A DNA stretch of 64,000 nucleotides from an uncultured Actinomycetes bacterium. GTDB lineage: Bacteria; Actinomycetota; UBA4738; HRBIN12. Both the position numbers and the translations under genes were made by a program. Numbering within the stretch: the first letter of the stretch is position 1; each line of letters starts with the position of its first letter. The stretch covers positions 1,856,001-1,920,000 of the forward strand of contig OY969934.1 in the NCBI GenBank assembly GCA_963704725.1, given 5' to 3'. Below are positions 1 to 64,000 of the stretch, one piece after another. The notes beneath the pieces were generated by a model that had not been told where the DNA came from, searched no databases, and was given only the letters and a program-made list of their open reading frames with translations.

Positions 1-177
1 CGCGCGGCGCCCGAAGGCGGCCGAGCCACCGAGGAGGCCCGCCGGGCCCTGGCCAGAGCGGCCGGGGTCGCCGCCGGAGCGGTCCGACTGCGCACGGGGA
101 CGCGCTCGCGGACCAAGGTCTTCGAGGTGGAGGGCGTCGGCTCCGAGGAGCTCTTGAGACGCCTGCGAGGTGCCTGA
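1..177 (+). CDS. DUF167 (YggU-like) protein, 3' part (truncated by window edge)
   Basis: Frame 1 reads RAAPEGGRATEEARRALARAAGV...LRTGTRSRTKVFEVEG...*, resembling the DUF167 P-x-x-G-x-A and G-x-x-SR-x-K motifs; TGA at 175-177. Confidence 0.7.
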   Translation, partial: RAAPEGGRATEEARRALARAAGVAAGAVRLRTGTRSRTKVFEVEGVGSEELLRRLRGA

Positions 178-219
178 CGAGGGGTCGGAGGCCCGGGCGA
201 GAACGTGCCGGATGTCCCA

Positions 220-248
220 TTGTCTGGCAACCTGGGCGGTGCTAGCGT
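220..248 (+). promoter_or_regulatory. Putative sigma-A promoter TTGTCT-N17-TAGCGT upstream of the DksA/TraR gene
   Basis: Hexamers at 220-225 and 243-248 with a 17-nt spacer; ATG at 259. Confidence 0.45.
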
Positions 249-258
249 CCCCCGGACC

Positions 259-645
259 ATGGCCGCCAAGACCGTCTACACCAAGAAGGAGCTCGAGGAC
301 CTGCGCGAGCGTCTGCTGACCGAGCGATCCGAGTTGGAAGAGCAACTGACGACCATCGAGGAGCAATCGTTCGCCGCGTCGCAGTCGGACATCTCCGGTG
401 AGGTGTCATTCGACGAGGAGAACGCGGACGCCGGGACCTTCACGTTCGAGCGGGAGCGGGACCTGTCCATCGAGAACAACGTCCGCGACCTGCTGACCAA
501 GATCGATCGAGCCCTCGGGAAGATGGGCGAAGGGACGTACGGCATCTGCTCGCGATGCGGCAAACCGATCGAGAAGGCCCGGCTGAAGGCGCTCCCGTAC
601 GTCGACCTCTGCCTCAAGGACGCACAGGCGCAGTCGCGGCGGTAA
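259..645 (+). CDS. TraR/DksA family C4-type zinc finger protein
   Basis: Coiled coil with ADAGTFTFERERDLS, then GTYGICSRCGKPIEKARLKALPYVDLC; ATG 259 chosen as start. Confidence 0.9.
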   Translation: MAAKTVYTKKELEDLRERLLTERSELEEQLTTIEEQSFAASQSDISGEVSFDEENADAGTFTFERERDLSIENNVRDLLTKIDRALGKMGEGTYGICSRCGKPIEKARLKALPYVDLCLKDAQAQSRR

Positions 646-649
646 CGCC

Positions 650-1144
650 GTGACCGACCGTGCTCGCGAGCTCGCCCTCTGGCTCTATGCCACCGCGGCC
701 ACCGCGTACATCCTCGATCGAGCCACCAAGCTCTGGGTCGAGCGCACGCTCGCCGGGCGGCCCCCCCTGCGGGTGATCCCGGGCGTCCTGACCTTCACGT
801 ACACGACGAACTCGGGGGGCGCGTTCGGGCTCGGGCGGAGCGCCCCCTGGCTGTTCGCCGCCGCCTCCATCCTCGTGTCACTGGCCATCGTGGTCGCGTC
901 GTTCCGCCAGTCGCGGTTCGCGCTGTCGGTCGCCCTGGGCCTGATCCTGGGCGGCGCGCTCGGGAACCTCACCGATCGCGCCGTGAACGGGCCCGGGTTG
1001 ACCGGACACGTCACCGACTTCATCGACGTCGGGGTGTGGCCGGTGTTCAACCTCGCCGACAGCTGCATCGTGGTCGGGGCCCTGCTCCTTGCCCTGTCCA
1101 CCGCGGTCCACGACGAGCGCGGGGACGTGCCGCGGGAGGCCTGA
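650..1144 (+). CDS. lspA: Lipoprotein signal peptidase II
   Basis: Motifs DRATK, NSGGAFG, GALGNLTDR, VTDFI and WPVFNLAD. Confidence 0.95.
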   Translation: MTDRARELALWLYATAATAYILDRATKLWVERTLAGRPPLRVIPGVLTFTYTTNSGGAFGLGRSAPWLFAAASILVSLAIVVASFRQSRFALSVALGLILGGALGNLTDRAVNGPGLTGHVTDFIDVGVWPVFNLADSCIVVGALLLALSTAVHDERGDVPREA

Positions 1145-1146
1145 GC

Positions 1147-2037
1147 GTGGCCGAGGCGTTCGAGGCGCCCCCCGGCCGGCTCGACGTGGTCGTGGCCGAT
1201 CGGCTCGCCGTGAGCCGGGCGGAGGCGCAGCGGGCCATCGCCTCCGGCGACGTCACCGTCGACGGATCCCCGCGCACGAAGTCCTTCCGTCTGGCCGGGG
1301 GCGAGCGGGTGGTGGCGGACCTCGCGCCGGCGCGGGGCGTCCCCGCCGAGGGAGCTGCGGTGCCCCTGCGGTACCGGGACGGGCATCTCGTGGTCGTGGC
1401 CAAGCCCGCGGGGCTTCCCACGCATCCGACCGAGAACCGCAGGAGCGGCACGCTCGTCAACCGGCTGCTGGCGATGGGCGTCCCGCTCGCCCCGCGCGGG
1501 GGAGCGCTCCGGCCGGGCATCGTGCACCGGCTGGACGCCGGGACCTCGGGGCTGCTCGTGGTGGCCTGCGACGACCGGACCCACGAGGCGCTCGCCGCGC
1601 TGTTCGAGGCCCACGGCGCCGATCGTCGGTACCTCACGCTCGTGCGCGGAGCGGTCGAGCACGACCGGTTCGAGGTCGACGCGCCGCTGGGACGAAAAGG
1701 GGCGAGGATCCGCGTGGACGCCACCGCCGGACGGTCGGCCGCCACCGCGTTCGAGGTGCGCGAGCGTGCGGGACGGGCCACCCTGCTCGAGGCCGTCCCG
1801 AGGACCGGGCGCACCCACCAGATCCGTGTGCACCTGGCCTCCGTCGGCCACCCCATCCTCGGCGACGCCCGCTACGGCGGCGGCGGCGACGACGCCAGGG
1901 CGCTCGGGTTGGCGCGGCCGTTCCTGCACGCCGCGCGCCTCGCCTTCGACCACCCGGTCACGGGCGAGCGGATCGATCTCGAGGAGCCGCTGCCGGAGGA
2001 CCTGGAGGCGGCTCTGGCCCGAGCCCGGGCCGGGTGA
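1147..2037 (+). CDS. rluD: RluA family 23S rRNA pseudouridine synthase (RluD-like)
   Basis: N-terminal S4-like domain, KPAGL, GIVHRLDAGTSG and TGRTHQIRVH; follows lspA as usual; GTG 1147. Confidence 0.9.
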   Translation: MAEAFEAPPGRLDVVVADRLAVSRAEAQRAIASGDVTVDGSPRTKSFRLAGGERVVADLAPARGVPAEGAAVPLRYRDGHLVVVAKPAGLPTHPTENRRSGTLVNRLLAMGVPLAPRGGALRPGIVHRLDAGTSGLLVVACDDRTHEALAALFEAHGADRRYLTLVRGAVEHDRFEVDAPLGRKGARIRVDATAGRSAATAFEVRERAGRATLLEAVPRTGRTHQIRVHLASVGHPILGDARYGGGGDDARALGLARPFLHAARLAFDHPVTGERIDLEEPLPEDLEAALARARAG

Positions 2038-2043
2038 GGAGCG

Positions 2044-3171
2044 TCAGCGCCGGGCCCGCTCGGCTTCCTTGAGGTAGAGGGCGTGCTGGGTGCGGACCTC
2101 CTCGCGCGAGGAGAGCAGACGGTCCTCGACGTCGGGCGGGAGCGTGCGCGACTCGATCAGCGCGTTGAGCTTGCCCGGGTCGATGGACAACACGCCTTCC
2201 CACAGCCCCAGGGGCTCCAGGATCGCTCGCACCTGCTCCTGCAGCGGGGCCGTCACGTGCTGGGGGCGGCGGTCGATGGCCGCCCCGTCCGTCCCGAACA
2301 GGCGGCGGTACCCGTGCTCGTCGGCGAACGCGTTGATGAGCGGAGAGAGCTCGTCCAGACGACGATAGACCTCGCGGCCGCGCCGCTTGAGGTCGATCCA
2401 CTCGTCGACCACGGCGGTCATCCGGGGCGCAGGGTCGCCCTGCTCGCGCTCGGACCGGTGTCGGAACAGGGGGCACAGGGGCTGGTATTCGCACCAGTCG
2501 CAAAGCGGGTTCTGGCGGGGCTCGAACTTGCCGGCCGCGATCCGCTCCGCGACCGTGCCGATCCGCCGTCGGAGCTCGTCGACGTCGGCGGAGGTCCGCG
2601 CCGTCGTCATCCGCTGACCGGGAAGGAGGTAGTACAGGGTGAGCCGCTCGGGCTCGATGCCCCACACCTCGCGGGCGGCCAGGTGATAGATGCTGAGCTG
2701 CAGGTCGCGGTCGATCCGGGCCTGCGGCGGGAGCCGGCGGTTCGTCTTGTAGTCGATGATCTCGTAGCCGCCGCCGGGGATCCGGTCCATGCGGTCGATC
2801 ACGCCCGAGAGCGCGATGCCCTCCACCTCGACCGTGAATCGGAACTCGAGCGCGGCGGGGATGCGGTACTGCGGCGCGTTCTCCCGGTGGTACAGGCCGA
2901 GCACCTGGCGGCCGTGGTCCCGGTACATCTGCTCCTCGGATCCGTCGCGGAACCCGTCGGAGACCCAGGAGATCTCGAGCATCTCGTGGAGCTCCTCGAG
3001 CGAGGGCGGCACCGGCACCGGCCGGTCGTGGAACAGGTGCAGGGCGCGATGAAGCGAGTCCCCGAACGCAAGCGCCGGCGACGTGGCCTGCGGCACCCGG
3101 TCCTCGTACTGGAACTTGAACTTGGCCGGGCAGGTTTCGTAGGTGTTGATGCTCGAGTACGAGAGCCGCAT
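2044..3171 (-). CDS. PD-(D/E)XK nuclease (RecB/AddB/Cas4-like) with probable Fe-S cluster
   Basis: LSYSSINTYETCP, GDSLHRAL, GVIDRMD, IIDYKT, QLSIY and CDWCEYQPLCP; ATG 3171 with AGGAG Shine-Dalgarno (SD). Confidence 0.85.
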   Translation of the reverse strand: MRLSYSSINTYETCPAKFKFQYEDRVPQATSPALAFGDSLHRALHLFHDRPVPVPPSLEELHEMLEISWVSDGFRDGSEEQMYRDHGRQVLGLYHRENAPQYRIPAALEFRFTVEVEGIALSGVIDRMDRIPGGGYEIIDYKTNRRLPPQARIDRDLQLSIYHLAAREVWGIEPERLTLYYLLPGQRMTTARTSADVDELRRRIGTVAERIAAGKFEPRQNPLCDWCEYQPLCPLFRHRSEREQGDPAPRMTAVVDEWIDLKRRGREVYRRLDELSPLINAFADEHGYRRLFGTDGAAIDRRPQHVTAPLQEQVRAILEPLGLWEGVLSIDPGKLNALIESRTLPPDVEDRLLSSREEVRTQHALYLKEAERARR

Positions 3172-3266
3172 CGCGCTCCTCTTCCGGCCGGGCGGTGACC
3201 TCGGCTCTTGTCTGCTCGGTCGAGCGAGTCTATGCTTCGGGTCCCAGGAATCACAAGCATGTAAGT

Positions 3267-3286
3267 TTATCCACACGTTTCCCACA
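3267..3286 (+). promoter_or_regulatory. Tandem DnaA boxes (TTATCCACA 3267-3275; TTTCCCACA 3278-3286)
   Basis: One perfect and one near-consensus box, 2 nt apart, in the divergent nuclease/dnaE intergenic region. Confidence 0.65.
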
Positions 3287-3347
3287 CGGCCGTCCCCAGG
3301 GCCGTACGAGGTCAGGTGCCAAGGGTCGACAAGGAGCCCGGGTCTCG

Positions 3348-6300
3348 TTGAGCGGTCGAAGCTTCGTCCACCTCCACAACCACACCGAGTACTCGCTGCT
3401 GGACGGGGCCTCCCGGATCGACGCGCTGTTCGCGCGGGCGGCGGAGGAGGAGATGCCGGCCCTCGCCATCACCGACCACGGCGCCATGTTCGGCGCGCTG
3501 AGCTTCTACGAGGCCGGGCTGAAGGCGGGCGTCAAGCCGATCCTTGGCGTGGAGACCTACGTGGCGCCGTCCTCACGGTTCGAGCGCGCGCCGGGGGAGA
3601 GCGAGGAGAAGTACCGGCATCTCACGATCCTGGCCAAGGACGAGACGGGGTATCGGAACCTCCTGCGCCTCGTGACCGACGCCCACCTCGAGGGCTTCTA
3701 CCACCGGCCGAGGATCGACAAGGAGCTCCTCGCCGAGCGGGCCGAGGGCCTGATCGGGCTGTCGGGCTGTCTGGCGTCGGAGATCTCGCAGCTCCTGCTG
3801 GCGGGCCAGGACGCCAAGGCCGCCGACGTGGCCGCGACGTACGCGGGGATCTTCGGGGCCGGGAACTTCTTCGTCGAGCTCCAGGACCACGGGCTCGAGG
3901 ACCAGCGCCGGATCCTCGGCAAGCTCGTCGACCTCGCCCGGCACACCGGGCTGCCCCTGGTCGCGACGAACGACCTGCACTACACGGAGCGGGCCGACGC
4001 CAAGCCGCACGACGTGCTGCTCTGCATCCAGCAGCAGAAGGTCCAGACGGACACCAACCGCCTGCGCTTCGACACCGACCAGTTCTACCTGAAGACCGCC
4101 GACGAGATGCGCGAGGTCTTCCGCGACCTGCCGGAGGCCTGCGACAACACGCTCGCCATCGCCGAGATGTGCGATCTGCGACTCGCGTACGGCGACCAGG
4201 TGCCGCTCGAGGAACGCTTCCACGTCCCGCGGTTCGAGCCGCCCGAGGGGATGGACCGCGACGAGCACCTCCGGCGGCTGGTCGAAGACGGGGCGCGGCA
4301 GCGCTACGGCGAGCTGACGCCGGAGATCCGCGACCGCATCGGGCACGAGCTCGAGGTCATCACCTCGATGGGGTTCTCCGGGTACTTCCTCATCGTGTGG
4401 GACCTGATCCGGTTCGCCCGGGAGAGTGGGATCCGGGTGGGGCCGGGGCGGGGTTCGGCCGCGGGGTCCGTGGTCTCGTACTCGCTGCGGATCACCGACC
4501 TGGACCCGCTGCGGTACGGGCTCATCTTCGAGCGGTTCCTGAACCCGGGCCGGATCCAGATGCCCGACATCGACATGGACTTCGACGAGCGCCGCCGGGA
4601 CGAGGTCATCCGGTACGTGGCCTCGAAGTACGGCTCGGACCACGTGGCGCAGATCATCACGTTCCAGACGATCAAGGGGAAGCAGGGGATCCGCGACGCC
4701 GCCCGGGTGCTGGGGTTCCCGGCGAGCGTGGGGGACCGCCTGTGCAAGATGTACCCGCCCGCCGTGCTCGGTCGGGAGCACCCGATCGAGGAGGCGCTGA
4801 AGCTCTCGTCGGAGCTGCGCGACGCGTACGAGCGCGAACCGGAGTCCCGCGAGATCGTCGACACGGCACGCGCCCTCGAGGGTCTGCGACGCGAGGACTC
4901 GGTCCACGCCGCCGGCGTGGTGATCGGCGACGCCCCGCTCGTCAACTACCTGCCGCTCAAGCTCTCCAAGGACTCGCGGGACGACTCACGGCGCATCGTG
5001 ACGCAGTTCGACATGAAGGGGGTCGAGAAGCTCGGCCTCCTCAAGATGGACTTCCTCGGGCTGCGCAACCTCTCGGTGATCGAGGACACGCTGTCGCACC
5101 TGCGCCGCAGGGGCGTCGAGCTGGACATCGACCACGTGCCGCTCGACGACGAGACCGTGTACGCGATGCTGAAGCGCGGCGACACGACCGGGGTCTTCCA
5201 GATGGAGTCGCCGGGAATGCGTCAGCTGATCAAGGACCTCGAGCCGGACCGGTTCGAGGACCTCATGGCGCTCGTCGCCCTGTACCGGCCGGGACCGCTC
5301 AACGCGGGGATGCACACCGAGTACGCGCGGCGCAAGCACGGCCGCCACCCGGTCACGTATCCCCACGACGACCTGAAGGACATCCTGGAGGGGACCTACG
5401 GGATCATGGTCTACCAGGAGCAGGTCATGCAGATCGCGGTGCGCATGGCCGGGTACTCGATGGCCGAGGCCGACATGCTGCGGCAGGCCATGGGCAAGAA
5501 GATCCGCGAGAAGCTCATGGTCCACAAGGAGACGTTCATCCAGGGCTGCATCGACCACGGCTACACGCACAAGCTCGCCACGGAGGTGTTCGAGCTGATG
5601 GAGCCCTTCGCCGACTACGGCTTCAACGCCTCGCACGCCTGCGCGTACGGGTACGTCGCCTACCAGACGGCGTACCTCAAGGCCCATCACGCCGTCGAGT
5701 ACATGTCGGCGGTGCTCACCAGCGTGAAGGACGACAAGGACCGCAAGCCGTACTACCTGAACGCCTGCCGGCTGATGGGGCTCGAGGTCCTCCCGCCCGA
5801 CGTCAACGAGTCCGAGCAGGACTTCGCGCCGGTCTCGAGCGGCGAGGCGAAGATCCGCTACGGGCTCTCGGCCGTTCGCAACGTCGGAGGCGGGGCCGTG
5901 CAGCAGATCATCGACGGCCGCCTGGCCAAGGGCGCGTTCATCGGCTACGCGGACTTCTGCCGCAAGGTCGATCCGAGCGTCCTGACCAAGCGCGTACTGG
6001 AGAGCCTCATCGTGGCGGGCGCGTTCGACTCGCTCTCGTACCACCGCCGGGCGCTCCTGGAGAACCAGGACAAGGTCTCCGCCCCCATCTCCTCCGAGCG
6101 CAAGGCGGAGGAGGCCGGGCAGTTCTCGCTGTTCGGCGGGGGTGACGGCGCGGCCACCGACATCGACGAGTCCGTGCTCTCGGGGGAGGAGTTCGACAAG
6201 CGAACGCTGCTGCGCGAGGAGAAGAAGGTGCTCGGGCAGTTCGTGACGGACCACCCCCTGCTCGCCGTCAAGGACGTCCTGGCGGCGCAGACCGACATGG

Positions 6301-6884
6301 AGCTGTCCGACGTCGGGAACCTGGGCGACGGGGACGTGGTCCGGGTCGGCGGCATCGTGGCCGACGTCTCGCGCAAGTTCACGAAGAGGGGCGACCCGTT
6401 CGCGCAGTTCCGGCTGGAGGACCTCACCGGGGGGGTCACGGTCGTGGCGTTCCCCAACATCTACGAGCAGGTCCCCGAGCTCATCGAGGTCGACGCCATC
6501 GTCCTGGTGAAGGGGCGGGCCGACCTGCGGGGCCGCGAGCTCCAGCTCCGCGCGCTCGAGGTCGGCGAGCCCGATCTCGGCGCAGGCCGGCCCACCCGGA
6601 ACTCCGGCTCGGTACTGGTCGTGGACGTTGCGGCGGCGAGCTGCACGAACGCCACGGTCGCCAAGCTCAAGGAGCTGCTCGGGGCACACCCCGGCCGCTC
6701 GCCGGTCAGGGTCCGGTACCTGTCCTCGCACGGGGTCACGCCCCTCGACGTGGGGACCTTCCGGGTCGAGCCCGGTGCCGGGCTCCTGTCCGAGCTCCGA
6801 GCCCTGCTGGGCCACGCGGCGGTCGCGCTCGTGAAGCGAGACCTGATCGTCGCCGTCCCAGACGCCGCCGGCGCCCGGGCGTAG
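3348..6884 (+). CDS. dnaE: DNA polymerase III alpha subunit
   Basis: PHP domain (FVHLHNHTEYSLLDG, AITDHG), GPGRGSAAGS, MPDIDMDF, YGFNASHA and C-terminal OB fold; TTG 3348 after AAGGAG; no intein seen. Confidence 0.97.
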   Translation: MSGRSFVHLHNHTEYSLLDGASRIDALFARAAEEEMPALAITDHGAMFGALSFYEAGLKAGVKPILGVETYVAPSSRFERAPGESEEKYRHLTILAKDETGYRNLLRLVTDAHLEGFYHRPRIDKELLAERAEGLIGLSGCLASEISQLLLAGQDAKAADVAATYAGIFGAGNFFVELQDHGLEDQRRILGKLVDLARHTGLPLVATNDLHYTERADAKPHDVLLCIQQQKVQTDTNRLRFDTDQFYLKTADEMREVFRDLPEACDNTLAIAEMCDLRLAYGDQVPLEERFHVPRFEPPEGMDRDEHLRRLVEDGARQRYGELTPEIRDRIGHELEVITSMGFSGYFLIVWDLIRFARESGIRVGPGRGSAAGSVVSYSLRITDLDPLRYGLIFERFLNPGRIQMPDIDMDFDERRRDEVIRYVASKYGSDHVAQIITFQTIKGKQGIRDAARVLGFPASVGDRLCKMYPPAVLGREHPIEEALKLSSELRDAYEREPESREIVDTARALEGLRREDSVHAAGVVIGDAPLVNYLPLKLSKDSRDDSRRIVTQFDMKGVEKLGLLKMDFLGLRNLSVIEDTLSHLRRRGVELDIDHVPLDDETVYAMLKRGDTTGVFQMESPGMRQLIKDLEPDRFEDLMALVALYRPGPLNAGMHTEYARRKHGRHPVTYPHDDLKDILEGTYGIMVYQEQVMQIAVRMAGYSMAEADMLRQAMGKKIREKLMVHKETFIQGCIDHGYTHKLATEVFELMEPFADYGFNASHACAYGYVAYQTAYLKAHHAVEYMSAVLTSVKDDKDRKPYYLNACRLMGLEVLPPDVNESEQDFAPVSSGEAKIRYGLSAVRNVGGGAVQQIIDGRLAKGAFIGYADFCRKVDPSVLTKRVLESLIVAGAFDSLSYHRRALLENQDKVSAPISSERKAEEAGQFSLFGGGDGAATDIDESVLSGEEFDKRTLLREEKKVLGQFVTDHPLLAVKDVLAAQTDMELSDVGNLGDGDVVRVGGIVADVSRKFTKRGDPFAQFRLEDLTGGVTVVAFPNIYEQVPELIEVDAIVLVKGRADLRGRELQLRALEVGEPDLGAGRPTRNSGSVLVVDVAAASCTNATVAKLKELLGAHPGRSPVRVRYLSSHGVTPLDVGTFRVEPGAGLLSELRALLGHAAVALVKRDLIVAVPDAAGARA

Positions 6885-6901
6885 GTCGGTAGGCTGCGCC
6901 G

Positions 6902-7615
6902 ATGTCCTTCGAGGTGATCCCGGCGGTCGACGTCGCGGCCGGCCGTCTGGTGCGGATGTCCGCGGTCGGGACGACCCCGGTGGGCGCGTTCGACGGCGAT
7001 CCCCTGACGGCGGCGGCCGCCTACGTCGAGGCGGGCGCGCCTCGGTTGCACGTGGTCGACGTCGACCTGGCCCGCACGGGAGACCCGGCCAACCTGCCCG
7101 TGGTGAAGGCCGTGGCGGCGCTCGGCGTCGCGGTCCAGGCGAGCGGCGGCGTGACCTCCTCCCGCCACGTCGACGCGCTGCTGGGAGCGGGCGCGGGCCG
7201 CGTGGTGCTCGGCTCGGCGTCGCTCGGGAACCGGGCCGAGGTCGAGCAGCTGATCGCCCGGCACGGCGACCGCCTCTGCGTGGGGATCGAGGCCGACGGA
7301 CCCACCATCCGACCCCGAGGCGGGGGGCCCGAGCTGGCGCTGTGGGACACGCTGGTGTGGCTCGTCGGCCTGGACGTGCGCCGGTACGTGTTCACCGAGG
7401 TGGGCCGGGTGGGGGAGCTCGCCGGCCCGGACCTCGACGGCATCTGGGCGCTGGCCACCCACGCCGAGCGGCCGGTCATCGCCTCCGGAGGGATCCGCTC
7501 GATCGACGACCTCCGGGCGATCGCCCGGCTCGGCGGAGCCGTGGAGGGCGCCATCGTGGGCCGGGCGTTGCACGAGGGCCTCGACCTGGCCGAGGCGCTG
7601 CGCGCCGTGGCCTGA
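6902..7615 (+). CDS. HisA/PriA-family phosphoribosyl isomerase, divergent
   Basis: IPAVDV, LHVVDVD, QASGG, VIASGGIRS and GAIVGRAL motifs of the HisA barrel; heads trpCBA. Confidence 0.8.
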   Translation: MSFEVIPAVDVAAGRLVRMSAVGTTPVGAFDGDPLTAAAAYVEAGAPRLHVVDVDLARTGDPANLPVVKAVAALGVAVQASGGVTSSRHVDALLGAGAGRVVLGSASLGNRAEVEQLIARHGDRLCVGIEADGPTIRPRGGGPELALWDTLVWLVGLDVRRYVFTEVGRVGELAGPDLDGIWALATHAERPVIASGGIRSIDDLRAIARLGGAVEGAIVGRALHEGLDLAEALRAVA

Positions 7616-7649
7616 GGCCCGGGGGCGGCGCCGTACACTGCCCCTTCCC

Positions 7650-8426
7650 ATGGGCTTCCTGACCGACGTCGTGGACGGCGTCCGCCGACGGCTCGAGCGC
7701 CGTCCGCTCGACGAGTCCGGCCTCATGGCCATCGCCATGGGGCTGCCGCCCGCCAGGCCGTTCGTCGGCGCGCTGTGGGCCTCCCCCCAGCCGGCCGTCA
7801 TCGCCGAGGTCAAACGGTCCTCGCCCTCGGCCGGCCGGATCGCGGACGTCGACCCCGGGGCGCAGGCGAGGGCCTACGAGGCGGCCGGCGCGTCCGCGGT
7901 GTCCGTGTTGACCGAGCCCGAGCACTTCGACGGCGCCCTGGCCGACCTCCGGGCCGTCCATCTCGCGGTGGGGGTCCCCGTGCTGCGGAAGGACTTCCTG
8001 ATCCACCCGGCCCAGGTGATCGAGGCCCGTGCCGAGGGCGCCGACGCGGTCCTGCTGATCGCGGCGGCGCTGTCCGAGCTCGAGCTCCGGGCGATGCTCG
8101 CGGCCTCCGAGGACCTCGGCCTCGGCGCGCTCGTCGAGGCCTTCTCCGCCGAGGATCTCGAGGCGGCGCTCGCCACCGGGGCCACGGTGATCGGCGTCAA
8201 CGCCCGCGACCTGCAGACCCTCGAGGTCGACGTGGCCCGGGCCCTCGAGCTCCTGCGGCGGGTGCCCGAGGATCGGATCGCCGTGCTCGAGAGCGGCGTG
8301 TCGACCCGCGAGCACGTGCGGCTGGCGACCGAGGCCGGCGCTCGCGCCGTCCTCGTGGGCGAGGCGTTGATGCGGGCGGACGACCCGGGGGCCAAGCTCC
8401 GGGAGCTCGCGGGGTACCAGGCGTGA
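7650..8426 (+). CDS. trpC: Indole-3-glycerol phosphate synthase
   Basis: [36 protein letters not shown] and ESG. Confidence 0.95.
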
Positions 8427-9619
8427 GCGCGTCCGCTCCGTCCCTGCCCGACGCCCGGGGGAGGTTCGGCCGGTTCGGGGGCCGGTACGTCCCCGAGGTG
8501 CTGATCCCCGCCCTCGACGAGCTGGCGGGGACCTGGGGCGAGCTCCGGGGGGACCCGGCGTTCCGCGGTGAGCTCGACGCCCTGCTCCGGGACTACGTGG
8601 GGCGGCCGTCCCCGTTGACGTTCGCGGCGCGCCTGTCCGGGGAGCTGGGCTACCGGATCTGGCTCAAGCGCGAAGACCTGAACCACACGGGTGCCCACAA
8701 GATCAACAACACCCTGGGCCAGGTGCTCCTGGCTCGGCGGCTGGGCAAGGGCCGCATCATCGCCGAGACCGGTGCGGGGATGCACGGGGTGGCGACGGCG
8801 ACGGCCTGTGCCCTGTTCGGCCTGCCGTGCGTCGTCTACATGGGCGAGGAGGACACGGCGCGCCAGGCGCCCAACGTTTCCCGGATGGAGCTCCTCGGCT
8901 CAGAGGTCGTCACGGTCCGCTCCGGGAGCCGAACGCTCAAGGACGCGATGAACGAGGCCATGCGCGACTGGGCCGCGACCGTTCGGGACACGCACTACGT
9001 GATCGGGTCGGTGGCGGGACCCCACCCGTTCCCGGCCCTGGTCCGCGACCTCCAGCGGGTGATCGGGGACGAGGCCCGCGCGCAGATCCTGCAGGGCGAG
9101 GGCCGGCTTCCCGACGCCGTCGTCGCATGTGTCGGCGGCGGCAGCAACGCCATGGGGATCTTCGCGCCGTTCGTGGGAAGCCCGGGGGTGCGCCTGATCG
9201 GGGTGGAGGCGGGGGGGCGCGGCGACGGGCTCGGCGAGCATTGCCGCTCGCTCACGATGGGGGAGCCGGGCGTGCTCCACGGGTCGTTCTCGTACCTGCT
9301 CCAGGACGCGGACGGTCAGGTGGTTCCGACGCACTCGATCTCGGCAGGCCTGGACTACCCGGGTGTCGGGCCCGAGCACTCGTACCTGAAGGAGAACGGC
9401 CTGGCCGAGTACGTCTCCGCCACCGACGCCGACGCGCTCGCCGGGTTCCGGGCGCTCGCCCGGACCGAGGGCATCCTGCCGGCGCTCGAGCCCGCACACG
9501 CCATCGGCTGGCTGCTGGCGCGCCCCCTCCCCGAGGGCTCGCTCGTCGTGCTCAACGTCTCGGGCCGAGGCGACAAGGACCTCGACACGGTCCGGGCGGC
9601 GCTCGGATCCGCCGGCTGA
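8423..9619 (+). CDS. trpB: Tryptophan synthase beta subunit
   Basis: [26 protein letters not shown] and [15 protein letters not shown]; GTGA overlap with trpC. Confidence 0.97.
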
Positions 9620-10389
9620 TGCACGACCTCGAGGCCGTCCTGCGGGCCCGACGCGACGGCGGCGGCCGCGCCTTCGTCCCGTACGTCACCGGCGGGCTGA
9701 AGGGGGTCGACGCCGCGTTCCTGCGGGGGCTGGCCGACGCGGGCGCCGACGCCATCGAGGTCGGGCTCCCGTTCTCGGACCCCGTAATGGACGGCGGGGT
9801 CATCCAGGAGGCGTCCCGCCTGGCCCTGGAGGCCGGGACGCGGCCCGGCGACGTCCTGGCCCTGGTGGCCGAGGCCGAGCTCGACATCCCCGTCGCGGTG
9901 ATGACGTACCTCAACCCCATCCTGCACCGCGGCCTGGAGCGGTTCGTGGCCGAGGCGTCCCGGGCCGGCGTCTCGGGCCTCATCGTCCCCGACCTCCCCG
10001 TCGACGAGTCCGAGGACCTGGTCGCCGCGTGTCGGGCGGCGGGGGTCGCCGCCGTCCTGCTCGCCGCCCCCGGCTCGAGCCCGGAACGGCTCCGGATGAT
10101 CTCGGAGGCCGGAGGCGGATTCGTCTACTGCGTGGCGACCTACGGCGTGACCGGCGTGCGGGATCGGCTCTCCGCGACCGCCGCTCGTCTGGTGGCCGAG
10201 CTCCGTCCCTTGACCGATCTTCCCCTGCTCGTGGGGGTCGGGATCGCGACGCCTGAGCAGGCCGCGGAGGCCTGCGCGTTCGCCGACGGCGTGGTCGTGG
10301 GGAGCGCGATCGTGCGCCTCGTGCTGGCCGGCGACGGGGAGGCCGCCCTCCGCCTGGCGGGCGCGTTCCGAGCCGCGATCGGGCCGTGA
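9619..10389 (+). CDS. trpA: Tryptophan synthase alpha subunit
   Basis: IEVGLPFSDPVMDGGVIQ, MTYLNP, GVTG and DGVVVGSA; TGATG overlap with trpB. Confidence 0.95.
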   Translation: MHDLEAVLRARRDGGGRAFVPYVTGGLKGVDAAFLRGLADAGADAIEVGLPFSDPVMDGGVIQEASRLALEAGTRPGDVLALVAEAELDIPVAVMTYLNPILHRGLERFVAEASRAGVSGLIVPDLPVDESEDLVAACRAAGVAAVLLAAPGSSPERLRMISEAGGGFVYCVATYGVTGVRDRLSATAARLVAELRPLTDLPLLVGVGIATPEQAAEACAFADGVVVGSAIVRLVLAGDGEAALRLAGAFRAAIGP

Positions 10390-10551
10390 GGCATCCCGGC
10401 CTACGGTCCGTTGCGTACCTGTTGCCGATGGAGGCGGCTGGCTGAGGCGACCCGGATGTGATACCAACCACCGATGCGGGCAGGACGGGCGCGCGCCGCG
10501 TCACGATGCCTGCCACCGGAAGCGATGGTCCGTGGACCAAAGGGGGGATCG

Positions 10552-11898
10552 ATGAGGAAGCGCAGATTCTTCGCGCTCCTGGCGTTGTTCGGCGCGCTCT
10601 CGCTCGTGGCCGCCGCGTGTAGCAACGACGACAACGGCGGCACGTCGACGACGGGGGGCGGCACCACCAGCACCACCGGCGGGGGGAGCACCGCCGATTG
10701 CTCATCCGACGAGTTCGGCTGCGTGGAGGTCGGGTCGGGTGAGGCGATCCAGCTCGGAACGCTCCTGGCCATCTCCGGCGACGTCGCGTCGCTCGGCCTG
10801 GACAGCCAGTACGGCGTCTCGCTGGCGATCGACTACCTGGACGGGACGCTCGACGGCACGCCCGGCCAGCTCCTCGGTCACGACGTCGAGCTCGTGAACG
10901 AGGACGACGGTTGCTCGGCCGAGGGCGGTCAGGCCGGGGCGCAGAACCTGGCCCCGAACGAGAGCATCGTCGCCGTGATCGGGACGAGCTGCTCGGGGGC
11001 CGCGCTGGGCGTGGCGGACCAGATCTTCTCCGACAAGGGGATCCTGCTGATCTCGCCGTCCAACACGAACCCGGGGCTGACGTCGGAGGAGGCGCACCAG
11101 CCGTTCTACCTCCGCACGGCGCACAACGACCGCATCCAGGGCGCGATCGTGTCCGACTTCGCGCTCCAGCAGCTCGGGGCGTCCACGGCGGCAACGATCA
11201 ACGACGAGAGCCCGTACGCGGACGGTCTCGCGGCCGCCTTCCGCACCAACTTCGAGGCCGGCGGCGGAACGATCACGGACATCGAGGCGATCGACAGCGG
11301 GGACACGAACTTCGAGACCCTGCTGACGAGCATCGCCCAGAGCAATCCGGACGTCCTGTACTTCCCGGACTTCAACCCGGCGTGCGCGCTGATCGCGTCG
11401 CAGGCCAAGGACATCATGCCGGACACGGCGCTGATCGGATCCGACGGATGCCTTGCCTCGACCTTCTTGGAGACGGCGGGCGACGCCGCCAACGGCGTGT
11501 ACGCCTCCTCGCCGGACATCACCGTCTTCCAGGGCGGCGACTTCTACAAGAACGATTTCCTGCCGGCGTACAAGTCGCAGTTCGGCACGGCGCCGACCTC
11601 CGTGTTCCACGCGCACGCGTTCGACGCCGCGAACATCCTGTTCGAGGCGATCAAGACGGCGGCCATCGACAACGGGGACGGCTCCCTGTCGATCCCCCGC
11701 ACGGCGCTCAAGGACGCGATCTTCGCGACCAGCGGGTGGCAGGGGGTCACCGGGACGATCACGTGCACGCCGCTCGGCGACTGCGCGACCGACGTCACCA
11801 TCGGCATCTTCCAGGCGCCGGGGTGGCCCGTCGAGGGCGGGACGCCGGACGCGGCGGCCGTCTTCAGCGAAACCAAGACGCTGGCGGACGTCGCCTAG
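10552..11898 (+). CDS. Branched-chain amino acid (Liv-type) ABC transporter substrate-binding lipoprotein
   Basis: Lipobox VAAAC, Thr/Gly tether, EDDGCSAEGG, GTSCSGA and RTAHND; heads the livHMGF-like genes. Confidence 0.9.
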   Translation: MRKRRFFALLALFGALSLVAAACSNDDNGGTSTTGGGTTSTTGGGSTADCSSDEFGCVEVGSGEAIQLGTLLAISGDVASLGLDSQYGVSLAIDYLDGTLDGTPGQLLGHDVELVNEDDGCSAEGGQAGAQNLAPNESIVAVIGTSCSGAALGVADQIFSDKGILLISPSNTNPGLTSEEAHQPFYLRTAHNDRIQGAIVSDFALQQLGASTAATINDESPYADGLAAAFRTNFEAGGGTITDIEAIDSGDTNFETLLTSIAQSNPDVLYFPDFNPACALIASQAKDIMPDTALIGSDGCLASTFLETAGDAANGVYASSPDITVFQGGDFYKNDFLPAYKSQFGTAPTSVFHAHAFDAANILFEAIKTAAIDNGDGSLSIPRTALKDAIFATSGWQGVTGTITCTPLGDCATDVTIGIFQAPGWPVEGGTPDAAAVFSETKTLADVA

Positions 11899-11921
11899 GG
11901 GCACCACCGAACGACGCGCTC

Positions 11922-11949
11922 GCGGGCGGGCCGAGGGGGGCCCGCCCGC
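11922..11949 (+). terminator. GC stem-loop after the binding-protein gene (terminator or mRNA stabiliser)
   Basis: GCGGGCGGGCC...GGCCCGCCCGC, an 11-bp stem with no U tract. Confidence 0.55.
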
Positions 11950-11987
11950 AGCGCACGGCACGGTGAGGGACTAGGCTCCCGCGGGAC

Positions 11988-13076
11988 ATGGCTGCCTCCA
12001 CCGATCGGGCGCGCGACGTTCGGATGAGCCGCCTCGAGCGGCTGCCGTGGCGCCGCATCATCCTCGTGGTCCTCGGTGCGGCGATCGTGGTCGTGGTCGC
12101 GGTGGGGGTCGTCAAGACGGTCTCCTCCGATGCGTACTCGGGCTCGGCGTACCGGGACTTCCTCGTTGAGGGGATCGCGCAAGGCTCCATCTACGCGTTG
12201 ATCGCGCTGGGGTACAGCCTGGTCTACGGGATCCTGAAGATGATCAACTTCGCCCACGGCGAGGTGTTCATGACCGGGGCGTTCGGCTCCTTCTTCTTCG
12301 CCGACGCCTACGCCAGGAGCGGGTTCCTCGATCGTCACCCCATCCCCGCGCTGGGGATCATCCTGCTGGTCGCGATGCTCACCTCGGTGCTCGTCGCCGT
12401 GCTGCTCGAACGCCTCGCCTATCGGCCGCTGCGCGGCGCCCCCCGGCTGGTGCCCCTCATCACCGCGATCGGCGCGTCGCTCTTCCTGCGGGAAACGGCG
12501 CGCGCCCTGTTCGGGACGAACACCAAGGGGTTCCCCGAGCCCGAGGTCCTGGCGGGGAGCTGGACGATCTCCGGGATCGCACTCGACCGCCTGCAGGTGG
12601 TGATCGTCCTCGTGGCGGCCGTGGCCGTCGGGGCGCTGTCCCTGTTCGTGGCGAAGACGACGACCGGCAAGTCGATGCGCGCCGTGGCCGAGGACTCTGA
12701 GATCGCCAGCCTCATGGGCATCAACGTCGACCGCGTGATCGTCACGACGTTCGCCATCGGGGGTCTCCTCGCCGGCCTCGCAGGCGTCCTGTTCGCCATG
12801 CGGTTCAAGGCCGTGAACTTCTTCATGGGGTTCGAGCCGGGCATCGCCGCGTTCACGGCTGCCGTCCTCGGGGGCATCGGGAGCATCGCCGGAGCGGCCA
12901 TCGGCGGTTTGATCCTCGGCGTCCTCGAGTCGCTCGGCCCCACGATGATCCTGACGGGGTACAACATCCCCTCGCCGATCCAGCTCAAGGGCGCGTTCAC
13001 GTTCCTCGTCCTCGTCCTGGTGCTGATCTTCCGGCCCGGGGGGATCCTCGGCACCGGGGAGGCGGAGAAGGTCTGA
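11988..13076 (+). CDS. livH: Branched-chain amino acid ABC permease
   Basis: GSIYALIALGYSLVYGILKMINFAHGE and AFTAAVLGGIGS. Confidence 0.9.
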   Translation: MAASTDRARDVRMSRLERLPWRRIILVVLGAAIVVVVAVGVVKTVSSDAYSGSAYRDFLVEGIAQGSIYALIALGYSLVYGILKMINFAHGEVFMTGAFGSFFFADAYARSGFLDRHPIPALGIILLVAMLTSVLVAVLLERLAYRPLRGAPRLVPLITAIGASLFLRETARALFGTNTKGFPEPEVLAGSWTISGIALDRLQVVIVLVAAVAVGALSLFVAKTTTGKSMRAVAEDSEIASLMGINVDRVIVTTFAIGGLLAGLAGVLFAMRFKAVNFFMGFEPGIAAFTAAVLGGIGSIAGAAIGGLILGVLESLGPTMILTGYNIPSPIQLKGAFTFLVLVLVLIFRPGGILGTGEAEKV

Positions 13077-14872
13077 TGGGGCCGATCCCGCCGCGCTCGG
13101 TGATCCGCGCCGGGGTGATCGGCGGCCTCGTCGCGATCTACCTCGCGATGGTCGGGCTCTTCGACCGGTTCGCCGATCTCGAGCTCGTCGGCACCCAGGT
13201 CACGTTCAGCCGGGTCCTGCTGATCGTGCCCGGCCTGGTCGTCGGGTACCTCGTGTCACGGCCCCGGGTGGTGGCGGGCGCGCGGCGCGAGGCCGGGCCC
13301 GGCCAGGCCATGGTGGCGGGGGCGGTCGGCGGACTGATCACCGGAGGCGCGCTCGCCGCGGCCATGTGGTGGGCGGACTGGTTCGGGGTGGATCGGATCC
13401 GTCCGGTGTTCGTCTCCGTCTCGCCGAGCCTCGTGGGGTTCCTCACGTTCGAGCACACCGTCGGCGTTGGCGTCGCGATCCTGCTGGTGGTGGGGCTCGT
13501 GTCCGGAGCCGCGGGCGGGCTGCTCCGCGCGACCAGCGTGCGCGTGCGCCGGCCCCTCGTGTTCGGCGTGGCCTTCACGCTCCTGCTCGGCTTGCTCCAG
13601 CGGATCGTTCCGGTCGCGATGAAGGAGCTCGGCCTGGGGACGGACTGGCTCTACGGGCCGAGCACCGGGCTGACGATGCAGGGCGGCGCCATCGTGTTCC
13701 CCGTGACGTTCGGGCTCACTGCGCTCTGGCAGCGCAGCGGCCAGGCCACGCGCGAGCGGCTTCGGGCCTCGGCGCAGGAGCAGCCGGCGGTGCGGGCCGG
13801 CATCCTCATCGTGATCCTGGCGATCGCCGCGATCCTTCCCCTGCTCGTCGGATCGTCGATCTCGCAGACGCTCGGGACCGTGATGATCTTCCTCCTCCTC
13901 GGGCTCGGCCTGAACATCGTCGTGGGGTACGCCGGGTTGCTCGACCTCGGCTACGTCGCCTTCTACGCGTTCGGCGCGTACGCGATCGCGCTGCTCACCG
14001 GCGCGGCGCTGAACACGACGACGGGCGCGGCGGCACCGGCCTTCTCGGCCGATCTCAGCTTCTACGTCGCCATCTGGATCGTCGTGGCGCTCGCCGCCGG
14101 TGTGGGCCTGCTGATCGGTGCGCCGGTCCTGCGCCTGCGGGGCGACTACCTGGCCATCGTGACGCTCGGCCTCGGCGAGATCGTGAGCACGATGACGCGG
14201 TCGAGGTGGCTCCAGCCGCTGGTCGGCGGTCCGCAGGGCATGCGTGGCGTGACGAAGGCGGAGATCGGAACGTTCGCCTTCACCACCCCGCAGAAGTTCT
14301 ACTACCTGGTCCTGGCGTTCGTGCTCCTGGCGGCGTTCGTGTCGTGGCGCCTGTCCACGTCGCGCGTGGGGCGGGCGTGGAACGCGATGCGCGAGGACGA
14401 GCAGGTCGCCGACGCCATGGGCATCAGCACGACCCGGTACAAGCTGCTCGCGTTCGCCATCGGCGGCGCGATCGGGTCCCTCGGAGGAGCGCTGTTCGCC
14501 GTGCAGATCGGATCGCTGACCCCGGCGAGCTTCGAGATCCTCGTCTCGATCACCGCGCTGGCCGTGGTGATCCTGGGCGGCCTGGGCAGCCTGCCGGGGG
14601 TGGCTGTCGGCGCGCTCGTGCTGATCGGGCTCCCCGGTCTGCTGCGCGAGTTCGAGGAGTACCGCCTCCTGGTCTACGGAGGAGTGCTCGTGGCGGTCAT
14701 GATCCTTCGACCGCAGGGACTGGTCCCGAACGTCCGCCGCACCCGCGAGCTGCAGGAGGAGGAGCGGACCCAGGACGCCTGGGCGCAGGAGCTCGCCGAT
14801 CGCGAGGAGGTCTACGCGAGCGTCGTCGCGGGCGGCAAGCTCGGGGCCGAGACCGAGGAGGATCTCGAGTGA
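13076..14872 (+). CDS. livM: Branched-chain amino acid ABC permease with long N-terminal membrane extension
   Basis: GLNIVVGYAGLLDLGYVAFY, LRLRGDYLAIVTLG and GRAWNAMREDE. Confidence 0.9.
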   Translation: MGPIPPRSVIRAGVIGGLVAIYLAMVGLFDRFADLELVGTQVTFSRVLLIVPGLVVGYLVSRPRVVAGARREAGPGQAMVAGAVGGLITGGALAAAMWWADWFGVDRIRPVFVSVSPSLVGFLTFEHTVGVGVAILLVVGLVSGAAGGLLRATSVRVRRPLVFGVAFTLLLGLLQRIVPVAMKELGLGTDWLYGPSTGLTMQGGAIVFPVTFGLTALWQRSGQATRERLRASAQEQPAVRAGILIVILAIAAILPLLVGSSISQTLGTVMIFLLLGLGLNIVVGYAGLLDLGYVAFYAFGAYAIALLTGAALNTTTGAAAPAFSADLSFYVAIWIVVALAAGVGLLIGAPVLRLRGDYLAIVTLGLGEIVSTMTRSRWLQPLVGGPQGMRGVTKAEIGTFAFTTPQKFYYLVLAFVLLAAFVSWRLSTSRVGRAWNAMREDEQVADAMGISTTRYKLLAFAIGGAIGSLGGALFAVQIGSLTPASFEILVSITALAVVILGGLGSLPGVAVGALVLIGLPGLLREFEEYRLLVYGGVLVAVMILRPQGLVPNVRRTRELQEEERTQDAWAQELADREEVYASVVAGGKLGAETEEDLE

Positions 14873-15660
14873 GCGAGACCTCGACGATCCTCGAGCTCCA
14901 GGGCGTGGCGAAGCACTTCGGCGGGCTGTACGCGCTGTCGGGTCTCGACATGGCCGTGAACGAGGGGGAGATCGTGTCGGTCATCGGCCCGAACGGAGCG
15001 GGCAAGAGCACGATGTTCAACGTCGTCACCGGCCTGTACGAGCCGGACGAGGGCGACGTGCGCTTCCGCGGCGAGAGCATCGTGGGCTTCGCCCCGAACC
15101 AGATCACGCGGCTCGGCGTCGCCCGGACCTTCCAGAACGTCCACCTCTTCCCGAACATGACCGTCCTCGAGAACGCCATGGTCGGCCAGCACTGCCGGAC
15201 GAGGGCGGGTGTGTTCGGCGCCGTGTTCCGGCCGCCGGGAACGCGGCGGGAGGAGGAGCGGATCCGGGAGCGGGCCCGGGGCGCCCTGGAGTTCTTCGGG
15301 TCCCGGCTCGCCGGGTTCCGCCAGGAGCAGCCGGCGTTCGTGCTCTCCTACGCGAACCGCCGCCGGCTGGAGATGGCCCGGGCCATGGCCACCGAGCCGG
15401 CACTCATCCTGCTCGACGAGCCCACGGCGGGGATGAACCCGCGCGAGACCCTCGAGCTCCGCGACCACATCGTGCGGATGCGCGATCAGCGCGGGCACAC
15501 GGTCCTGCTGATCGAGCACGACATGCGCGTCGTCCGGGGCGTGTCGGATCGCGTGATCGCGCTCGACTACGGCCGGAAGATCGCCGAGGGCTCGTACGAA
15601 GAGGTTGCGAACAACCCCCAGGTGATCGAGGCGTACCTCGGAACGAAGGCCGGCGGGTGA
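14869..15660 (+). CDS. livG: Branched-chain amino acid ABC ATPase
   Basis: GPNGAGKST, LSYANRRRLE, LLDEPTAGMN and VIEAYLG; GTGA overlap with livM. Confidence 0.9.
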   Translation: MSETSTILELQGVAKHFGGLYALSGLDMAVNEGEIVSVIGPNGAGKSTMFNVVTGLYEPDEGDVRFRGESIVGFAPNQITRLGVARTFQNVHLFPNMTVLENAMVGQHCRTRAGVFGAVFRPPGTRREEERIRERARGALEFFGSRLAGFRQEQPAFVLSYANRRRLEMARAMATEPALILLDEPTAGMNPRETLELRDHIVRMRDQRGHTVLLIEHDMRVVRGVSDRVIALDYGRKIAEGSYEEVANNPQVIEAYLGTKAGG

Positions 15661-16502
15661 GCGAGGGGACGCGGACCGCCGAGCCGCCCGCCCCGGACCC
15701 CACCGAGACGGGCGTGGCCACCCAGCCCGTCGAGGCCCAGGCGCTCCCCGAGCCCGCCGTCCCGGCCCCGGCTTCCGGCGGCGACCGGCGTCCCATCCTC
15801 GAGCTGCGAAACGTGAGCACGCACTACGGGCTCGTCTCGGTGCTGCGGAACGTCAACGTGGAGATCTTCCCCGGGGAGATGGTCTGCCTGCTCGGGGGCA
15901 ACGCGTCGGGCAAGACCACCACGTTGAAGACGATCCTCGGCTACGTCCGCCCCTCCGAGGGCGAGGTCCTCCTCGACGGCGCCGTCGTGAGCGGGCTCCC
16001 CACCGTCGAGGTCGTCCGGCGCGGCATCTCCATGGTGCCCGAGAACCGGCGCCTGTTCTCGAACATGACGGTCTCGGAGAACCTGGATCTGGGCGCGTAC
16101 CAGCGACGAGATCGAGGCAAGGTCGCCGAGGATCGCGAGCGCATCCTCGAGACGTTCCCCAGGGTCCGCGAGCGCCTCAAGCAGAAGGCGGGCACGCTCT
16201 CGGGCGGTGAGCAGCAGATGGTGGCCATGGGCCGGGCGCTGATGGCCGACCCGAAGGTGCTGCTGATGGACGAGCCGTCGATGGGGCTCGCGCCGATCCT
16301 CGTGGAGCAGGTGTTCGAGATCATCAAGACGATCCGCGGGCTCGGCCGGACGGTGTTCGTCGTCGAGCAGAACGCGAACATGGCGCTGTCGATCGCCGAC
16401 CGCGGCTACGTGATCCAGACCGGCCAGGTGGTGCTGGCCGACACGGCGGCGAACCTGCTCAGCAACCCCCTCATGCGGGAGGCGTACCTCGGGGAGCTCT
16501 GA
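15657..16502 (+). CDS. livF: Branched-chain amino acid ABC ATPase
   Basis: GGNASGKTT, LSGGEQQM and LMDEPSMGLAP. Confidence 0.9.
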   Translation: MSEGTRTAEPPAPDPTETGVATQPVEAQALPEPAVPAPASGGDRRPILELRNVSTHYGLVSVLRNVNVEIFPGEMVCLLGGNASGKTTTLKTILGYVRPSEGEVLLDGAVVSGLPTVEVVRRGISMVPENRRLFSNMTVSENLDLGAYQRRDRGKVAEDRERILETFPRVRERLKQKAGTLSGGEQQMVAMGRALMADPKVLLMDEPSMGLAPILVEQVFEIIKTIRGLGRTVFVVEQNANMALSIADRGYVIQTGQVVLADTAANLLSNPLMREAYLGEL

Positions 16503-17429
16503 GTGGCCGTCGCCGTGATCGACGCCGGCGAGCTCGCCCGCCTGCTGCCGATGGGGGCGGCGATCGACGCGCTCCAGGCGGGCTTCGGCGCCGAGCGCCT
16601 GCCGGAGGCGCCCCTGCGCTCGCATGTGGCCACGGGGGCCGGGACGCTGTACCTGATGCCGGCGTTCGGGCCGCAGGGCGTGGGCGTGAAGCTCGTCACG
16701 CTGACCGAGGCGAACCCCGGCCGCGGCGAGCCGTTCATCCACGCGACGTACGTCCTGTTCGACCCCGACACGCAGGCGCCGCTCGCGACGATCGACGGCG
16801 GCGCGCTGACGGCGCTCCGGACGGCGGCGGTCAGCGGGTTGGCCACGCGGTTCCTCGCGCGGGCCGACGCGAGGCGTCTGGTGCTGTACGGCGCCGGCGT
16901 GCAGGCCCGCTCGCACCTCGAGGCGATGTGCGCGGTCCGGCCGGTCGAGGAGGTGGTCGTGGTGTCGCGGGGACGGGCCCGGGCCGAGGCGCTGGTGGGG
17001 GAGGCCTCGGCCCGCGGGCTCCGAGCCTCGGTGGGAGCGCCGGGAGCCGAGCGCGACGCCGATCTGGCCTGCACGTGCACGACGAGCGCCACGCCCGTCG
17101 TCGAAGGCGCGCTCCTGCCGGACGGCGTGCACGTGAACGCCGTCGGCGCCTACACGACCTCGACGCGCGAGCTCGACGGTGAGGCCGTCCGGCGGTCGCG
17201 GGTTGCGGTCGAGACGCGCGAGGCCGCGGCGGCCGAGGCCGGGGACCTGGTGCTGGCCGCGGAGGAGGGCGCGATCGGGCCCGACCACGTGCTCGCGGAC
17301 CTGTCGGAGGTGGTCCGCGGGGCCGTCGTCCGAACCTCGGACCGGGACATCACGCTCTTCAAGTCGGTCGGCATCGCGTTCGAGGACCTCATCGTGGCGC
17401 GAGCCGCCGTCGATCGGGTTGGTGCGTGA
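16503..17429 (+). CDS. Ornithine cyclodeaminase/mu-crystallin family protein
   Basis: GVKLVT, LTALRTAAVS, GAGVQA, HVNAVGA and FKSVGIAFED. Confidence 0.9.
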   Translation: MAVAVIDAGELARLLPMGAAIDALQAGFGAERLPEAPLRSHVATGAGTLYLMPAFGPQGVGVKLVTLTEANPGRGEPFIHATYVLFDPDTQAPLATIDGGALTALRTAAVSGLATRFLARADARRLVLYGAGVQARSHLEAMCAVRPVEEVVVVSRGRARAEALVGEASARGLRASVGAPGAERDADLACTCTTSATPVVEGALLPDGVHVNAVGAYTTSTRELDGEAVRRSRVAVETREAAAAEAGDLVLAAEEGAIGPDHVLADLSEVVRGAVVRTSDRDITLFKSVGIAFEDLIVARAAVDRVGA

Positions 17430-18580
17430 AGAGCACCGCCGACGTCGTGATCGTGGGCGGGGGCGTGGTCGGCGCGAGCGCGGCCTACCACCTGGCGGTC
17501 GCGGGGGCCGGCCGGGTCCTCCTGCTCGAGCGCGAGGACCACCTGGCCGCCGGGTCGACCGGGGTGTGCGCCGGCGGGTTCCGCGGCCAGTTCTCGAGCG
17601 AGACCAACATCCGCCTCTCACTCGCCAGCGTGCCGATGATCACCGGGTTCACCGAGGAACACGGCCTGCCGCTCGACATCGCGCAGGACGGCTACCTGTT
17701 CCTGGTCCGGGACCGGGCGCTGTGGCGGGAGTTCGTCGCGGCCAACGAGCTCCAGCGATCGCTCGGCGTGCGGGCGGAGCTGCTCTCGCCCGAGGACGCG
17801 GTGGCGCTCGCGCCGGGGATCGCGCTCGAGGGCATCGTCGGCGCCGCGTTCGGGCCGAGGGATGGGATCGCGGATCCGTCGGGCTTGACCCAGGGGTACG
17901 CCACACTGGCGCGCCGCGCCGGTGCCGAGATCGAGGTCGGCGCGACCGTGTCGTCCATCCGGGTGCTCGACGGCCGCGTGACGGGCGTCGAGACGTCCGG
18001 CGGGCCGGTCGACGCGCCGGCGGTCGTGAACGCGGCGGGTCCGTGGGCGGGGGAGCTCGCCCGGACGGCCGGCGTCGGCCTCCCGCTGGAGCCGATCCCT
18101 CGGCACGTCCTGGTGACCGGCGGGTTCCCAGGTCGGCCGCACCGTCGGACGCTGGTGATCGACGCGGTGACGAGCTTCTACTTCCACCGGGAGGGACCGG
18201 GCGTGCTCATGGGCATGGGAAGCGTCCACGAGGGGCCGTCCTTCGACACGAGGGTGGACGAGCGTTTCGTGGCGGAGGAGCTGCTGCCGACCGCGGTGCG
18301 GGTCTTCCCGCCGCTCGAGGAGGCCGCCATCGAGCACTCGTGGGTCGGCCTGTACGAGATGACCCCGGACCGGCATCCCATCATCGGCGAGGCCCCGGGG
18401 GTTCGGGGGCTCTACCTGGCGAACGGGTTCAGCGGTCACGGGTTCCAGCACGCCCCGGTCGTGGGCAAGCTGCTGGCCGAGCTCATCGTGGACGGGGAGG
18501 CGAGGACCGTGGACATCTCGGGCCTCGGGCTCGAGCGGTTCGCCTCGGGCGACCTTGTGCCAGAGGGCCACGTGGTGTGA
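17426..18580 (+). CDS. FAD-dependent oxidoreductase (sarcosine oxidase beta/DAO family)
   Basis: IVGGGVVG, GST, VNAAGPW, TPDRHPIIG and GFSGHGF. Confidence 0.9.
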   Translation: MKSTADVVIVGGGVVGASAAYHLAVAGAGRVLLLEREDHLAAGSTGVCAGGFRGQFSSETNIRLSLASVPMITGFTEEHGLPLDIAQDGYLFLVRDRALWREFVAANELQRSLGVRAELLSPEDAVALAPGIALEGIVGAAFGPRDGIADPSGLTQGYATLARRAGAEIEVGATVSSIRVLDGRVTGVETSGGPVDAPAVVNAAGPWAGELARTAGVGLPLEPIPRHVLVTGGFPGRPHRRTLVIDAVTSFYFHREGPGVLMGMGSVHEGPSFDTRVDERFVAEELLPTAVRVFPPLEEAAIEHSWVGLYEMTPDRHPIIGEAPGVRGLYLANGFSGHGFQHAPVVGKLLAELIVDGEARTVDISGLGLERFASGDLVPEGHVV

Positions 18581-18588
18581 CGGCCGTG

Positions 18589-18672
18589 TGCCGGGAGCGG
18601 GGCTCGAACCCGCACGTGCTTTCGCACAACGCCTTTTGAGGGCGCCGCCTCAGCCAATTGGGCTATCCCGGC
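18589..18672 (-). tRNA. tRNA-Leu(CAA)
   Basis: Acceptor stem GCCGGGA/TCCCGGC, anticodon arm GCGCC-CTCAAAA-GGCGT, long variable arm, TTCGAGC T-loop; CCA not encoded. Confidence 0.95.
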
Positions 18673-18691
18673 GTTGCCTGAGTGTACGGCG

Positions 18692-19466
18692 TCATGCCTT
18701 CGGACCGATGAAGGCATCGAGAGCGGCGACCGCCTCCCGGCGAGCGACCGAGATGGTGTTGGGCTTGGAGTTGCGCTGAGCGACGCCGATTGCGTCGCAG
18801 GCGTCGCGGAAGATCTGCGAGATGTCCTCGGAGGTGTTGGTGAAGAGATACCTGGGATAAGCGTACCTGTCGTGCCAGACCCTGTTGATGATCCGGCAAC
18901 CATCTGAGTGGATCAGGCCACGCAGGAGCTGTCGCGGGTATCGGTCGACGACCTGGGTCTGCCACGGGGCCAAGCGGATCGGGCGCTGGTGTTTCAACCC
19001 TGGGGCCGTGTTGGGGGAAGACACACGCCCAGTGGTTCCAGTATGCGGAGACCGCGACGCACCCGATCGAGGGCACGATGCCGACCCTCGACACCTCACC
19101 GCCCAGCATGCGAGCGATCGCATGGCGACCGAGGCCGATGAGGTGCGGATACCGGTTGTCCTGGTAGATGCGGAGCCGGTAGGTCCTCGGCATACGCGTG
19201 ATGTGTCCGTCCCCGAGGTAGAGACCGAGTAGGTACGAATAGGCGGCGTCATCGAGCACCCCGGATCCGCATCGCGGGCACGGCGCACGTTGCCTCCCAG
19301 ACCGATGCGGCCGGTGCCCGGGCGGACTCTGCGTCCGCCACTCGCGGACGGTGCTTCGGTTGACCCCTGTCATCCGCGAGATCTGACAGTTGTTCCAACC
19401 CTCGGCAACCAGCCGAAGTACGGCATCGACGTCGCGCTGTGGATGCGGAGGTCGCCTCCGAGTGTG
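18692..19466 (-). pseudogene. HTH + CxxC + two-motif LAGLIDADG endonuclease-like gene, frameshifted
   Basis: HTH (NNCQISRMTGVNRSTVREW), CPRC and YLLGLYLGDG in one frame; LLRGLIHSDG in another; removing one base from the run at 19002-19005 joins them (FPQHGPGLKHQR). No ATG/GTG start found after the promoter. Confidence 0.75.
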
Positions 19467-19472
19467 TGAACG

Positions 19473-19494
19473 AGCATATGTGGAGGTACTGACA
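19473..19494 (-). promoter_or_regulatory. PafBC/RecA-NDp-type promoter TGTCAG-N10-TATGCT
   Basis: Minus strand reads TGTCAG TACCTCCACA TATGCT, directly upstream of the LAGLIDADG gene. Confidence 0.65.
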
Positions 19495-19578
19495 CCCCGA
19501 GGTGGGGGGTCTCGGACCGAAACGTGTGCAGGACCCGTACACTGCCGCTCCACCACAGTACAGAAGGAGGTTCGGTCG

Positions 19579-20745
19579 ATCATCCGTAAGGCCCGCTCCG
19601 TCCTCCTGCTGGCGTTCCTGCTCGCGGCCTGCGAGACGGCGGCGCCCGCCGCGACCCGGCCGGTGCCCTCGGCCACCTCACCGAGCCCGTCATCCGCGAG
19701 CGGGTCCCCGTCCGCCAGCCCCTCGCCGCCCGCCGAGGTCTCGGTGGCGTTCCTGTTCGACTCGACGCCGGAGGGCGCGGTGGAACGGACGCTTCCCGCG
19801 CTGCGCGCGGCCCAGCTCGCGTTCGCCACCGCCCTCCTGTCGGGGGCGGAGCCGGTCGTCGTGGACCTGACGCCGCTCGACACGTCCGGGTCGGATCCGA
19901 CCGCGATCGCGGCCCAGGTCGCCGGCGACGCGAGCTACGTGGCCGCCCTCGCCGCGCCCGACCTGCCGGAGCAGGGGGCGATCGCCGAGGTCTTGGGGGA
20001 AGCGGACGTCCCGCTGCTCACCCTGTCGGCCCGGGACGCCGTCGCCGATCCGCCGCCGGGGACGTGGCTGCGGTTCGTCGCTCCGGTGCGGACCCAGGCG
20101 CAGGCGCTCGCCGTCACCGCCGTGTCACTGAAGGCCGCCGGCAAGGGCATGTGCGTGGTCTCGGGACCGCCGGACGGCTCGGACTACACGAGAGCCACGG
20201 TGCGCTCCCTCTCGCAACGGGTCGACGTGACGGAGGCCGGCGGGGCGAGCGCCGCGGCCGAGGCCGGGTGCCGGGTCGTCGTGTGGACGGGTGGGGCGGA
20301 GGGCGGCGCGGAGCTCGCGGCGGCCCTCGCGGGCTCCCACGGGGAGGTCCCAACTCTCGTGGGAGGACCGAGCCTTCTGGAGCGGGCGTTCCTCGACGGG
20401 GCCGGCGACGCCGCCGAGGGCACGATCGCGGTGTGCTCGTGTGCGGACGTCGGCACGTCGCTGGATCTCGCCGCGCAGCGGTTCGTCCAGGACTACCAGT
20501 CGCAGAACGGCTCCCCGCCCGGCCCGTACGCGGTCGAGGCGTGGGACGCCGCCCACGTCCTCATCCGTGGCCTCGTCGAGGGTGGGCGGACGCGGCTCGG
20601 CATCGTCCGATGGCTGGCCAGCGTTCGGACCGTCGACGGCTTGGGCGGCGTCTACACCTTCTCGGGCGGCGAGCTCGTCCACCCCGGCTCGGGGATCCGA
20701 CGGTATCGAGTCACGGGCGGTCGCTGGGTCCTCAGGGCTGAGTGA
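19579..20745 (+). CDS. Liv-type (periplasmic binding protein type 1) lipoprotein; start uncertain (ATC)
   Basis: Lipobox LLAAC, Pro/Ser tether, AGDAAEG and PGPYAVEAWDAA; AAGGAGG lies 8 nt before ATC 19579. Confidence 0.7.
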   Translation: MIRKARSVLLLAFLLAACETAAPAATRPVPSATSPSPSSASGSPSASPSPPAEVSVAFLFDSTPEGAVERTLPALRAAQLAFATALLSGAEPVVVDLTPLDTSGSDPTAIAAQVAGDASYVAALAAPDLPEQGAIAEVLGEADVPLLTLSARDAVADPPPGTWLRFVAPVRTQAQALAVTAVSLKAAGKGMCVVSGPPDGSDYTRATVRSLSQRVDVTEAGGASAAAEAGCRVVVWTGGAEGGAELAAALAGSHGEVPTLVGGPSLLERAFLDGAGDAAEGTIAVCSCADVGTSLDLAAQRFVQDYQSQNGSPPGPYAVEAWDAAHVLIRGLVEGGRTRLGIVRWLASVRTVDGLGGVYTFSGGELVHPGSGIRRYRVTGGRWVLRAE

Positions 20746-20860
20746 GCGCGCTCCGCGTTCCTCTTCGCCTCCTGGCTTGAGCGCGACGCCGGGTTGGGTC
20801 AGGATACCGCCCATGTACTTCGGGGATGCCCCCGGAGGCATCCTGAAGGAGGGGGACGGT

Positions 20861-21778
20861 TTGAACAGAGTGAGGGTTCTGGTGGCGGGGGTGGCGGCGA
20901 TGCTCGTGCTCGCCTTCGCTGCATGCGCGAGCAACGAGGGCGACACCGGTGCCAGCGGGGCCACGACGACCGGGACGACCGGGACGACCGGCACTACCTC
21001 GGGCACGGGGAGCACCGGTACCACGGGGACATCGGGCGCCACGGGTATCCCCGCGTTCACGACGCTGCAGGACGGCGTCCTGCAGGTCGGCTCCTGCCTG
21101 GACTACCCGCCCTTCGAGACCGTGAAGAGCGGACAGGAGCAGGGCTTCGACGTCGACATGGTGGACGAGATCGCGTCCCGCCTCGGACTCACGGTCGAGT
21201 GGGTGCGCGCCGACTTCGACACCATCTTCACGTCGGTCGCCGGGGGCCAGTTCGACATGGTGGCCGCCGCCTCCACGATCACGCCCGAGCGCGAGCAGAC
21301 TGTCGACTTCTCCGATCCGTACTTCAACTCGCGCCAGGCTCTCGTGGTGAACACGAACGAGACCCCCGATCTCACGTCGACCGACCAGCTCCAGTCCGGA
21401 GACGTCGTGGGGGTCCAGAAGGGGACGACCGGGGCGGCCTGGTCGAAGGAGAACCTCGAGCCGAACGGCATCCAGATCCAGACCTTCACGTCGGCCACCG
21501 ACGCGCTCCGGGCCCTCGAGGGTGGGGCGATGATCGGCGTCATCGCCGACGAGCCGTTCGTGGGCGACGCGATCGGCAACCTCCCGAGCCTCGAGGTCGT
21601 CCAAGGGATCGACACGAACGAGAAGTACGGGTTCGCGTTCTCGCCGGACAACACCGAGCTGCGCGATGCGGCGAATATCATGCTGGCGCAGATCATCGCC
21701 GACGGGACGTACGCGGAGATCTTCCAGAGATGGTTCCCAGGAGTGGAGGTGCCGCCCGAGTTCCAACCATCGGCGTAG
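20861..21778 (+). CDS. Polar amino acid ABC transporter substrate-binding lipoprotein
   Basis: Lipobox FAAC, DYPPFE, GFDVD, ITPER, VDFSDPY and GVQKGTT; TTG start after GAAGGAGG. Confidence 0.9.
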   Translation: MNRVRVLVAGVAAMLVLAFAACASNEGDTGASGATTTGTTGTTGTTSGTGSTGTTGTSGATGIPAFTTLQDGVLQVGSCLDYPPFETVKSGQEQGFDVDMVDEIASRLGLTVEWVRADFDTIFTSVAGGQFDMVAAASTITPEREQTVDFSDPYFNSRQALVVNTNETPDLTSTDQLQSGDVVGVQKGTTGAAWSKENLEPNGIQIQTFTSATDALRALEGGAMIGVIADEPFVGDAIGNLPSLEVVQGIDTNEKYGFAFSPDNTELRDAANIMLAQIIADGTYAEIFQRWFPGVEVPPEFQPSA

Positions 21779-21797
21779 GAAACGTGACGTTTCGACA

Positions 21798-21830
21798 GAA
21801 GGGGTCCGCGCCCGGTGCGCGGGCCCCTTC
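21798..21830 (+). terminator. Stem-loop after the binding-protein gene
   Basis: GAAGGGGTCCGCGC...GCGCGGGCCCCTTC inverted repeat. Confidence 0.55.
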
Positions 21831-21848
21831 CGCATGAAGGGGGGTCGG

Positions 21849-23000
21849 ATGGCTGTCGTGGAGGCCGAGGCGGGGCTCCTTCGGGAGGCCCCACCCGATA
21901 CGCGGGGGCGGAGCTCGCCGATCTCCGCCACGTCCCTGTGGCTCGGCATCCTTGCGATCGGCGCCGTGCTCGGCGGCCTGGTCTTCGTCCAGGTGAACTT
22001 CGCCCTCTCCGCGCGGCAGCTCACACGGGAGTGCGTCGACCTCGGCCTGACCTCCGACATCACCGGTGCCGTCGGCGTCTGCAACATCGTCGAGGGCCTC
22101 AGGTCGTCGGAGCAGACGGCCCTCCTCTACGGGGGGATCGTCCTGGGGATCGCCGGGATGGCCGTCGGATGGGGGACGTACAAGCGGATGGATACCCGGC
22201 GGCGGCGCGAGCAGGCCGTGACGGGCGCGATCCTCGGCCTGCAGGCAGTCGTCATCGCCATCGTCCTCCTGTTGTTCCGCGCCGGGCGGCCGGACCTGTT
22301 CGCGAAACACTTCCTGAACTTCGACGTGCTCGGGTCCTACTTCCCCAGGTCCTTCTTCGCGGCGATGAAGAACACGATCTTCCTGGCCTTCGTCGGGGAG
22401 TTCGGGGGCATCGTGATCGGCCTCGCCCTCGCCGTCCTGGCGATCTCGCAGCGCAAGGCTGCCCGCGCCCCGGCGCGCGCATACATCAACTTCTTCCGGG
22501 GGACGCCGCTCATCTGGCAGCTCGCCACCACCTACTTCCTCCTGCTGTTCATGGGCCTCAAGACCTCGGCGTTCACGGTGGCGATGATGGTCTTCGCGCT
22601 CAACACCGGGGCCTACGCGGCCGAGGTCTTCCGGGCCGGCATCCAGTCGATCGAGCGCGGGCAGATCGAGGCGGCGCGGTCGCTCGGGATGTCGTGGTTC
22701 CAGGCGATGCGCTTCGCGATCGTGCCGCAGGCGATCCGTCGCGTGATCCCGCCGCTCATGAACGAGTTCGTGATCCTGATCAAGGACACCGCCCTGGTGA
22801 TCGTCCTCGGGCTGTTGGAGTCCCAGTACGAGCTGTTCACCTGGGCCCGTCAGGGCGTCTCCGACACCTTCAACGCGACGTTCTTCACCGCGACGGCCCT
22901 CGGCTACCTCGCGGTGACCTTGCCGCTGATCCGCCTGGTGAACTCGGTCGAGAAGCGCCTGCGGAGCGGCCTCGTGAGCATCGCCGGAGCGGCTCAATGA
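21849..23000 (+). CDS. Polar amino acid ABC permease (His/Glu/Gln/Arg/opine family)
   Basis: [32 protein letters not shown] and PQAIRR. Confidence 0.9.
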
Positions 23001-23758
23001 GCGCGGCATCGGTGGCACCGAGCAAGGTCGAGCCCCTGATCCGGATGGAGGGCATCCACAAGTGGTTCGAGGACAACCACGTGCTCCGTGGCGTTGACCT
23101 CGCGCTCGAGCCCGGCGAGGTTCAGGTCATCATCGGCCCCTCCGGCGGGGGGAAGTCGACTCTGTTGCGGTGCACGAACCTTCTCGAGCGGCCCACGCTG
23201 GGCAGCGTGTGGTTCGAGGGCACAGACATCACCGACATCCGCGTGAACCTGAACGACGTCCGGACCCGGATGGGGATCGTCTTCCAGCAGTTCAACCTGT
23301 TCCCCCACATGACCGTGATGCGGAACATCACGATCGCGTTGCAGAAGGTCATGAGGATCGACGAGAAGGAAGCCCGGGAGCGGGCGGTCGAGCAGCTCCA
23401 GCGGGTCGGGCTCGAGCAGAAGGCCGACGCCTTTCCGGGCCAGCTCTCGGGCGGGCAGCAGCAGCGGGTCGCGATCGCCCGGGCGTTGGCCATGAAGCCC
23501 CGTCTCATGCTGTTCGACGAGGTCACCTCGGCCCTGGACCCCGAGCTCGTGGGGGAGGTCCTGGCCGTCATGCGCCAGCTCGCCGACGAGGGCATGACGA
23601 TGATGGTCGTCACGCACGAGATGGGGTTCGCGCGGGAGGTCGGGACCTGGATGGTCTTCGTCGACGGCGGCGTGATCGCCGAGAAGGGGCGCCCGAAGGA
23701 GATGTTCGCCAACCCTGAGACCGAGCGGCTCCGGCAGTTCTTCAGCAAGGTCCTGTGA
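22997..23758 (+). CDS. Polar amino acid ABC ATPase (GlnQ-like)
   Basis: [35 protein letters not shown] and VTHEMGFA. Confidence 0.92.
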
Positions 23759-23762
23759 CCCT

Positions 23763-24134
23763 GTGCCCGTGACCCGACGCTGGCTGCCGATCGCTGCCGT
23801 GCTCGTCGCGGTGGCCTCGCTCCTGGTCTCGCTCGTGCTGGCCGGCGAGGAGCCCGCTCCGTACGTGATCACGGCGATCAACTACCACTTCCACGACGCG
23901 CACCCGACCTTCCCCATCGCCCCGGGGCGCGACCTGGTGGTCAAGAACGCCAGCCAGAACCTCCACAACGTGACGATCCCGGCGCTGAACTACTCGGAGG
24001 ACGTCAAGCCGGGCGAGCAGCTCGTGATCCAGGACATCGCGTCGCAGTTCGGGGCACCGGGCAGATACACGTTCGTCTGCCTGTATCACCAGGATCGCGG
24101 CATGAGCGGCACGCTCATCATCGCGGGAGGGTGA
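23763..24134 (+). CDS. Exported cupredoxin-domain protein
   Basis: Signal/TM segment, HNV and PGRYTFVCLYHQDRGMSG (type-1 Cu ligands H, C, H, M). Confidence 0.8.
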   Translation: MPVTRRWLPIAAVLVAVASLLVSLVLAGEEPAPYVITAINYHFHDAHPTFPIAPGRDLVVKNASQNLHNVTIPALNYSEDVKPGEQLVIQDIASQFGAPGRYTFVCLYHQDRGMSGTLIIAGG

Positions 24135-24158
24135 GGCGAGGGGCCTCGGGAAGAGATC

Positions 24159-24384
24159 GACGGGCCGAGGAGCCTTTGGAGCCGCTCACGCCTTCCCCAT
24201 ACGCGAGCGTTGTCTACTCGGTTCCTCGGCCCGTCAAAAGGTGGCCCCAAGCGACCTCTGAGCCCGGTCGGCCGGCGTATCCTCCGCCTCGGTGGTCCAT
24301 CCCTTGGGGCTTGCGCCCCTCGGTGTGGCCCTCCTTCTCGGAGGCACTACCCGCCTCCCGGTCCCGTGTCGGCCGCTTGGGACC
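24159..24384 (-). ncRNA. Candidate rod-like structured ncRNA (6S/Ms1-like architecture) with a 3' hairpin
   Basis: 14-bp closing stem (24371-24384 with 24243-24256), nested stems symmetric about a GGGGC-GCAA-GCCCC apex, 13-bp hairpin at 24159-24235, and an upstream TTGACA-N17-TACTGT promoter. Confidence 0.6.
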
Positions 24385-24391
24385 GGAGCGA

Positions 24392-24420
24392 ACAGTAGCG
24401 ACGTGCCCTGAGCGTGTCAA
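24392..24420 (-). promoter_or_regulatory. Sigma-A promoter TTGACA-N17-TACTGT driving the candidate ncRNA
   Basis: Perfect -35 (24420-24415), TAnnnT -10 (24397-24392), 17-nt spacer; the closing stem begins 8 nt downstream. Confidence 0.7.
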
Positions 24421-24576
24421 CGCGTTGAAACGCCTGCACCGCAGGCATGACGGATCGATCCCGCAGGTAGCCCCTTGCGTCGCTGCGATGAAGAAAGAGT
24501 GACAAACGGAACGCGTTCCCGATGCGGCGACTGGACCGCCGATCATTCGGGTCGGAACCGTCCCGGGCGTCGGGAG

Positions 24577-24598
24577 CGTCGGCGGATCGCGCTAGGAT
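24577..24598 (+). promoter_or_regulatory. PafBC-like promoter CGTCGG-N10-TAGGAT upstream of polA
   Basis: One mismatch to TGTCGG, exact 10-nt spacer; GTG follows 8 nt later. Confidence 0.5.
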
Positions 24599-24606
24599 CA
24601 GCCGAC

Positions 24607-27249
24607 GTGACCCCTCGCACGATGGACCCGCCGAAACGACTGTTCCTCCTCGACGGTCACAGCCTCAGCTATCGCGCGTTCTTCGCGCTGCCGACGAGCC
24701 TCGCGACGACGACCGGGCAGGTGACGAACGCCGTCTACGGGTTCACGTCGATGCTGATCAAGCTCCTCGCGGAGGAGCGGCCCGATCTCATCGCCGTCGC
24801 GTTCGACGTGGGCAAGCCGACCGCGCGGCTGGAACGGTACGCCGAGTACAAGGCCGGCCGCCCCGAGACGCCGGACGAGTTCCGGCAGCAGCTGGGCCTG
24901 ATCGTGGAGGTGCTCGAGACCCTGCGGATCCCGGTGATCGGGATCGAGGGACACGAGGCGGACGACGCGATCGGGACGCTCGCGGTCCAGGCCCACGGAC
25001 AGGGCATCGACGTCGTCATCGTGACGGCCGACCGAGACTTCTTCCAGCTCGTCCGGCCCGGCATCACGGTGATGTTCAACGTCAAGGGTATCTCCGACAT
25101 CCGGCGGTACGACGTGCAGGCGGTGACGGAGCGATTCGGGCTCCCGCCGGAGAAGTACCTCGAATACGTCGCGCTCAAGGGCGACGCGTCGGACAACATC
25201 CCCGGCGTCCCCGGCGTCGGGGAGAAGACCGCGTCCAAGCTCGTCCAGGACTTCGGGTCGGTCGAAGAGCTCCTGCGCCGCACCGACGAGCTCAAGGGCA
25301 AGCTGAAGGACTCCATCGAGGCGGCGGGGGAGCAGCTCGCGCTCAACAAGGAGCTCGCCCAGCTCAAGCTCGACGTCGAGCTCCCGGTGCGCCCCGAGGA
25401 CTGCGTGATGGGGGAGTGGGACGTCGAGGCCGTCCGGCGCCTGTTCACGTCGCTCGAGTTCCGCACCCTGTTCGAGCGGCTGGAGGAGGTCGGTCGGAGC
25501 GCCAAGCCGGCCGTCGAGGTGGCCGAGCTCGACCTGCGGGAGGCGGCCGTCCCGGAGGTCGCGGCGCTGCTCGAGGCCGACACGCCGAAGGCGCTCCGCA
25601 TCGACGCCGACGGCGGGCGGATCGTGGGCCTGGCGGTCTCGGTCGGCGGCGGGCAGGCGGCGTACGCGCCCGTCAAGAAGGCGTCGGACGTCGCGAAGAC
25701 TCTGGCCGGCCCGGCGCCGAAGTGGACCCACGACGCCAAGGACACCGAGACGGCCGCGCTCGCGGCGGGGGGGAGTCTCGGCGGGGTTGCCTTCGACACG
25801 ATGCTGGCCGGGTACCTGCTCGACCCGGCGGCCCCGAGCTTCGCCCTCGGGGTCCTGTGCGAGACCTACCTCGGGACCGACGTCCTCGGCTCGACGGTCG
25901 AGGAGACCGAGGGCCAGCTCTTCGGCGAGGCGTGGCGTCCCTGGGCGGCGGAGGCGGCCGCCGTGGCCCTGCTGGCTCCGGTGATCGCCGAGCGGGTGGA
26001 GAAGGCGGGGCTGCGCCATCTTCTCGACGACGTCGAGCTGCCGCTGTCCTCGGTCCTGGCGCGCATGCAGGCCGCGGGGGTCGCCCTCGACGTCGAGTAC
26101 CTCGACGAGATGGCCGAGGGCGTCCGGGACAAGATGGCGACGCTCCGCGAGGAGATCTACCGCCACGCCGGCGAGGAGTTCAACCTCAACTCCCCGCCGC
26201 AGCTCCGGACGATCCTGTACGAGAAGCTCCGGCTCTCGCCGGGCAAGAAGACCTCGAAGGGCCAGCTCTCCACGGACGCCTCGGTGCTCGAGAAGCTCCG
26301 CGACGCCCATCCCATCGTCGACGCCCTGCTGTCGTGGCGCGAGCTCGACAAGCTGAACTCCACCTACCTGGAGGCCCTGCCGCGTCAGGTCGATCCGCGC
26401 GACGGGCGGGTGCACACGACGTTCAACCAGACCGGCGCCGCCACGGGACGGCTGTCGAGCTCCAACCCCAACCTCCAGAACATCCCCGTTCGCGGGGAGC
26501 TCGGCCGCCAGATCCGCCGCGCGTTCGTGCCGGGGGCGAAGGACCAGGTGCTCCTCGTCGCCGACTACTCGCAGATCGAGCTCCGGATCCTGGCGCACCT
26601 CGCAGGGGACGAGGGATTGAAGGCGGCGTTCGAGTCGGGGGTGGACATCCACACGGCGACCTCGGCGAGGGTGTTCGGGCTGCCGGAGGACCAGGTCGAC
26701 CCGGCCACGCGCTCCCGGGCCAAGGCGATCAACTACGGGCTGGCCTACGGGATGAACGCGTGGGGCCTCGCCTCGCGCCTGGAGATCACGCCGGACGAGG
26801 CGCAGGAGTTCATCGACGCGTACTTCGCGAGCTTCCCGCAGATCCGCGACTTCCTCGACCGACAGGTGGCCCGGGCCGCCGCCGAGGGTTTCACCGAGAC
26901 CCTCCTCGGCCGCCGTCGCTACATCCCCGAGCTCCAGGCGGCCAATCCAAGGGTTCGCGACATGGGCCGGCGGATGGCGCTCAACGCGCCGATCCAGGGG
27001 AGCGCGGCCGACGTGTTCAAGCTCGGCATGCTCCGGGTGGACGAGGCGCTCCGAGGGTCCACGCTCGGGTGCCGGATGCTGCTCACGGTGCACGACGAGC
27101 TCGTCTTCGAGGTGGACGGGAGGGATCTGGCGGAGGCCTCCGCCCTGGTGAAGCGCGAGATGGAGTCGGCGTACGACCTCGACGTACCCCTCCGCGCGGA
27201 CCTCGGATCCGGCCCCAACTGGGCCGAGGCCGTCCCGGCGGGCCACTAG
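24607..27249 (+). CDS. polA: DNA polymerase I
   Basis: LLDGHSLSYRAF, GDASDNIPGVPGVGEKTA, TGRLSSSNPNLQNIP, ADYSQIELR and VHDELVFE; start GTG 24607 or ATG 24622. Confidence 0.97.
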   Translation: MTPRTMDPPKRLFLLDGHSLSYRAFFALPTSLATTTGQVTNAVYGFTSMLIKLLAEERPDLIAVAFDVGKPTARLERYAEYKAGRPETPDEFRQQLGLIVEVLETLRIPVIGIEGHEADDAIGTLAVQAHGQGIDVVIVTADRDFFQLVRPGITVMFNVKGISDIRRYDVQAVTERFGLPPEKYLEYVALKGDASDNIPGVPGVGEKTASKLVQDFGSVEELLRRTDELKGKLKDSIEAAGEQLALNKELAQLKLDVELPVRPEDCVMGEWDVEAVRRLFTSLEFRTLFERLEEVGRSAKPAVEVAELDLREAAVPEVAALLEADTPKALRIDADGGRIVGLAVSVGGGQAAYAPVKKASDVAKTLAGPAPKWTHDAKDTETAALAAGGSLGGVAFDTMLAGYLLDPAAPSFALGVLCETYLGTDVLGSTVEETEGQLFGEAWRPWAAEAAAVALLAPVIAERVEKAGLRHLLDDVELPLSSVLARMQAAGVALDVEYLDEMAEGVRDKMATLREEIYRHAGEEFNLNSPPQLRTILYEKLRLSPGKKTSKGQLSTDASVLEKLRDAHPIVDALLSWRELDKLNSTYLEALPRQVDPRDGRVHTTFNQTGAATGRLSSSNPNLQNIPVRGELGRQIRRAFVPGAKDQVLLVADYSQIELRILAHLAGDEGLKAAFESGVDIHTATSARVFGLPEDQVDPATRSRAKAINYGLAYGMNAWGLASRLEITPDEAQEFIDAYFASFPQIRDFLDRQVARAAAEGFTETLLGRRRYIPELQAANPRVRDMGRRMALNAPIQGSAADVFKLGMLRVDEALRGSTLGCRMLLTVHDELVFEVDGRDLAEASALVKREMESAYDLDVPLRADLGSGPNWAEAVPAGH

Positions 27250-27465
27250 GACTCGATCTCCGACCCAGGCGGAGAGAGGATCGGACCATAGGGATGGCAC
27301 GGCCTGAAGGGCTCCGTCAAGGCGTTACTCGGCCGCCGCCTCCTGACCGGGGGTGTGGCGACGGACTCCTGGTGGTCCGGTCTGTCGCCGCTTGCATGAC
27401 TGAGCTGGCCGATGCCGGGTCGCCGGCGCCCTGATCGTCGTCGTCGCCGGGCGTGCCGGATTCGC

Positions 27466-27487
27466 TGTCAGACCCATGCGCTACGCT
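27466..27487 (+). promoter_or_regulatory. PafBC/RecA-NDp-type promoter TGTCAG-N10-TACGCT
   Basis: TGTCAG ACCCATGCGC TACGCT upstream of the DUF222-HNH gene. Confidence 0.7.
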
Positions 27488-27488
27488 A

Positions 27489-27504
27489 TCGAACGTACGT
27501 TCGG
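27489..27504 (+). promoter_or_regulatory. LexA (SOS) box TCGAAC-GTAC-GTTCGG
   Basis: Matches the actinobacterial CGAAC-N4-GTTCG consensus and overlaps the predicted transcription start. Confidence 0.8.
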
Positions 27505-27535
27505 GAAGGGGAAACAGGGGGAAGGGGGAAACCAA

Positions 27536-28725
27536 CTGAGCGAGCTTCGCTCCGCGATCGGCGTGTGGCAGTCGGAGATCTTGGCCGAGCTGCCCGATGC
27601 CGTGATCGAGGAGGACTTCGCGGATCTGCACCGTGTGAGCGAGCTCGTGGAGTCCGAGCGGCTTCGTCGTCTGGCGGAGCTCGAACGCCGAGGTGTCCAC
27701 GAGCGAGACGGCCACGTCTCGGTCGTGAGCTGGCTCGCCTCGCGCTTCAAGGTCGCCTGGGGAGCGGCACGAGACAGCGTTCGGGTGGCTCGCTCGCTCG
27801 AGCACATGCCTGTCGTCCGTCGTGCTCTCGAAGACGGTGAGCTCTCGCTCTCGGCCGTGCGCGCCCTTGCCCAGGCTCGGGAGGTCGAGCCCGAGGCCTT
27901 CGCTCGGTCGGAGTCCACGCTCGTCGAAGCCGCCGGGGTGCACTCGGTTGGGGATCTGCACCGCGTGCTCGCCACTGGCGGGTGCTTGCCGAGTCCCAGC
28001 GTCGGGGCGACCCCGAGGCGCGGGCCCACGTCCGACGGCGCCTGCACGCCTTGCGGACCTTCCTCGGCATGGTCAGAGGCGACTTCGAGCTCGAATCGGA
28101 CGGTGGGGAGACGGTGCTCACGGCCGTTTCGGCCGTGGTCGATGCTGATGCCCGTTCAGGGACAAACGACGACCGCACGTCGGCCCAGCGCCGTGCCGAC
28201 GCGCTGGTAGAGATCTGCCGGCAGTTCCTCGACCGCTCCGACCGGCCGAGTGTGGGTGGTGAGCGTCCCCACGTGACGGCGACCGTGCCGGTGGAAGTGC
28301 TCGCGGCAGGCTCGGCGGGGCCGGCGGAGCTGGATCAGCTCGGACCGGTGTCCGCCGAGATCGCCCGGCGACTCGCCTGTGACGGCTCGCTGAGGCGGAT
28401 CGTGCTGTCCGCGCGCTCGGAGCCGCTCGATGTGGGAAGGCGTACCCCGACGGTGCCGCCTGCGCTTCGGCGGGCGGTGATCGCCCGGGTTCGTCACTGC
28501 CGGTTCGGGGACTGCGACCGACCTTCCTCGTGGTGCGACGTCCACCATGTGGTGCCGTGGTCCGAGGGCGGGCCGACCTCCCTTGCCAACCTTGTCCTGC
28601 TCTGCCGGCGGCACCACCGGGCGGTGCACCCGCCCGGACGGTTCCGACTGGTGACGGTGGCCGGACGGCCGACGGTGTTCCGGCCGGATGGGACGGTGCT
28701 GGAGCAATCGGGCAGGCCGCCCTAG
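27536..28725 (+). pseudogene. DUF222/13E12-repeat-family HNH endonuclease, frameshifted
   Basis: N-half (RDGHVSVVSWLA, DGELSLS) and C-half (QRRADALVEIC, RRLACDG, PLDVGR, CDVHHVVPWSEGGPTSLANLVLLCRRHH) lie in different frames; adding one C at 27972-27973 joins them. Probable start is CTG 27536 after a purine-rich SD. Confidence 0.8.
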
Positions 28726-28729
28726 CCAT

Positions 28730-28759
28730 TTGACGGTGTTTCCGCAGGTCAACTACCAT
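28730..28759 (+). promoter_or_regulatory. Putative rpsA promoter TTGACG-N18-TACCAT
   Basis: Hexamers at 28730-28735 and 28754-28759. Confidence 0.5.
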
Positions 28760-28834
28760 CCCTGAGCCGCGGGGGCAGTTTCGCGCCCGGCGAAATCCCA
28801 AGACGCCGGGAGCGCGCCTGCGCGGTGGAAGGAG

Positions 28835-30268
28835 ATGGTCCGGATCGACACGACGACGAGTGAGACGAAGGCCGCGCCCGAGCGCGACCTGACGCCGGAG
28901 GAGCTGCGCGAGGCGATCGAGTCCTCGCTGCGCGACTTCAAGGAAGGGGACATCGTCGAGGGGGAGATCGTGAAGATCGACCGCGACGAGGTCCTGCTGG
29001 ACATCGGCTACAAGTCCGAGGGGGTCATCCCCGCCAAGGAGCTCTCGATCCGCCACGACGTCGACCCCAACGAGGTCGTCAAGGTGGGCGACCACGTCGA
29101 GGCCCTCGTCCTGCAGAAGGAGGACAAGGAGGGCCGGCTGATCCTGTCGAAGAAGCGCGCGCAGTACGAGCGCGCGTGGGGCAGGATCGAGGAGGTCATG
29201 ACCTCGGGCGGGACGATCAAGGGCCCCGTGATCGAGGTCGTCAAGGGCGGGCTGATCCTGGACATCGGCCTGCGGGGGTTCCTCCCCGCCTCGCTCGTGG
29301 ACCTCCGGCGGGTCCGGGACCTCCACCCGTTCGTGGGCACCGAGCTCGAGGCCAAGATCATCGAGCTCGACCGCAACCGCAATAACGTCGTGCTCTCGCG
29401 CCGCGCCTTCCTGGAGGAGTCGCAGAGCGAGGGTCGCAAGAAGTTCCTGGAGTCGCTCCAGAAGGGCGAGCGCCGCAAGGGCTCGGTCTCCTCGATCGTG
29501 AACTTCGGCGCGTTCGTCGACCTCGGCGGCGTCGACGGCCTTGTCCACGTCTCCGAGCTGTCGTGGAAGCACGTCGACCACCCCAGCGAGGTCGTGGCGG
29601 TCGGCCAGGATGTCGAGGTCGAGGTGCTCGACGTCGACCTGGAGCGTGAGCGCGTCTCGCTCAGCCTGAAGGCCACCCAGGAGGACCCCTGGAAGGAGTT
29701 CGAGCGCAAGTACTCGGCCGGCGAGATCATCGACGGCCAGGTCACCAAGCTCGTCCCGTTCGGCGCGTTCGTCCGGGTGGCGCAGGGCATCGAGGGCCTC
29801 GTCCACATCTCAGAGATCAGCGACCAGCACATCGACTCTCCGGAGTCGGTGCTCTCGGTCGGCGACCAGGTGCGGGTGAAGGTGATCGAGGTGGACGTGC
29901 CGCGCCGGCGCATCAGCCTGTCCATGAGGCAGGTGGGCGGGGCGCTTCCCACCCCCAAGGAGACGGAGATCCAGGAGGAGGAGGCTCCCGCCGTGGTGGC
30001 CGAGGCGGCCTCGGTTCCAGCCTCCACAGCGCAGCGGGACCAGGAGCCCGCCGTTGCCGTTCCGGCCGAGGCCGCTACCGCCGGGGGCGCAGAGTCGGCT
30101 TCCGCCGAGGCCGCCCCGGCCGTCGCGACCGAGGCGCCGGTCGAGGCACCGGCCGAGGTGCCCGCTCCGGCCGAGGTGCCCGCTGAACCGGCGGCGGAGG
30201 AGGAAGAGGACATCAGCCTCGAGGCGATCCTGGAGGATCTGAAGCGGCGCGAGGGGCGGTCGGAGTAG
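28835..30268 (+). CDS. rpsA: 30S ribosomal protein S1
   Basis: Four S1 domains (LDIGYKSEGVIP, GLRGFLPASLV, GVDGLVHVSELSW, GIEGLVHISEIS) and an Ala/Glu/Pro-rich tail. Confidence 0.97.
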   Translation: MVRIDTTTSETKAAPERDLTPEELREAIESSLRDFKEGDIVEGEIVKIDRDEVLLDIGYKSEGVIPAKELSIRHDVDPNEVVKVGDHVEALVLQKEDKEGRLILSKKRAQYERAWGRIEEVMTSGGTIKGPVIEVVKGGLILDIGLRGFLPASLVDLRRVRDLHPFVGTELEAKIIELDRNRNNVVLSRRAFLEESQSEGRKKFLESLQKGERRKGSVSSIVNFGAFVDLGGVDGLVHVSELSWKHVDHPSEVVAVGQDVEVEVLDVDLERERVSLSLKATQEDPWKEFERKYSAGEIIDGQVTKLVPFGAFVRVAQGIEGLVHISEISDQHIDSPESVLSVGDQVRVKVIEVDVPRRRISLSMRQVGGALPTPKETEIQEEEAPAVVAEAASVPASTAQRDQEPAVAVPAEAATAGGAESASAEAAPAVATEAPVEAPAEVPAPAEVPAEPAAEEEEDISLEAILEDLKRREGRSE

Positions 30269-30272
30269 GGCG

Positions 30273-30881
30273 GTGCTGCTCGTCGGGCTGACGGGCGGGA
30301 TCGGGTCGGGCAAGTCGACCGTCTCGCGGATGCTGCAGGAGCGCGGGGGCGTGGTGTTCGACGCGGACGTGCTCGCGCGGGAGGCGGTCGAGCCGGGGAC
30401 GCCCGGGCACGACGCGGTCGTCGAGCGGTTCGGGGCGGCCGTGCTCGGGCCCGGGGGGGCGGTGGACCGGGAGGCGCTCGCGAGCATCGTGTTCGCGGAT
30501 CGGGCGGCGCGGCGGGATCTCGAGGCGATCGTGCATCCCGAGGTCCGGCGGCTGTTCGCGCAGGGATGCGAGGTCTACCGCGACACCGACCGGGTGGTCG
30601 TCCTCAGCGCGCCGCTGCTCGTCGAGACGGGCATGCACACCGCGTTCCAGGTCCTCGTGCTCGTCTCGTCGCCGGTGGACACGCAGGTCGAACGCCTGCT
30701 GCGCGATCGCGGGATGTCGGAGCCCGAGGCGCGGGCCCGGATCTCGGCGCAGGCGCCGCTCGAGGACAAGGAGGCCGTCGCGGACGTCATCGTCGACAAC
30801 GACGGCCCGTTGGACGAACTCGAGCGGCAGGTCGACCGGCTCTGGGAAGAGCTTCGGGCCCGGGCCGGATCGCCGGTCTGA
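30273..30881 (+). CDS. coaE: Dephospho-CoA kinase
   Basis: VGLTGGIGSGKST, DREALA, IVHP and RISAQ. Confidence 0.95.
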   Translation: MLLVGLTGGIGSGKSTVSRMLQERGGVVFDADVLAREAVEPGTPGHDAVVERFGAAVLGPGGAVDREALASIVFADRAARRDLEAIVHPEVRRLFAQGCEVYRDTDRVVVLSAPLLVETGMHTAFQVLVLVSSPVDTQVERLLRDRGMSEPEARARISAQAPLEDKEAVADVIVDNDGPLDELERQVDRLWEELRARAGSPV

Positions 30882-30918
30882 CCCGGCTTCCACCTCCGGC
30901 TGGCTATCCTTGCGGCCG

Positions 30919-31626
30919 ATGCCGTACGCCGCGGTGTTCTTCGACGCCGGAGAGACGCTGGTCCATCCCCACCCGACGTTCCCCGACCTGTTCGCCTCGA
31001 TCCTTCGGCGCGAGGGGCACGACGTCGATCCCGAGACGATCCGCGACCGGGTCCACGTGGTCTCGGACCGGTTCAAGGCTGCCGCCGAGACCAACGAGCT
31101 GTGGACGACCTCGCCGGAGAAGTCGAGGCGGTTCTGGCACGACGTCTACGCGATCTTCCTGCGGGACCTGGGGATCGACGGGAACGGGCTCGTCGACACG
31201 GTCTATCGCGAGTTCACCGACATGGCGAACTACGCGCTGTTCGACGACGTGCCCCCGGTGCTCGACCGGCTCCGGGCGGCGGGCATCCGGCTCGGCGTGG
31301 TCTCGAACTTCGAGGAGTGGCTCGAGGGCCTGCTCGAGCACCTCGGCGTGCGCTCGTACTTCGACGTCCGCGTGATCTCCGGCGTCGAGGGCCTGGAGAA
31401 GCCGGACCCCCGGATCTTCGAGCTGGCCATGGAGCGAGCGGGCGTCGAGGCCGTGGCCTCGGTGTACGTCGGCGACAGCCCCGAGTTCGACGTGGAGCCT
31501 GCCCTGGCGCTGGGCATGTTCCCGGTGCTGGTCGATCGCCGCGACCGGTTCCCCGACGCCGTCGTCGCCAGGATCACGTCGATGGCGGACCTGCCGGCCG
31601 TCCTCGGGCTGGACCGCGATGGCTGA
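30919..31626 (+). CDS. HAD-IA family hydrolase
   Basis: FFDAGETL, VVSN, EKPDPRIF and YVGDSPEFD. Confidence 0.9.
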   Translation: MPYAAVFFDAGETLVHPHPTFPDLFASILRREGHDVDPETIRDRVHVVSDRFKAAAETNELWTTSPEKSRRFWHDVYAIFLRDLGIDGNGLVDTVYREFTDMANYALFDDVPPVLDRLRAAGIRLGVVSNFEEWLEGLLEHLGVRSYFDVRVISGVEGLEKPDPRIFELAMERAGVEAVASVYVGDSPEFDVEPALALGMFPVLVDRRDRFPDAVVARITSMADLPAVLGLDRDG

Positions 31627-31990
31627 GGAGCGGATCTACTCGGTCGAGGAGGCCAACGCCATGCTCCCGGACCTCCGCGAGCGGCTGGCGCTGATCCGCG
31701 AGGCGCGCCAGTCGATGCTCCGGGGCGCGGAGCTGGTGAAGGAGCGGATCGCGACCGACGGCGGTGGGACCTCAGGGGGCGAGTACTGGCGGGCGCAGCG
31801 GACGCTCCGGTCCGAGATCGAGCGCCTGGCCGAGGAGAACATCGTGCTCCGCGACCCCGAGACCGGTCTCGTGGACTTCCCGGGCGAGCGCGAGGGCCGT
31901 CGCGTGTGGCTGTGCTGGCGGCTCGGGGAGGACGCCGTGGCCCACTGGCACGACCTCGACGCCGGGGTCATCGGGCGGCAGCCGCTGTGA
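31619..31990 (+). CDS. DUF2203 family protein
   Basis: YSVEEANAMLP, GLVDFP, VWLCWRLGE, HWH and GRQPL. Confidence 0.85.
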   Translation: MAEERIYSVEEANAMLPDLRERLALIREARQSMLRGAELVKERIATDGGGTSGGEYWRAQRTLRSEIERLAEENIVLRDPETGLVDFPGEREGRRVWLCWRLGEDAVAHWHDLDAGVIGRQPL

Positions 31991-32958
31991 GCCGCGTCGT
32001 CGTGATGGGCGCGACGCGCGAGGATCCGCCGCCGGGGATCGCCGTCCTCGAGGGCGCCCTCGAGCTCTCCTTCGCCGACAGCGTGCCCGAGCTCGAGGCG
32101 GTCCTCCCCGGCGCCGACGTGTTGCTGGCCTGGCGTCCGCGCTCGAGGTTGCTCGAGCCGGCGTGGGAGCACGCCGGCGACCTGAAGTGGATCCAGTCCG
32201 GGTCGGCCGGGGTCGAGGATCTGCTGTTCCCCGCCCTCGTGGAGAGCTTCGTCGTCCTCACGAACGCCCGGGGGGTCTTCGACGACGCCATCGCCGAGTA
32301 CGTCCTGGGCCTCCTCCTCCTGTTCGCGAAGGGGCTCCCGGCCACGCTGGAGCGACAGCGGAGCCGGGAGTGGTGGGGCAGGGACACCGAGCGCGTGGCC
32401 GGCAAGCGGATGCTCGTCGTGGGCGTCGGCTCGATCGGCCGCGCCGTCGGGCGCGTGAGCAAGGCTCTGGGGATGACCGTTCGCGGCGTGGGCTCGACGG
32501 CGCGGGGCAGCGACGACGTGTTCGGTCTCGTCTTCGGGCCGGACGAGCTGGCCGACGCCTGCGCCTGGGCCGACGTCGTGGTGGACGCGCTGCCCGCCAC
32601 CCGCGGCACGCGGCACCTGTTCGACGAGGCCGTCTTCGACGCCATGCAGCCCTCGGCTCGTTTCGTCAACGTCGGGCGGGGAACGACGGTCGACGAAGAT
32701 GCGTTGGTCCGCGCGCTCGAGAGCGGCCGGCTCGCGGCGGCGGCGCTCGACGTCTTCGAGGAGGAGCCGTTGCCGGCGGACCACCGCCTGTGGAGCCTGC
32801 CGAACGTGATCGTCTCCCCGCACATGTCGGCCAACTTCGCCGGGTGGCGGGAGGCGGTGGTGGAGGTCTTCCTGGAGAACCTCGATCGGTACCTGACCGG
32901 CCGCTCGCTGAACAACGTGGTCGACAAGGAGCGGGGGTACGTGCCGGGATGGGTGTGA
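31987..32958 (+). CDS. D-2-hydroxyacid dehydrogenase family protein
   Basis: SAGVE, GVGSIG, VNVGRG, LDVFEEEPLP and SPHMS. Confidence 0.9.
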   Translation: MSRVVVMGATREDPPPGIAVLEGALELSFADSVPELEAVLPGADVLLAWRPRSRLLEPAWEHAGDLKWIQSGSAGVEDLLFPALVESFVVLTNARGVFDDAIAEYVLGLLLLFAKGLPATLERQRSREWWGRDTERVAGKRMLVVGVGSIGRAVGRVSKALGMTVRGVGSTARGSDDVFGLVFGPDELADACAWADVVVDALPATRGTRHLFDEAVFDAMQPSARFVNVGRGTTVDEDALVRALESGRLAAAALDVFEEEPLPADHRLWSLPNVIVSPHMSANFAGWREAVVEVFLENLDRYLTGRSLNNVVDKERGYVPGWV

Positions 32959-33848
32959 TCGAGGTCCGGGGGCTCCGCAAGGCGTACGGCGACGTCGAGG
33001 CGGTGCGCGGGATCGACCTCGTCGTCGAGGCCGGCGAGGTCTTCGCCCTCCTCGGCCCGAACGGGGCCGGCAAGACGACCACGGTCGAGATCCTGGAGGG
33101 CTACCGCCGCAGGACCGGGGGCGAGGTGCGCGTGCTCGACCACGACCCGGAGCACCTGGACCGGAAGCTGCGGGAGCGGATCGGCATCGTGCTCCAGTCG
33201 ACCGGCGTCGACCCCTACCTCACGGTGCGCGAGACCGTGGGCCTGTACGCCGGGTACTACCCGCATCCCCGCGACGTCGACGAGGTGATCGAGGTGGTCG
33301 GGCTGACCGAGAAGCGGGACGCGCGGGTGGTGAAGCTCTCGGGCGGCCAGCAGCGGCGCCTCGACGTCGCCGTGGCGCTGGCGGGCGACCCGGAGCTGCT
33401 GTTCCTGGACGAGCCGACGACGGGGTTCGACCCCGGCGCCCGGCGCAACGCATGGGAGATCGTGCGGAACCTGATCGCGCTGGGGAAGACGGTGTTCCTC
33501 ACGACCCACTACATGGACGAGGCGCAGGCGCTCGCCAACCGCGTCGCCGTCATCGCCGCAGGGGAGATCGTCGCCGAGGGGCCGCCCAGCACGCTGGCGG
33601 GCCGCGACATCGCGCGGACCGAGATCCGGTTCCGGGTCGACGACGGTGCCGCCCTTCCGTCCCTGGGTCAGACCCCTGGGGCCGACGGCACGTTCGAGGT
33701 GCTGACGGACGACCCCACCCGGGTCCTGCACGAGCTCACGTCGTGGGCGCTTGGCCGCGGGATCGCGCTCGAGGCGCTCGAGGTGCGGCGCCCGTCGCTC
33801 GAGGACGTCTACCTCGAGCTCACCGGTGAGGCCGAGGCGTCGGCATGA
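32955..33848 (+). CDS. ABC-2/multidrug-type exporter ATPase
   Basis: GPNGAGKTT, LSGGQQRRLDVA, FLDEPTTGFDP and TTHYMDEA. Confidence 0.9.
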   Translation: MIEVRGLRKAYGDVEAVRGIDLVVEAGEVFALLGPNGAGKTTTVEILEGYRRRTGGEVRVLDHDPEHLDRKLRERIGIVLQSTGVDPYLTVRETVGLYAGYYPHPRDVDEVIEVVGLTEKRDARVVKLSGGQQRRLDVAVALAGDPELLFLDEPTTGFDPGARRNAWEIVRNLIALGKTVFLTTHYMDEAQALANRVAVIAAGEIVAEGPPSTLAGRDIARTEIRFRVDDGAALPSLGQTPGADGTFEVLTDDPTRVLHELTSWALGRGIALEALEVRRPSLEDVYLELTGEAEASA

Positions 33849-34630
33849 GCGACCTGGCGCTGACCCTGCGGCAGGTGCGGTTCACGAACAAGGCGTTCTG
33901 GCGGAACCCGGCGTCGGCGTTCTTCACGTTCGCGTTCCCGCTCATGTTCCTGGTGATCTTCACGACGCTGTTCGGGAACAGCGTCATCCGGTTCCATCCG
34001 GGGGCGGGTCAGGTGGTCGAGGTCAAGCAGTCCACGTTCTACGTGGCGGCCATGGCCGCGTTCGGCGTGATCACGGGGTGCTACACGAACATCGCGGTCA
34101 GCGTGACGTTCGCCCGGGACAGCGGGGTCCTCAAGCGGGTCCGGGGCGCGCCCGTCCCGGGATGGGTCTACCTGACGGGGCGCGTGATCCACGCCATGCT
34201 CATCGGCCTGCTCCTCCTGGTCCTGTGCGCGGCGTTCGGGCGCGCGTTCTACGACGCCTCGCTGCCCTCCGGGGTCGACCTCGCCCGGAGCGTCCTCGCG
34301 CTCCTCGTGGGCGGCGCGTCGTTCTGCGCCCTCGGCCTCGCGTGCACGGCGATCATCCCGAACGCCGACGCCTCACCCGCCATCGTCAACGCCACGATCC
34401 TGCCGCTCCTGTTCCTGTCGGACGTGTTCATCCCCGTCGAGGGCGCGCCGGACTGGGTCCAATGGGTGGGCAAGATCTTCCCCGTGAAGCACTTCTCCGA
34501 GGCCCTCCAGTCCGCGTTCATCCCCCAGGCCGTCCCGTGGTCGTGGACGAACATCGTCGTGATCGCCGCCTGGGGGGTGGCAGGGCTCGTCCTGGCGACG
34601 AGGTTCTTCTCCTGGGAGCCCCGCACCTAG
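33845..34630 (+). CDS. ABC-2 type exporter permease
   Basis: FWRNP..FFTFAFP, RDSGVLKR, several hydrophobic segments and RFFSWEP; overlaps the ATPase stop. Confidence 0.88.
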   Translation: MSDLALTLRQVRFTNKAFWRNPASAFFTFAFPLMFLVIFTTLFGNSVIRFHPGAGQVVEVKQSTFYVAAMAAFGVITGCYTNIAVSVTFARDSGVLKRVRGAPVPGWVYLTGRVIHAMLIGLLLLVLCAAFGRAFYDASLPSGVDLARSVLALLVGGASFCALGLACTAIIPNADASPAIVNATILPLLFLSDVFIPVEGAPDWVQWVGKIFPVKHFSEALQSAFIPQAVPWSWTNIVVIAAWGVAGLVLATRFFSWEPRT

Positions 34631-34718
34631 CTCCGGACGCCGAAAGGGCGTGTGCTAGGCTCGCGCACGCGCACGGCCCGAGGCGTTCGCGCGCATTCCG
34701 GATCAGGGGGTTCGTCAG

Positions 34719-35684
34719 ATGCGCAAGCTCTTCGTCATCGTCGCGGCCACCGGGCTCCTGCTCGCGGCCTGTTCCGAGGACAACCCGACGGTGGGGGGCA
34801 CCGGTCCCACGTCGACGGGCACCGGCCCCACCGCGACGGGCGCGACGGCCACGGGCCCGACGGCGGTGGAGACCGCCGCGAGCTGTGCCGAGGCAAACGC
34901 GACGAGCCTCGCGGCGACGGGCACGTTGACGATCGGCACGGACAACCCCGCCTTCCCGCCCTGGTTCTCCGGGGGAGAGACCCCAGACCACGACTGGAAG
35001 TTCAACGACCCGTACACGGGTGAGGGCTACGAGGCCGCGACGGCGTACGCGATCGCGGACACGCTGGGGTTCTCCGCGGATCAGGTGGCGTGGACCGTCG
35101 TGCCGTTCAACCAGACGTACAAGCCCGGGGAGAAGGACTACGACTTCGCGATCGAGCAGATCTCCTACTCCACCAAGCGTGACGAGGCGATCGACTTCAG
35201 CGACAGCTACTACGACGTCCAGCAGGCGCTGGTCGCGGCCGAGGGTACACCGGTCACGCGGGCGACGAGCCTCGGGGATCTCAAGGACTACGCACTCGCC
35301 GCCCCGATCGGAACCACGAGCTATGACTACATCGTCAACACGATCCAGCCGAACACCGAGGCCGGCGCCTACAACTCGCTCGCGGACACCGTGGCCGCTC
35401 TGAACGCCGGCCAAGTGGACGCCATCGTTGTGGACGCCCCGACCGCCTACTACCTGGCCGACCCGTTCGTGCAGGAGGTCAAGCACGGGGTCGTCGTCGG
35501 GCTCTTCCCGAGCGCCGGCGCCCAGGAGTACTTCGGACTCGCGTTCGAGACGGGGAATCCGCTGGTCGAATGTGCCAACCTCGCCATCGCCGAGATCAAG
35601 GCCGCGGGAACCCTCGACGCGATCCACCAGAAGTGGTTGGTCGAGAAGACCAACGTCGGCGAGGTGCCGGAGTTCACGACCTAG
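34719..35684 (+). CDS. Polar amino acid ABC substrate-binding lipoprotein
   Basis: Lipobox LLAAC, Thr/Gly tether, GTDNPAFPPWF and IDFSDSYY. Confidence 0.9.
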   Translation: MRKLFVIVAATGLLLAACSEDNPTVGGTGPTSTGTGPTATGATATGPTAVETAASCAEANATSLAATGTLTIGTDNPAFPPWFSGGETPDHDWKFNDPYTGEGYEAATAYAIADTLGFSADQVAWTVVPFNQTYKPGEKDYDFAIEQISYSTKRDEAIDFSDSYYDVQQALVAAEGTPVTRATSLGDLKDYALAAPIGTTSYDYIVNTIQPNTEAGAYNSLADTVAALNAGQVDAIVVDAPTAYYLADPFVQEVKHGVVVGLFPSAGAQEYFGLAFETGNPLVECANLAIAEIKAAGTLDAIHQKWLVEKTNVGEVPEFTT

Positions 35685-35693
35685 CGGCCGCCG

Positions 35694-36596
35694 ATGGGTG
35701 GCGGTGGCGGGGCGCCTGAGCTCTACCAATACGAACCGAGTGATCCGCGGCTGCCCGAGGGGGGACCCTCCAGCCGGATCCTGACTCCCCTTCGCGCCGA
35801 GGGCGCCAAGGGCGTCGCCGTGGCGGTCGTCAGCACCGCCATCGTCGCCGGATTGATCGTTTGGGCGGTCACCTCCTCGTCGAACTGGCCCGAGGTCAAG
35901 CATGCGTTCTTCGACGGCGAGGAGTTCCGGCGCAGCTTCCCCGACATCGCCCGGACGTTCAGGAGGAACGTCCAGTACTTCCTCATCGCCGAGGTCTTCA
36001 TCCTGGCCTTGGCGATGCTGCTCGCGATCCTTCGGAGCCTCCCCGGGCCGGTCTTCTTCCCCCTCCGGCTTCTGGCGATCGGGTACACGGACCTGTTCCG
36101 CGGCATCCCAACGATCCTGGTGGTGTATCTGCTGGCGTTCGGCGTCCCGAGCCTGGGGCTGCCCGGAGTCCCCTCCGGCGCCGCGTTCTGGGGGGTCGTC
36201 GGGTTGATCCTGTCGTACTCGGCGTACGTCGCCGAGGTCTACCGAGCCGGGATCGAGTCGGTCCACCCCAGCCAGGCGGCGGCCGCTCGGTCGCTCGGGC
36301 TCTCGCGATGGAAGAGCCTTCGGTTCGTGATCGTCCCGCAGGCGGTGCGGCGGGTGATCCCCCCGCTGCTGAACGACTTCATCGGCCTGCAGAAGGACAC
36401 CGCGCTCATCGCGTTCGTCGTCGCGATACCCGAGGCGTTCAAGACGGGACAGATCTATCAGAGCGCGGACTTCAACTTCACGCCGTTGCTCGGCGTCGCG
36501 TTGATGTTCCTGCTCATCACGATCCCGCTCACGCGGTTCACGGACTGGCTGCTGGCTCGCCAGCGGAGGCGCCGGCAGACGGGCGCGGCCCTGTGA
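35694..36596 (+). CDS. Polar amino acid ABC permease
   Basis: FRGIP, AYVAEVYRAGIESVHPSQ, PQAVRR and QKDTAL. Confidence 0.9.
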   Translation: MGGGGGAPELYQYEPSDPRLPEGGPSSRILTPLRAEGAKGVAVAVVSTAIVAGLIVWAVTSSSNWPEVKHAFFDGEEFRRSFPDIARTFRRNVQYFLIAEVFILALAMLLAILRSLPGPVFFPLRLLAIGYTDLFRGIPTILVVYLLAFGVPSLGLPGVPSGAAFWGVVGLILSYSAYVAEVYRAGIESVHPSQAAAARSLGLSRWKSLRFVIVPQAVRRVIPPLLNDFIGLQKDTALIAFVVAIPEAFKTGQIYQSADFNFTPLLGVALMFLLITIPLTRFTDWLLARQRRRRQTGAAL

Positions 36597-37348
36597 CCGC
36601 GACTGGATCGGCGCTGGTCCTCGAGGGCGTCCATAAGTCGTTCGGCAAGCTCGAGGTGCTCAAGGGCATCGATCTCTCCGTCGCCGAGCACGAGGTCGTG
36701 TGCCTGATCGGGACGTCCGGGTCGGGCAAGTCGACCCTGCTTCGCTGCATCGACCTCATCGAGCCGATCGACCGGGGCCGGATCGTCGTGGAGGGGGAGG
36801 AGATCACGGCGCGCGGTGTGGACGTGAACCGGATCCGCCGGCGGATGGGGATCGTCTTCCAGGCCTTCAACCTGTTCCCGCACATGAGCGTGATGCGCAA
36901 CATCACGCTCGGTCCCATGGAGGCGCTCGGGATGTCCAGGAGCGATGCCCAACAGCTCGCCCTCGAGCTGCTCGAGCGGTTCGCGCTCGCCGATAAGCGG
37001 GAGGATTACCCCGACCGGCTCTCGGGCGGCCAGCAGCAGCGCGTCGCCATCGTCCGCGCGCTGGCGATGAAACCGAGCGTGATGCTCCTCGACGAGGTCA
37101 CGAGCGCCCTCGACCCCGAGCTCGTGGCCGAGGTGCTGAACGTGATCCGCGAGCTGGCCGCGGGGGGGATGACGATGGTCATCGCCACGCACGAGATGGG
37201 GTTCGCGCGCGACATCGCCAACCGGGTCTGCTTCCTCGACGAAGGCGTGATCCTCGAACAGGGCCCGCCGGACGAGATCTTCAGCTCACCCACCCAGGAG
37301 CGGACCCAGCGGTTCCTGCAGAGCATCATCGAGGCGGGCAGGATGTGA
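36593..37348 (+). CDS. Polar amino acid ABC ATPase
   Basis: [20 protein letters not shown] and [11 protein letters not shown]. Confidence 0.92.
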   Translation: MTATGSALVLEGVHKSFGKLEVLKGIDLSVAEHEVVCLIGTSGSGKSTLLRCIDLIEPIDRGRIVVEGEEITARGVDVNRIRRRMGIVFQAFNLFPHMSVMRNITLGPMEALGMSRSDAQQLALELLERFALADKREDYPDRLSGGQQQRVAIVRALAMKPSVMLLDEVTSALDPELVAEVLNVIRELAAGGMTMVIATHEMGFARDIANRVCFLDEGVILEQGPPDEIFSSPTQERTQRFLQSIIEAGRM

Positions 37349-37878
37349 CGGCCCCGATCGCGGTCCCGACGCGCGAGGAGGCCGCCGCGGTGCTCGAACT
37401 GGCCCGCGACGAGGTCCTGGCCATGATCGACGCCCTGCCGCGCCGCGCCGTCACGCTCCACGGGCTCGGCGGCGGTGAGTGGTCGCCGAAGGACCTGCTG
37501 GGGCACCTCGCGTCGTGGGAGGAGTACGGCCTCGATGCACTCGCGGCGTGGGAGCGCGGCGAACCGGCGCCGATCGACGCGCTGTGGCGGACCGTGAGCA
37601 CCACCCAGGTCAACCGGCAGAACGTCGAAGCCAAGGCGGCCTGGTCATTCGCCAGGGTCCGCCGCGACGCCGAGCGCTCACATGCCGAGATGCTCGCGGC
37701 GATCCGAGGGATGACCGAGGAGCGGTGGCTCGGCCCGGTGACCTCGCGGGGGCGCAAGCCCCTGGCGACGCGGCTCGGCGGCATCCTCAGCGGAACGGGG
37801 CCCTTCCGCCACGACGACTCCCACCTGCCGAGCCTGCGGGCGTTCGCCGCGGAGCATGCGCCCTCGCGCCCTCGGTAA
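37345..37878 (+). CDS. DinB/ClbS-DfsB-like four-helix bundle protein
   Basis: [16 protein letters not shown] and a C-terminal HDDSH, typical of the His-containing DinB superfamily. Confidence 0.65.
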
Positions 37879-37942
37879 CCCCGGACGCCGCATGGGGGCT
37901 CACCCTTGGCCCGCGTCCGCCGGCGGCGAGCGGAGATCGGCA

Positions 37943-37964
37943 TGTCGGGGGTCGTCTCTACAAT
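37943..37964 (+). promoter_or_regulatory. PafBC/RecA-NDp promoter TGTCGG-N10-TACAAT (leaderless uvrB)
   Basis: Exact consensus; GTG start follows 6 nt after the -10. Confidence 0.8.
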
Positions 37965-37970
37965 CGGTGG

Positions 37971-39983
37971 GTGCCGCCCTTCGTGATCCGCGCCGACCAC
38001 GTGCCCACCGGCGACCAGCCTCAGGCCATCGACCGCCTGGTCGAGGGTCTCCAGGCGGGCGAGCGCAACCTCACGCTGCTCGGGGCCACCGGGACCGGCA
38101 AGACCTTCACGATCGCCAACGTGGTCGAGCGCGTCCAGCGGCCGACGCTGGTGATGGCGCCCAACAAGTCGCTCGCGGCCCAGCTCGCCAACGAGTTCCG
38201 CGAGGTCTTCCCGGACAACGCCGTCGAGTACTTCGTGAGCTACTACGACTACTACCAGCCCGAGGCCTACGTCCCGCAGACCGACACCTACATCGAGAAG
38301 GACTCGTCGGTGAACGACGAGATCGAGCGGCTCCGGCACTCGGCCACGGCCGCCCTGCTGACGCGGCGCGACGTCTTGATCGTCGCGAGCGTCTCCTGCA
38401 TCTACGGCCTGGGCTCGCCGGAGGAGTACGAGGGGCAGATGCTGCGGGTCCACAAGGGAGTGGCCACCGACCTCGAGTGGGCCAAGCAGCGCCTCGTCGA
38501 CATCCAGTACAAGCGCAACCAGGCGGCCATGGCGCGAGGCCGGTTTCGGGTTCAGGGCGACGTGCTCGAGGTTCACCCCTCGTACGAGGAGACGGCCGTC
38601 CGCATCGAATGGTGGGGCGACGAGATCGAGCGCATCACCCGGTACGACCCGATCACGGGCGAGATCGTCGGCGATCTCAAGGAGATCACGGTGTTCCCCG
38701 CCACCCACTACGTGGCCTCGGACTGGCGGCTGAAGCGGGCCGTCGCGACGATCGAGGAGGAGCTGCAGGAGCGCCTGGCGTTGCTCGAAGGTCAGCAGAA
38801 GCTGCTGGAGGCGGAGAGGCTGCGCATGCGGACGCAGTACGACCTCGAGATGCTCCGCGAGGTGGGGTTCTGCTCGGGGATCGAGAACTACTCCCGCCAC
38901 CTCGACGGCCGGCAGCAGGGCGAGGCCCCGTACACGCTCCTGGACTACTTCCCCGACGACTGGCTCTGCGTGATCGACGAGTCGCACGTCACCGTGCCTC
39001 AGGTCCACGGGATGTACGAGGGGGACAAGACCCGCAAGGAGACGCTCGTCGAGTTCGGGTTCCGGCTGCCGTCGGCGCTCGACAACCGCCCGCTGCGGTT
39101 CGAGGAGTTCGCGAAGAAGGTCGGCCAGGTGGTCTACATGTCGGCCACGCCCGGACCATACGAGCTCCGGGTCTCCCAGAGGATCGCCGAGCAGATCGTG
39201 CGTCCCACCGGTCTCGTCGACCCCGAGGTCCAGGTCCGGCCGACCAAGGGCCAGGTCGACGACCTCATCGAGGAGATCCGCAAGCGCGCCGAGGCGAGCC
39301 AGCGGGTCCTGGTCACGACGTTGACCAAGAAGATGGCCGAGGACCTCACCGACTACCTGCTCGAGATGGGGATCCGGGTCCGCTACCTGCACTCCGAGGT
39401 CGACACGATCCAGCGGATCGAGATCGTCCGCGACCTGCGGCTGGGTGAGTTCGACGTCCTGGTCGGGATCAACCTGCTCCGGGAGGGACTCGACCTGCCC
39501 GAGGTCTCGCTCGTCGCGATCCTGGACGCCGACAAGGAGGGGTTCCTGCGCTCGGACACGTCGCTGATCCAGACGATCGGGCGGGCGGCGCGCAACGTCG
39601 ACGGCACGGTGATCATGTACGCCGACGAGGTGACGGACTCGATGAAGCAAGCGATCTCCGAGACCCAGCGGCGTCGCAAGATCCAGCTCGCGTACAACAA
39701 AGAGCACGGGATCGATCCCCAGACGATCCGCCGCAAGGTCTCGGACATCCTGCTCACGATGGCGGTCGACACGTCGAAGGCGCCCACACCCGACAGACGC
39801 CGCCGCAAGCGCGAACGTCCCGAGATGCCCACCGAGGAGCTCGAGCGCCTCATCCAGCAGCTCGAGGAGGAGATGCACGAGGCCGCCAAGGACCTCCGGT
39901 TCGAGTACGCCGCCCGGATCCGCGACGAGGTCGTCGACCTCCGCAAGGAGCTGAAGGCCCTCCGCGCCGCCGGGGTCGGGTAG
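37971..39983 (+). CDS. uvrB: Excinuclease ABC subunit B
   Basis: [34 protein letters not shown] and [11 protein letters not shown]. Confidence 0.97.
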
Positions 39984-40058
39984 CGCTCCCGGTCAGCAGC
40001 CGGGACCTTGACCGACCCACAGGAGTCCCAGGGGCGAGCCCCGCTAGTGTTCGGCTCG

Positions 40059-41105
40059 GTGGGACGCACGCTGAAGGTCAAGGCTCCGCTCGCCTGGTTC
40101 GGGCCCGGCAGGCTCGTCCGTCATGCGGCGGTGATCTGCGACGGCGCGAGGATCGCGTTCGCCGGGCACTCGGCCGGCTCGCCGGCCGCCGACGATCGGA
40201 TCGAGGTCGAAGGGTTCCTGATGCCCGCGGTCGCCGACCGCCACGTGCACGTCCGGATGTCGGATCCTGGCGCCGTGCTTCTGGGCGGGGTGGCCGCCGT
40301 CCGCGACCTCGCCTGGCCGGCCGACGAGATCTTCCCCCTGGCCGACGCCTCCGAGCTGTCCAGCTTCAACGGTCCGCTGATCCGAGCGGCCGGTCCCATG
40401 CTGACCGCACGAGGTGGATACCCGACGGCGAGCGACTGGGCGCCGCCGGGAACCGGGCTCGAGCTCGAAGGCCCCGAGCATGCGAGCCGCGCGGTCGCGG
40501 AGCTCGCCTCGCTCGGGGCGGGGGCGATCAAGGTCTCCTTGAACGCGGACGCGGGCCCGACGCCCACCGACGCCGAGCTCGCCGTGATCGTCGCTGCGGC
40601 CGCCGAGCGCGACCTCCCGGTCACCGCGCACGTCCAGGGCCTCGGCCAGGCCGAGCGCGCCGTAGGGGCGGGGATCGCCGAGTTCGCCCACACGCCGTGG
40701 TCCGAGCGCCTGTCGGACGCCCTGCTCGGGGCCGCTGCGCGGTCGATGCGGATCGTCTCGACGCTCGATATCCACTCGTACGGAGAGGTCACGCCCGAGC
40801 TCCGGGTGGCCTGCGACAACCTCGTGCGGTTCCGCGCCGCCGGCGGCACGGTCGTCTACGGGACGGATCTGGGGAACGGCCCCATCCCGCCGGGTATCCA
40901 CGTCCGCGAGGCGCTGCTGCTCCACGAGGCAGTGCGGATGACGCCCGAGGAGGTCCTGGACGCGATGACCGCCCATCGGCTCGAGCCCGGCGCACCGGCC
41001 GATCTGATCGCGCTGGACCGCGACCCGCTCGAGGAGGTCGAGGCGCTCGGGTCCGTTCGTTTCGTCGTCCGAGGAGGACGGCTGGTTGCGGCCTCGCATA
41101 CCTGA
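40059..41105 (+). CDS. Amidohydrolase family protein
   Basis: LMPAVADRHVH, VRDL, TAH, YGTDLG and PADLI; start uncertain (40008, 40047 or 40059). Confidence 0.8.
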   Translation: MGRTLKVKAPLAWFGPGRLVRHAAVICDGARIAFAGHSAGSPAADDRIEVEGFLMPAVADRHVHVRMSDPGAVLLGGVAAVRDLAWPADEIFPLADASELSSFNGPLIRAAGPMLTARGGYPTASDWAPPGTGLELEGPEHASRAVAELASLGAGAIKVSLNADAGPTPTDAELAVIVAAAAERDLPVTAHVQGLGQAERAVGAGIAEFAHTPWSERLSDALLGAAARSMRIVSTLDIHSYGEVTPELRVACDNLVRFRAAGGTVVYGTDLGNGPIPPGIHVREALLLHEAVRMTPEEVLDAMTAHRLEPGAPADLIALDRDPLEEVEALGSVRFVVRGGRLVAASHT

Positions 41106-41120
41106 GTGCATAACGATGTC

Positions 41121-41345
41121 ATGGAGCGCACCAGCATCATGGCAAGGCCGGAGACGCTCGATCGGTTGCGTGCTCTCGCCCGGGACCGCGGCACGTCGCT
41201 GGCCGAGGTCGTCCGCGAGGCGCTCGAGGAGAAGGCCAGGGAATACAGGCCGAAGCCGACCTTCCTCGGCATGATGAGCTCGGGCCGCAGCAACGTGGCC
41301 CGGACGGAGGCGACCGAGCGGGTGCCGCCGCGATCGTGGCGCTGA
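41121..41345 (+). CDS. vapB: VapB-type antitoxin (ribbon-helix-helix/CopG)
   Basis: MERTSIM...LRALARDRGTSLAEVVREAL; overlaps the downstream PIN gene. Confidence 0.8.
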   Translation: MERTSIMARPETLDRLRALARDRGTSLAEVVREALEEKAREYRPKPTFLGMMSSGRSNVARTEATERVPPRSWR

Positions 41346-41752
41346 TCCTCGACACCGGACCGCTGATGGCCGCCGCGGATCGAACCGACGGTGATCACGC
41401 AGCCTGCCGGCGGCTGATCGACGAGGCGGGTGAGCTCCTCGTGATCCCCTCGCCGGTTCTCCCGGAATTCGACTATCTGTCCTCGCGTGGGGTCGGCCCA
41501 GGGCCGATGATCGCGATGCTCCGGGATATCGAAGCGGGTGCGTTGGTTGTCGAGGACCTCGAGGCGGAGGACTACGCGAGGGCTCGAGAGCTCATGGATG
41601 GGTACGCGGATCTCGACATCGGGTTCGTCGACGCGGCCGTGATGGCGATCGTCGAGCGGTTCGGCGAGACGAAGCTCGCCACCCTCGACCGCCGTCGTTT
41701 CTCGGTCATGCGCCCTCGTCACGTCGACGCGATCGAGTTGCTTCCGGCCTGA
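41336..41752 (+). CDS. vapC: VapC PIN-domain toxin
   Basis: LILDTG, VLPE, FVDAAV and LATLD acidic tetrad; 138 aa. Confidence 0.88.
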   Translation: MALILDTGPLMAAADRTDGDHAACRRLIDEAGELLVIPSPVLPEFDYLSSRGVGPGPMIAMLRDIEAGALVVEDLEAEDYARARELMDGYADLDIGFVDAAVMAIVERFGETKLATLDRRRFSVMRPRHVDAIELLPA

Positions 41753-41802
41753 CGGTCGACCAAGCGGGCCGATGAACCTGCGTGGTCATCCGGCTCGTCG
41801 GT

Positions 41803-42953
41803 TCAGAGCAGGCCGCGCAGCTCCGCGAAACAGCGGTCGACGTCCGTCTCGGTGTTGAAGAAGTGCGGGCTGATGCGGAGTCCGTCGCCGCGGATAGTCG
41901 GTGCAGACGTCCCGCTCGAGCAGCGCGTGGCAGATCCTGTCGGCATCCGGTCCCACGCCGACGTTCACGATCCCGCCGCGCGCGCTTTCGGTCCCGGGGC
42001 GTCCGAACGGGCAGGCCGAGCTCGTCGGCGCGCGCGATGACGTGGTCGGTGAGCTCGCCCTGCCGATCCCGGATCCGCTCGGGCGTCACCTCCGCGATGA
42101 CGTCGAGGCCGCCCTGTGCCAGGAAGTACACGGGCGCCGGAGGCGTCCCGTGCTCGAACCGCCGCGCGGTGGGGTGGTACTCGAGGTGCTGCGCGTCGAA
42201 CGAGAACGGGTCGGCCGTCCCGAACCACCCGGTGACCGCGGGCTCGAGCGTGGGGATCACCGCGCGCCGGACGTACAGGAACGCCAGCCCCGGGCCGCCG
42301 CAGAGCCACTTCAGGACCCCGGCCGCGTAGACGTCGCACCCCACGTCGTGCAGGTCGAGCGGGACGATCCCGATCCCGTGGTAGTCGTCGAGGAACGACA
42401 GGGCCCCGCGCTCGCGCGCGATCCGGCAAACCTCCTTGGCGTCGACGATGGCGCTCGAGCGGTACAGGACGCGGTTGACCATGACGACGGCGGTGCGGTC
42501 GTCGATCGCCCGGTCGTACTCCTCCAGCGGGATCGTGAGGCCGTCGGGGGAGCGGAGCCACTCGATCTCGACGCCGCGCTTGCGCTGCGCCAGCCATACA
42601 TGCCCGTCGGTGGGGAAGTCGAGCTCGGACAGCACGACCTTGTTCCGCTCGCCGAAGTCCAGGGCCGAGGCGATCGTGGCGATCGCGATCGAGATGTTGG
42701 TCGTGATGGCGAGCTCGTCCCCGTCGCAGCCGGCCAGGCGCGCGAACGTCTCCTTCAGCCCCCGCATCCGCGGGAAGATGTCCTCGAACCACACGTGGTC
42801 CGGGGCGCCCTTCGTCGCCCACGCGTCGAGGTAGCCGTCGAGGAGGGCGCGACCCCTCGTCGAGATCGGCCCCAGGGACGCGCTGATCAGGTACGTCTTG
42901 CGGGCGAGCACCGGGAACTCGTCCCGGTAGGACTCCAGGCTCCGGTCAGCCGT
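41803..42953 (-). pseudogene. Class V PLP aminotransferase (kynureninase-like) with two frameshifts near the 3' end
   Basis: YRDEFPVL, DFPT, DDYHG, LKWLCGGPG, GWFG and RFEHGTP; the C-terminus (RGGIV...TDY-RGDGLRISPHFFNT) is recovered by removing one base at 41986-41988 and one at 41892-41893. Apparent start codon is ACG at 42953. Confidence 0.75.
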
Positions 42954-43257
42954 CGTCGCCGTCGGCCTCCTCGGCGTCCTCCTGCGACTCGTGCTCGAGG
43001 AGGTACCCGACGTACAGGGGGCGGAGGGCGTCGGCGAGGTCGCCCCGATCGGCGTCGATCAGGTCGTTCAGGAGCGCGAGCGGCCGCATGATGTCGGTCT
43101 CGCTGCGCGCCTCGTCCCCGACGGCGGCGCGCGCCTCGGGGATCGTGCGGAGCAGGTCCCACAGGAACCCGACGTCGAGGCGGCGCCACGCGAGCCGGGT
43201 GGCGCGGTCGTGCAGCTCGGGCGACGGTAGGGCTTCCAGTTCCTCGCGGGTCGCCAT
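42946..43257 (-). CDS. Hypothetical protein (103 aa)
   Basis: MATREELEALPSPELHDRA...LRPLYVGYLLEH; GC3-rich codons; operon position between the peptidase and aminotransferase genes. Confidence 0.75.
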   Translation of the reverse strand: MATREELEALPSPELHDRATRLAWRRLDVGFLWDLLRTIPEARAAVGDEARSETDIMRPLALLNDLIDADRGDLADALRPLYVGYLLEHESQEDAEEADGDDG

Positions 43258-43268
43258 TCGAGACCAGC

Positions 43269-45242
43269 CTAGCGGTTCGGCGGCATGAACCGCTCGAACC
43301 AGCCGACCATCCGCGTGCACAGGTCGATGACGGTGGGGAAGGCCCGGACGCCGTGGCCCTCCTCGGGGTACAGGACGAGCTCGGTCTCGACGCCGCTCCA
43401 CCGCAGGGCTCGGAAGAACTCGACGGCCTGCCCCGGCGGGGTGCACCGGTCCTTCAGCCCGGCGGTGATGAGCGTCGGCGTCCGCACGCGGTCGGCGAAC
43501 ATCACCGGGCTGCGGTCGCGGTACGGGCCCGCGGCGTCCGTGGGCTCCGCCGCCAGGAAGTCGGCGTCCCACCGTCCGATGTTGCTGTTGAAGTGCTGGC
43601 TGTACCAATCGGTCACCGGCGAGACGGCCACCGAGGCGGCGAACCGCCGGTCGAGCGTCGGCAGCCAGCAGGACATGAACCCGCCGTAGGAGCCGCCGGT
43701 GACACCGATGCGTTCGGGATCGGCGACGCCCCGAGCGACGAGGGCGTCGATCCCGGCGAGGACGTCGGCCGCGTCCGCGCCGCCCATGTCCCCCACCACC
43801 TTCGAGGCGAAGTCCCGGCCGCGACCGGCGGATCCGCGCGGGTTGGGCATGAACACGGCGTAGCCCCTGGCGACGAGGGGATGCACGGAGTGCCGGGGCC
43901 ACCGGTTGGTGAACGCCCACACGGGGCCTCCGTGGACGTTGACGATCAGGGCGTGCGGGCCGGGCCGGTCGGGGAGCAGGAGCAGCCCTTCGATCTCGAG
44001 CCCGTCCGGCGCCGTCCAGGTGACCCGCTCCGTGCGTCCCACCGCGCCGGCCAGGAACCGCGTGCCGTCGTGCTCGAAGCTCGCCACGGTGCGGGTCCGC
44101 CCGCCGCGGACCTCGGCGATCGCGGGGGGATGGTCGGACGCCTCGAGCACGATGGCGAACGCGTCGCCTTCGACCGGCCGGGCGGACGGGAACCACCCGC
44201 CTCCTCCGTCGGTGCTCGTCCAGCGTTCGTCGAAGGCGCCGGTGGCCGCGTCGACGACGCCGACGACCGTCTCCATCCCCCGGAGCCCGGCGACGAGGGC
44301 CCGGTCCCCATCGATCCACGCGACGTCGGACACGTCGACCGCTCCCGTGTCGACCCTCACCACGCCGGCGCTCCCCGGGTCGACGAGGAGCAGCGTCCCC
44401 GCGACCAGCATGCGATCGCTGCAGAGCGCCTCGATGATCGCCCCGCGCGATCCCTCCGCGTTCGCCGCCGGAACGCCGAGCTGGACGTCGCTGCGGGCCA
44501 GCTCGCGCGCCGAGCCGGTGGCGAGGTCGATCGTCACGAGCGTGGCGTCGTACCAGGCGTCCTCGCCCGGCGCGTCGGAGACGACGGCCAGCACCGCGTC
44601 GGGACCACACCAGGTGGCCTCCCAGACGTTGGCCTTCTCGCCCGACAGCCGGCGCAGGGTTCCGGACGCGACGTCGAGGACCCACAGCCGGCGCCGGTCG
44701 TTCTCGCCGGCCCCGTCCTCGACGGCGGGGACCCACGCGGGCAGCTCCAGGGCGTCGCTCGTGACGCCGGATCCGGAGGCTCCCGCCTGGTCGGCCCCCA
44801 GGCCGGCCGAGCCGAGCAGCAGCCGTGCGCCGTCGGGCGACCACGCCAGGGACTCCACGGTCCCCTCGACCTCGGGCAGCGCGTCGGCCTCGCCGATCCG
44901 ATCGGCGTCCAGGAGGTACGCCTGCATCCGGCCGCGGTTCCTCCGGTCCGACAGGAACGCGATCCGGCGGCCGTCGGGCGACCATCGGGCGTGGCGGTCG
45001 TCGTGGGGTCCGGCCGAGATCTCGCGGAGCTCCCCGCTCTGCAGGTCGACCAGGCAGATCCGTCCCACCGGCGCCCCTTCGAGCGCGTCCAGGCGATCGC
45101 CGGTGAAGGCCGCTCGGCGCCCGTCCGGCGCGATGTCGAGGTCGACCACACCGGTGACGCGGCCGAACCCGGGCTCGAGGACGCGCCGGAAGTGCTCCTC
45201 GAGCTCGCGGTACCGGGCGGTCTGCCGGAGGTCTCGATCCAC
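43269..45242 (-). CDS. S9 family (prolyl oligopeptidase/acylaminoacyl peptidase) serine peptidase
   Basis: WSPDG propeller repeats, VHGGP, NPRGS, GGSYGG, D(RC) and EGH; GTG 45242 lies 6 nt after TATCCT. Confidence 0.92.
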   Translation of the reverse strand: MDRDLRQTARYRELEEHFRRVLEPGFGRVTGVVDLDIAPDGRRAAFTGDRLDALEGAPVGRICLVDLQSGELREISAGPHDDRHARWSPDGRRIAFLSDRRNRGRMQAYLLDADRIGEADALPEVEGTVESLAWSPDGARLLLGSAGLGADQAGASGSGVTSDALELPAWVPAVEDGAGENDRRRLWVLDVASGTLRRLSGEKANVWEATWCGPDAVLAVVSDAPGEDAWYDATLVTIDLATGSARELARSDVQLGVPAANAEGSRGAIIEALCSDRMLVAGTLLLVDPGSAGVVRVDTGAVDVSDVAWIDGDRALVAGLRGMETVVGVVDAATGAFDERWTSTDGGGGWFPSARPVEGDAFAIVLEASDHPPAIAEVRGGRTRTVASFEHDGTRFLAGAVGRTERVTWTAPDGLEIEGLLLLPDRPGPHALIVNVHGGPVWAFTNRWPRHSVHPLVARGYAVFMPNPRGSAGRGRDFASKVVGDMGGADAADVLAGIDALVARGVADPERIGVTGGSYGGFMSCWLPTLDRRFAASVAVSPVTDWYSQHFNSNIGRWDADFLAAEPTDAAGPYRDRSPVMFADRVRTPTLITAGLKDRCTPPGQAVEFFRALRWSGVETELVLYPEEGHGVRAFPTVIDLCTRMVGWFERFMPPNR

Positions 45243-45283
45243 CGCCCGAGGATAGCCCGAGGCGTCCGGCCGGGTCGGCCGGG

Positions 45284-46186
45284 CTAAGGACGATCGGGCC
45301 GAGGCGGCGGGGGGAGCACGAGGCGCTCCGGGAGGGGCATCGGGGGCATCTCGCCCGTGGCGGGCCCCCGGGCGACGCGCACCGCGATCACCAGTCCGAC
45401 CAGGAGCGGCGCCACCTTCAGCGCCACGAACGCGGCGGGCAGGTCCTGGGCCGAGGAGAACGCCCACCCCACCACCCCGATCGTCACGAAGTTCCAGAGG
45501 GTGTGGACACCCGTCGCGAACCACACCGACCCGGTCGAGACGCGGATCTTGCACAGGAAGACGCCGAACCCGAACAGCACGACGAGCGCCACGGCGATCT
45601 GCCCGGGCGGCTCGTTCGCCTGCGCGAGGGCCGGCACGTGGGCCGCCGCGAACAGAGCGCTCCCCGCGAGCACCGCGGATCGGCCGCCCAGGCGACGCGT
45701 CAGGCCGTGCAGGAGGAATCCGCGGAACAGGACCTCCTCGGTCAGGGCGGCCAGGAAGAGGCCGGTCATGACGAGCCCGATCACGGCCGAGCCTCGGGAG
45801 GAGACCTCGGGGATCCCCACCGTCAGCACCGTCGCGAAGAGGAAGACCCCGAGGGGCACCGTCCCCCAGCGCGTCGCGGTCCCGGGAACCAACCCCGAGG
45901 CCCGCCGCCACCCGAGCGTGGCGACGATGGCGAGGGTCACCGCCAGCGTGATGGCGCTCGGGACGACGAGCTGCCGCACGACGACCCCCGTGGCCGAGCC
46001 GTAGGCCGAGACGTACATGGGCCCTCGCGCGACGGCGGCGAAGATGGCGAACTCGGCGCCCATGGCCAGGCCGAGCGTGCCGATGACCGCCCAGGTCGAG
46101 AGCTCGGTCTCCAGCCGGGGCGCGACGGGCGGCCAGCGGGGCGACGGCACCGCCCCCGACCGGACCGATCCCGCGACGGCGCCCAT
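45284..46186 (-). CDS. CPBP/Abi family intramembrane glutamic protease
   Basis: [12 protein letters not shown] and HTLWN motifs in a multi-TM protein. Confidence 0.85.
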
Positions 46187-46246
46187 GGCTCAGGCATCGG
46201 CCGGGCGCGGGGGGCGCTTGACCCCGGGCGGGGCCCCGCCGGGCCT

Positions 46247-46267
46247 TGTCGGAGGCCCCCGTAGAAT
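46247..46267 (+). promoter_or_regulatory. PafBC-like promoter TGTCGG-N9-TAGAAT (leaderless uvrA)
   Basis: Both elements match, but the spacer is 9 nt and contains a C5 run; GTG follows 6 nt later. Confidence 0.6.
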
Positions 46268-46273
46268 GCCCCC

Positions 46274-49138
46274 GTGGGCACCGACACGCTCGTGATCCAC
46301 GGCGCCCGTGAACACAACCTCAGGAACGTCACGCTCGAGCTTCCCCGCGACAAACTGATCGTGTTCACGGGTCTGTCCGGCTCCGGGAAGAGCTCGCTCG
46401 CCTTCGACACGATCTACGCGGAGGGGCAGCGACGCTACGTGGAGTCGCTGTCGGCCTACGCCCGGCAGTTCCTGGGGCAGATGGAGAAGCCCGACGTCGA
46501 CTTCATCGAGGGCCTCTCGCCGGCGATCTCGATCGACCAGAAGTCGACCTCCAAGAACCCCCGGTCCACCGTGGGCACGATCACCGAGATCTACGACTAC
46601 CTGCGGGTGCTGTACGCGAGGATCGGCCACCCGCACTGCCCGAAGTGCGGCCGACCCATCGGACGCCAGACGCCCGAGCAGATCGTCGATCAGGTCATGC
46701 AGCTCCCGGAGGGGACGCGGTTCCAGGTCCTCGCACCGGTCGTCCGGGGCCGCAAGGGCGAGTACGAGAAGCTGCTGCAGGATCTGGCCAAGAAGGGCTT
46801 CGTGCGCGCCCGGGTCGACGGCGAGGTGCGCGACCTGTCCGAGATGATCCGCCTCCCGCGGAACTACAAGCACACGATCGAGGTCGTGGTGGACCGTCTG
46901 GTCGCCAAGCCCGACATCCGCCGGCGCGTCGCCGACTCGATCGAAGCGGCGCTCCGCCTGACCGAGGGGATGGCCTCGATCGCCGTGCAGACGCACGAGG
47001 GCGAGGACGTCCAGACCTTCAGCCAGTCGCTCGCCTGCACGTACGACGGGCTTAGCTTCGAGGAGCTGCAGCCCAGGAACTTCTCGTTCAACTCGCCGTA
47101 CGGGGCCTGCCCGACCTGCGACGGCCTGGGGACCCGGCTCGAGGTCGACGCGGAGCTCGTCGTGCCCGATCCCGACCTGTCGATCGAGGACGGCGCGATC
47201 GCCCCGTGGGCCGGCTCGCGCCTGGAGTACTGGTACCGCGTGCTCGAGGCCGTGGCCGAGGCCCACGGGTTCTCCATGCGGACGCCGTGGAAGAAGCTGT
47301 CGAAGAAGGCCCGGGACGTCCTGCTCCTCGGCTCGGAGGAGGAGATCTACGTCCGGTACAAGAACCGGTACGGGCGGACGCGCTCCTACTGGACGACCTA
47401 CGAGGGGGTCCTGCCCGCCACCTCGCGCCGGCACGCCGAGACCGACTCGGACAGCCAGCGGGAGAAGCTCGAGCAGTTCATGCGGGAGGTGCCGTGCCGA
47501 TCGTGCGGCGGCGCCAGGCTGAAGCCGGAGACCCTCGCGGTGACCGTGGGCGACCGCAACATCGCGCAGCTCACGAACCTGTCGATCCGCGACACGCTGG
47601 CCTTCACGGCCACGGTCCAGCTCACCGAGCGCGAGCACATGATCGCCGAGCGCCTGATCAAGGAGATCCGCGAGCGCCTGCAGTTCCTGGTCGACGTGGG
47701 GCTCGACTACCTGACCCTGTCGCGGGCCTCGGGCACCCTGGCCGGGGGGGAAGCTCAACGCATCCGCCTGGCCACGCAGATCGGGAGCGGGCTCGTCGGC
47801 GTCCTGTACATCCTCGACGAGCCGTCGATCGGGCTGCACCAGCGGGACAACCGCCGGTTGATCGACACGCTCGTCCGCCTGCGGGACCTGGGGAACACGC
47901 TCATCGTCGTCGAGCACGACGAGGCGACGATCGAGGCGGCCGACCACATCGTCGACATCGGCCCGGGGGCCGGGGCCGCCGGGGGCGAGATCGTCTACAC
48001 GGGGAACCTCAAGGGCCTGCTCGAGAGCGAGACCTCGCTCACCGGCATGTTCCTGTCCGGCCGCCGGGTCATCCCGACGCCCGAGGTCCGTCGGGCCCCG
48101 GGTGACCGGTGGCTGAAGGTGCTCGGCGCCCGCCAGCACAACCTCAAGAACGTGGACCTGCAGATCCCGCTCGGCCTGTTCGTGTGCATCACCGGCGTGA
48201 GCGGCTCGGGCAAATCGACGCTGGTGCAGGAGGTGCTGCTCCGGGCGCTGATGCAGAAGGTCTACCGGTCGCGAGCGTTGCCCGGGAAGCACCGCCGGCT
48301 GGTGGGGTGGGAGCGGATCGACAAGGTGATCGACATCGACCAGTCGCCGATCGGGCGAACGCCGCGGTCCAACCCCGCCACCTACACCGGGGTGTTCGAT
48401 CACGTCCGGACGCTGTTCAGCCAGGTGCCCGAGGCCCGGGTCCGCGGCTACCAGCCGGGCCGGTTCTCGTTCAACGTCCGCGGCGGGCGGTGCGAGAACT
48501 GCGCGGGCGACGGCCAGATCAAGATCGAGATGCACTTCCTGCCCGACGTGTACGTCACGTGCGAGGTGTGCAAGGGCCACCGCTACAACCGCGAGACCCT
48601 CGAGGTGCGGTACAAGAACCGTTCGATCGCCGACGTCCTCGAGATGAGCGTCGACGAGGGGCTCGAGTTCTTCCGGAACATCCCGGTGATCAATCGACAC
48701 CTGCAGACGCTCTCGGACGTCGGGCTGGGGTACGTGAAGCTCGGACAGCCCGCTCCCACGCTCTCGGGAGGCGAGGCCCAGCGGATCAAGCTCTCGTCCG
48801 AGCTGCAGAAGCGGGCCACCGGCAACACGCTCTACGTCCTGGACGAGCCCACGACCGGGTTGCACTTCGAGGACGTCCGCAAGCTGCTGAACGTCCTGCA
48901 GCGGCTGGTCTCGCAGGGCAACACCGTCCTCGTGATCGAGCACAACCTCGACGTGGTGAAGACGGCGGACTGGATCGTCGACCTCGGCCCCGAGGGCGGC
49001 GACGGAGGCGGCGAGGTCGTCGTCGCCGGCCCGCCCGAGGAGGTTGCGGCGCATCCGACGTCGCACACGGGCCGGTTCCTCGGGGAGGTGCTCGGCACCC
49101 TGCCGTTCGAGCCGGTCGGCGCCCGCCGAGACGCCTAG
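46274..49138 (+). CDS. uvrA: Excinuclease ABC subunit A
   Basis: [16 protein letters not shown], zinc fingers, second Walker [10 protein letters not shown] and LSGGEAQR. Confidence 0.97.
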
Positions 49139-49186
49139 GCCCGCGTGCGCTCGTGCCGCAGGGTCCTTGCTAGGATTGCGCCCCGC

Positions 49187-51160
49187 ATGCTCACGAAGCT
49201 GCTGCCGCTCGCCTTCATCGTCGCGCTCGCGGCGGCAGGGTGCGCCAATCCGCCCAATCCGGAGCCCGACTTCGGGTCGGGGCAGCGCTTCGTGACGTTC
49301 GTGGCCGACCCCCTGAACAACGCCGGCGTCGATCCCTCGGTCGTGGTGAACGGGGACGGGCTCCCCATCGCCGCCTACTTCGCGTTCGAGGAGGAGACGG
49401 CGGAGGGCGTCCTGCCGGCGGCTCGACCGGTCCTGGCACCGACGCTGCCGGGGGTCCTGATGGCCGCGCTGAGCTCGGACGGGATCTGGACGCGTGGGGC
49501 GATGGCGCTCCAGGCGAAGATCCCCAACGTCGCCGTCCCGTTCAGCCCCGGGTTCGACGACTCGATCGGGACGCTGAAGGCGGACAACGTCACCGGCCTG
49601 CAGGTCGTGGCCGACGGCGACACGCTGCACGCGGTGTGGGGCTCGGCGCGGGGGACGTACTACGCCACCGGCTCGGCCGATCCCGCCTCCACCACGCAGT
49701 TCTCCGTCGAGCAGGTCTCGGGCACGCCCCCGGTCGGCCCCTCGATCGCGATCGTGAACGGCCAACCCCTGATCGCCTTCTCCACCTCGACCTCCAGCGT
49801 GGCGTCGGTCGACGTCGCGACCCCGAGCGGCTCGGGCTGGCAGGTCGACTCGATCGCCGACGTGGCCGGATGCGCCGCCTGCCGGACCGCGGTCATCGCG
49901 GCGAACGGGGGCCCGGCCGTGGCCTACACCGACGCCTCGGGCGGCGTGTCGGTGGCGACGAACGACGGCGAGAACGGATGGGTGAGCTTCGCGGTCGGAC
50001 AGAGCGGCGGCGAGGGGCTCTCCGGGACGGCGACCGGCGACGGCATCGCGCTGTCCTACTACGACGGCGATCGGGTGATCGTGGCCACGGGGTCGTCGAC
50101 CGGCCCGTTCGATTCGGCCCCGGCCGCCACCGTGACCGCGGACTCGGCGGCCTCGGCCGGAGCCTCGACGTCGATCGCGGCCGACGACCAGGGGACCCTA
50201 TGGGTGGGGTGGGTCGACGGCGGCCGGGGCGTGGGTCTCGCGTCGGGAGACGGGTCGCAGTTCACCGCGGTCGAGACCGGCTCGGACACCGAGAACGGCT
50301 CGATGCCGTCGGTCTCGGTGACGCCGGACGGATCGACCGCCTACGTGGCCTGGTACGACTCGGAGAACCAGGACCTGCTGGTCGGCGCGGAGGGGGACGT
50401 GTCGGGCCTGGCCATCGCCGCCCCCAGCCCCGAGCCGAGCGGACAGCCGAGCGCGGCGCCGTCGGGCACGGAGAACTGCCGGGAGGCGCAGAACGGGGCC
50501 GTCGACATCGTGGCTCAGGGCATCGCGTTCGACACGCCCTGCGTGAACGTCCCGGCGGGCCAGGCCATCACGATCCGCTTCGACAACAAGGACTCGGGGA
50601 CACCGCACAACGTCCAGATCTATCCGAGCGCCGACCAGATCTCTGCGGACGCCGCCCTCACCCAGGACGACATCATCACGGGCCCGGACACCACCGAGTA
50701 CCAGGTCCCCGCCCTCGACGCCGGCACCTACTACTTCCAGTGCGACGTCCACCCCACGATGAACGGGACCTGGAACGTCGGAGGCGGCGGTGCGACCGGG
50801 GCGACCGGCGCGACCGGGGCGAGCGGCGCCGGCGGGGCGACCGGCGCGACCGGAGCGAGCGGCGGTACCGGGGGCGGTGGCGCCATCACGGTCACGGCGA
50901 TGAACCTCGCTTTCGACACCGACACGATCCACCTGCCCGCCAACACGGAAGTCACGATCACGTTCGACAACCAGGACGCCGCGACCCAGCACAACATCGC
51001 CATCTACACCGACAGCTCGGCCACGGAGAACCTGTTCAGGGGCGACCTGCTGACCGGTCCGGGGACGATCGACTACACGATCCCGGCGCTCGACCCCGGC
51101 ACCTACTATTTCCGGTGCGACGTCCATCCCACGATGAACGGGACCGTCGTCGTCGGATGA
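49187..51160 (+). CDS. Lipoprotein with a beta-rich N-terminal region and two C-terminal cupredoxin domains
   Basis: Lipobox AAAGC; two HN...YYFxCDVHPTMNG modules separated by a Gly-Ala-Thr linker. Confidence 0.8.
   Translation: MLTKLLPLAFIVALAAAGCANPPNPEPDFGSGQRFVTFVADPLNNAGVDPSVVVNGDGLPIAAYFAFEEETAEGVLPAARPVLAPTLPGVLMAALSSDGIWTRGAMALQAKIPNVAVPFSPGFDDSIGTLKADNVTGLQVVADGDTLHAVWGSARGTYYATGSADPASTTQFSVEQVSGTPPVGPSIAIVNGQPLIAFSTSTSSVASVDVATPSGSGWQVDSIADVAGCAACRTAVIAANGGPAVAYTDASGGVSVATNDGENGWVSFAVGQSGGEGLSGTATGDGIALSYYDGDRVIVATGSSTGPFDSAPAATVTADSAASAGASTSIAADDQGTLWVGWVDGGRGVGLASGDGSQFTAVETGSDTENGSMPSVSVTPDGSTAYVAWYDSENQDLLVGAEGDVSGLAIAAPSPEPSGQPSAAPSGTENCREAQNGAVDIVAQGIAFDTPCVNVPAGQAITIRFDNKDSGTPHNVQIYPSADQISADAALTQDDIITGPDTTEYQVPALDAGTYYFQCDVHPTMNGTWNVGGGGATGATGATGASGAGGATGATGASGGTGGGGAITVTAMNLAFDTDTIHLPANTEVTITFDNQDAATQHNIAIYTDSSATENLFRGDLLTGPGTIDYTIPALDPGTYYFRCDVHPTMNGTVVVG
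50791..50862 (+). repeat. Degenerate 9-bp tandem repeat (GCGACCGGS) encoding a GAT/GAS linker
   Basis: GCGACCGGG GCGACCGGC GCGACCGGG GCGAGCGGC ... GCGACCGGC GCGACCGGA GCGAGCGGC; coordinates approximate. Confidence 0.6.
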
Positions 51161-51224
51161 CCCCGGTCCGCCTCGGCCCCAAGCGTTCCCGGTAGTCGCA
51201 GACCCCCGCGCTACGATTGAGCGC

Positions 51225-55155
<3,931 letters not shown>

Positions 55156-55171
55156 GGGCGTCGAACCGCCG

Positions 55172-56377
55172 ATGAGGATCCGCACGCTCGACCAGCTCGG
55201 CGACGTCGCCGGCAAGCGCGTCTTCGTTCGGGTGGACCACAACGTCCCCCTGAAGGACGGCGTGGTGACCGACGACGCCAGGATCCGGGCGAGCCTGCCG
55301 ACGATCCGGGAGCTTCTGGAGGGGGGCGCCTCGGTCGTCGCCGCGTCGCATCTCGGCCGGCCGAAGGGCCAGGTGAGAGAGGAGCTCCGGATGGCGCCGG
55401 TGGCGGCCCGCCTCGGCGAGCTGCTCGGTCGCGAGGTCCGGGCCCTGGGCGAGATCGTCGGGGATGCCGCCGAGGCGGCGTGCTCCGCCCTCGCGCCCGG
55501 CGAGGTGCTGATGCTCGAGAACCTCCGGTTCGATCCGCGGGAGGAGACGAACGACCAGGAGCTCGCCGCAGGGCTGGCCGCGCTCGCCGACGTGTACGTC
55601 GACGACGCGTTCGGCGCGGTCCATCGCGCGCATGCATCGGTCGCCGCGATGCCCGAGCGGTTCCTCCAACAGGGCCGGCCGGCGGTGGCCGGCCGGCTGC
55701 TTCAGCGGGAGGTCGAGGCGCTGTCCCGCCTCCTCGCGGATCCGGATCGCCCCTATGTGGCCGTCCTCGGAGGAGCCAAGGTGTCCGACAAGCTCGCCAC
55801 GATCGGCGCGCTCGTGGAGCGGGTCGACGCCGTCCTGATCGGCGGGGCGATGGCGTTCACGTTCCTCGCCGCCGAGGGCGGGGAGATCGGCGACAGCCTC
55901 GTCGAGCCGGACCGCTTCGACGACGTCCGGTCCGCGCGGGCCCGGGCCGCCGAACGCGGCGTCCTGATCCAGCTCCCCGAGGACGTGGTGGCAGCGGCGG
56001 AGGCGACCGTGGAGGCCCGGCGCGAGACCGTGCCTGCGAGCGCGATCCCGAGGGGGTTGAAGGGGCTCGACATCGGCCCCCGGACCGTGGAGGAGTTCGC
56101 GCGCACCATCGCGGACGCCAAGACGATCCTGTGGAACGGGCCGATGGGCGTGTTCGAGCTGGAGCCGTTCGGCGCGGGGACGCGGGGCGTGGCGACGGCG
56201 ATCGCCGGCGCCAGCGGCTTCAGCGTGGCCGGCGGCGGCGACAGCCTGGCCGCCGTCAAGCGATACGGCCTGGGGGACGGGTTCGACCATCTGTCCACGG
56301 GCGGCGGCGCGTCCCTGGAGTTCCTCGAGGGCCGATCGCTCCCCGGCATCGCCGTGCTCGAGGTGGGCGACCGATGA
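55172..56377 (+). CDS. pgk: Phosphoglycerate kinase
   Basis: VRVDHNVP, SHLGRP, GGAKVSDK, WNGPMGVFE and STGGGASLE. Confidence 0.97.
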   Translation: MRIRTLDQLGDVAGKRVFVRVDHNVPLKDGVVTDDARIRASLPTIRELLEGGASVVAASHLGRPKGQVREELRMAPVAARLGELLGREVRALGEIVGDAAEAACSALAPGEVLMLENLRFDPREETNDQELAAGLAALADVYVDDAFGAVHRAHASVAAMPERFLQQGRPAVAGRLLQREVEALSRLLADPDRPYVAVLGGAKVSDKLATIGALVERVDAVLIGGAMAFTFLAAEGGEIGDSLVEPDRFDDVRSARARAAERGVLIQLPEDVVAAAEATVEARRETVPASAIPRGLKGLDIGPRTVEEFARTIADAKTILWNGPMGVFELEPFGAGTRGVATAIAGASGFSVAGGGDSLAAVKRYGLGDGFDHLSTGGGASLEFLEGRSLPGIAVLEVGDR

Positions 56378-57144
56378 CGGATCGTCGCCCGATCGTCGCG
56401 GCCAACTGGAAGATGCACAAGACCCACCTGGAGGCTATCCAGGCGGTCCAGAAGCTCTCCTACCTGCTCGACGAGTCGGACGCCGAACGCGTCGAGGTCG
56501 TGATCTGCCCCGCGTTCACGGCCCTGCGGTCGATCGAGACCCTCCTGCAGAGCGACCGGCTCCCGTACGGGCTGGGGGCCCAGGACGTCCACTGGGAGGA
56601 CAAGGGGGCGTTCACGGGGGAGGTCTCGCCCGGGATGCTCGAGGCCCTGCGCGTGGCGTACGTGATCGTGGGTCACTCCGAGCGGCGCGAGCACTTCGGC
56701 GAGACGGACGAGATCGTCAACCGCAAGGTTCGGGCCGTGTTCGCACACCGGATGACGCCGATCCTGTGCGTGGGGGAGACCGTCCAGGAGCGGGACGTCG
56801 GCGCGACCGAGGACAAGGTGACCCGGCAGGTCCGCGACGGCCTGCAGGGTGTGCCCGCGGAGGACGCGGCCCGGCTGGTGGTGGCCTACGAGCCCATCTG
56901 GGCCATCGGCACCGGCCGCAACGCGGAGGCCGCCGACGCCGGGCAGGTCGTGGAGCTGATCCGGCGCACGCTCGGCACGCTCTACTCGACCGACGTGGCC
57001 GGCGCCGCGCGGATCCAGTACGGCGGGAGTGTGAAGCCCGGCAACATCCGCGAGTTCATGGCGCATCCCGAGATCGACGGGGCCCTGGTCGGCGGGGCCA
57101 GCCTCGATCCGGAGGAGCTCGCGCTGATCGTGAAGTACCGGTGA
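56374..57144 (+). CDS. tpiA: Triosephosphate isomerase
   Basis: NWKMH, GHSERR, AYEPIWAIGTG, YGGSV and LVGGASL. Confidence 0.97.
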   Translation: MTDRRPIVAANWKMHKTHLEAIQAVQKLSYLLDESDAERVEVVICPAFTALRSIETLLQSDRLPYGLGAQDVHWEDKGAFTGEVSPGMLEALRVAYVIVGHSERREHFGETDEIVNRKVRAVFAHRMTPILCVGETVQERDVGATEDKVTRQVRDGLQGVPAEDAARLVVAYEPIWAIGTGRNAEAADAGQVVELIRRTLGTLYSTDVAGAARIQYGGSVKPGNIREFMAHPEIDGALVGGASLDPEELALIVKYR

Positions 57145-57232
57145 CGTTCCGGGGGGTGGGGCCCTGCCGGGACGTCAATCCACCCCGGCCGGGGGGGTCG
57201 TATACAGGGGCGATGCCGGCGGCGGGTCTGGC

Positions 57233-57261
57233 TTGTGGTCTGGAGTCTCCTGACCTAGAGT
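57233..57261 (+). promoter_or_regulatory. Putative promoter TTGTGG-N17-TAGAGT of the peptide ABC operon
   Basis: 17-nt spacer; ends 37 nt upstream of ATG 57299. Confidence 0.4.
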
Positions 57262-57298
57262 TCGCCCAGCCGAGGCGTCGGGGGGCATCGGGGAAGCG

Positions 57299-58282
57299 AT
57301 GAGCCAGGTCACCGAGGAGCAGGTCGAGGCAGCCGAAGAGCTCGGCATCGAGCCGAGCAGCCAGATCATCGGCCGCTCCCCCTGGCAGATCTTCTGGACG
57401 CGTTTCCGTCGGGACAAGGTGGCCGTCGTCGGCGCGATCTTCATCGTCGTCCTGGCGATCATCGCCATCCTCGCCCCCCTCATCTCCAAGTGGGTGGGTC
57501 ACGGACCCAATCAGCTGTTCAGCGAGACCCTGAGCGAGATCGGGCTCCCGAACGAGGGCCCGGGGAAGGCCTTCTTCTTCGGGGTCGACACCTCGGGCCG
57601 CGACGTGTTCGTCCGCACCGTCTACGGCGCTCGCACATCGCTGACCGTCGCCCTGCTCGCTACGGGCTTCGCCATCTCGATCGGGATCATCATGGGGTCG
57701 CTCGCCGGCTTCTACGGCAAGTGGGTCGACACGCTGATCTCGCGCGTGATCGACCTCGTGCTCTCGCTCCCGGTCCTGCTTCTTTCGATCGGCATCGCGG
57801 CCACGTGCTCGGTCACCGCGGAGGGATGCCTGAACGGGCTGATCCAGCCGGGCATCACGCTGGTGACCTTCATCATCGCCCTGTTCACGTGGCCCTACAT
57901 CGCCAGGATCGTTCGAGGGCAGGTGCTCTCCCTGCGCGAGAAGGAGTTCATCGAGTCGGCCCGATCGCTGGGATCCGGCGGCGTGCGCATCATGTTCCGC
58001 GAGATCCTGCCCAACCTCGCCGCGCCGCTGATCGTGTACGGCACCCTGATCATCCCGGCGAACATCCTGTTCGAGGCGTCGCTCTCGTTCCTCGGCGTGG
58101 GCATCCCGCCCGAGACGCCCTCGTGGGGCCGGATGATCGCCGACGGCGCAGGCAACCAGCTCTACACGGTCGCCTGGTGGATGCTCGTGTTCCCCGGGAT
58201 GGCGCTCGTGCTGACGACGCTCACGTTCAACCTCGTGGGGGACGGGCTCCGGGACGCGCTCGATCCTCGGACCCAGGGTTGA
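57299..58282 (+). CDS. Di/oligopeptide ABC permease (OppC/DppC-like)
   Basis: GVDTSGRDV, RIVRGQVLSLREKEFIESARSLG, EASLSFLG and GDGLRDALDPR. Confidence 0.92.
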   Translation: MSQVTEEQVEAAEELGIEPSSQIIGRSPWQIFWTRFRRDKVAVVGAIFIVVLAIIAILAPLISKWVGHGPNQLFSETLSEIGLPNEGPGKAFFFGVDTSGRDVFVRTVYGARTSLTVALLATGFAISIGIIMGSLAGFYGKWVDTLISRVIDLVLSLPVLLLSIGIAATCSVTAEGCLNGLIQPGITLVTFIIALFTWPYIARIVRGQVLSLREKEFIESARSLGSGGVRIMFREILPNLAAPLIVYGTLIIPANILFEASLSFLGVGIPPETPSWGRMIADGAGNQLYTVAWWMLVFPGMALVLTTLTFNLVGDGLRDALDPRTQG

Positions 58283-58410
58283 CCGTACGTACCGTTAGGC
58301 GAAGACCGGAAAGGAGGCCAGAGGGGGGGCGGTGCCGGCAACGCGCGATGGCGCGTGCCTGCGTCCTGCGGTTTCTGAACGCGTGCTCGACACAAATCAG
58401 GAGGTGAAGG

Positions 58411-60354
58411 GTGAGAAGAAGCCTATCTATTGTGGCCCTCGCGGCCGTCTTGTCGCTGGTAGCCGCCTCGTGCGGCGGCAACGACAACGAGGGCTCGACG
58501 ACGGGGGCGACGACCGGCGGCACCACGACGACCGGAGCCACGGGTGGCACCACCGGTGGCAACGTGCCCGAGGGTGGCGTCCTGCGAGAGGAGTGGGTCA
58601 GCAGCTTCGGGTTCACGAACGCTTTCGACCCGACGGGCGAGTATCTGGGCTCGGCGTGGGCCCTCTACGGCAACTTCCTGCTCCGCGGGCTGGTGAGCTA
58701 CCCCTGGCTGCCCGGCGACCAGAACGGCAACGTGCCGGTGGCGGACCTCGCGACCGATACCGGACAGGTCTCGGCCGACGGCCTGACCATCACGTTCACG
58801 CTGAAGGACGGCGTGATGTGGCAGCCGCCGCTCAGCCGCCCGGTGACCTCCGCCGACGCGGCCTTCGCGTTCCAGCGGATCAACACCAAGTCGCTGATCG
58901 CCCAGTACGGGAGCTACTACTGCGGCACGATCGTCGGGATGGACTGCAACGGCAAGTCGCAGGACGACCCGATCGAGGGCATCGAGACGCCGGACGACAA
59001 GACGATCGTCCTGCACCTCGAGCGCCCGACCGGTGACCTGCTGTACCGGCTGGCCCAGCCCGCCGCGGCCCCGATGCCACCGGAGGTGGCCGGCTGCTTC
59101 AGCGACGCCGGTGAGTACGGGCGCTACGTGATGTCCGACGGCCCGTACATGATCGAGGGCTCGGACCAGATGGACGTCTCGTCGTGCGACGCGCTGAAGC
59201 CGGTCTCGGGCTACGAGCCGGAGAAGTTCCTGCGCATGATCAAGAACCCGAGCTACGACCAGTCGACCGACGACAACCGCGAGAACCACATCGAGGGTTA
59301 CGTGGGTGTCGTCAACACCAACGCCGACGACGCATACAACCGGGTGCTGAACGGCGACAGCGACCTCGCGCACGGTGCGCCGCCGACGGCGATCCTGCAG
59401 CAATACCTGACGAACCCGGACCTGCAGGACAACTTCAAGACGGACCCGGGTGACCGGACCTGGTACGTCACGATGAACCTGATCGTGCCGCCATTCGACG
59501 ACATCCACGTGCGAAAGGCCGTGAACCTCGTCATCGACAAGGCCGCGCTGCTCCAGGCGACCGGCGGGCCCACGACCGGTGACGTCGCGACGACGATCGA
59601 ACCGCCGACGGTGTTGCCGGACACCGGCGACTACGACCCATACCCGAGCCCGGACTTCGCGGGCGACGTCGATGCCGCCAAGGCGGAGATGGCGCAGTCG
59701 AAGTACGACTCCAACGGGGACGGCGTGTGCGATGCGGATGTCTGCAACAACGTCCTCATGATCAACCGCAACTACGAGCCGTGGACGAAGTACTCGCCGA
59801 TCATGCAGCAGAGCCTCGAGCAGATCGGGATCAACCTCAAGGTCCGCGAGCTCGATGTCTCGACGGCCTACACGACGATCCAGACGATCAACAACCTCGT
59901 CCCGATCGCCATCAACGCCGGATGGGGGAAGGACTACGCGAGCCCGTACGGGTTCGACTTCTACCTCTTCAACACGGCGGGCCTGGCGTGCTCGGGCAAC
60001 GTGAACTACTCGCTCATCGGGATGACGGAGGATCTCGCGACGGAGTGTGGCGACAACGTGGTCGCGGCCCTGAACGCGGTGACGAACAACGGGGCCAACC
60101 CGCTCCCGAGCGTCGACGCGGACATGGAAGCGTGCGTCGCGACTCCCGCGGGGGATGCCTACAACGCCTGCTGGGCGGCCCTCGATCAGAAGCTGATGGA
60201 GGACATCGTGCCCTGGGTCCCCTACCGCTGGGGCGCCCAGAACACGGAGCTCGGAGACGCCGTGGCCAAGTGGAACTACGACCAGTCGGCCGGCTGGAGC
60301 GCGTACTCGCGCATGGCGGTCGACAACGGCCTCACGATGGATCAGGTCAGCTAG
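58411..60354 (+). CDS. Di/oligopeptide ABC substrate-binding lipoprotein (family 5)
   Basis: Lipobox VAASC, DLA, SADGLTITFTLKDGV, GPY and PFDDIHVRKAV; Cys-rich; AGGAGG SD. Confidence 0.88.
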   Translation: MRRSLSIVALAAVLSLVAASCGGNDNEGSTTGATTGGTTTTGATGGTTGGNVPEGGVLREEWVSSFGFTNAFDPTGEYLGSAWALYGNFLLRGLVSYPWLPGDQNGNVPVADLATDTGQVSADGLTITFTLKDGVMWQPPLSRPVTSADAAFAFQRINTKSLIAQYGSYYCGTIVGMDCNGKSQDDPIEGIETPDDKTIVLHLERPTGDLLYRLAQPAAAPMPPEVAGCFSDAGEYGRYVMSDGPYMIEGSDQMDVSSCDALKPVSGYEPEKFLRMIKNPSYDQSTDDNRENHIEGYVGVVNTNADDAYNRVLNGDSDLAHGAPPTAILQQYLTNPDLQDNFKTDPGDRTWYVTMNLIVPPFDDIHVRKAVNLVIDKAALLQATGGPTTGDVATTIEPPTVLPDTGDYDPYPSPDFAGDVDAAKAEMAQSKYDSNGDGVCDADVCNNVLMINRNYEPWTKYSPIMQQSLEQIGINLKVRELDVSTAYTTIQTINNLVPIAINAGWGKDYASPYGFDFYLFNTAGLACSGNVNYSLIGMTEDLATECGDNVVAALNAVTNNGANPLPSVDADMEACVATPAGDAYNACWAALDQKLMEDIVPWVPYRWGAQNTELGDAVAKWNYDQSAGWSAYSRMAVDNGLTMDQVS

Positions 60355-60378
60355 GGCCGAAGCACGGAAACAGGTGGA

Positions 60379-60408
60379 GGCGGAGGGGCCCGGACGGGCC
60401 CCTCCGCC
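60379..60408 (+). terminator. Strong stem-loop after the binding-protein gene
   Basis: GGCGGAGGGGCCCG-GA-CGGGCCCCTCCGCC perfect inverted repeat. Confidence 0.6.
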
Positions 60409-60437
60409 ACGATTCGGTGGCATAGACTGAGGGCTCG

Positions 60438-61406
60438 ATGATCCGATACATCATCCGGCGGCTCATGTGGGTCCTCGTGACCCTCCTGCTGGTCGCCTTC
60501 ATCACGTACGTCATCTTCTTCGTCATGCCCTCCACGGACCCCGCCGTGAACTTCGCCGGCAAGCAGCCGACCCCCGAGCTCGTGGCCCAGGTCCGCCACC
60601 AGTTCGGGTTGGACAAGCCCTTCGTCGCGCAGTACGGGCTGTTCATCGGCCGGCTGTTCTTCGGAGACGACTACGGCTGGCCGGGACTCGGCTTCTCGTT
60701 CGTGACGCGGTCGGAGCTCAAGCCCGAGGTTCTGAGCCGGCTGTTGGTGACTGGCCAGCTCGCCCTGGGCGCCGCGGTGACGTGGCTCCTGATCGGGATC
60801 CCCATCGGCATCCTGTCGGCGCTCCGCCCCCGGTCGATCTTCGACCGGCTGGCGATGGGATTCGCCCTGTTCGGGGTCTCTGCGCCCGTGTTCTTCGTCG
60901 GTCCCGTGTCCCTCTACCTCTTCTGGTTCAAGCTGCACTGGCTGCCCGGGACCGGTTTCTCGCCGATCACCGAGGACGGCATCGGTCAGTGGTTCGTGCA
61001 CATGATCATGCCCTGGGCGGTGCTGGCGCTCGCCTTCGCCGCGTTCTACGCCCGCATGTCGAGGGCGAACCTCATCGAGAAGATGAGCGAGGACTACATC
61101 CGCACCGCGAGAGCGAAGGGGCTCTCGGAGCGGCGGGTCGTCATGAAGCACGGGCTGCGCGCGAGCCTGACCCCGATCGTCACGATCCTCGGTCTGGACC
61201 TGGGCGCGCTGATGGGTGGGGCGATCATCACCGAATCCGTGTTCAACATCCCGGGCATCGGTCAGTACGCGGTGAAGTCGGTGTTCGCGGGCGACTTCTA
61301 TGCGATCCTCGACGTCACGATCATCGCCGCCTTCTTCATCACGTTCGCGAACCTCGTGGTGGACATCGTGTACGCCTTCCTCGATCCGAGGGTCAGGTAC
61401 ACGTGA
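60438..61406 (+). CDS. Di/oligopeptide ABC permease (OppB/DppB-like)
   Basis: MIRYIIRRL, GLDKP, DYIRTARAKGL, TESVFNIPGIG and LDPRVRY. Confidence 0.92.
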   Translation: MIRYIIRRLMWVLVTLLLVAFITYVIFFVMPSTDPAVNFAGKQPTPELVAQVRHQFGLDKPFVAQYGLFIGRLFFGDDYGWPGLGFSFVTRSELKPEVLSRLLVTGQLALGAAVTWLLIGIPIGILSALRPRSIFDRLAMGFALFGVSAPVFFVGPVSLYLFWFKLHWLPGTGFSPITEDGIGQWFVHMIMPWAVLALAFAAFYARMSRANLIEKMSEDYIRTARAKGLSERRVVMKHGLRASLTPIVTILGLDLGALMGGAIITESVFNIPGIGQYAVKSVFAGDFYAILDVTIIAAFFITFANLVVDIVYAFLDPRVRYT

Positions 61407-61433
61407 TCCGATCGTCCCGGCTCGACCTCGGAG

Positions 61434-62459
61434 GTGGCGCACGTGCCTGAGCCGCTGCTCGAGGTGAAGGACCTCAGCGTGCACTTCCGCACGGAGGACG
61501 GCCTGGTGAAGGCCGTTGACGGCGTGAGCTTCTCCATCATGCCCGGCGAGACGCTCGGCGTGGTGGGGGAGTCGGGGTCGGGCAAGAGCGTCACGTTCCT
61601 CACGGTGATGGGCCTCACCCGGTCGAAGAACGCGATCATCGAGGGCGAGATCCTGTTCCAGGGTGAGGACCTGGTGAAGGTGCCGAGGGAGGAGCTGCGG
61701 CAGTTCCGGGGGCGCCGGATCAGCATGATCTTTCAGGACCCGATGACCTCGCTCCATCCCTTCTACAAGGTCGGATACCAGATCGGCGAGGCGATCCGCG
61801 CGCACAACCGGGTGTCCAAGCGCGAGGCTTTGGAGCAGTCGATCGAGATGCTGCGCCGCGTCGGCATCCCCAAGCCGGACGAGCGGGCCAAGCAGTACCC
61901 GCACGAGTTCTCGGGCGGCATGCGCCAGCGGGCGATGATCGCGATGGCCCTCACGCTCAACCCGGACCTCCTCATCGCGGACGAGCCCACGACGGCTCTC
62001 GACGTGACCGTGCAGGCGCAGATCCTGGACCTGGTCGACCGGCTGAAGAGCGAGTTCAACGCGGCCATCGTCATCGTGACCCACGACCTCGGCGTCGTGG
62101 CGGAGCACGCGGACAACATCCAGGTGATGTACGCCGGCAAGATCGTCGAGACCGGCGGGCGCGACGACATCTACTACCGCGCCCAGCACCCCTACACCTG
62201 GGGATTGCTGGAGTCGATCCCCCGCCTGACGGAGACGGAGACGCGGGAGCGCCTGCACCCGATCAAGGGTCTGCCCCCGTCGTTGATCTTCGTGCCCCCG
62301 GGGTGTTCGTTCCATCCCCGATGCCCCCACGCGTTCGCGCCCTGCAGCGTCGAGGTCCCGGCCCTGCTTCCGTCCGACGGCAACCACGCCGCGGCGTGCC
62401 ACCTCCCCCTCGCGGACAAGGAGCGCATCTTCCAGGAGCAGGTGATGGCCCGGTCATGA
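61434..62459 (+). CDS. Di/oligopeptide ABC ATPase (OppD-like)
   Basis: [29 protein letters not shown] and GCSFHPRC. Confidence 0.93.
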
Positions 62460-63517
62460 GCGTCGAGGTCACGGAACGAACGGAGCCGCAGCCCACGGGG
62501 GGTGCCGCCCCTCTGGTTCGGGTCCGGGGTCTGAAGAAGTACTTCCCCATCAGCCGGGGCATCATCTTCCAGAAGCACATCGGCGACGTCCGCGCCGTGG
62601 ACGGCGTGGACCTCGACATCCACCGAGGCGAGACGCTCGGCCTGGTGGGAGAGACGGGGTGCGGCAAGTCGACGCTCGCGCGTGTGATCATGCGCCTGTA
62701 CGACGCCACCGCGGGGACCGTCGAGTTCGAGGGTGAGGACATCACGCACGCCAAGGGTCGGGAGCTGCGGATCCGCCGGCGGAACATGCAGATGATCTTC
62801 CAGGACCCGTTCGCGTCGCTGAACCCACGCAAGACGGTGGGCAGCATCATCGGGGACCCCTACCGGCTCCACAAGACCGTGCCCAAGGCGAAGATCAAGG
62901 GCGAGGTCCAGCAGCTCATGGAGCTCGTCGGCCTCAACCCCGAGCATTACAACCGCTACCCGCACGAGTTCTCCGGCGGCCAGCGCCAGAGGATCGGGGT
63001 CGCCCGCTCGCTTGCCTTGCGCCCCAAGCTGATCGTGTGCGACGAGCCGGTGTCGGCCCTGGACGTTTCGATCCAGGCCCAGATCCTCAACCTGCTCGAG
63101 GATCTCCAGGAGGAGTTCAACCTCACGTATCTGTTCATCGCGCACGACCTCTCGGTCGTGAAGCACGTGTCCGACCGCGTGGCCGTCATGTACCTCGGCA
63201 AGATCGTCGAGATGGCTTCGGGCGACACGCTGTACCACAACCCCAAGCACCCGTACACCGGCGCGCTGCTCTCGGCGGTCCCGGTGCCGGACCCCAGGAT
63301 CGCTTCCCAGAAGCGACGGATCATCCTCGAGGGCGACGTGCCGAGCCCGATCGACCCTCCCTCCGGCTGCCGGTTCCATCCGCGTTGCCCGAACGCTCAG
63401 TTCCCCACGTGCAAGGAGGAGGAGCCGCAGCTCGAGCCGCATCACGAGGGTCAGGTCGCGGCGTGCCACTTCCCGCTCGAGGACCGAGCCGTGATGGCCA
63501 CCCCGCCGACCGGATAG
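62456..63517 (+). CDS. Di/oligopeptide ABC ATPase (OppF-like)
   Basis: [37 protein letters not shown] and GCRFHPRC. Confidence 0.93.
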
Positions 63518-63564
63518 GTCGACTCGCGGGTCAGGTACGTCTGAGGCCGGTAGAATCGTGAGCC

Positions 63565-63789
63565 GTGCTGAACCTCATCGCGCTCATCCTGAACATCATC
63601 TCCAGCCTCTTCCTGATCGTGTTCATCCTGCTCCACTCGGGGAAGGGGAGCGGGCTGTCGGACATGTTCGGCGGCACGAGCACCCTGTCCGGCGGCACCG
63701 CGCTCGAGCGGCGGCTCGACCGGATCACGGTGGCGACCGGCGTGATCTTCGGCCTGTCCACGTTCTGGCTGTCCTGGAAGTGGAAGTAG
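63565..63789 (+). CDS. secG: Preprotein translocase subunit SecG
   Basis: ILLHSGKGSGLSDMFGG and ERRLDRIT; two TM helices; followed by tRNA-Leu. Confidence 0.93.
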   Translation: MLNLIALILNIISSLFLIVFILLHSGKGSGLSDMFGGTSTLSGGTALERRLDRITVATGVIFGLSTFWLSWKWK

Positions 63790-63833
63790 CGGTCCGGCCC
63801 TCCCGGCTCGGTTGGTAGAATCGCCGGGCTCGA

Positions 63834-63920
63834 GTCGGAGTGGCGGAACTTGGTAGACGCGCTAGGTTGAGGGCCTAGTGACCTTCATTGGTCGTGGGGG
63901 TTCAAATCCCCCCTCCGACA
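63834..63920 (+). tRNA. tRNA-Leu(GAG)
   Basis: Acceptor stem GTCGGAG/CTCCGAC, anticodon arm CTAGG-TTGAGGG-CCTAG, long variable arm, TTCAAAT T-loop. Confidence 0.95.
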
Positions 63921-64000
63921 CGAACCGTACGCACACCACTCAAGTCCGCTTCCACCAGCACCCTTCGCTTGCTGGGCTCGTAGGTGAGTGACAGGCCGAG

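What the first reader, a model, noticed from the sequence alone, without database searches (positions are those of the whole stretch)
24159..24420. Candidate new rod-shaped ncRNA (6S/Ms1-like) with a near-consensus promoter, divergent from polA
Seen in the sequence: on the minus strand, TTGACA-N17-TACTGT points into a region with no credible ORF. The predicted 5' end GGUCCCAAGCGGCC (24384-24371) pairs with GGUCGCUUGGGGCC (24256-24243) over 14 bp, including 2 G-U pairs that work only on this strand, followed by ACCUUUU. Nested stems GGGACCGG/CCGGGCUC, GGCG/CGCC and CCUCCG/CGGAGG (24344-24339 with 24286-24281), a purine-rich internal bubble (AGAAGGA/ACCGAGG) and an apical GGGGC-GCAA-GCCCC GNRA hairpin all centre near 24313. 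This gives one rod of about 150 nt. A second 13-bp hairpin (24235-24159) follows. Established: 6S RNA and actinobacterial Ms1 are abundant RNA-polymerase-binding RNAs with a long stem and central bubble. Inference: this is a 6S/Ms1-like or undescribed RNA; I recognise neither its sequence nor this synteny.
Basis: partly seen in the sequence, partly recalled or inferred. Interest (0 to 1): 0.8.

Follow-up and report, generated by a model that had tools for sequence, protein, structure and literature searches.

The report
Conserved unknown small RNA beside polA
A real small RNA gene that no catalogue lists sits next to polA and is kept in almost every genome of an uncultured group of soil actinobacteria, but what it does is still unknown and it does not look like 6S or Ms1 RNA.

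Summary
On the minus strand there is TTGACA-N17-TACTGT (24420-24392), then a 14-bp closing helix (24384-24371 with 24256-24243), a ~140-nt rod with a GCAA tip, ACCUUUU, and a second hairpin (24235-24159). It is not chance: fold z = -6.2. In 97 homologues 98.2% of cells pair and 15 pairs change on both sides (0 of 500 shuffles reach this). The promoter is kept in 110 of 111 homologues.

The 6S/Ms1 reading is not supported. No Rfam family matches. The rod interior is the least conserved part and has no central bubble (0 of 97). Ms1 synteny is absent.

The conserved core is the "second hairpin". It is a terminator-like stem with an invariant internal loop (GAGUAGAnAA / GCUCCAAA) and an invariant apical loop (AUGGGGAAG).

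A model of it hits 147 of 151 genomes of the class, usually twice, and 50 of 151 across the phylum. A second, shorter paralogue lies 108 kb away.

Best reading: a new family of independently transcribed small RNAs. The hairpin is probably a protein-recognition module and the rod a lineage-specific 5' extension. Function is inferred, not shown.

The parts
24490..24505 (-). Conserved upstream DNA box TTGTCACTCTTTCTTC, about 118 nt before the RNA 5' end. Possibly a regulator site; function unknown.
   Evidence: found within 2 mismatches in 78 of 118 unique homologous upstream regions, mostly at -118/-117; also lies just upstream of the -35 box of the paralogue in 3 of 10 relatives.
24462..24471 (-). 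Conserved upstream box GCTACCTGCG.
   Evidence: the 8-mer CTACCTGC occurs in 62 of 118 unique upstream regions.
24433..24445 (-). Short inverted repeat (CCTGCGGTGCAGG here; TTGCGGCGCAA in most relatives), about 15 nt upstream of the -35 box.
   Evidence: seen in the printed upstream alignment rows; not counted.
24415..24420 (-). -35 box TTGACA.
   Evidence: TTGACN in 110 of 111 unique homologues (TTGACA in 97).
24392..24397 (-). -10 box TACTGT (TANNNT type), 17-nt spacer.
   Evidence: TANNNT in 110 of 111; spacer 17 nt in 86 and 18 nt in 24; the box ends 6-8 nt before GGTCCC.
24243..24384 (-). 5' rod. Closing helix P1 (24384-24371 with 24256-24243), a variable irregular stem, and an apical GCAA tetraloop (24314-24311). 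The predicted transcription start is at about 24385/24384.
   Evidence: P1: 13 pairs, 99.4% of cells paired; column 15/204 is GU 35, AU 31, GC 31; 91 of 97 homologues fold as one unbranched hairpin; the tips are GNRA in 65 and YNCG in 15 of those 91.
24236..24242 (-). Linker ACCUUUU between the two hairpins. It may act as a weak internal terminator tail.
   Evidence: the consensus is CCACCTTTTGA; the sequence varies among relatives.
24159..24235 (-). Conserved core hairpin:
- outer stem 24235-24220 with 24174-24159
- internal loop GAGUAGACAA (24219-24210) opposite GCUCCAAA (24182-24175)
- inner stem 24209-24201 with 24191-24183
- apical loop AUGGGGAAG (24200-24192)
   Evidence: this part is 87-90% identical across the families of the order; the outer stem has 16 pairs, 11 with changes on both sides; the inner stem has 9 pairs; the loop nucleotides are invariant. 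Models R1 and R2.
24145..24158 (-). Pyrimidine-rich 3' tail (GAUCUCUUCCCGAG). The transcript probably ends here.
   Evidence: in 111 homologues the 12 nt after the hairpin are 37% T. 61 of 111 have at least 4 T in the first 8 nt.

Best explanation
This is an independent small-RNA gene of about 235 nt on the minus strand, running from about 24384 to about 24150. It has its own housekeeping-type promoter and ends at a terminator-like hairpin. It belongs to a previously uncatalogued RNA family.

The functional core of that family is the 3' hairpin. The hairpin holds two sets of invariant unpaired nucleotides at a fixed distance from each other:
- an asymmetric internal loop, GAGUAGAnAA opposite (G)nnCCAAA
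- in this paralogue, a G-rich apical loop, AUGGGGAAG

Most likely (inferred) these loops form a recognition surface for a protein partner, so the RNA would act in trans as part of an RNP or as a protein-titrating RNA. The AGUA-opposite-AA part resembles a bulged-G (loop E / sarcin-ricin type) module; that resemblance is recalled, not tested.

It puts the 5' end into a helix and probably stabilises the RNA.

Shown: the gene, its strand, its structure, its conservation and its paralogy. Inferred: transcript ends, action in trans, and protein binding.

My odds:
- real independent structured RNA gene: about 0.9
- protein-binding as the mode of action: about 0.4
For: Structure and strand.
- z = -6.2 on the minus strand against -2.5 on the plus strand.
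- On 97 distinct homologues, 41 pairs are 98.2% paired, against 93.2 +/- 0.2 in shuffles (0 of 500 reach it) and 29-46% when the partner is slid.
- 15 pairs change on both sides, in 214 cells.
- G-U pairs are kept in nearly all rows: column 20/199 GU in 96 of 97, column 255/265 UG in 97 of 97. These would be A-C on the other strand.

Own promoter.
- TTGACN-N17/18-TANNNT occurs in 110 of 111 unique homologues and ends 6-8 nt before the first paired base.

Core hairpin.
- It is the best-conserved part across families.
- Its loops are invariant in 83 distinct sequences, while its outer stem covaries.
- More distant relatives consist of a promoter, this hairpin and a U-run only.

Distribution.
- R1 hits 147 of 151 sampled genomes of the class (100 of 101 high-quality ones; 56 of 56 genera), mostly twice.
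- R2 hits 50 of 151 genomes across the phylum.
- The own genome holds exactly two members.
- The paralogue keeps the internal loop but not the G-rich loop.

Trans rather than cis.
- The downstream gene is convergent in this class: ABC transporter in 117 of 147 loci, all convergent. The same holds in another family (5 of 5).
- Neighbours elsewhere differ.

Against a base-pairing seed.
- The complement of the apical loop is not enriched in the genome.
- There is no complement of 8 nt or more in the rRNA operon.

Expression hint.
- Contigs from 4 of 4 RNA-library runs (4 studies) cover the core hairpin of relatives.
Against: - There is no transcript evidence for this genome. The metatranscriptome contigs come from relatives, may include DNA, and cannot show ends or strand. 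One 362-nt contig runs past both predicted ends.
- The generic scanner called neither a promoter nor a terminator here. The window's own 3' tail is weakly U-rich.
- No protein partner is identified, and no neighbouring gene is shared across lineages apart from polA and the ABC transporter.
- Invariant exposed loops are also what a base-pairing seed looks like.
- The bulged-G reading rests on recalled motif rules, and one position (C opposite A) departs from the usual form.
- The loci counted for synteny include the same contigs fetched twice by two routes, and the genomes are related, so those counts are not independent.
Confidence: 0.45

Rival explanations
1. It is a base-pairing regulatory sRNA. 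The invariant G-rich apical loop (AUGGGGAAG) would be a seed that pairs with C/U-rich stretches of target mRNAs. The internal loop and hairpin would serve only as scaffold and terminator.
For: - The loop is unpaired and invariant in 83 of 83 distinct sequences of the class. It is kept as GGGGAAG in other families.
- The RNA has its own promoter and terminator, like trans-encoded sRNAs.
- From recall: actinobacterial 6C RNA uses conserved C-rich loops in this way.
Against: - The complement of the loop is not enriched. The 10-mer CCTTCCCCAT occurs 7 times in 6.9 Mb of both strands, about the chance level, and only 2 of those are intergenic.
- The paralogue and several lineages replace the loop with a plain GC stem yet keep the internal loop exactly. 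The deepest constraint is therefore not on the putative seed.
- The rRNA operon has no complement of 8 nt or more.
- Pairing with the tail of the genome's own 16S gene is only -8.0 kcal/mol, against -20.7 for a full Shine-Dalgarno complement.
Confidence: 0.25
2. It is an RNA-polymerase-binding RNA that fills the 6S/Ms1 niche. It would bind core or holoenzyme and tune transcription in stationary phase.
For: - The genome has no 6S match at E<=10.
- The RNA is near-universal in its class, like a housekeeping RNA.
- RNAP-associated RNAs of actinobacteria are diverse in form: Ms1, the 516-nt CoRP, and the ~85-nt scr0792 (passages of PMC11077062). Lack of likeness to 6S therefore does not exclude RNAP binding.
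Against: - No Rfam 6S or Ms1 hit at E<=10.
- The rod has no central bubble (0 of 97 with at least 8 nt on both sides), and its interior is unconstrained in sequence and length.
- Distant relatives lack the rod altogether.
- Ms1 synteny is absent.
- Nothing here bears on RNAP directly.
Confidence: 0.1
3. It is a cis-acting element rather than a gene of its own. It could be a bidirectional terminator or 3'-UTR structure of the convergent cupredoxin/ABC operon. Or it could be a leader with a terminator-embedded sensor controlling a downstream gene.
For: - The hairpin lies 25 nt beyond the cupredoxin stop codon at 24134.
- In one other family a co-directional thioesterase gene follows the hairpin in 3 of 4 loci checked. 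In another family a DUF4193 gene follows in 2 of 2.
- Terminator-embedded aptamers exist, e.g. the HMP-PP riboswitch (title and abstract of PMC6478431 in the listing).
Against: - A conserved promoter reads into it on the minus strand (110 of 111).
- The G-U pairs fit only the minus strand.
- On the plus strand the hairpin is followed by A-rich, not U-rich, sequence.
- In this class, and in a second family, no co-directional gene follows it.
- Downstream genes differ between lineages.
Confidence: 0.05

Closest known systems
6S RNA (Rfam RF00013)
   Same: It is a small, abundant-type non-coding RNA with its own promoter. Part of it is a long irregular helix closed by the 5' end.
   Different: - No model match.
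- No central bubble.
- The rod interior is unconstrained and missing in distant relatives.
- The conserved part is a separate 3' hairpin.
Ms1 RNA of mycobacteria and Streptomyces (PMC9130861, passages seen)
   Same: It is an actinobacterial structured sRNA found where 6S is not detected, and it is conserved with its synteny.
   Different: - Ms1 is described there as about 300 nt, with a central bubble plus two short end hairpins, flanked by HAD-IB hydrolase and oxidoreductase genes.
- This RNA is about 235 nt, has no bubble, and lies between polA and an ABC transporter/cupredoxin.
- No Rfam hit at E<=10; per that paper, Rfam holds Ms1.
- The families that carry this RNA are not named in that paper.
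scr0792, an ~85-nt RNAP-associated sRNA of S. coelicolor (PMC11077062, passage seen)
   Same: The size is close to the minimal form of this family (promoter, about 85-nt hairpin, U-run).
   Different: - Its sequence and structure are in a supplement that I could not see.
- My models found nothing in the three genomes of the largest-genome family sampled (f27, 0 of 3). Whether that family is Streptomyces is not known to me.
- No relation is shown.
6C RNA (Rfam RF01066)
   Same: It is an actinobacterial sRNA whose most conserved nucleotides are homopolymer-like hairpin loops (recalled).
   Different: - Its loops are C-rich, whereas here the loop is G-rich.
- No model match in the window or anywhere in the genome.
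- The architecture differs.
Bulged-G (loop E / sarcin-ricin) RNA module
   Same: The internal loop has AGUA on one strand opposite AA(A) on the other, next to Watson-Crick pairs. This is the sequence signature that I recall for this module.
   Different: - The position that is usually G is an invariant C here.
- No 3D test was possible. This is a recalled resemblance only.

Membership tests
6S RNA | Match to the Rfam covariance model RF00013 | tested here: not met
   No hit at the gathering score in the window. None at E<=10 in 23900-24700. None at E<=10 in the whole genome, while the control rang in 7 of 14 named genomes.
6S RNA | Large single-stranded central bubble within a long helix | tested here: not met
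   the largest interior loop of the rod has a median of 6 nt in total. Both sides reach 6 nt in 1 of 97 homologues and 8 nt in 0 of 97.
6S RNA | Long closing helix formed by the 5' and 3' ends of the RNA | tested here: inconclusive
   The 5' end does pair in a 13-14-bp helix. Its partner lies about 95 nt upstream of the predicted 3' end, however, and the RNA continues into a second hairpin.
6S RNA | Binds the sigma-A/sigma-70 holoenzyme and templates product RNA | not testable with these tools
   Needs biochemistry.
Ms1 RNA | Synteny with HAD-IB hydrolase and oxidoreductase genes (PMC9130861) | tested here: not met
   The flanks are polA (ATG at 24622), cupredoxin (PF13473) and an ABC transporter (PF00005).
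Ms1 RNA | Sequence/structure match to known Ms1 | tested here: not met
   No Rfam family hit at E<=10. The paper states that Rfam holds Ms1. I had no Ms1 sequence for a direct comparison.
Ms1 RNA | Binds the RNAP core | not testable with these tools
   Needs RIP or pull-down.
SRP RNA (small bacterial) | Match to RF00169; one per genome | tested here: not met
   The genome's SRP RNA is elsewhere, at G000:C1:294777-294876, 76.4 bits. There is no hit in this region.
Y RNA / YrlA | Ro (TROVE) protein gene present in the genome | tested here: not met
   PF05731 was not found in the genome. The control rang in 2 of 14 named genomes.
Trans-encoded bacterial sRNA gene (general kind) | Own promoter, conserved in position | tested here: met
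   110 of 111 unique homologues. The generic scanner did not call it.
Trans-encoded bacterial sRNA gene (general kind) | Terminator hairpin with a U-rich tail | tested here: inconclusive
   The hairpin is strongly supported. The tail is T-enriched on average (37%), and 61 of 111 have at least 4 T in 8 nt. The window's own tail is weak, and the scanner found no terminator.
Trans-encoded bacterial sRNA gene (general kind) | A discrete transcript is detected | tested here: inconclusive
   Contigs of 4 RNA-library runs cover the core hairpin of relatives. Contigs cannot show ends, strand or level, and DNA carry-over is possible.

The most novel reading that the evidence does not exclude
The two paralogous hairpin RNAs are the RNA subunits or ligands of an unrecognised housekeeping RNP. 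That RNP would be universal in an uncultured class of soil Actinomycetota and shared with several other deep lineages of the phylum.

One possibility is that this is the missing RNA-polymerase-associated RNA of these lineages. It would then work through a loop-E-like protein-recognition module rather than an open-promoter mimic.
Probability: 0.12. Interest if true: 0.85.

Novelty: new member of a known kind. Interest (0 to 1): 0.62.

Why it matters
These lineages are abundant in soil, almost entirely uncultured, and have no experimentally studied RNAs. Three features set this RNA apart from ordinary sRNAs, which turn over quickly:
- it is kept in 147 of 151 sampled genomes of a class
- it is kept in two paralogues
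- its loops stay invariant across several classes

That pattern is usually seen in RNAs that work with a conserved protein machine.

The finding gives a ready covariance model for annotation. It gives a compact (~85 nt) target for structure work. It also gives a concrete candidate to test for the idea, stated in the RIP-seq paper, that every bacterium has its own abundant RNAP-associated RNA.

The eye-catching rod is decoration and the small hairpin is the business end.

Tried and rejected
- **Repeat or mobile element.** The 271-nt query has one full copy in the genome; the rest are chance fragments with E>0.4. No match in plasmids or phages.
- **Coding region.** The ORFs have no Pfam match.
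- **SRP RNA.** It is found elsewhere in the genome.
- **Y RNA.** There is no Ro gene.
- **Partner or sponge of 6C RNA.** The genome has no 6C.
- **Mimic of a Shine-Dalgarno site.** The duplex with the tail of the genome's own 16S gene is -8.0 kcal/mol, against -20.7 for a full complement.
- **rRNA target.** Only two 7-mers in the rRNA operon are complementary to the loop.
- **mRNA target enrichment.** None was seen with a crude GC3-based gene map. That map is rough, with 2872 ORFs covering 78% of the genome.
- **A shared module carried by many sRNAs.** Only two members exist in the genome; the next hits have E 0.66 and 1.9.
- **Pseudoknots.** I considered loop with linker, loop with 3' tail, and loop with internal loop from the alignments. 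The partner sequences vary while the loop does not, so I dropped them without a formal count.
- **Mini-ORF in the apical region (AUG GGG AAG GCG UGA).** The stop is lost wherever the stem has C instead of U.
- **Literature.** Three word searches gave nothing on this RNA. The 6 papers matching the motif strings are unrelated primers or genes. Supplements were closed, so the sequences of scr0792 and CoRP could not be compared.
- **Read laying.** No contig covered the flanks or the rod at 80% likeness, apart from the 30 nt at 24373-24402 in one X13 contig. Those parts are poorly conserved, so this says nothing.
- **Generic promoter/terminator scan.** It found no sites.

Full report
**What is in the window.** Read on the minus strand, the intergenic stretch lies between two genes. 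On one side is a cupredoxin gene (23763-24134, +, PF13473). On the other is polA (+, ATG at 24622). The stretch holds, in order:
- TTGACA (24420-24415), 17 nt, TACTGT (24397-24392)
- 7 nt later, GGUCCCAAGCGGCC (24384-24371), which pairs with GGUCGCUUGGGGCC (24256-24243)
- between these two strands, an irregular stem tipped by GGGGC-GCAA-GCCCC
- ACCUUUU
- a second hairpin, 24235-24159, followed by GAUCUCUUCCC

The rod folds to -95.1 kcal/mol (z = -6.19; 0 of 200 shuffles as good). The other strand gives z = -2.46. Both hairpins together give z = -6.17. The generic promoter/terminator scanner called nothing here, because the -10 box matches TATAAT at only 3 of 6 positions and the tail is weak. 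The ORFs across the region have no Pfam match.

**Is it known?** No Rfam 15 family reaches its gathering score in the window except two tRNAs. At E<=10 on 23900-24700 only three chance hits to eukaryotic or archaeal families appear. The genome has no 6S and no 6C. Its SRP RNA is elsewhere, and it has no Ro protein gene. The stretch is single-copy at full length and absent from plasmid and phage collections. Three literature searches, one of them for the motif strings themselves, found nothing on it.

**Conservation.**
- BLAST of 271 nt found a match in 39 of 41 related genomes, counting G000. The two without a match are 69% and 81% complete.
- The full length aligns within the family. Across the eight families of the order, the part that stays 87-90% identical is the second hairpin together with the 3' strand of the closing helix (query 165-270).
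All are in unnamed Actinomycetota, Actinomycetes or 'uncultured bacterium' MAGs.

**Structure support.** I aligned 97 distinct full-length homologues. These had length class 285-330 including flanks, and two loci from unpublished genomes were left out.
- RNAalifold recovered the closing helix P1, the tip of the rod and both stems of the 3' hairpin.
- Counting 41 pairs on this MAFFT alignment gave 98.2% of 3966 cells paired. Shuffles gave 93.2 +/- 0.2 (0 of 500 as high), and sliding the partner gave 29-46%.
- 15 pairs carry changes on both sides, against 9.5 +/- 1.2 in shuffles (0 of 500), in 214 cells.
- The outer stem of the 3' hairpin carries most of this, with 11 of its 16 pairs changing on both sides. 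An example is column 233/285: AU 49, GC 19, CG 11, UG 5, UA 4.
- P1 never changes on both sides against its commonest pair, but column 15/204 is GU 35, AU 31, GC 31.
- Near-fixed G-U pairs (96 of 97 and 97 of 97) fit only the minus strand.
- Kin are not independent, so the shuffle figures overstate the support. The slid controls keep relatedness and still fail.

**The rod.** Its interior aligns poorly and varies in length, from 123 to 160 nt P1-to-P1 in this set. It is longer in rows that I left out and far shorter in two genera. Even so, 91 of 97 fold as one unbranched hairpin, with a GNRA tip in 65 and a YNCG tip in 15 of those 91. Its largest interior loop has a median of 6 nt in total. In no homologue does it reach 8 nt on both sides. 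So the shape is kept, but nothing in it looks like a 6S bubble or a specific site.

**The core.** Three stretches in the 3' hairpin are unpaired and invariant in 83 distinct sequences:
- (C/U)GAGUAGAnAA on the 5' side of an internal loop
- GnUCCAAA on the 3' side of that loop
- UAUGGGGAAGG at the tip, nine pairs above the internal loop

A covariance model of this part (R1) hit 147 of 151 sampled genomes of the class. That is 100 of 101 high-quality genomes and 56 of 56 genera. The four misses are 79-90% complete.

R1 also hit 41 of 151 genomes sampled across the phylum. A broader model (R2) hit 50 of 151. It found all or most genomes of four other families (f14 10/10, f18 9/10, f31 5/5, f9 8/10). 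It found none in several well-sampled families (f16 0/10, f19 0/10, f21 0/9, f20 0/7, f33 0/6, f27 0/3). These tallies include genomes flagged unpublished.

**Relatives show what is essential.**
- In one family the whole gene is a promoter, the hairpin and a U7 run (about 95 nt).
- In another family a small 5' hairpin replaces the rod.
- In lower-GC families the G-rich tip is replaced by a short GC stem, while GAGUAGARAACG...CGGnnCCAAAGG stays.
- One family (f9) keeps the P1-like 5' part but has a changed internal loop.

The common denominator is the hairpin with its internal loop and a U-rich tail.

**A paralogue.** R1 found a second hit in the same genome, at G000:C1:1988665-1988749, 108 kb from the finding and outside the window. 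It has:
- its own TTGACA-N18-TAGCGT
- a short variable 5' hairpin
- the same internal loop, but a plain GC tip
- a U-rich tail

No Rfam match was found for it. It lies between an amidohydrolase gene and an Lnt-glycosyltransferase fusion gene. Ten copies from the order align well. With R2 at E<=10 the genome holds just these two members. The outer stem of the paralogue (GGACCCAAG...) resembles P1 of the finding (GGUCCCAAG...). The rod may therefore be a decayed tandem copy of the hairpin. This was noticed, not tested.

**Promoter, ends, neighbours.**
- TTGACN-N17/18-TANNNT is present in 110 of 111 unique homologues and ends 6-8 nt before GGUCCC. The RNA should therefore start at about 24385/24384, directly in P1.
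- The 12 nt after the hairpin are 37% T in a genome of 71% G+C.
- polA lies divergently upstream in 98 of 147 loci, of which 129 had at least 800 nt upstream.
- An ABC-transporter gene lies convergently downstream in 117 of 147 loci. The 147 include contigs fetched twice by two routes.
- The same polA-RNA-ABC order holds in 5 of 5 loci of family f14.
- Elsewhere the neighbours differ: thioesterase in 3, GNAT in 1, DUF4193 in 2, amine oxidase in 1.
- Upstream of the promoter three further DNA boxes are conserved.

**Expression.** No run holds this genome's sequence well. All shares were 0.27 or less. Contigs from 4 of 4 metatranscriptome runs (4 studies), laid at 80% likeness, cover 24149-24256, the core hairpin. 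Their variants are the ones seen in the family, at 24212 and 24181. One 362-nt contig also covers 24373-24402 and bridges the rod with 111 other letters. This shows that relatives' sequence is present in RNA libraries. It does not show ends, strand or level.

**Mechanism.** I commit to a trans-acting RNA whose hairpin is a protein-recognition module, at about 0.4. The reasons are as follows.
- The deepest constraint is on unpaired nucleotides of an internal loop, shared by both paralogues and by several classes.
- The spacing between internal loop and tip is fixed.
- No complementary target signal appears.
- No gene association is shared across lineages.

A base-pairing seed in the G-rich loop remains a serious rival (0.25). 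RNAP binding (0.1) cannot be excluded, because known RNAP-associated RNAs of actinobacteria are so unlike each other. However, every 6S or Ms1 feature that I could test failed. A cis role is unlikely (0.05).

**Verdict.** This is a real RNA gene with very strong support and a new RNA family. Function remains inferred.

Noticed in passing
G000:C1:1988665-1988749 (+), outside the window; locus L168:2612-2760: A second, shorter paralogue of the RNA. It has its own promoter, a small 5' hairpin and the same internal loop, but a plain GC tip instead of the G-rich loop. It is conserved in 10 of 10 relatives examined, and most genomes of the class give two hits.
   Followed up: partly
window 24490-24505, 24462-24471, 24433-24445 (minus strand): Three conserved DNA boxes lie upstream of the RNA's promoter: TTGTCACTCTTTCTTC, GCTACCTGCG and a short inverted repeat. 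The first box also sits just upstream of the paralogue's -35 in 3 of 10 relatives. They may be regulator sites; I recognised no known motif.
   Followed up: partly
window 24499-24622 (+): The polA reading frame stays open upstream of the ATG at 24622. A GTG at 24499 is in frame (41 codons upstream) and lies inside the first conserved box on the other strand. The stretch between them is poorly conserved, so an N-terminal extension seems unlikely.
   Followed up: no
window 24243-24384 versus L168:2685-2745: The closing helix of the rod (GGUCCCAAGCGG...) resembles the outer stem of the paralogue's hairpin (GGACCCAAGAGG...). This suggests the rod arose as a tandem duplicate of the hairpin and then lost the loop motifs.
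   Followed up: no
window 23763-24134 (+) and 21815-23758 (+): A small cupredoxin-like gene (PF13473) follows a fused ABC transporter gene (PF00005). The pair, convergent with the RNA, is kept with it in most relatives.
   Followed up: partly
window 18589-18672 (-) and 63834-63920 (+): Two tRNA genes with long variable arms (Rfam tRNA, 52.5 and 52.3 bits).
   Followed up: no
loci L179, L180 (family f9): Relatives in one other family keep the P1-like 5' part (GGUCGCUUGGGAC...). They have a changed internal loop and a ~25-nt insertion at the tip, and a DUF4193 gene follows them.
   Followed up: no
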